This document shows positions 1 to 20,000 of a stretch of 20,000 bases of DNA, piece by piece. The stretch lies in IMG/VR virus record IMGVR_UViG_3300034073_001408. One strand, written 5' to 3'. Within the stretch, counting starts at the first letter, position 1. The number at the start of each line of letters is the position of its first letter. A program made the translations under genes and the position numbers. The notes under the pieces were generated by a model. The model was given only the letters and a program-made list of their open reading frames with translations. It made no database searches and had not been told where the DNA came from. This DNA comes from an uncultured virus (IMG/VR IMGVR_UViG_3300034073_001408). Its lineage: Duplodnaviria; Heunggongvirae; Uroviricota; Caudoviricetes.

Positions 1-392
1 ACATGTGGGAAGGCGCAAACTTCAAGCTAAAGATTCGTAAAGTAGAAGGTTATCCTAACTACGATAAGTCAGAGTTTGATAAGCAAGCAGCGCTATCAGA
101 TGACGACGAAGAACTAGAGCGTATTTGGAAGAGCCAACACGCACTCAGCGAGTTCATCAGCGAATCTAACTTCAAGTCATATGACGAATTGAAGCAGAAG
201 CTGTATGATGTTCTTGAGCTAGAAAATGATGACGTTGCTACAGTCAAGCCAACTGAGTCAATTTCACGCAAGCCTGACATTCAGAAGCCTGCGCCAGCTC
301 AGAAAAAGAAGACAGTAGAAGACGAGAAGCCTTGGAAAGATGACGATGACGACGAAAGTCTGAGTTACTTCGAAAAGCTAGCTGAAGAGTAA
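1..392 (+). CDS. gp32: Single-stranded DNA-binding protein, T4 gp32-like (3' part; gene starts upstream of the window)
   Basis: Contains WEGANFKLKIRKVEGYPNYDKSEF, FKSYDELKQKL and the acidic tail DDDDDESLSYFEKLAEE, all typical of gp32 in T4-like phages. Stop TAA at 390-392. Confidence 0.95.
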   Translation, partial: MWEGANFKLKIRKVEGYPNYDKSEFDKQAALSDDDEELERIWKSQHALSEFISESNFKSYDELKQKLYDVLELENDDVATVKPTESISRKPDIQKPAPAQKKKTVEDEKPWKDDDDDESLSYFEKLAEE

Positions 393-395
393 GCA

Positions 396-426
396 AAAGG
401 GGATCGCAAGATCTCCTTTCTCTTTG
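396..426 (+). terminator. Intrinsic terminator between convergent gp32 and tape-measure genes, probably bidirectional
   Basis: AAAGGGGATC-GCAA-GATCTCCTTT forms a 10-bp stem (one G-U pair) with a GNRA tetraloop, followed by CTCTTT. The 5' A-run supplies a U-tract on the minus strand. Confidence 0.8.
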
Positions 427-430
427 TGCA

Positions 431-3400
431 TCAGAACATTCTAGGTCTAGTCACTGAGCGAGTAAACGCACCTGTGATTGGATTGTCACTGCGAACACCA
501 CCAGAAGACTGATTGACGATGTTAGTCTGTGGGCTTGACACATTGTTCACTGTCTGATTGATCATAGAATTGTTGACTGAAGTCACAATTTCTTTCTCAG
601 CTTGCAGAACTCGGTTCATCTCTTGTTGTTGCATGTATGCGCTTGAGACTGGAGATGAAGATGCTTGTACGTTCTGTATCACAACTTCAGGTTTCTTTGT
701 CGCGACGACAGCCTCAATTGCATTGCGTGCCATAGAATCATATGGAGAAGCATTCTTTAGTGCTTCAAAAATCTTGTGTGTTGGTATGACAGTTCCGCCT
801 TGATTTGGAACAACGATTTCTGGTCCAGCTTCACCGACGAGCATAGGATGATTGCCAGCAAACTTACCGCCAGAAGCCCAACCTCCACCGTCACCGCCAC
901 CACCACCTCCTCCTGTATCTGATATTCCTTCCATTCCTGCGATGCCGCCGCCGTCAGATATTCCAACTCCAGCGGCAGCCGCAGCAGCCGAGTCAGCCGC
1001 GGCTTGTCCACCAGCATCAGCAGAAGCAGCAGCTAGCGCTGCGTCCATAGACGCAACTGAAATTCCAGCGGTAGTTTCTGCCGCAGTTACTGAAACAGTT
1101 CCATCTGCGGCTACAGCAACAGATCCTCCAATAGCAGCAGCCGCTTCTGCCATAGACGATATGGCTTCAGCTTGAGCACTAATAGCATCCATTTGAGCAT
1201 CGACAACAGCTTGTCCAGCAAGACCGATGACGGCACCAGTAACTCCGCCGAGAATACCTAAGCTCTCAGATATTCCCATCATGCCGAGACCCATTGATAT
1301 TGCGGCTTCGCTGACAGCGGTAGAAACACCATCAGTTCCGGCAGAAACTGCATCACCGAGGCCACCTTCACCACCAATAACTTCATATACAGTATTAGCT
1401 AAACTAGACGCAGCATTATTGACAAGCAGTGTAGTTTGCTCTGTTGTCAAATTCATTGCCGTGGCATAAGATGCAATAGCAGTTCCTGTCGCAGCAGTCA
1501 AAGCGTCAATAGAATTTGATGTAAAATCTTCGACTGTGTATAGAGCAGAAGTTACAGTGTTTGCGGATGTAGTTAGACCGTCGATAACGCCTGAAGAAGA
1601 TGATGTGACTGCATTGGTAACAACTTGACTTGTATATTCAGCAGCATTAGACAATGAATTTATGTTATCTGCGAGAATTGCTTCTGGAGTATCTATATTA
1701 GAATATGCAGGATCAAAACTTAGTTCTCCAGCAGGACCAGCTCCAATTCCACGCTCTCTCTGAGTAAATACAATTTCAACTGGTTCAGTGTTTGCGCCAG
1801 ATGCAGTAATTTGATCCTGCACTACTCCAGCTTGCAAGAATTTGGTAGCAGCAATCATCACATCTGACAATGTTTCAGCAGCTTCTGCGGTTTGTCCAGA
1901 AGCATTATACTGTTCTCTAGCAGTAGCTACCATTTGCTGCGCAATATCTTGACGCTCTTCTAAACTCATCTTGAACATGTCTTCACTGAAAGCAACGCCA
2001 GAATCTTTGAGTTCCATCTGAGCAACTCTGAGATCCTGTTTCAAATTATCAAGACGAATTTGATTTCTTTCTTCTTCACTAAAAGCTAGTTGCTCAAATG
2101 TTCCCATCGTCTGCTGAAACATTTCAGCACCACCGAAGCCTTCAACTAACTTGTCCATCAAATCAGATGTATAAACTTTCAAATAGTCGGCAGACATTCC
2201 CTCAATACTCTCTGGCAATGCGAAGAATGTCTTAGGATCAATGAATCCCAATGCACGAATTGATGGTTCGGCAATCGTAAATGCATTACCAAGTCTTGCT
2301 AGTGCATCTGACGCACCCTCTCCGTCTTTCACGAATTGATCCATGAAAGGTAAAACCTTCTTGATCATGTTATCACTAAAGCCCTCAAATGCTTTAGTGA
2401 TGATGTCCATTCTTTCCTGTTCAGTTTCTTTTCCAGTGAAACTTATCTTGATCGCTTCGGCGAATTCTGTAATGTCTTTTTTTCTATTGAATAATCCGAA
2501 TATTCCTTTACCGCCGCCACCATAAGTGGTACTCAATCCCAAATTCTGAAGTAGCTTCTTATTTGATTCACCAATATCTTTTGTTATATCACTAAATGCT
2601 TTTGCTGTTTCAGCATCAAGTGCTGAAACATTTACTCCACTCTTGTCGCTTCTGAGCCAACCGCCTTTTTGTGACCATTCTTCAAACTGCTGTATATTAT
2701 TTTGACCTGTTCCAGAAAGTGTTCCCTCAAATCCTCTAGCGCCAATCTTCTTCTCTCCCATGCCAAAAACACGATTTGCGATACCTTTGATTCCTCCGGC
2801 AATTGCGCCGCCGATAGGACCAAATACAGCAGAAGCGACAGCAACACCAGCATCACCCAGTTTATCCACAAAGTTATTCATCTTATATTCACCACCAATA
2901 AGACCTTCGGCCATTTTGCCATACTGATAGCCCTGAAGAACATTTCCTGCTATTCCAGCAGCCGTTCCGAACATGTGTGAAGTATTGCCAGATTGGAAAG
3001 CAGCGCTGATACCGTCCCAGCCCTGACCAGCAGCAGTTATACCTGTGCCAAAGTCCATGACTCCTTGTCTTGCGAAATTTGGCATCCAGTTACTCATTGC
3101 CATATTTGAGAACATGCCGCCGAGTTTATTCGGCAACGCTGACGCAGAAGAGCTAAAGAGTTGCCCCCATGACATGACGTCGCCTAAACCGAACTGTTTT
3201 CCTATGCTGCCTGGTAGACTGAATCCTTTGCCTGTGACTAGAGACTGAATTAGATTGCCAGCTACGCCACTGAGTGCACCACCCATTAGATTGCCGCGTG
3301 ATCTACCTCCAGTTAGTGCAGAAACAAGTGCAGCGCCAGCTAGATTACTTCCGATGCCAACAAGTCTTCCTCCAGCACCTGGTATTCCTCCGCCAGCTTG

Positions 3401-6400
3401 ACTTTGTGCAAATGCAGGACCGCTGAATGGATCGTTTACTCCACCACCATACTGAGGTGCAGCAACAAGATTTCCGTTCTGATCGTAAACAACAGTGCCG
3501 CCTCCCGGCGTCGTTGTTGGTCTCTGAGAATCAAATCCTCGTTGAATTCCAGTTGTGACTGCGTTTTCTATTGCTGGAGTGATTGTCTTATCATATGCAC
3601 TAGTAATAGCGTCAGCAGACATCTTAGCTTCTAGCTCACGCATTCTGACGACATCGCCAGCTTTCATCGCATAAGACTGTTTGTTCGTGCCAAACAGAGG
3701 ATCAAACGGCGCTCCGAAAACTGAAGCAAGATCCTTAGTGAGAAGATCAGCGCCACCGTACTGGTCGATCATGTTTCTTGGCGTCAGTGCGATGCCAGTC
3801 ATTCCGTAGAGAAGATCGCCTAGAGCAGATTGGTTGTATTGCTTCTTTAGATCAGCTAGCTGTCTTTTCTGCGCTTCTTGTTGCTCAACTGTAGCTTTTA
3901 GTTGATTGTATTGTTGAATGCGAGATAGTTGATCACCAGTAAAACCGCCCTTGCCCGCTGCGCGAATTATGTCAGCTTCAGTTACTTTGCCTTCTTTTTC
4001 AAACTTCTGAAGCTCTTCTCTTGATTGTGTCAACGATGCATTGATTTGCTTCAACTGAGGATCAACAACTTCAATTCCCTTCATGTATGTGTTGATTGAG
4101 CGATTGAGTATGTCAGCTTTCATGCCCAATGTTGGAGCTAACGTCTCATTGATAAACTCATTTAGATACACGCCGGCTAGTTGTTGGAATGTCTGACCAA
4201 TGCCAGCTCCGTATTGCTTGCCGAAAATGAATGTCCCTAGCTGTGTAAAATTCTTTTGCAGTGTGTTAGTGAGTGTTGTTCCTGCATTGATCATTGCTTC
4301 AGGACCGAACGTACCTGCGGGTCCAGACAAAGCATCGACAATTGGCCTGAAAATTCCTTGCATCTGAGAGTGAAATTGCTCCTGAAGACGTCTTCTTTCA
4401 TTTTCATATTCAGTTAATCTATTCAAACTCTCTTGATGATTTTTATTTTGATTTTCAATGTGTTTTCTGCTAAATTCTTCATCATTCCTTAGCTGCATTT
4501 CCAATTTTTTATTTTCAATATCAACTATAGTTCTCTGATACTTCTCGCTTTCCCTTTCTAAATTGATAAGTCTTTCTAGCTCTTCTGAGCTTAATTTTTC
4601 TTCATTCGCAGCAAGATATGCGATCTCATTAGTTATATTTGTTAAATCATTCGTTAAACTTTCAATTGCAGATTCGTATGACGAGAATATTGAAATATCA
4701 ACTAAACTTGTGTCAGCAGCTTCTTTAGGTAGTTTTTTACCAGTTACAGTAACGATTTGTTTAGCAGATGATGGCGCTGAAGATGAACTCGTCGGCATCG
4801 ATGAAGATAATGCACTTTGTGACGATGCATTTTTTCCACCGAATGTTCCTTTTCCTAAATCTACTCCAGTCGATCCATCAAGACTAACGTGAAAGTGCCC
4901 ACCAGTTGAATTTGCAGATGGATTTGCATACTCATCTATAACTTTGCCGCCAGTTATGTTAGCTACAGCAGTCGCTATCGATTTTCTCACATCGTCATTC
5001 ATCGCCATGTTTTGCGGAATGACGAAATCAAATGCTAAGCCCTTAGTATGTAAACTTGCTGGAGCTTTTTCTTCGTGGTATTTGTCATTAAATCCAGTGA
5101 AACTTGCATAAGGAAATGCAGCTTGAACGCTCTTTGCGCCCTCAATCGTTTGTGGTGCAATAAATGCGCCCGCCTTTTGAGCTTGTTCTGGACCTCTCTT
5201 TGGAACATTTATTCCTAAATCTCTCAAATCAGTTTCAGTATATCCTTTATTGCCTGATCTTGAAAGTCTTGCAGTTTCAGCAGCCGATTGATTATCGGCT
5301 TTGCCCATGACACTTGGCGTAGTGTCAGCTTTCATCGAAGACAAATCGGTTTTGCTTATGGAAAGTCTTTCTTTCCATCCAGCTTTCATCTCATCACTGA
5401 TAAACTCTATAGTTCCAAATCTAGTCTCAAATCTGCTCGGTATTGAATCGATGGCGGCGGCAATCATTCCATTGACGCCCTCTGTCATCCAATTAGCTAT
5501 GCCCTCAATAAATGTTATTGCCGCATTATAAATTTTCTTCGCTGGATCTGAAATATATCTACTCAAAACATCAGTCAAATCACCTATCATACTGCTAAAC
5601 GTGTTGCTCAGATCAACACCAGCTCTGTCTATTGTGCCTTTATCAAAGGTGATTAATCCCTTCAATAGTGTGAATGTGCTTCCAATTATAGAGAATATGT
5701 CATTGAAGAAATTTGTCATGTATGCAGTCATTCTAGACTGCATACTCTCTTGACCATCAACTTTGAAATCGGTTCCGAATACTGAATTTATTATCCATTT
5801 AACTGCATCTATTAATCCACCAATGACAGAACCAATCAATCCGCCGAAGAACGCAGAGAGTCTATCCATCCAAGAAACATCTTCTTTTACTTTATTCAAA
5901 TCTTTAGCAATTTGATCAGTATCAAATGAAGCAAAAATGCCTTCTACAGCAGATATGATCCATCCAATAAATGGTAGCTTTTTCAATACATTACTAAAGA
6001 GTGGTTTAGCTTTTTCTAAAATTACCATCAACTCTGGTATATCAAACAAAAACTTAAACACATCAGTTATTTTAGTAAATACTCCAGAAACAACTCCCCA
6101 TGATTTACTGATATAAGCTAAAGCTCCGCCAGCGGCTGTAAATACTTTACCTAAGAATCCAGTTTCTCCAAACAGATATTTGAGTTCGTCAAATCCTTGA
6201 ATTTGTTTACCTAAGTCAAACATCATTCCCAACTCAGCAAAGTTGGGCAATTTGATCAATCCCATCAAGTCTGTAGCTATAAGTTTAAATCCAACAAAAA
6301 ACTCATCAGCTATTAGAGTAAATTTGCTCGTTCTAAAAGCAGCAAATAACTCAGTGAATGAAGTTGATACTTTTGTAGAAAACTCATCAGCAAGAGTAGC

Positions 6401-7423
6401 TAATTTAGATTCGCGTAATGATTTAAATATATCATCAAAAAAAGTTGATGTCTTACTTGCTACATCCGAAGATGCGCCAGCGACTTTAGTTGCATCTGTC
6501 AGTGCTGTTAGTCTATTCGATATAGATTCATTTAGACTCTTAAACGAAGATCCCACTTTGCTAAAACCAGCAGAAATATCATCCAATATTAATGAAAATG
6601 CTTTCGCTAAATTTGATTCGGAAAATACTTTAATAGCGTCAGATACTGTTCCAAAAATCTTAGTTTTTAGTTCATTAAATCCTAGCTTCATCAGATCACG
6701 AACAAAATCTAATCCTTCACCAAACATGCGAATGAAGCTACGAATTCCATCTCCTATTTGATCAAATTTGAGTAACTTACTCAACCCATCGAATTTAAAA
6801 AGTTTCTTTAGATTATCAATCCAACCACCCAAAAGGTCACTCAGTTTGGGGAATTTAATTTTTTGAAAATACTTGAGAATATCATCAAATATGTTTCCAA
6901 ATTTACTTGGAATCTTCTTCAAAAAGTCTGGTATAGCTTTCAGAAAGTCTGGAATTTTCTTCAAAAAATCTGGTATCGCTTTGACGAGATCAACAACTTT
7001 ACCCAGACCACCTTTCAAAAAGTCCTTTACTGCTTGTAGCATTTTTCCTAGAGGAGAAAGCATATCAAACAAAGAACTCTTCTTAGTGAGTGCTTCTAGA
7101 ATCTTAGCTACATCTTTTTGAATGAGTTCGAGATTAGACGCCATCGACTGAAATAGATCACGCACTGAGTCGTCATACTTTTTCTTTTCATTCTGACGCT
7201 CTTCTTCAAAGCCGCGAGTTCTTTGCTCTCTTTGCTGCTCACTTTTTTCAGATGTTTGTTGACGCTTCTCTAATCGTCTAAATCCACGCTCAAGTGCACC
7301 AACCATAGGAGTGAATCCAACAGCACCAGACATAGAAGATTTGATGCCGCTGGATACACTCTTGAGTGATGACTTGATTGACGATGAGATTGCTTCGCCT
7401 AGAGATTTTGCTTGATCAGCCAT
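431..7423 (-). CDS. Giant tail tape-measure / baseplate hub (gp29-like) protein, 2330 aa, with an internal M15-type peptidase motif
   Basis: Lies directly downstream of the gp26/gp51-like genes. Has N-terminal coiled coils, amphipathic and hydrophobic helices (KKLPFIGWIISAVEG, FFGGLIGSVIGG), SLHTKGLAFD...HFH, a tape-measure-type C-terminal motif (WASGG...LVGEAGPEIVVP..GGTVIP) and an N/V/S/Q-rich tail like gp29 homologues. Confidence 0.8.
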   Translation of the reverse strand: MADQAKSLGEAISSSIKSSLKSVSSGIKSSMSGAVGFTPMVGALERGFRRLEKRQQTSEKSEQQREQRTRGFEEERQNEKKKYDDSVRDLFQSMASNLELIQKDVAKILEALTKKSSLFDMLSPLGKMLQAVKDFLKGGLGKVVDLVKAIPDFLKKIPDFLKAIPDFLKKIPSKFGNIFDDILKYFQKIKFPKLSDLLGGWIDNLKKLFKFDGLSKLLKFDQIGDGIRSFIRMFGEGLDFVRDLMKLGFNELKTKIFGTVSDAIKVFSESNLAKAFSLILDDISAGFSKVGSSFKSLNESISNRLTALTDATKVAGASSDVASKTSTFFDDIFKSLRESKLATLADEFSTKVSTSFTELFAAFRTSKFTLIADEFFVGFKLIATDLMGLIKLPNFAELGMMFDLGKQIQGFDELKYLFGETGFLGKVFTAAGGALAYISKSWGVVSGVFTKITDVFKFLFDIPELMVILEKAKPLFSNVLKKLPFIGWIISAVEGIFASFDTDQIAKDLNKVKEDVSWMDRLSAFFGGLIGSVIGGLIDAVKWIINSVFGTDFKVDGQESMQSRMTAYMTNFFNDIFSIIGSTFTLLKGLITFDKGTIDRAGVDLSNTFSSMIGDLTDVLSRYISDPAKKIYNAAITFIEGIANWMTEGVNGMIAAAIDSIPSRFETRFGTIEFISDEMKAGWKERLSISKTDLSSMKADTTPSVMGKADNQSAAETARLSRSGNKGYTETDLRDLGINVPKRGPEQAQKAGAFIAPQTIEGAKSVQAAFPYASFTGFNDKYHEEKAPASLHTKGLAFDFVIPQNMAMNDDVRKSIATAVANITGGKVIDEYANPSANSTGGHFHVSLDGSTGVDLGKGTFGGKNASSQSALSSSMPTSSSSAPSSAKQIVTVTGKKLPKEAADTSLVDISIFSSYESAIESLTNDLTNITNEIAYLAANEEKLSSEELERLINLERESEKYQRTIVDIENKKLEMQLRNDEEFSRKHIENQNKNHQESLNRLTEYENERRRLQEQFHSQMQGIFRPIVDALSGPAGTFGPEAMINAGTTLTNTLQKNFTQLGTFIFGKQYGAGIGQTFQQLAGVYLNEFINETLAPTLGMKADILNRSINTYMKGIEVVDPQLKQINASLTQSREELQKFEKEGKVTEADIIRAAGKGGFTGDQLSRIQQYNQLKATVEQQEAQKRQLADLKKQYNQSALGDLLYGMTGIALTPRNMIDQYGGADLLTKDLASVFGAPFDPLFGTNKQSYAMKAGDVVRMRELEAKMSADAITSAYDKTITPAIENAVTTGIQRGFDSQRPTTTPGGGTVVYDQNGNLVAAPQYGGGVNDPFSGPAFAQSQAGGGIPGAGGRLVGIGSNLAGAALVSALTGGRSRGNLMGGALSGVAGNLIQSLVTGKGFSLPGSIGKQFGLGDVMSWGQLFSSSASALPNKLGGMFSNMAMSNWMPNFARQGVMDFGTGITAAGQGWDGISAAFQSGNTSHMFGTAAGIAGNVLQGYQYGKMAEGLIGGEYKMNNFVDKLGDAGVAVASAVFGPIGGAIAGGIKGIANRVFGMGEKKIGARGFEGTLSGTGQNNIQQFEEWSQKGGWLRSDKSGVNVSALDAETAKAFSDITKDIGESNKKLLQNLGLSTTYGGGGKGIFGLFNRKKDITEFAEAIKISFTGKETEQERMDIITKAFEGFSDNMIKKVLPFMDQFVKDGEGASDALARLGNAFTIAEPSIRALGFIDPKTFFALPESIEGMSADYLKVYTSDLMDKLVEGFGGAEMFQQTMGTFEQLAFSEEERNQIRLDNLKQDLRVAQMELKDSGVAFSEDMFKMSLEERQDIAQQMVATAREQYNASGQTAEAAETLSDVMIAATKFLQAGVVQDQITASGANTEPVEIVFTQRERGIGAGPAGELSFDPAYSNIDTPEAILADNINSLSNAAEYTSQVVTNAVTSSSSGVIDGLTTSANTVTSALYTVEDFTSNSIDALTAATGTAIASYATAMNLTTEQTTLLVNNAASSLANTVYEVIGGEGGLGDAVSAGTDGVSTAVSEAAISMGLGMMGISESLGILGGVTGAVIGLAGQAVVDAQMDAISAQAEAISSMAEAAAAIGGSVAVAADGTVSVTAAETTAGISVASMDAALAAASADAGGQAAADSAAAAAAGVGISDGGGIAGMEGISDTGGGGGGGDGGGWASGGKFAGNHPMLVGEAGPEIVVPNQGGTVIPTHKIFEALKNASPYDSMARNAIEAVVATKKPEVVIQNVQASSSPVSSAYMQQQEMNRVLQAEKEIVTSVNNSMINQTVNNVSSPQTNIVNQSSGGVRSDNPITGAFTRSVTRPRMF
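6909..6983 (-). repeat. In-frame 21-bp tandem repeat (42-bp higher-order unit) inside the tape measure gene
   Basis: Encodes KAIPDFL-KKIPDFL-KAIPDFL-KKIP. DNA units ggaatcttcttcaaaaagtctggtatagcttt and ggaattttcttcaaaaaatctggtatcgcttt are near-identical. Confidence 0.85.
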
Positions 7424-7448
7424 GTTGCTTTGCTACGCCTATGTGAGT

Positions 7449-7667
7449 TTATCTTCGTCTAGCTGAAGAACGCATTCTCGCTTCTTGTTCGCGAATTCGT
7501 TCATTCTCTTCTTTGATATGTTGAGCTAGAAGAGTCACGTAGATGTCTCTTTCAAATGGGATCATTTCTTCCAGTTCAGTCAGACTGTATTTATGATGCT
7601 GAACTAATGCGAAGTTCGTCTTGTAATGATTTATGATGTTCTCATGAGAGAGAATCAGCCGAAAAAA
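7449..7667 (-). CDS. gp51-like small baseplate/tail assembly chaperone frame, missed by the ORF track; probably expressed by -1 frameshift from gp26
   Basis: Manual translation: FFRLILSHENIINHYKTNFALVQHHKYSLTELEEMIPFERDIYVTLLAQHIKEENERIREQEARMRSSARRR*. The YKTNFAL.QHHKYSL.ELE.MIP.ER..Y..LL motif is the small protein that follows gp26 in T4-like environmental and cyanophages. No ATG/GTG/TTG precedes the motif. Confidence 0.85.
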   Translation of the reverse strand, partial: FFRLILSHENIINHYKTNFALVQHHKYSLTELEEMIPFERDIYVTLLAQHIKEENERIREQEARMRSSARRR

Positions 7668-8395
7668 TTCGCCATGCCTTCAATCGTTACAGATTCATCA
7701 CATCCGCACTCTGCGCAGCGCCATTTCAGCGTATGCTTTAGCTTTGGCATGTCATTGAAGAATTCTGTCAACTTCTTGAATTGATCTTGAGATAGATCAT
7801 TGACAAACTCTAGAAGTTCTTTCTTTGATGAATCTTTAGCTGGATATACATTCTCTGCGTCATAGATGTAATCAATGCTATCTGAAACTAGATCAAGCAC
7901 AGACTCAATTTGAGTTTTCTGACTAGCAATTTGCATTTTGTCTGCTAAACCCATCGTTGGATACTTGAGACAAACGCCTACACCAGTCTTCTCATCTAGT
8001 GTGATCTTGTTAGTATGATTCTCAGGCTTTTCAACTTCAACGCTCATTAGATTGAGCTTGAATTTAGTCACATGAGAGCATTCTTGAGATTCAGAATTTA
8101 CACCGCCTGGATGCATTAGTTGAAGATCAATCTCTTCACCAACAGACTTTGCGCGAAGTTTGATGAAGAAATACTCCAAGTCAAACATTGGCATCGCATC
8201 GACATCAACTTTGTCTAGTGCGCAGTTATTGATGATTTGCTTCATCGCGCGAAGCATTTCTTTTTGTTCTTTGCTTTCTAGTGCCATCAGCAAAAGTTTC
8301 TGCTCTTTCACTAGAAACGGTCTGTATTTGACTTCTTTACCGCTTGATGGTAGCGTCAATTCAAAAATTGGTGAACTTAGTTTTGGTAAAGCCAT
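7655..8395 (-). CDS. gp26: Baseplate hub assembly protein, T4 gp26-like
   Basis: MALPKL..P.FELTLPSSGKEVKYRPFLVKEQKLLLMALES, FDLEYFFIKLRAKSVGE, FFNDMPKL and a C-terminal CxxC...IEGMANFF. SD AAGGAG lies upstream. Confidence 0.92.
   Translation of the reverse strand: MALPKLSSPIFELTLPSSGKEVKYRPFLVKEQKLLLMALESKEQKEMLRAMKQIINNCALDKVDVDAMPMFDLEYFFIKLRAKSVGEEIDLQLMHPGGVNSESQECSHVTKFKLNLMSVEVEKPENHTNKITLDEKTGVGVCLKYPTMGLADKMQIASQKTQIESVLDLVSDSIDYIYDAENVYPAKDSSKKELLEFVNDLSQDQFKKLTEFFNDMPKLKHTLKWRCAECGCDESVTIEGMANFFG
7661..7667 (-). promoter_or_regulatory. Candidate -1 ribosomal frameshift slippery heptamer U UUU UUC
   Basis: gp26 ends AAT TTT TTC GGC TGA. The heptamer fits X XXY YYZ in the correct phase, and the -1 frame is the conserved gp51-like frame. 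Confidence 0.65.
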
Positions 8396-8429
8396 GATTT
8401 TATCACTCCTTTATTATGTTGATGCGTTT

Positions 8430-8981
8430 TCAAAAGAAAACATACGTGTAGTATCTATACGTCATTGTTACTGCAAATCTTTGATATGTGTCAAATTCAG
8501 CCCAGCTTAGATTCATTGGGCTAACTTGAATTGGATATGCGCTGTGCATCGTGTATTCTGCAATAACTTTATCGCCATTGCTATTTAGATGAGAAATTGT
8601 TAGAACGCCTTTTGCGTAGTCATCGTAGTATTTGACAAGACCACCGCTGCCGTTTGGACTATTATGTGAACTCGGATTGACTATGTTGTTTATCCACTTC
8701 TCAAATATTCTTCTCTCTTTCATGTCTTCAGATGCAATAATAGTCAAATTGATATCATTGTAAGTGACATCATATGCTAGTTTCTTAGTAGTGCCAGTTG
8801 ACTGATCATCATATGTCGCGACAGTTCTGCCAGGCAACTCAGTAGTTTCGCATCTAAATTCTAACTTAGATATATCATCGCTTCTACTAAAAATTGCGCT
8901 TGGCAAAGTCAATCTAGCATAGAAGAGATTTGGTCTTAGAACATTGATATTAGTTCTGAATGAATCTATGTTTAGTGACAT
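8430..8981 (-). CDS. gp54: Tail tube family protein (gp19 fold), most likely the baseplate-tube initiator gp54
   Basis: RPNLF, CETTELPGRTVAT, FEKW, YYDDY, AYPIQVSPMNLSW and FAVTMTYRYY are gp19/gp54 family motifs. Its position between gp2 and gp26 favours gp54 over the major tube protein. Confidence 0.75.
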   Translation of the reverse strand: MSLNIDSFRTNINVLRPNLFYARLTLPSAIFSRSDDISKLEFRCETTELPGRTVATYDDQSTGTTKKLAYDVTYNDINLTIIASEDMKERRIFEKWINNIVNPSSHNSPNGSGGLVKYYDDYAKGVLTISHLNSNGDKVIAEYTMHSAYPIQVSPMNLSWAEFDTYQRFAVTMTYRYYTYVFF

Positions 8982-9584
8982 TTATTTTACTTTCAGTAGA
9001 GAATCTACCCAAACGTCTTGCGCAGAAGCCTTCTTGAAATTTTCTGTTGGTAAAAAGATTGCAATATCCCACTCTCTTGAAGTAATCTCTAGATAAGGCG
9101 ATCTTACATGTTGCTTTAAGTATCTTTTCACGGTTGGTCTGAAGAACTTAAACTTAGATGATGCTGACAGCACTTTGTATGTAGCTAGAACTTTTGTCTT
9201 CTCGTCAAATCGTTTATCTGTAGATATTGTATAAAGAGCATTCATCAGCTTAGCTCTACCCATAGGCGGAAGATAGTGAAAATTTATACCCAAGAAACTG
9301 TCGCTATCAATGTCTATGGGAAATATTAACGGAAACGTGTCATAATAAGGAAGCGTCTTTTTATGCTTCGGATCATATCTGAACATATACATCATGCCTG
9401 GTTCCATCTGAGAAACTTTTCTCTTTGGTTCCCATTGTTTCTCAGCAGCGCTCGGACTCAAGCCTCGAGTGCCGCTGAGAACTTGACTCGCAGCATTTCT
9501 ATACCATTCCCTGGCAAATTTTGTTTTAGCTGGTATCTGAGCCGTCGCTAGTCCGTTGCGAATTATTTCCTTGAAAATAAGCAT
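8982..9584 (-). CDS. gp2: DNA end protector protein, T4 gp2-like
   Basis: PGMMYMFRYDPKHKKTLPYYDTFPLIF, FLGINFHYLPP..RAKL, VKRYL..HVRS and EWDIAIFLPTENF are characteristic of gp2. Confidence 0.93.
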   Translation of the reverse strand: MLIFKEIIRNGLATAQIPAKTKFAREWYRNAASQVLSGTRGLSPSAAEKQWEPKRKVSQMEPGMMYMFRYDPKHKKTLPYYDTFPLIFPIDIDSDSFLGINFHYLPPMGRAKLMNALYTISTDKRFDEKTKVLATYKVLSASSKFKFFRPTVKRYLKQHVRSPYLEITSREWDIAIFLPTENFKKASAQDVWVDSLLKVK

Positions 9585-9616
9585 AGATGCATTTTCCTAG
9601 TTGTGCGTTGATTGTA

Positions 9617-9624
9617 TATTTATG
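9617..9624 (-). promoter_or_regulatory. Probable T4-type late promoter (CATAAATA variant) for the gp2-gp54-gp26-tape measure genes
   Basis: The minus strand reads CATAAATA (7/8 match to TATAAATA), overlapping the gp4 stop codon about 30 nt upstream of the gp2 start. Confidence 0.6.
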
Positions 9625-10054
9625 TCAGTTCTTTCTCAGTGATGATCTTGAATTCCCATTTTCTGTCTGTGCAATATTCGTTAGCTGCTTTCCACTTTGC
9701 GCTGTTGACGCCCCACGTTTTGACTTCGTTGATAAAACGGCGCGTAGGCTTGCCCTCAGGTCGTTTGGGTGGTGCAGTCTGACTCTTCGGCTTTACTTCA
9801 ATCAGCACTGTTCTGAGCGCTCCTGAAGCGTCTCTGTATTGAATCATGAAGTCAACAAAGTAGCGATGCACTCTGTTATCTAGCGGCGACACGTACGGTA
9901 TGACAACTTCTTCTGAAGACCACTTGATGATGTTGGCGTGTGTGTCACAATACACCATGAAGCGGCGTTCGAGTAGACTGCGATATATGATGTTCGTTGG
10001 ATCTCCATCATACTTTTGTGGATTCTGTGGTTTGTATTTTCCTTTATAAGACAT
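9620..10054 (-). CDS. gp4: Head completion nuclease, T4 gp4-like (TnsA-like PD-(D/E)XK fold)
   Basis: YKGKYKPQNPQKYDGDPTNIIYRSLLERRFM.YCD, WSSEEVVIPY.SPLD...HRYFVDF, LIEVKP, VNSAKWKAA, FKIITEKEL. Confidence 0.95.
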   Translation of the reverse strand: MSYKGKYKPQNPQKYDGDPTNIIYRSLLERRFMVYCDTHANIIKWSSEEVVIPYVSPLDNRVHRYFVDFMIQYRDASGALRTVLIEVKPKSQTAPPKRPEGKPTRRFINEVKTWGVNSAKWKAANEYCTDRKWEFKIITEKELT

Positions 10055-10061
10055 ATAAATA
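10054..10061 (+). promoter_or_regulatory. T4-type late promoter TATAAATA upstream of gp48
   Basis: Perfect TATAAATA 23 nt before the gp48 ATG, followed by SD AGGAG. It overlaps the first base of the divergent gp4 start codon. Confidence 0.88.
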
Positions 10062-10084
10062 GCTAAAGTAAAACAGGAGAAGAA

Positions 10085-11116
10085 ATGGCTACAACAAGCA
10101 TATTTGGTCTAACATCTAATTCAAACTCAGCAATACCCGGTGACGTAAGTCTTAGTGGATGGCCATCTAGTAGATACGAACCACACTCAGCAAGTGATAG
10201 ATATGCCCGTGCAGGCTTGACTGGAAGATATTCATATCCACACGAAGCATGGGATGAAGGATTCAACATTCCATCTATTTATTTCAAATTCACAGATGCA
10301 TTTGGCGGTAGAATATCAACAGCGCCAAAGTTAGCATTGAAAATGCCACCTAATTTCAACTTGACTGGATTCTCAGACTATGCAAGAACAGAGAACATAT
10401 TTGCTACTAGTAGTGAAGTTTACAACAACATACTAGATACGGCAATCAAGTCAAAGCAACAAGAAATCAAAGACACTAATACAGGAGGCGACGCTACTGG
10501 AGTTCAAAAGCTAGTCGATCAAGTTGCTAAAGTCGGACTATCTGCTGCTGAAGCATTCAAGTATTCGTGGCAAAAAGCATTTGCAAATCTTGAAGGCTGG
10601 GGAGCATCTGCTGGTTTGTCTAATCTAAATCAGTATGAGTTCATGAATAGACAAGCTGTCAATCCAATGGCTCAGTTATTGTATCGTGGTCCTCAAATGC
10701 GCAGATATCAACTTCCATTCGTAATGCATCCGAAAAGTAGTATAGAAAGCAACAATATTCAAAAAATATTATCTGTGTTTAGATTAGCATCTTCGCCGTC
10801 AGTTCCTAGCACTAGTGGAACATCTATCGCTGGCATCAACATCGGCGCGGGCAATGCATTCACTTTCGGTTATCCGCACCTCACACAGTTTGACGTATTG
10901 TTCACTAATAGAAACAATAACGTCACTACAATTTATAGAAGCAAACTATGTGCAATTGAATCTGTATCTATAGATTACGGATCACAGAAAATGACATTCT
11001 TTGAAGATGGTCGACCAACAGAAGTAACGCTAACAGTTCAATTGACTGAAGTCACGCCACGCACACTCGGTGACGAATACGGCACAGCAATGAACTCTCA
11101 GATAACACTCAAGTAA
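10085..11116 (+). CDS. gp48: Baseplate tail-tube cap, T4 gp48-like
   Basis: LKMPP, AVNPMAQLLYRGPQMRRYQLPFVMHPKS..ES..I..I...FR, CAIESVSIDY and FFEDGRPTEVTLTVQLTE. Divergent from gp4 and followed by gp53. Confidence 0.88.
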   Translation: MATTSIFGLTSNSNSAIPGDVSLSGWPSSRYEPHSASDRYARAGLTGRYSYPHEAWDEGFNIPSIYFKFTDAFGGRISTAPKLALKMPPNFNLTGFSDYARTENIFATSSEVYNNILDTAIKSKQQEIKDTNTGGDATGVQKLVDQVAKVGLSAAEAFKYSWQKAFANLEGWGASAGLSNLNQYEFMNRQAVNPMAQLLYRGPQMRRYQLPFVMHPKSSIESNNIQKILSVFRLASSPSVPSTSGTSIAGINIGAGNAFTFGYPHLTQFDVLFTNRNNNVTTIYRSKLCAIESVSIDYGSQKMTFFEDGRPTEVTLTVQLTEVTPRTLGDEYGTAMNSQITLK

Positions 11117-11123
11117 AACTAAA

Positions 11124-11672
11124 ATGCTGAAATTTTATCCTAAGATTCTGTACAAAATAAATGATTATGATTATTTGAAAGTCTCAGACATTTCATTTTA
11201 TGCAAAGATAAGAGACTTCGTTCGCACGTTCGGTCTGTCTAACGGTCGACCATACACCGTAGAAGATGGTGATGCTCCAGCTATAGTTTCAAATAAAATT
11301 TACGATACTCCTAGATTTGATTATTCTATACTTGTTCTGAACAACATTAGAAACATATACGATGAATGGCCGCGCAGCGACTTAGCGTTCAAAGAATACA
11401 TAGAAGCTAAGTACGGAAGCGTCGATACAGCTAAAAACACTCAGTTAAATTTCTACAGATCAGACAGAAAACAAGTTTCACGCGAAACTTGGTTTCAACT
11501 CACAGATAGCGGTAAATACTTCGAAACTATCTATGACTATGAATTGAAACTAAACGATCAAAAAGCTAAGATAAGATTGTTAGACTACACAACAATTCTT
11601 TCATTTGAAGTAGAGCTACGTCAACTCACTTCTAAACTAATTGCAGAAGAAATTCAGAGAGATCAGAGTTAA
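11124..11672 (+). CDS. gp53: Baseplate wedge subunit, T4 gp53-like (LysM-like domain)
   Basis: YTVEDGDAPAIVSNKIYD, ILVLNNIRNIYDEWP, YIEAKYGS, YDYELKLNDQKAKIRLL. Confidence 0.9.
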   Translation: MLKFYPKILYKINDYDYLKVSDISFYAKIRDFVRTFGLSNGRPYTVEDGDAPAIVSNKIYDTPRFDYSILVLNNIRNIYDEWPRSDLAFKEYIEAKYGSVDTAKNTQLNFYRSDRKQVSRETWFQLTDSGKYFETIYDYELKLNDQKAKIRLLDYTTILSFEVELRQLTSKLIAEEIQRDQS

Positions 11673-11677
11673 AAATT

Positions 11678-13057
11678 ATGGCAACTACAATATTTGATCT
11701 AATTGATCGTCAAGGCGGCTTAGGTGGTTCTGGATACATACCCAATGACGATGATTACACTAATGCTAGACAGATATCAAATTCATATTTTCTGTCGAAC
11801 TTAGCGATCAAAATCAAAGATGGAACTTGGATTTCTATGACTGAAGTATTTCAAGACATGGAAATCTTTGAAGACATTTACTCTTCAGCAGTTCACGGTT
11901 CTATCAGCATTCTAGATATGAGCGGTGGTTTCTCGAAGTTCATGATCACTGGCGGTGAGTCAATCAAAATGACAATCTGCAAGACTGTAGAAGATCCAGA
12001 TGTGATCATAAGCAGAGATGACTTTATAGTATATCAGATTACAGATATGCGAGTGACAGAAAGTAAAGTTATGCAGTTTAGAATGAATTTTATTTCTAAG
12101 AGTGCAATTGAAGCTCAGAAAAAACGATTGTATAGAACTTATCAAAATGAAAGAGTTATATCTAATTTAGTAAAGATGATATACAAAGAGATTGCGGGTG
12201 AAAGTGAACTATATTTGAAAATAGATGACAATAAGTGTAAAATTGATCGCGATTTCGTTTCTGTTGGATATAATCCACTTCAGTCGATTGATGCTCTAGC
12301 AAAACGCGCATGCGCTTCTGGAGACTATTATCTTTTCTTTGAGCGATTATCTCAGTTGCAGGGCAAGAAGCACGTCTTCACTTCAATGAAAAACATGAAG
12401 GATAAAGTCGATGCATTCAACACAGGTAAGATTTACTTAGCTCACAATATCACGACAACAAATTTTACTGCATTATCTGGCTCAGCATTCAAAGTGCATT
12501 CAGTATCTTTCGTAGATAACTACAATCATCTACAAAACATGATGGCTGGTCTGTATAATTCTGGTATAAAAATTCTAGACATAACATCTAGAAGCTATAC
12601 TGACATGAGAATTAGTTACAAAGATCAAACTTCATCGACAGAACAAGCGATAGAATCAAATAATTACTTTAATCAGTATCAGAATTTTTTTCCAGAACAG
12701 CCGGGCGAGAGAATTGTAGCTCGCGGCACTAATGATATCACATCAAACGCTGGAACTTGGCTCAAAATAGATACTGTAAACTCTGTCATCATCAGTATGT
12801 TCAGACTTTTAGTCGATATGCCAGGGAACAATCGACTCGGCGTAGGTAATTACGTCACTCTAGTTCTACCTAGCTACGAAGCGATGAATCTAAATATAAA
12901 TGCTGGCGCAGTAGAGTCTGACGCACTCTATACTGGCGATTATCTCATAACAGCAGTTAGACATAACTTCACAAATAAAGAATATACAAAGAAAGTTGAA
13001 GTGTCTAGAATCGATGCGCCTATAAAAATAGACACAACAATTGTAAATGGATTCTAA
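11678..13057 (+). CDS. gp27: Baseplate hub protein, gp27-like
   Basis: IFEDIYSSAVHGSISILD, ITGGESI, YYLFFE, MPGNNRLGVGNYVTL and LYTGDYLITAVRHNF (G.YL.T.V.H hub signature). Located between gp53 and gp5. Confidence 0.75.
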   Translation: MATTIFDLIDRQGGLGGSGYIPNDDDYTNARQISNSYFLSNLAIKIKDGTWISMTEVFQDMEIFEDIYSSAVHGSISILDMSGGFSKFMITGGESIKMTICKTVEDPDVIISRDDFIVYQITDMRVTESKVMQFRMNFISKSAIEAQKKRLYRTYQNERVISNLVKMIYKEIAGESELYLKIDDNKCKIDRDFVSVGYNPLQSIDALAKRACASGDYYLFFERLSQLQGKKHVFTSMKNMKDKVDAFNTGKIYLAHNITTTNFTALSGSAFKVHSVSFVDNYNHLQNMMAGLYNSGIKILDITSRSYTDMRISYKDQTSSTEQAIESNNYFNQYQNFFPEQPGERIVARGTNDITSNAGTWLKIDTVNSVIISMFRLLVDMPGNNRLGVGNYVTLVLPSYEAMNLNINAGAVESDALYTGDYLITAVRHNFTNKEYTKKVEVSRIDAPIKIDTTIVNGF

Positions 13058-13092
13058 TATAATCTCAATATAAAAAAAGGAAAGCTCCAGTC

Positions 13093-14160
13093 ATGTTACT
13101 CTCATTCTCAGAATTCATGGATGTCAGAAAATTAGAAATTAGCACAGACATTCAAGAAAAATTAATTGTATACGGTGGCGGTAAGAAGTATGGGCAGATT
13201 GTGTTCATGGCTGGTGGTGCTGGATCAGGAAAAGGTTTCGCAATCTCCAACTTCGTGAACAGCAGCGACTTCAAGATCAGAGACGTTGATGAGTTGAAGC
13301 TAGCTTTTCAGAAACTTGACGATTTGAGAATCTTTTCAACAGAAGAACTTTTGTTGAAGTATAAAGACAAGTTGTCTGAGAAAGACATCAAGCACATTGA
13401 AGACCATGTTTTGTCTAAAGGTTACTCACTGCGCGATTTGAACTTGAAGACGCCAGAACATGTCTATGCGCTGCATGTTCTCGTCGCAGCGACTGGTGTA
13501 AAGAACAAAACTCTTGACTTGATGTTGCAGAATGCAAAGCCGGGAACACTACCAAACATCATCTTTGACACAACATTCAAAGACATGGATGAGATGAATG
13601 AGTTAGTTCCTCGGCTGTTGAGTATTGGTTACGAAGCAAAAGACATTCACATCACTTGGGTGTTGACAAACTACGAAATCGCTATCAAGAACAATGCAAA
13701 GAGAAGTAGAGTAGTTCCTGCTGACATCATGCTAAAGACTCACGTTGGCGCTGCATCTACAGTCATGCAGCTAGCGCATCAAGGTGTTCCTAGCACAGTA
13801 GACGGCGGTTTCTACGTTATTTTAAACAATCCAAAAAATACTTTGTTTGCAATTGATCCAGATGAATATCGAAATAAATTTAAATTATTTCTAGCGAAAA
13901 AAGGCATTGCATCTTTTAACGATTTAAGCACTAAAGAAAAGAAAAAAATATTTAGCGAATTTGAAGCAAAACACAAAAAAGAAAAAGCATACGAAAGTAC
14001 CAAAGGCAAAAAAGTTGTCAGCAATTTCTTGTATTTGACACTCAAGAAGCCAGGAAAAGCGATGACAGACGACACTGATATCAAAAAGCAGCTTTACGAT
14101 TGGGTTACGAAGAACGTTCCCAAACAAGCGCTGGACAAGATCGCAATGGACAAGTTATGA
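13093..14160 (+). CDS. P-loop kinase (zeta-toxin/AAA_33-like) with a putative capsid-targeting propeptide
   Basis: Walker A VFMAGGAGSGKG, RDVDE, NIIFDTT and lid-like AIKNNAKRSRVVP. N-terminus is MLLSFSEF...LE...IQE. SD AAGGA lies upstream. Confidence 0.8.
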   Translation: MLLSFSEFMDVRKLEISTDIQEKLIVYGGGKKYGQIVFMAGGAGSGKGFAISNFVNSSDFKIRDVDELKLAFQKLDDLRIFSTEELLLKYKDKLSEKDIKHIEDHVLSKGYSLRDLNLKTPEHVYALHVLVAATGVKNKTLDLMLQNAKPGTLPNIIFDTTFKDMDEMNELVPRLLSIGYEAKDIHITWVLTNYEIAIKNNAKRSRVVPADIMLKTHVGAASTVMQLAHQGVPSTVDGGFYVILNNPKNTLFAIDPDEYRNKFKLFLAKKGIASFNDLSTKEKKKIFSEFEAKHKKEKAYESTKGKKVVSNFLYLTLKKPGKAMTDDTDIKKQLYDWVTKNVPKQALDKIAMDKL

Positions 14161-14390
14161 TGGGTTTCAAAAAATACTTCGCATCAGTAGAACTCTCTCA
14201 AGATGAGTGGGAAGAAGAAGTCTACGGACCAGAACTCGTCGAGATGCTCAAGCAAGTTGACGGACGCTGGGCAGTTGTCTCAAAAAAGACTGGCAAAGTT
14301 CTAGTCTATTACAAAGGCGAAGGCAAGCCCTCAGATGAGTGGTTTGCTGCGCAAGAGCGTCGCATTCAGTATTTCAAGCATAGAGGATAA
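14157..14390 (+). CDS. Small hypothetical protein (77 aa), probable internal head protein
   Basis: Starts in an ATGA overlap with the kinase stop. MMGFKKYF..VE...LVE is followed by a compact basic domain (VDGRWAVVSKKTGKVL...QERRIQYFKH). Confidence 0.75.
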   Translation: MMGFKKYFASVELSQDEWEEEVYGPELVEMLKQVDGRWAVVSKKTGKVLVYYKGEGKPSDEWFAAQERRIQYFKHRG

Positions 14391-14398
14391 AACATACT

Positions 14399-15889
14399 AT
14401 GTTCATTGGTCAGGATGGATTTATTTGGTGGATCGGCGTCGTTGAAGATAACAATGATCCTCTACTGATTGGTAGAGCGCGTGTTCGCATTTTTGGATAT
14501 CATCCAAAAGCAAAGCGAGATGAAACTTATACTAAAACTGCAAACAATAATGTTCCTACTGCGTATTTGCCTTGGGCAATACCACTGATGCCATTGAACT
14601 TGCCAAATGCATACGGAAAGATATCTATCGGAGAATGGGTTTGCGGCTTCTTTCTTGACGGCGAGAATGCGCAAGAACCAGTCATGATGGGTTATTTACC
14701 AGCAGCGAGAAAACAATCAGAATTTACTTACAGTAAAAGAGAGACGCAAAGAAACTTTCAAGACTTAGAAGGTCCAATTGCTGACGGCGAATACTTCGGT
14801 TTAGAATTTGAAAACAAGTCAAATAGATTTGAGTGGCATACTCCTTCAAATCATCATATAAGAATAACTGAAGTCGCTAATGACTACGGCAATAAAGATT
14901 TCGTTCTAGCACATGCTACTGGAAATCTTTTCGTAGCTATGCAGACAGACAAAAATGGAATATCTAGATTAGCACTTTCACATCCATCTGGAACAAGTAT
15001 CATACTAGCTGAAGATGATATTTACGTGAATAGTCCAAAATGGGGCAATTTTCCACTTGTAAATCAAATAAATTGGGTAGCATATAATCAACACACCACT
15101 CAAGGCGGAAGCAAGCGTGGTCCTAGAAATTTCACAATCGGAACTCGCGCAAATCCACCAGCACCACCGCCACCAAGAAGAGGTGGAGGCGGATGCTTCA
15201 TAGAGTCTTCACTCATTGCGATGGCAGATGGGTCTAAGAAAATGATTTGTGAAGTTCAAATCGGAGATTACGTTCTCGCTAGAGATGGAAAAACTATCAA
15301 CAAAGTTAGATTTATTGAAGTAAATGATTCAAAGTATCACAATGAACTATACACTCCAAATCCAGAGATCGAGGCGTTTGCAACTACAGATCATCCGATC
15401 TACGTAGAAGATGAACTTGTATCTGCTGATTTAAAATTGACTCAATCATGCTATCCTTGGCTCAGAGTAACTCGCGAATTCAATAGCATAGATGTCACGT
15501 TTGATGAAAATAAATATGACTACGTGTATAATCTATGGGTAGATGGAGATGGAACTTACATCGTCAATGGATGTGGAACAACATCAATCATCTTTGACGG
15601 CGGAATGCTCTCGGACTTTGTTGAGATGGGATACTTTGACGTCAGCAAAGTCAGACATCTATACGAAGAATACACAAAGAATGGAAACACTCTTCTTCAC
15701 GGAGCATTCATTCTAAATTATGCTCTAGGCAAGCTCAAATCACGCATTCTATATAGATTAGTAGCATACGCTGCTAGTAAAGACTTTAAGAGTTTGACTA
15801 GAAAACTTATTGTTACTCTTCCAATGTTAGCGTGTGCGAAGTTAGCACACTTAACTGAAAAATTACATAAATGGAGATTCTTCAAATGA
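14399..15889 (+). CDS. gp5: Baseplate central spike gp5-like protein (OB fold, no lysozyme) fused to a Hint domain and a 100-aa C-terminal extension
   Basis: The N-terminus GQDGFIWWIGVVEDNNDPLLIGRARVRIFGYH...LPWA...GEWVCGFFLDGENAQEPVMMG is the gp5 OB fold. From C266 it reads CFIESSLIAMADG, VQIGDYV, TTDHP, VYNLWVDGDGTYIVNG (Hint blocks). SD GAGGA lies upstream. Confidence 0.92.
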   Translation: MFIGQDGFIWWIGVVEDNNDPLLIGRARVRIFGYHPKAKRDETYTKTANNNVPTAYLPWAIPLMPLNLPNAYGKISIGEWVCGFFLDGENAQEPVMMGYLPAARKQSEFTYSKRETQRNFQDLEGPIADGEYFGLEFENKSNRFEWHTPSNHHIRITEVANDYGNKDFVLAHATGNLFVAMQTDKNGISRLALSHPSGTSIILAEDDIYVNSPKWGNFPLVNQINWVAYNQHTTQGGSKRGPRNFTIGTRANPPAPPPPRRGGGGCFIESSLIAMADGSKKMICEVQIGDYVLARDGKTINKVRFIEVNDSKYHNELYTPNPEIEAFATTDHPIYVEDELVSADLKLTQSCYPWLRVTREFNSIDVTFDENKYDYVYNLWVDGDGTYIVNGCGTTSIIFDGGMLSDFVEMGYFDVSKVRHLYEEYTKNGNTLLHGAFILNYALGKLKSRILYRLVAYAASKDFKSLTRKLIVTLPMLACAKLAHLTEKLHKWRFFK

Positions 15890-16113
15890 GCGATGAAGTT
15901 AGTGAAAACAAACCAATAGTAACTGAACCATGCCCTAAACCAGTAGAGGTTGAACTCAACTTTATGGATCATGCACTCAATTGGCTTGAGACAATCTCTG
16001 AAGATGATGCTAATAAGTTTTTGAATGGGATCACTATTGATGCTGCGTTAGTGCTGTTCAAGCACTTTCCTGATAATCAACTAGTGAAAGAAGTCTTACA
16101 TTCTAAAGTATAG
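15886..16113 (+). CDS. Small acidic hypothetical protein (75 aa), translationally coupled to gp5
   Basis: ATGA overlap with the gp5 stop, with GGAG at 15873-15876. No family recognised. Confidence 0.7.
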   Translation: MSDEVSENKPIVTEPCPKPVEVELNFMDHALNWLETISEDDANKFLNGITIDAALVLFKHFPDNQLVKEVLHSKV

Positions 16114-16146
16114 TTACTATATCGTATTGTCATAGTCTACACACTC

Positions 16147-16175
16147 AGTGTAGCACTCTGTCAAGCATTTGTCAA
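16147..16175 (-). promoter_or_regulatory. Sigma70-type promoter on the minus strand (antisense to the late genes)
   Basis: Minus strand reads TTGACA (16175-16170), a 17-nt spacer ending TGC, then TACACT (16152-16147). It lies in an 85-bp intergenic gap. Confidence 0.7.
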
Positions 16176-16198
16176 TAGAAAAAAAGGAAAATATAACC

Positions 16199-16381
16199 AT
16201 GACTCCAACAACACATGAAACACTAGTCAGTCTTTTTGAAACTTACATGAAAGACAATGAAAAGTTCACAGCCAAAGGCAACAAAGCAGCAGGCACTCGC
16301 GCACGAAAAGCGCTGTCTGAGTTTGCGAAGCTGACTAAAGAGCGTAGACGCGAGATTCAAGACGCTAAGACGGCAGAGTAA
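16199..16381 (+). CDS. Small basic histone-H1-like (Hc1 N-terminal type) DNA-binding protein, 60 aa
   Basis: EKFTAKGNKAAGTRARKALSEFAKLTKERRREIQ matches the GNKAAGTRARK motif of bacterial/phage 'histone H1-like' proteins. SD AAGGA precedes the ATG at 16199. Confidence 0.8.
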   Translation: MTPTTHETLVSLFETYMKDNEKFTAKGNKAAGTRARKALSEFAKLTKERRREIQDAKTAE

Positions 16382-16390
16382 ATATTCCAT

Positions 16391-16398
16391 TATAAATA
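16391..16398 (+). promoter_or_regulatory. T4-type late promoter TATAAATA upstream of gp25-gp6-gp7
   Basis: Perfect intergenic TATAAATA, 6 nt before the gp25 ATG. Confidence 0.88.
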
Positions 16399-16404
16399 CA
16401 GGCT

Positions 16405-16782
16405 ATGGCAACAGAATCATACTTTTCAGACTTTTCTCTGTCTTTTATTCCACATCCAGTCACTGGAGACATAGTTTCGATAAAAGAAGAAACAGCAGTA
16501 AAGAATGCTCTGATCAATTTGTTGCGTAGCCCTGTTGGAAATAGACCATTTGATCCAGATTATGGTGTAAATCTACAACGATATCTTTTTGAGCCAGCAG
16601 ATGCTTTGACAGAAAACGAAATAAATGAAGACATCGCATATGCAATAAAAACATTTGAACCTCGCGTTGAATTGGTTTCAATTACTAGTGAAATGGTAGA
16701 ATATGGTGTTAACATTACTATCACATATTTTGTGAAGAATGTTCCAGAATTACAAACGCTAGAAACAACAATAACTAGGTAA
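16405..16782 (+). CDS. gp25: Baseplate wedge subunit / sheath initiator, T4 gp25-like
   Basis: FSDFSLSFIPHPVTGDI, AVKNALINLL...GNRPFDPDYG.NL..YLFEP, IKTFEPRVEL. Confidence 0.95.
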   Translation: MATESYFSDFSLSFIPHPVTGDIVSIKEETAVKNALINLLRSPVGNRPFDPDYGVNLQRYLFEPADALTENEINEDIAYAIKTFEPRVELVSITSEMVEYGVNITITYFVKNVPELQTLETTITR

Positions 16783-16802
16783 AAAACAGATCAGAGAATC
16801 AA

Positions 16803-18623
16803 ATGGCAACACCAACAAATCTAAAAATTGATGGTCTAGATTTCCAGTCTATCAAAGATAATTTCAAAACTTTTCTAAAAGCTCAAGACAAGTTCAAAGA
16901 CTACAACTTCGACGCTGCTGGTCTAAATGTATTAGTAGACTTACTTTCATACAACACGTATTACAATTCGTTCTACGTGAATATGGTGTCTAATGAAGCA
17001 TTCTTATCTACAGCGCAGAGAAGAAATTCAATTGTAGCAGCAGCCAAGTCTTTGAACTATGTTCCAAGATCACGCACTTCTGCTAGAGTAGTCGCAACGT
17101 TGACTGTTGAGCCGGTTGGCACTCCAGCTAACGTTCTGATACCGAGATATACTTCGTTTTCGGCCGCTGCGACTGATGGCACTGATGTAACTTTTGTGAA
17201 CTTAGATCCAATCACAGTTTTCTCATCAGATAGCTATGCAGTAACTGGCGCGACTCTCGTCGAAGGAACATACGTCGCAGAAAGATATACAGTAAATACT
17301 GCTGACACAGAACAAAGATTCATCATCAATAATACTGATATTGACACTACTACGCTCAGAGTTAGAGTTCAGAACTCATCTACAGATTCTACTATCCGCA
17401 CATTCAATAGAGCAGATAATTATGTGAATCTAACTTCAGATTCTCTAGTATACTTCATTCAAGAAATAGAAGATGGCTATTATGAAGTAACATTTGGCGA
17501 TGGCACTTTCGGCACATCTCTTCTCGATGGAAACGTAATTCTATTCGACTATCTTTCCTCTAACGGCGCTACAGGTAATGATATTACTGGAATGAGTTTC
17601 GCAGGATCAATCTCCGACGTCGTTGACATTGGAGCAGTCGTCACAACAGCATCTTACGGCGGTGATGATCGTGAATCTATCGAACGCATTAGATACAATG
17701 CTCCGAAAGCATATGCCGCGCAGAACAGATTGATCACTACTGACGATTATATCTCTCTAGTATTGCAACAACCAAATGTGCAGTCTGCAATTGCATGGGG
17801 CGGCGAAGATAACGATCCTCCATATTACGGGAGAGTCTTCATCGCAATTCAGCCAAAGAATGAAGAAGTTCTTACTGACACAGAAAAGTTCAATCTAACT
17901 GAGTATATCATAAAGCCAAGAAAAATTTTGACAATGAGTACCGAGATTGTAGATCCAGAATACATCTATTTGATTATAGATGCTTCAGTGAAATATGATA
18001 CTAGTGTAAACGTATTGAATTCTACAAATCTAACTTCATTGATTCTACAAAGAGTGATGGAGTATAAAGACAGCGATCTCGCACAGTTCTCAAAATACTT
18101 TAGATATTCAAAACTGTCAAGAATTATTGACACATCAGATAGATCAATTCTAAGTTCTACTCTGAGAATTCAACTAAGAAAAGAAATTGAAGTTCAGTTG
18201 AATATCAATGCATCTTATGTTATTGATTTTGCTAACCCGATTGATGATATAACTAAAGACAGAGCAGCGAATCATCCTTACGCCGCGGGAAATAAAATTT
18301 CATCAAATGCGTTCACATATCAGGGATTTTCAAACTGCTTCTTAGAAGAAAACGGCGGTGTAATCAGAATCTATCGTCAATCTGGAGCAAATCTTGTCGG
18401 CGTAGTTCCTAACATCGGAACTTTAAACTACGATACTGGTCGAATAACCCTAAATTCATTTATTCCAGAATCATTTGCTGACGGCGGCACTACACTCAAA
18501 GTCACTGCTGTGCCACGTGAGCCCGATATTCTGCCATTGAGAACTCAGATCATTACTATTCGTGAAGAAGACGTAACTGTCAATCTAATCAATGATAACG
18601 CAATCAGTCTAACGAAACGATAA
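16803..18623 (+). CDS. gp6: Baseplate wedge subunit, T4 gp6-like
   Basis: LDFQSIKDNFKTFLKAQDKFKDYNF, LLSYNTYYNSFYVNMVSNEAFLSTAQRRNS, FGDGTFG, ESIERIRYNAPKAYAAQNRLITTDDY, WGGEDNDPPYYGRVFIAI. Confidence 0.96.
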   Translation: MATPTNLKIDGLDFQSIKDNFKTFLKAQDKFKDYNFDAAGLNVLVDLLSYNTYYNSFYVNMVSNEAFLSTAQRRNSIVAAAKSLNYVPRSRTSARVVATLTVEPVGTPANVLIPRYTSFSAAATDGTDVTFVNLDPITVFSSDSYAVTGATLVEGTYVAERYTVNTADTEQRFIINNTDIDTTTLRVRVQNSSTDSTIRTFNRADNYVNLTSDSLVYFIQEIEDGYYEVTFGDGTFGTSLLDGNVILFDYLSSNGATGNDITGMSFAGSISDVVDIGAVVTTASYGGDDRESIERIRYNAPKAYAAQNRLITTDDYISLVLQQPNVQSAIAWGGEDNDPPYYGRVFIAIQPKNEEVLTDTEKFNLTEYIIKPRKILTMSTEIVDPEYIYLIIDASVKYDTSVNVLNSTNLTSLILQRVMEYKDSDLAQFSKYFRYSKLSRIIDTSDRSILSSTLRIQLRKEIEVQLNINASYVIDFANPIDDITKDRAANHPYAAGNKISSNAFTYQGFSNCFLEENGGVIRIYRQSGANLVGVVPNIGTLNYDTGRITLNSFIPESFADGGTTLKVTAVPREPDILPLRTQIITIREEDVTVNLINDNAISLTKR

Positions 18624-20000
18624 TGGCTAAGATTTACTCTCTCAATCCAGCACTGAATCTTCGTCAGTCTATTTCTGAGGACATATACAATAGTTCTGAG
18701 AAGTTTGTTGATTTCTTGAAAGCATACTATGAATGGATGCACACGACAGAAATCACTTATCAAATAATTTCTGGCACGTTTCAGAAAAACGAACTCATCG
18801 TCGGTCAAACTAGCAAGAACTATGCTAGAATAAACTACATAAAATCTAGCACAGAACTAGTTGTAGTTATTGAGAGAGAAAATTTTCCGTTTGAAAACTT
18901 TGAATTGATCGTTGGTCAAACATCTGGCGCAACAGCTAGACTTTTGAGAATAACAGATAACGTCCTAAGACAAGCTCAGCAGATTTTACCAAATCGCGAC
19001 GTTGATAAGAGCATTGATATATTCTCAGAGTATTTGAAAGACGAATTGTATAGTGCTATTCCAGCAAATTTCGCTGGCGATAAAAGAGAACTAGCGAAAC
19101 GCATTCGCGATTACTATCAGTCTAAGGGTCATGAACAATCTTATAGATTCTTCATGAAACTTCTTTACGATCAAGACATTGAAATTGCGTATCCGGGTGA
19201 CGAAGTTCTTCGCGTATCTGATGGCAATTTTCAGCGCGAAACTGTCATTCGTGCTAGAATTATTGATAATCCAGAAAGTCCAATAATCTTCAATTTTTTA
19301 TTCAAGACAATCAAAGGTAGAATTAGTGGATCAATTGCTAAAGTAGTTGACATCAAGAAAATTTTCGTCGGCTCTGTTTATCTAGCCGAAATGAAACTAT
19401 CGCTAGCTTCTGGAGTTTTTATAGCAGATGAGCCGATCTACGATTTGACAGATACTAATCCTATACCATTAGAAACTACCGTTTACGGTATTGTATCTTC
19501 ATATGAAATCGTTTATGGTGGTTCTGGATATGCTCCAGGAGATGTTCTCACTGTCACGGGTGATGGCGAACAAGCGACACTCAGAGTCTCTGACACATAT
19601 CGCTCAGGCATTGATGCTATCACTCTAGTCAGCACTGGCTATGGATATCAGAAATACGCTGTCACATTTGCAGACAACACTGGCACTGGTGGTTCTAATC
19701 TCACTGTCATGGTGTCTGAGATTGCAAACACTTATGATATCGTTGACGGTGCAAACACATACACTGTAGGCGATGTCGTCTCTGTAAAAGTCATCAACAA
19801 AGGACAAGACTACTTTGATGTTCCCACAATTACACTAAGAGATGATACAATATATGCGTTAGGGATGATATCCGAGAAGAATATCAATATTATAGATGCC
19901 GGACAAAACTACAAACCAGGCGAGACAATAGAACTAAATCTTCTCGTCGAAGGTGAGACTGGCTATACAACTCGCGCAGTCGCAGAAGTTGCTTCTGTCG
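18623..20000 (+). CDS. gp7: Large baseplate wedge protein, gp7-like (5' part; runs off the window and is absent from the ORF track)
   Basis: Starts in a TAATG overlap with the gp6 stop and has no stop codon to position 20000. Motifs: KFVDFLKAYYEWM, IRDYYQSKGHEQSYRFFMKLLY, YPGDEVLRVSDGNF, then GGSGY-type repeats. Confidence 0.85.
   Translation, partial: MAKIYSLNPALNLRQSISEDIYNSSEKFVDFLKAYYEWMHTTEITYQIISGTFQKNELIVGQTSKNYARINYIKSSTELVVVIERENFPFENFELIVGQTSGATARLLRITDNVLRQAQQILPNRDVDKSIDIFSEYLKDELYSAIPANFAGDKRELAKRIRDYYQSKGHEQSYRFFMKLLYDQDIEIAYPGDEVLRVSDGNFQRETVIRARIIDNPESPIIFNFLFKTIKGRISGSIAKVVDIKKIFVGSVYLAEMKLSLASGVFIADEPIYDLTDTNPIPLETTVYGIVSSYEIVYGGSGYAPGDVLTVTGDGEQATLRVSDTYRSGIDAITLVSTGYGYQKYAVTFADNTGTGGSNLTVMVSEIANTYDIVDGANTYTVGDVVSVKVINKGQDYFDVPTITLRDDTIYALGMISEKNINIIDAGQNYKPGETIELNLLVEGETGYTTRAVAEVASV

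Follow-up and report, generated by a model that had tools for sequence, protein, structure and literature searches.

Known Hint domains and self-processing tail proteins

Hint domains are known from inteins, Hedgehog processing domains, BIL domains and toxin-releasing peptidases. A-type BIL domains carry an intein-like C-terminal His-Asn without a +1 nucleophile, the definitions of the A-type and of the B-type reportedly going back to Amitai in 2003. The Hedgehog domain possesses a general-base Asp, D46, a residue named in the title of entry 6TYY. Regarding the phage tail, gp5 is the phage counterpart of VgrG, and the ICA/Peptidase_S74 domain is a C-terminal module found on trimeric tail proteins, which aids their assembly and then cuts itself off.

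BIL domains are described as yielding mainly cleaved products (PMC7664689), and the BIL2 domain is described as conjugating its upstream ubiquitin-like domain to lysines, its authors considering its block-B His to be catalytic (PMC8616854). Hog proteins, which are made up of a Hint domain and an SRR/ARR extension, are reported to use only the first acyl shift (PMC2362128). In polymorphic toxins, HINT is presented as an autoproteolytic releasing peptidase and, according to a statement in the same article, it does not occur at all together with T6SS or PVC systems (PMC3482391). A tailspike intramolecular chaperone autocleavage domain has been documented (PMC8326128), and split inteins, or "fractured genes", have been reported from phage-rich marine metagenomes (Dassa 2009, PMC2677866). 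No paper on a Hint-plus-tail cassette carried by phage tail proteins was found among open-access papers and bioRxiv. The terms "Hint domain" and "baseplate" occur together in PMC5526547 and in PMC5259590, which speaks of inteins only in the passages concerned, and the phiCbK paper (PMC3556154) mentions only an intein in the corresponding passage.

A gp5-like hub protein with a C-terminal Hint domain

The window, i.e. the whole stretch of 20,000 nucleotides analyzed here, encodes a tail-hub protein of an uncultured marine T4-like phage. We regard it as an even call that the last 231 residues of this protein constitute a self-processing cassette, composed of a Hint domain and a helical domain, that serves as a removable C-terminal assembly module. 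The ORF and its N-terminal parts are the following.

14399..15889, + strand: gp5-like baseplate hub ORF of 496 aa, bearing the cassette (ORF read from the DNA)
14399..14773, + strand: gp5 N-terminal OB-fold domain, residues 1-125 (phrog_694, E 1.5e-28)
14825..15055, + strand: β-strand region, residues 143-219 (nine short strands in the full-length AF2 model)

The PHROG baseplate hub families phrog_694, phrog_430 and phrog_1922 cover residues 1-125 only out of 496 in total. Residues 5-83 match the solved T4-type gp5 chains 9f4a and 1pdl (E 1e-8 to 2e-7), and gp5 of the Synechococcus phage S-WAM1 shares 33% identity with residues 2-198 of the window gp5. The N-terminal OB-fold of T4 gp5 is therefore present in this ORF, as judged from phrog_694 and the PDB gp5 chains. 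The strand block 143-219, predicted with a pLDDT of 51-87 in a full-length AF2 monomer model that is poor overall (mean pLDDT 66, pTM 0.38), is possibly a short spike or β-helix part. Past residue 125, no Pfam or PHROG match covers a gp5 lysozyme domain, an absence that is not a proof, and the gp5 lysozyme part was not matched in the PDB at E<=1; the 496 residues minus the 231-residue cassette leave scant room for such a domain. PAAR (PF05488) occurs in 0/3 viral records, which is uninformative. The ORF terminates with K W R F F K and the TGA stop at 15887-15889.

15194..15586, + strand: Hint domain, residues 266-396, of mini-size and without endonuclease (AF2 pLDDT 90.5, structural matches)
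15194..15196, + strand: Cys266 codon TGC, the nucleophile at Hint residue 1 (DNA reading, conservation, BIL2 alignment)
15383..15394, + strand: block B, T329-T-D-H332 (TxxH) (conservation, BIL2 alignment)
15524..15571, + strand: block F, V376-YNLWVDGDGTYIVNG391 (conservation in 215 cassettes)
15584..15586, + strand: Ser396 where inteins have their terminal Asn; G-T-T-S in block G (structural alignments)

A preliminary description of this DNA had placed behind the linker a Hint domain with the residues of the acyl shift, ending in TS instead of the intein HN and devoid of an endonuclease, and each of these points is borne out, well beyond a chance resemblance. AF2 prediction of residues 266-396 yields a Hint fold (cassette model, pLDDT 90.5, pTM 0.86), and a structural search of the whole PDB with the cassette model reports solved Hint domains at Z 14.9 down to 8. 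Z is at least 8 for 27 solved chains, those listed all being intein, BIL, Vint or Hedgehog entries. The best structural match is BIL2 of Tetrahymena BUBL1 (PDB 6TMM/6Y75; Z 14.9, rmsd 2.3 over 129), and the matches also comprise the Clostridium thermocellum BIL (PDB 2LWY; Z 13.2) and Hedgehog Hh-C (1at0; Z 12.4, rmsd 2.5 over 115), which has the same fold. Foldseek analysis returns 23 matches at E<=1e-3, the E-values being 1e-8 for BIL2, 8e-8 for Vint, 2e-6 for the BIL 2lwy and 1.3e-3 for Hedgehog. A profile-to-PDB match to BIL2 (E 6e-6) aligns Cys266 with residue 1 of BIL2, a C1A construct, and H332 with the block-B His of its "TVNH" motif. The window protein thus exhibits the HINT superfamily fold together with the Cys1 and TxxH residues.

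Conservation was counted over 215 distinct homologous cassettes, or 212 for Cys1, the ensuing Phe and the residue at position -1. Both Cys1 and the Phe that follows it are found in 212/212, and the block-B His in 215/215, while the block-B Thr position is occupied by Thr (207) or Ser (8); C266, T329 and H332 are thus kept across the family. In block F, N378 is conserved in 208 cassettes, D384 in 213, T386 in 212 and N390 in 211. Several residues outside the catalytic set are likewise strongly conserved, with E307 in 202/215 and W354 in 215/215. E307 and the D400-G-G motif, both located close to the catalytic blocks, stand out as polar residues that are invariant in this family and specific to it, and our guess is that Glu307 may be the counterpart of the Hedgehog general-base Asp D46.

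In the DNA, the end of the Hint domain reads I V N G C G T T S396 I I F D G G, and the length of this domain, 131 residues, leaves no endonuclease insert. Cassette-model residues 17..147 align with intein residues 1..last, and model residue 147 corresponds to Ser396, which lies opposite the last residue of the full inteins 2imz (1..440) and 1dq3 (1..454), in a register good to ~1 residue. Across the 215 cassettes, this terminal-Asn position holds Ser in 192, Thr in 14, Asn in 5 and Cys in 3; it is preceded by Thr in 128 cassettes and by His in 57. The terminal His-Asn of class 1 inteins is hence replaced by T395-S396 in the window, and their +1 Cys/Ser/Thr and C-extein by Ile397, the conserved tail and then the stop; no NCBIfam intein model matches the window protein.

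Like BIL domains, the cassette Hint is of mini-size, has no endonuclease and does not constitute a true splicing element. However, BIL2, solved as an N143A mutant according to the PDB entry title, and the A-type BIL end with His-Asn, whereas the phage cassette ends with Thr/His-Ser; the A-type His-Asn is absent from the window protein. Unlike BIL2 and the C. thermocellum BIL, the cassette comprises a conserved 100-aa helical extension and sits on phage tail proteins. Neither the B-type BIL/Hint_2 model PF13403, seen on multi-Hint relatives only, nor the PT-HINT model PF07591 matches the window protein at E<=0.01. PT-HINT resembles the cassette in the location of the Hint domain, towards the C-terminal end of a large protein of a surface or of an injection machine, and differs from it in that the post-Hint domain of the cassette is conserved instead of polymorphic and that nothing resembling an immunity gene pattern was observed. 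The likeness with Hedgehog and Hog proteins includes the G/C-F junction of the window and the presence of a C-terminal extension after the Hint domain; searches with this extension returned no similarity to known domains, and its homology to SRR/ARR would be conjectural. The Hedgehog model PF01079 reaches 23.7 bits over residues 264-308 only, its cut-off being 29.7. With ICA/Peptidase_S74, for which Pfam reports no match in the window protein, the analogy is functional only, fold and chemistry being unrelated.

Since Cys1 and TxxH are kept and the terminal Asn is lost, the chemistry permits N-terminal cleavage only and no splicing. Taken with the Hint fold, the acyl-shift residues and the missing His-Asn make cleavage between Gly265 and Cys266 the expected reaction, and this putative self-cleavage is the best-supported mechanism, judged from conserved residues and a predicted fold. 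If the Hint domain were instead catalytically silent, the virion would contain the whole 496-aa protein, and the cassette would form a structural domain at its tip. The Pfam Hint models, which match only its first ~50 residues (within residues 264-316) and all score below their cut-offs, would agree with such a silent domain, but the near-total conservation of the nucleophile and of TxxH in 215 cassettes is hard to explain without catalysis, which makes this explanation highly improbable.

The Pro/Arg/Gly linker and the helical tail domain

15155..15193, + strand: Pro/Arg/Gly linker PPAPPPPRRGGGG, residues 253-265, ending at Gly265, the predicted scissile residue (direct DNA reading)
15587..15886, + strand: C-terminal tail, residues 397-496, a five-helix basic domain (AF2 models)
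15596..15604, + strand: D400-G-G motif at the Hint/tail junction (conservation in 215 cassettes)

The linker is preceded by N252, and Gly265 is followed by Cys266 and then F I E, as read directly from the DNA. Residues 240-264 have a pLDDT <50 in the full-length AF2 model. A PPP motif is located at most 30 aa upstream of Cys1 in 28/32 gp5-type relatives, and a GGG motif at most 10 aa from Cys1 in 22/32. A survey of the gp5 homologues for a GGG-C junction had been suggested. The residue at position -1 varies: among 212 cassettes, no more than 86 have Gly there, the others including 43 with Asp, 20 with Val and 14 with Glu. The suggestion that the RRGGGG end resembles that of ubiquitin is weakened by this variability, and further by the same Pro/Arg/Gly linker also preceding unrelated non-Hint modules.

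Residues 397-496 are predicted to be helical, with five helices in the full-length model (403-409, 415-427, 430-446, 449-459 and 466-495) that are found again in the cassette model (model residues 153-240) with a pLDDT mostly >90. The net charge of the window tail is +8, the family median being +6, in line with the helical and basic tail initially described. Its maximum 19-aa hydropathy window is 1.13, i.e. no TM-grade segment is present, and it shows no nuclease-like features. The D400-G-G motif is represented by Asp in 185, Gly in 200 and Gly in 184 of 215 cassettes, and within the tail G435 is conserved in 207/215 and N440 in 180/215. Out of 72 loci, 70 have the gene end inside the contig, and in these the tail is 85-104 aa long. 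An extra domain after the Hint domain, as in the Hedgehog "Hog" architecture, had been put forward from the window alone and is supported by the tail being kept across the 215 cassettes.

No relative of the tail was detectable in the searches made. The whole-PDB structural search gives a best Z of 4.9, which is not significant; the helical NEL domains of SlrP, SspH1 and IpaH, considered as tail relatives, were discarded (Z <=4.9, below chance for helical bundles). ESM Atlas analysis returns scores all <0.9, the structural rows having a TM ~0.5 to unrelated helical or membrane proteins. A profile search of 49-158-aa proteins for a tail without a Hint domain reports two matches, both of which are fragments still holding block F.

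Distribution of the cassette and gene splitting

The cassette is found in 591 protein clusters at E<=1e-3, is virus-restricted and occurs in none of 50,697 cultured-phage records, and it therefore cannot have been met at the bench. It is C-terminal in 228/230 proteins, ending at most 60 residues (median 3) from the protein end, and a single match per record was observed in 5/5 viral records checked. The host is gp5 in two of these records (G002, G004), VrlC in two (G003, G006) and another protein in the fifth (G005). Overall, the hosts are gp5, the baseplate protein VrlC/DUF4815, Gly-rich "virion structural" proteins flanked by wedge and fibre genes, and others; the conserved unit is the cassette rather than the host protein. 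Its G+C content is the same as that of its flanks, and its tree tracks the host type, which changes 11 times on it, compared with 54 on average after shuffling, indicating that the cassette is a long-kept part of its host proteins. Canonical Hint tandem arrays ending with HN (HN-K) are located upstream of the cassette in 14/210 proteins and are absent from the window protein.

In VrlC-type loci, the VrlC gene is divided in two at the cassette, and the next ORF is the VrlC C-terminal remainder in 23/35 of them, with a gap of -1 to +34 nt. VrlC is whole in both gp5-type records, as frames of 2016 and 2032 aa. As in fractured genes, the Hint domain thus lies where a gene that relatives keep whole is broken, and the cassette marks sites where big baseplate genes were cut in two. 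Unlike split inteins, the whole Hint domain with its blocks A, B, F and G resides in the first ORF and has no terminal Asn, and the second ORF consists of host sequence from its very start; the presence of the whole Hint domain in the first ORF makes trans-splicing by fragment complementation impossible. A search with the VrlC N-terminal alignment reports, among the matches listed, Hint-less relatives in which VrlC is split as well, and re-joining is thus not required for a split VrlC to work. A splitting of the Gly-rich host gene by the cassette was rejected, a cassette-less cultured cyanophage having the same separate genes.

The cassette might be viewed as a domesticated or selfish intein remnant that lost C-terminal splicing, gained a stop and persists by near-harmless N-cleavage, its tail being baggage or an aid to spread. 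Its placement inside VrlC, similar to that of an intein and accompanied by fission of the gene, the unsplit VrlC of the two gp5-type records, the patchy distribution with no cultured-phage representative and the HN-ending arrays speak in favor of such an origin. Nevertheless, the tail is under clear constraint and lacks nuclease-like features, the cassette tree follows the host type with few switches, the composition is native, and at true C-termini (gp5, Gly-rich proteins) the cassette interrupts nothing, so that we hold an intein remnant to be rather improbable.

At the same places in relatives, including a cultured cyanophage, the same Pro/Arg/Gly linker is followed by unrelated non-Hint modules, which fits a role serving the end of the upstream protein. 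In the cultured Synechococcus phage SynMITS9220M01, gene 028 bears a C-terminal "IIC" module after a P34-R8 linker. No recognisable protease was found in the alternative modules b and c, and being removable may therefore not be a theme common to these modules. A relationship of the tail to modules b or c was dismissed (probability 0.2), as was its descent from the segment that VrlC lacks where it is split (hhalign probability 0.1).

Directly downstream of the cassette gene, the window encodes a short ORF.

15886..16113, + strand: small helical ORF of 75-80 aa directly downstream (inner ATG; listed ORF start 15871)

The inner ATG of this ORF, at 15886, overlaps the gp5 stop as ATGA. A profile search reports homologues (~57 aa) directly after the cassette gene in 16/72 parsed loci (17 ORFs, two of them in locus L071), which belong to the gp5-type and to two other host types, none being VrlC-type. 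The ORF is a candidate cassette partner; it has no Pfam, PHROG or NCBIfam match and no similarity to the ORF that follows S-WAM1 gp5.

Possible fates of the thioester and of the released fragment

If the cassette is a self-removing assembly module, Cys266 would attack the Gly265 carbonyl after folding, in an N-S acyl shift aided by Thr329 and His332, a step deduced from the conserved residues and the fold. The resulting thioester would be barred from splicing, as terminal Asn, downstream nucleophile and C-extein are all missing, and would probably be resolved by water or a small thiol. The predicted products are the hub/spike residues 1-265, ending with ...PPPPRRGGGG, and a shed 231-residue Hint-tail fragment. 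The cassette would thereby cap the end of a tail or baseplate protein, or help it to fold and oligomerise, and then remove itself and free the mature end. It would thus be the Hint-based equivalent of the intramolecular chaperone domains that cleave themselves off tailspikes. The cassette might play this part for gp5 and VrlC as well as for other tail proteins, being one among several modules that can replace each other behind the Pro/Arg/Gly linker.

The presence of a single match per record on varied hosts suits a function of the fragment at the level of the phage at least as well as a chaperone role. Following a polyprotein strategy, the released basic Hint-tail fragment would be a useful product whose dose is fixed to that of an abundant late structural carrier. 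This is consistent with the 5/5 records bearing one match on different hosts, with a basic tail that is conserved regardless of host type and never found alone, and with the release of C-terminal domains by HINT, presented as established in polymorphic toxins (PMC3482391). However, the Hint domain would stay fused to the tail because C-terminal cleavage chemistry is lacking, structural and ESM Atlas searches assign no function to the tail, and the unrelated modules at the same linker position suggest that the position matters rather than one cargo; we consider such a strategy unlikely.

Returning to the self-removing module, the conservation of the tail and of non-catalytic residues would seem to exceed the need of a disposable cap and to suit a nucleophile-delivering or partner-binding role, as far as the alignments tell. 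An observation that counts against plain cleavage is that the closest structure, BIL2, is described as conjugating rather than merely cleaving (PMC8616854). In a Hedgehog- or BIL2-like transfer, the Gly265 thioester would be attacked by a nucleophile positioned by the tail, for instance a Lys or the N-terminal amine of a virion protein (e.g. the VrlC C-terminal half) or a lipid head group, resulting in a covalent C-terminal attachment without ATP. The Hint domain with its conserved ~100-aa extension mirrors the Hint plus SRR/ARR arrangement described for Hog proteins (PMC2362128), the G/C-F junction is present in the window, E307 and D400-G-G provide invariant polar residues near the catalytic blocks, and the VrlC remainder that adjoins the cassette gene in 23/35 VrlC-type loci would be a natural candidate acceptor. 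Against this, no acceptor motif was found, and no downstream ORF has a Cys at position 2, as a native-chemical-ligation partner starting with Met-Cys would, the starts being ordinary M-[A/G/P/S/T/K]. Moreover, the tail is kept across hosts with differing neighbours and is unlike any known recognition domain, the -1 residue is variable, and VrlC is split in Hint-less relatives too. Such a transfer is accordingly a minority option in our assessment, and not a likely one.

A related and quite improbable proposal is that the cassette is an ATP-independent protein ligase of virion assembly, in which the tail-guided thioester would be passed to an amine of another virion component, namely the VrlC C-terminal half in VrlC-type phages and a tip or membrane component for gp5. 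Tail parts would thereby become covalently joined to each other, or the spike tip anchored through a lipid, and the gene split at the cassette would let phages swap distal halves while keeping one covalent chain. Should the thioester be transferred and not hydrolysed, it would represent the first case of conjugation chemistry of the Hedgehog kind within a virus particle.

With a large Hint subfamily that is confined to viruses, has an obligatory partner domain of its own and terminates tail-hub, baseplate and fibre-locus proteins, phage tail assembly would gain a novel type of post-translational maturation step. As a compact Hint domain predicted to perform N-cleavage only, with a built-in regulatory or recognition domain, the cassette is also a candidate self-removing tag or ligation tool. 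It belongs to a wider, unstudied design associating a Pro/Arg/Gly linker with an exchangeable C-terminal module, and since this linker-module design also occurs in a cultured cyanophage, it is amenable to testing.

Genomic context and the gp5-like host protein

The window, which belongs to a 78.5-kb IMG/VR record, comes from an uncultured T4-like myophage and is its tail/baseplate region. Its gp6 shares 37% identity with that of the Pelagibacter phage HTVC008M, and cyanophages rank next.

Features of the window (coordinates, strand, description)
gp32, end only
431-7423, minus strand: 2330-residue ORF flanked by gp32 and the gene of the baseplate hub protein, without Pfam, PHROG or NCBIfam match
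Baseplate hub protein (PF12322)
Tail tube protein; gp2-like and gp4-like genes; gp48/54-like genes
13093-14160, plus strand: Zeta-toxin-type P-loop kinase-like ORF of 355 residues (PF06414, 32.2 bits; phrog_5268), between the tail genes and gp5
14399-15889, plus strand: gp5-like ORF, followed by gp25, gp6 and a gp7-like gene
15871-16113, plus strand: small helical ORF of 80 residues (75 from an inner start at 15886, which overlaps the gp5 stop as ATGA)

The N-terminal 125 residues of the gp5-like protein form an OB fold (phrog_694, E 1.5e-28; solved gp5 chains, E 1e-8), and only residues 2-198 are common to this protein and the 859-residue gp5 of a cultured cyanophage. A poor model of the full-length monomer (pLDDT 66) has the OB fold followed by a disordered stretch, short strands (143-219), a disordered linker (225-264) and a C-terminal cassette, comprising a Hint domain (residues 266-396) and a helical tail (397-496). 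The preliminary description had placed a Pro-Arg-Gly linker immediately before a catalytic cysteine, and the DNA indeed gives N-PPAPPPP-RR-GGGG, then TGC (Cys266) at 15194 and FIE. Both motifs that it had listed are present in the ORF, block B as A-T-T-D-H and block F as VYNLWVDGDGTYIVNG, and the Hint domain ends, as it had stated, without HN: C-G-T-T-S396 is read in the DNA, then IIFDGG, and the stop codon lies at 15887-15889.

Predicted fold of the cassette

Modelling of residues 250-496 with an alignment of 38 sequences (pLDDT 90.5, pTM 0.86) yields a β-rich domain extending to residue 395, then five helices between residues 402 and 489. The Hint fold proposed earlier is recovered in this model: an independent all-against-all structural search reports a Z-score of 14.9 with BIL2, the bacterial intein-like (BIL) domain of Tetrahymena BUBL1 (rmsd 2.3 over 129 residues), 13.2 with a BIL and 12.4 with Hedgehog 1at0, 27 chains reaching Z≥8. 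Foldseek likewise ranks BIL2 first (E 1e-8), followed by a Tetrahymena Vint domain, a C. thermocellum BIL, many inteins and Hedgehog Hh-C. Because model residues 17..147 pair with the first to the last intein residue in full-intein alignments, Cys266 is residue 1 (Cys1) and Ser396 stands at the terminal-Asn place, within a register of about one residue. The family profile also matches BIL2 by sequence (E 6e-6), with "geCF" over the BIL2 N-terminus and "TinH" over "TVNH". Pfam covers just the first ~50 Hint residues, under its cut-offs (Hom_end_hint, 26.6 vs 32.1; Hint, 23.7 vs 29.7), and NCBIfam returns no match to the gp5-like ORF.

With a net charge of +8 (family median +6), the helical tail is basic, and it does not resemble a transmembrane domain. 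It has no credible relative in the structural search (best Z 4.9), reaches no score of 0.9 or more against the Atlas, and used alone in a profile search returns just two matches, both fragments that still contain Hint block F. The cassette, as modelled, is thus a Hint domain joined to a new helical domain. No description of such a cassette on phage tail proteins was found in open-access papers and bioRxiv, where the related literature treats ordinary inteins, BILs, Hog/Vint domains or toxin HINTs. The phage-tail cassette has a Hint autoprocessing domain of a new subfamily, and both its partner domain and its biological setting are new.

Distribution and conserved residues

When 1.84 billion cluster representatives are searched by phmmer with residues 250-496, 591 match at E≤1e-3; of these, 166 pass ≤1e-10 and 71 pass ≤1e-30. 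Among 50,697 records of cultured or deposited phages, tblastn of the cassette finds a single weak match, which covers the first 126 residues and lies in a Vibrio phage gene annotated as an NTPase. Scanning one genome per species from 185,579 prokaryote species with one peptide pattern, hence with limited sensitivity, gives three loci, all on MAG contigs. From IMG/VR came 85 relatives; 80 were retained, and the motif parser handled 72 of these. The cassette ends the ORF in 72/72 parsed loci, its tail measures 85-104 residues in the 70 of these loci whose gene end lies inside the contig, and its G+C equals that of the flanks. The small helical ORF has no family match; a profile search places it directly 3' of the cassette gene at 16 of these 72 loci (17 ORFs, two of them in locus L071), with three host types, the VrlC type not among them.

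Of the proteins collected, 195 come from databases and 72 are locus ORFs (267 in all); 230 have a full cassette, which ends within 60 residues of the C-terminus in 228 (median 3). Among 215 distinct cassettes, Cys1 and Phe2 are each found in 212/212, and block B has His in 215, with Thr (207) or Ser (8). Other kept residues are Phe327 (215), Trp354 (215), Glu307 (202), Asp384 (213) and Asn390 (211). The terminal-Asn position holds Ser (192), Thr (14) or Asn (5), preceded mostly by Thr (128) or His (57) and followed by a D-G-G motif (185/200/184). As the residues of the first acyl shift are strongly constrained and those of Asn cyclisation absent, only N-terminal cleavage is predicted. The residue preceding Cys1 is Gly in just 86/212 (Asp 43, Val 20, Glu 14), and the idea of a ubiquitin-like GG C-terminus does not hold in general.

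Host proteins, VrlC fission and exchangeable modules

The cassette is carried by tail proteins, namely by gp5 hubs, by the large DUF4815/phrog_358 protein VrlC, described in PMC4621102 as a baseplate protein, by Gly-rich "virion structural" proteins and by smaller groups; baseplate-wedge and tail-fibre genes flank the host genes. A FastTree phylogeny of 207 cassettes, from which the tool dropped three very short rows, tracks host type: the label changes 11 times, compared with a mean of 54 after shuffling. For host types other than gp5, a few switches are required by starred branches, and a single origin of the gp5-type cassettes is compatible with the tree. In a 96%-complete VrlC-type relative (locus L092), the gp5 homologue is a 134-residue open frame with the OB fold alone (viral record G003:C1:64922-65212).

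VrlC is one 2001-residue ORF in the cultured phage HTVC008M (L094), and occupies single frames of 2016 and 2032 residues in two gp5-type records. At locus L003, VrlC 1-1242 is matched by the ORF that bears the cassette, and VrlC 1389-1999 by the ORF lying 22 nt downstream of it. Cassette ORFs matching VrlC number 35 in all parsed loci. In 23 of these cases the ORF that follows, after a gap of -1 to +34 nt, encodes the remaining C-terminal part of VrlC; of the other 12, seven are without an assessable downstream ORF and five have a 123-167-residue ORF first. Four loci exhibit a three-way split. The VrlC cassette therefore stands at an internal, intein-like place, ending the first of two ORFs. 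The converse fails, as the split also occurs without the cassette: among 80 VrlC loci sampled from at least 595 related stretches, 11 are split, 26 intact and 7 unclear, 36 run off the contig, and none of the 80 carries the cassette. Many uncultured relatives (loci L003, L009, L012, L015 and others) have VrlC as two, sometimes three, adjacent ORFs, with the break at about residues 1240-1480 and the first ORF ending in a Pro/Gly linker and a C-terminal module, either the cassette or another.

The cassette-less N-halves end, after a similar Pro/Gly linker, in other modules unrelated to the helical tail: one of 118 residues starting CCV.ATAL (loci L110, L111, L114, L116), one of 114-160 residues starting IICT/IICK (L117, L149, L084:2318-4165) and, once, a different Hint domain with a His-Asn end. 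The first two are unannotated and present a Cys-containing motif right after the poly-Gly/poly-Arg linker and a hydrophobic segment near the end. The IIC module (40% identity, E 5e-31) also ends gene 028 of the cultured Synechococcus cyanophage SynMITS9220M01, a cassette-less homologue of the Gly-rich host, after 34 Pro, 8 Arg and Gly-Ser. Therefore, a linker followed by an exchangeable C-terminal module is a general design of these tail proteins, the Hint-plus-tail cassette being one option.

Putative mechanism

Sequence and model together show a predicted Hint domain with its first-step catalytic set intact, devoid of the Asn and of a C-extein, bearing an obligatory conserved tail and C-terminal on tail proteins. 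An N-S acyl shift would occur at Gly265|Cys266, and resolution of the thioester would then release residues 1-265 and a 231-residue fragment. We favour hydrolysis, the cassette being a removable assembly module, and give it about an even chance, since the cassette's place and linker are shared by modules unrelated to it and since BILs mainly cleave (PMC7664689). Two other readings, both improbable and to a similar degree, are that a chosen nucleophile rather than water resolves the thioester, or that the freed Hint-tail fragment is itself the useful product. Both would be consistent with the single match in each of five viral records searched whole (gp5 in two, VrlC in two, another protein in one), with how tightly the tail and additional polar residues are conserved, and with the conjugation reported for BIL2, the closest structure (PMC8616854).

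In some proteins (database proteins P0026, P0034, P0059, P0060; loci L034, L035, L046, L051), the terminal cassette is directly preceded by up to about eight canonical-looking Hint copies in tandem, the His-Asn-Lys end of each copy abutting the next Cys; an HN end lies within 8 residues of Cys1 in 14/210 proteins. Short cassette proteins of ~370 residues (loci L030, L031, L033, L037, L063, L071, L079) have no Pro/Gly linker and carry GGGGG-W-D-I-I-P-L-L-I-... before Cys1, a hydrophobic, helix-like stretch that would become the new C-terminus after cleavage.
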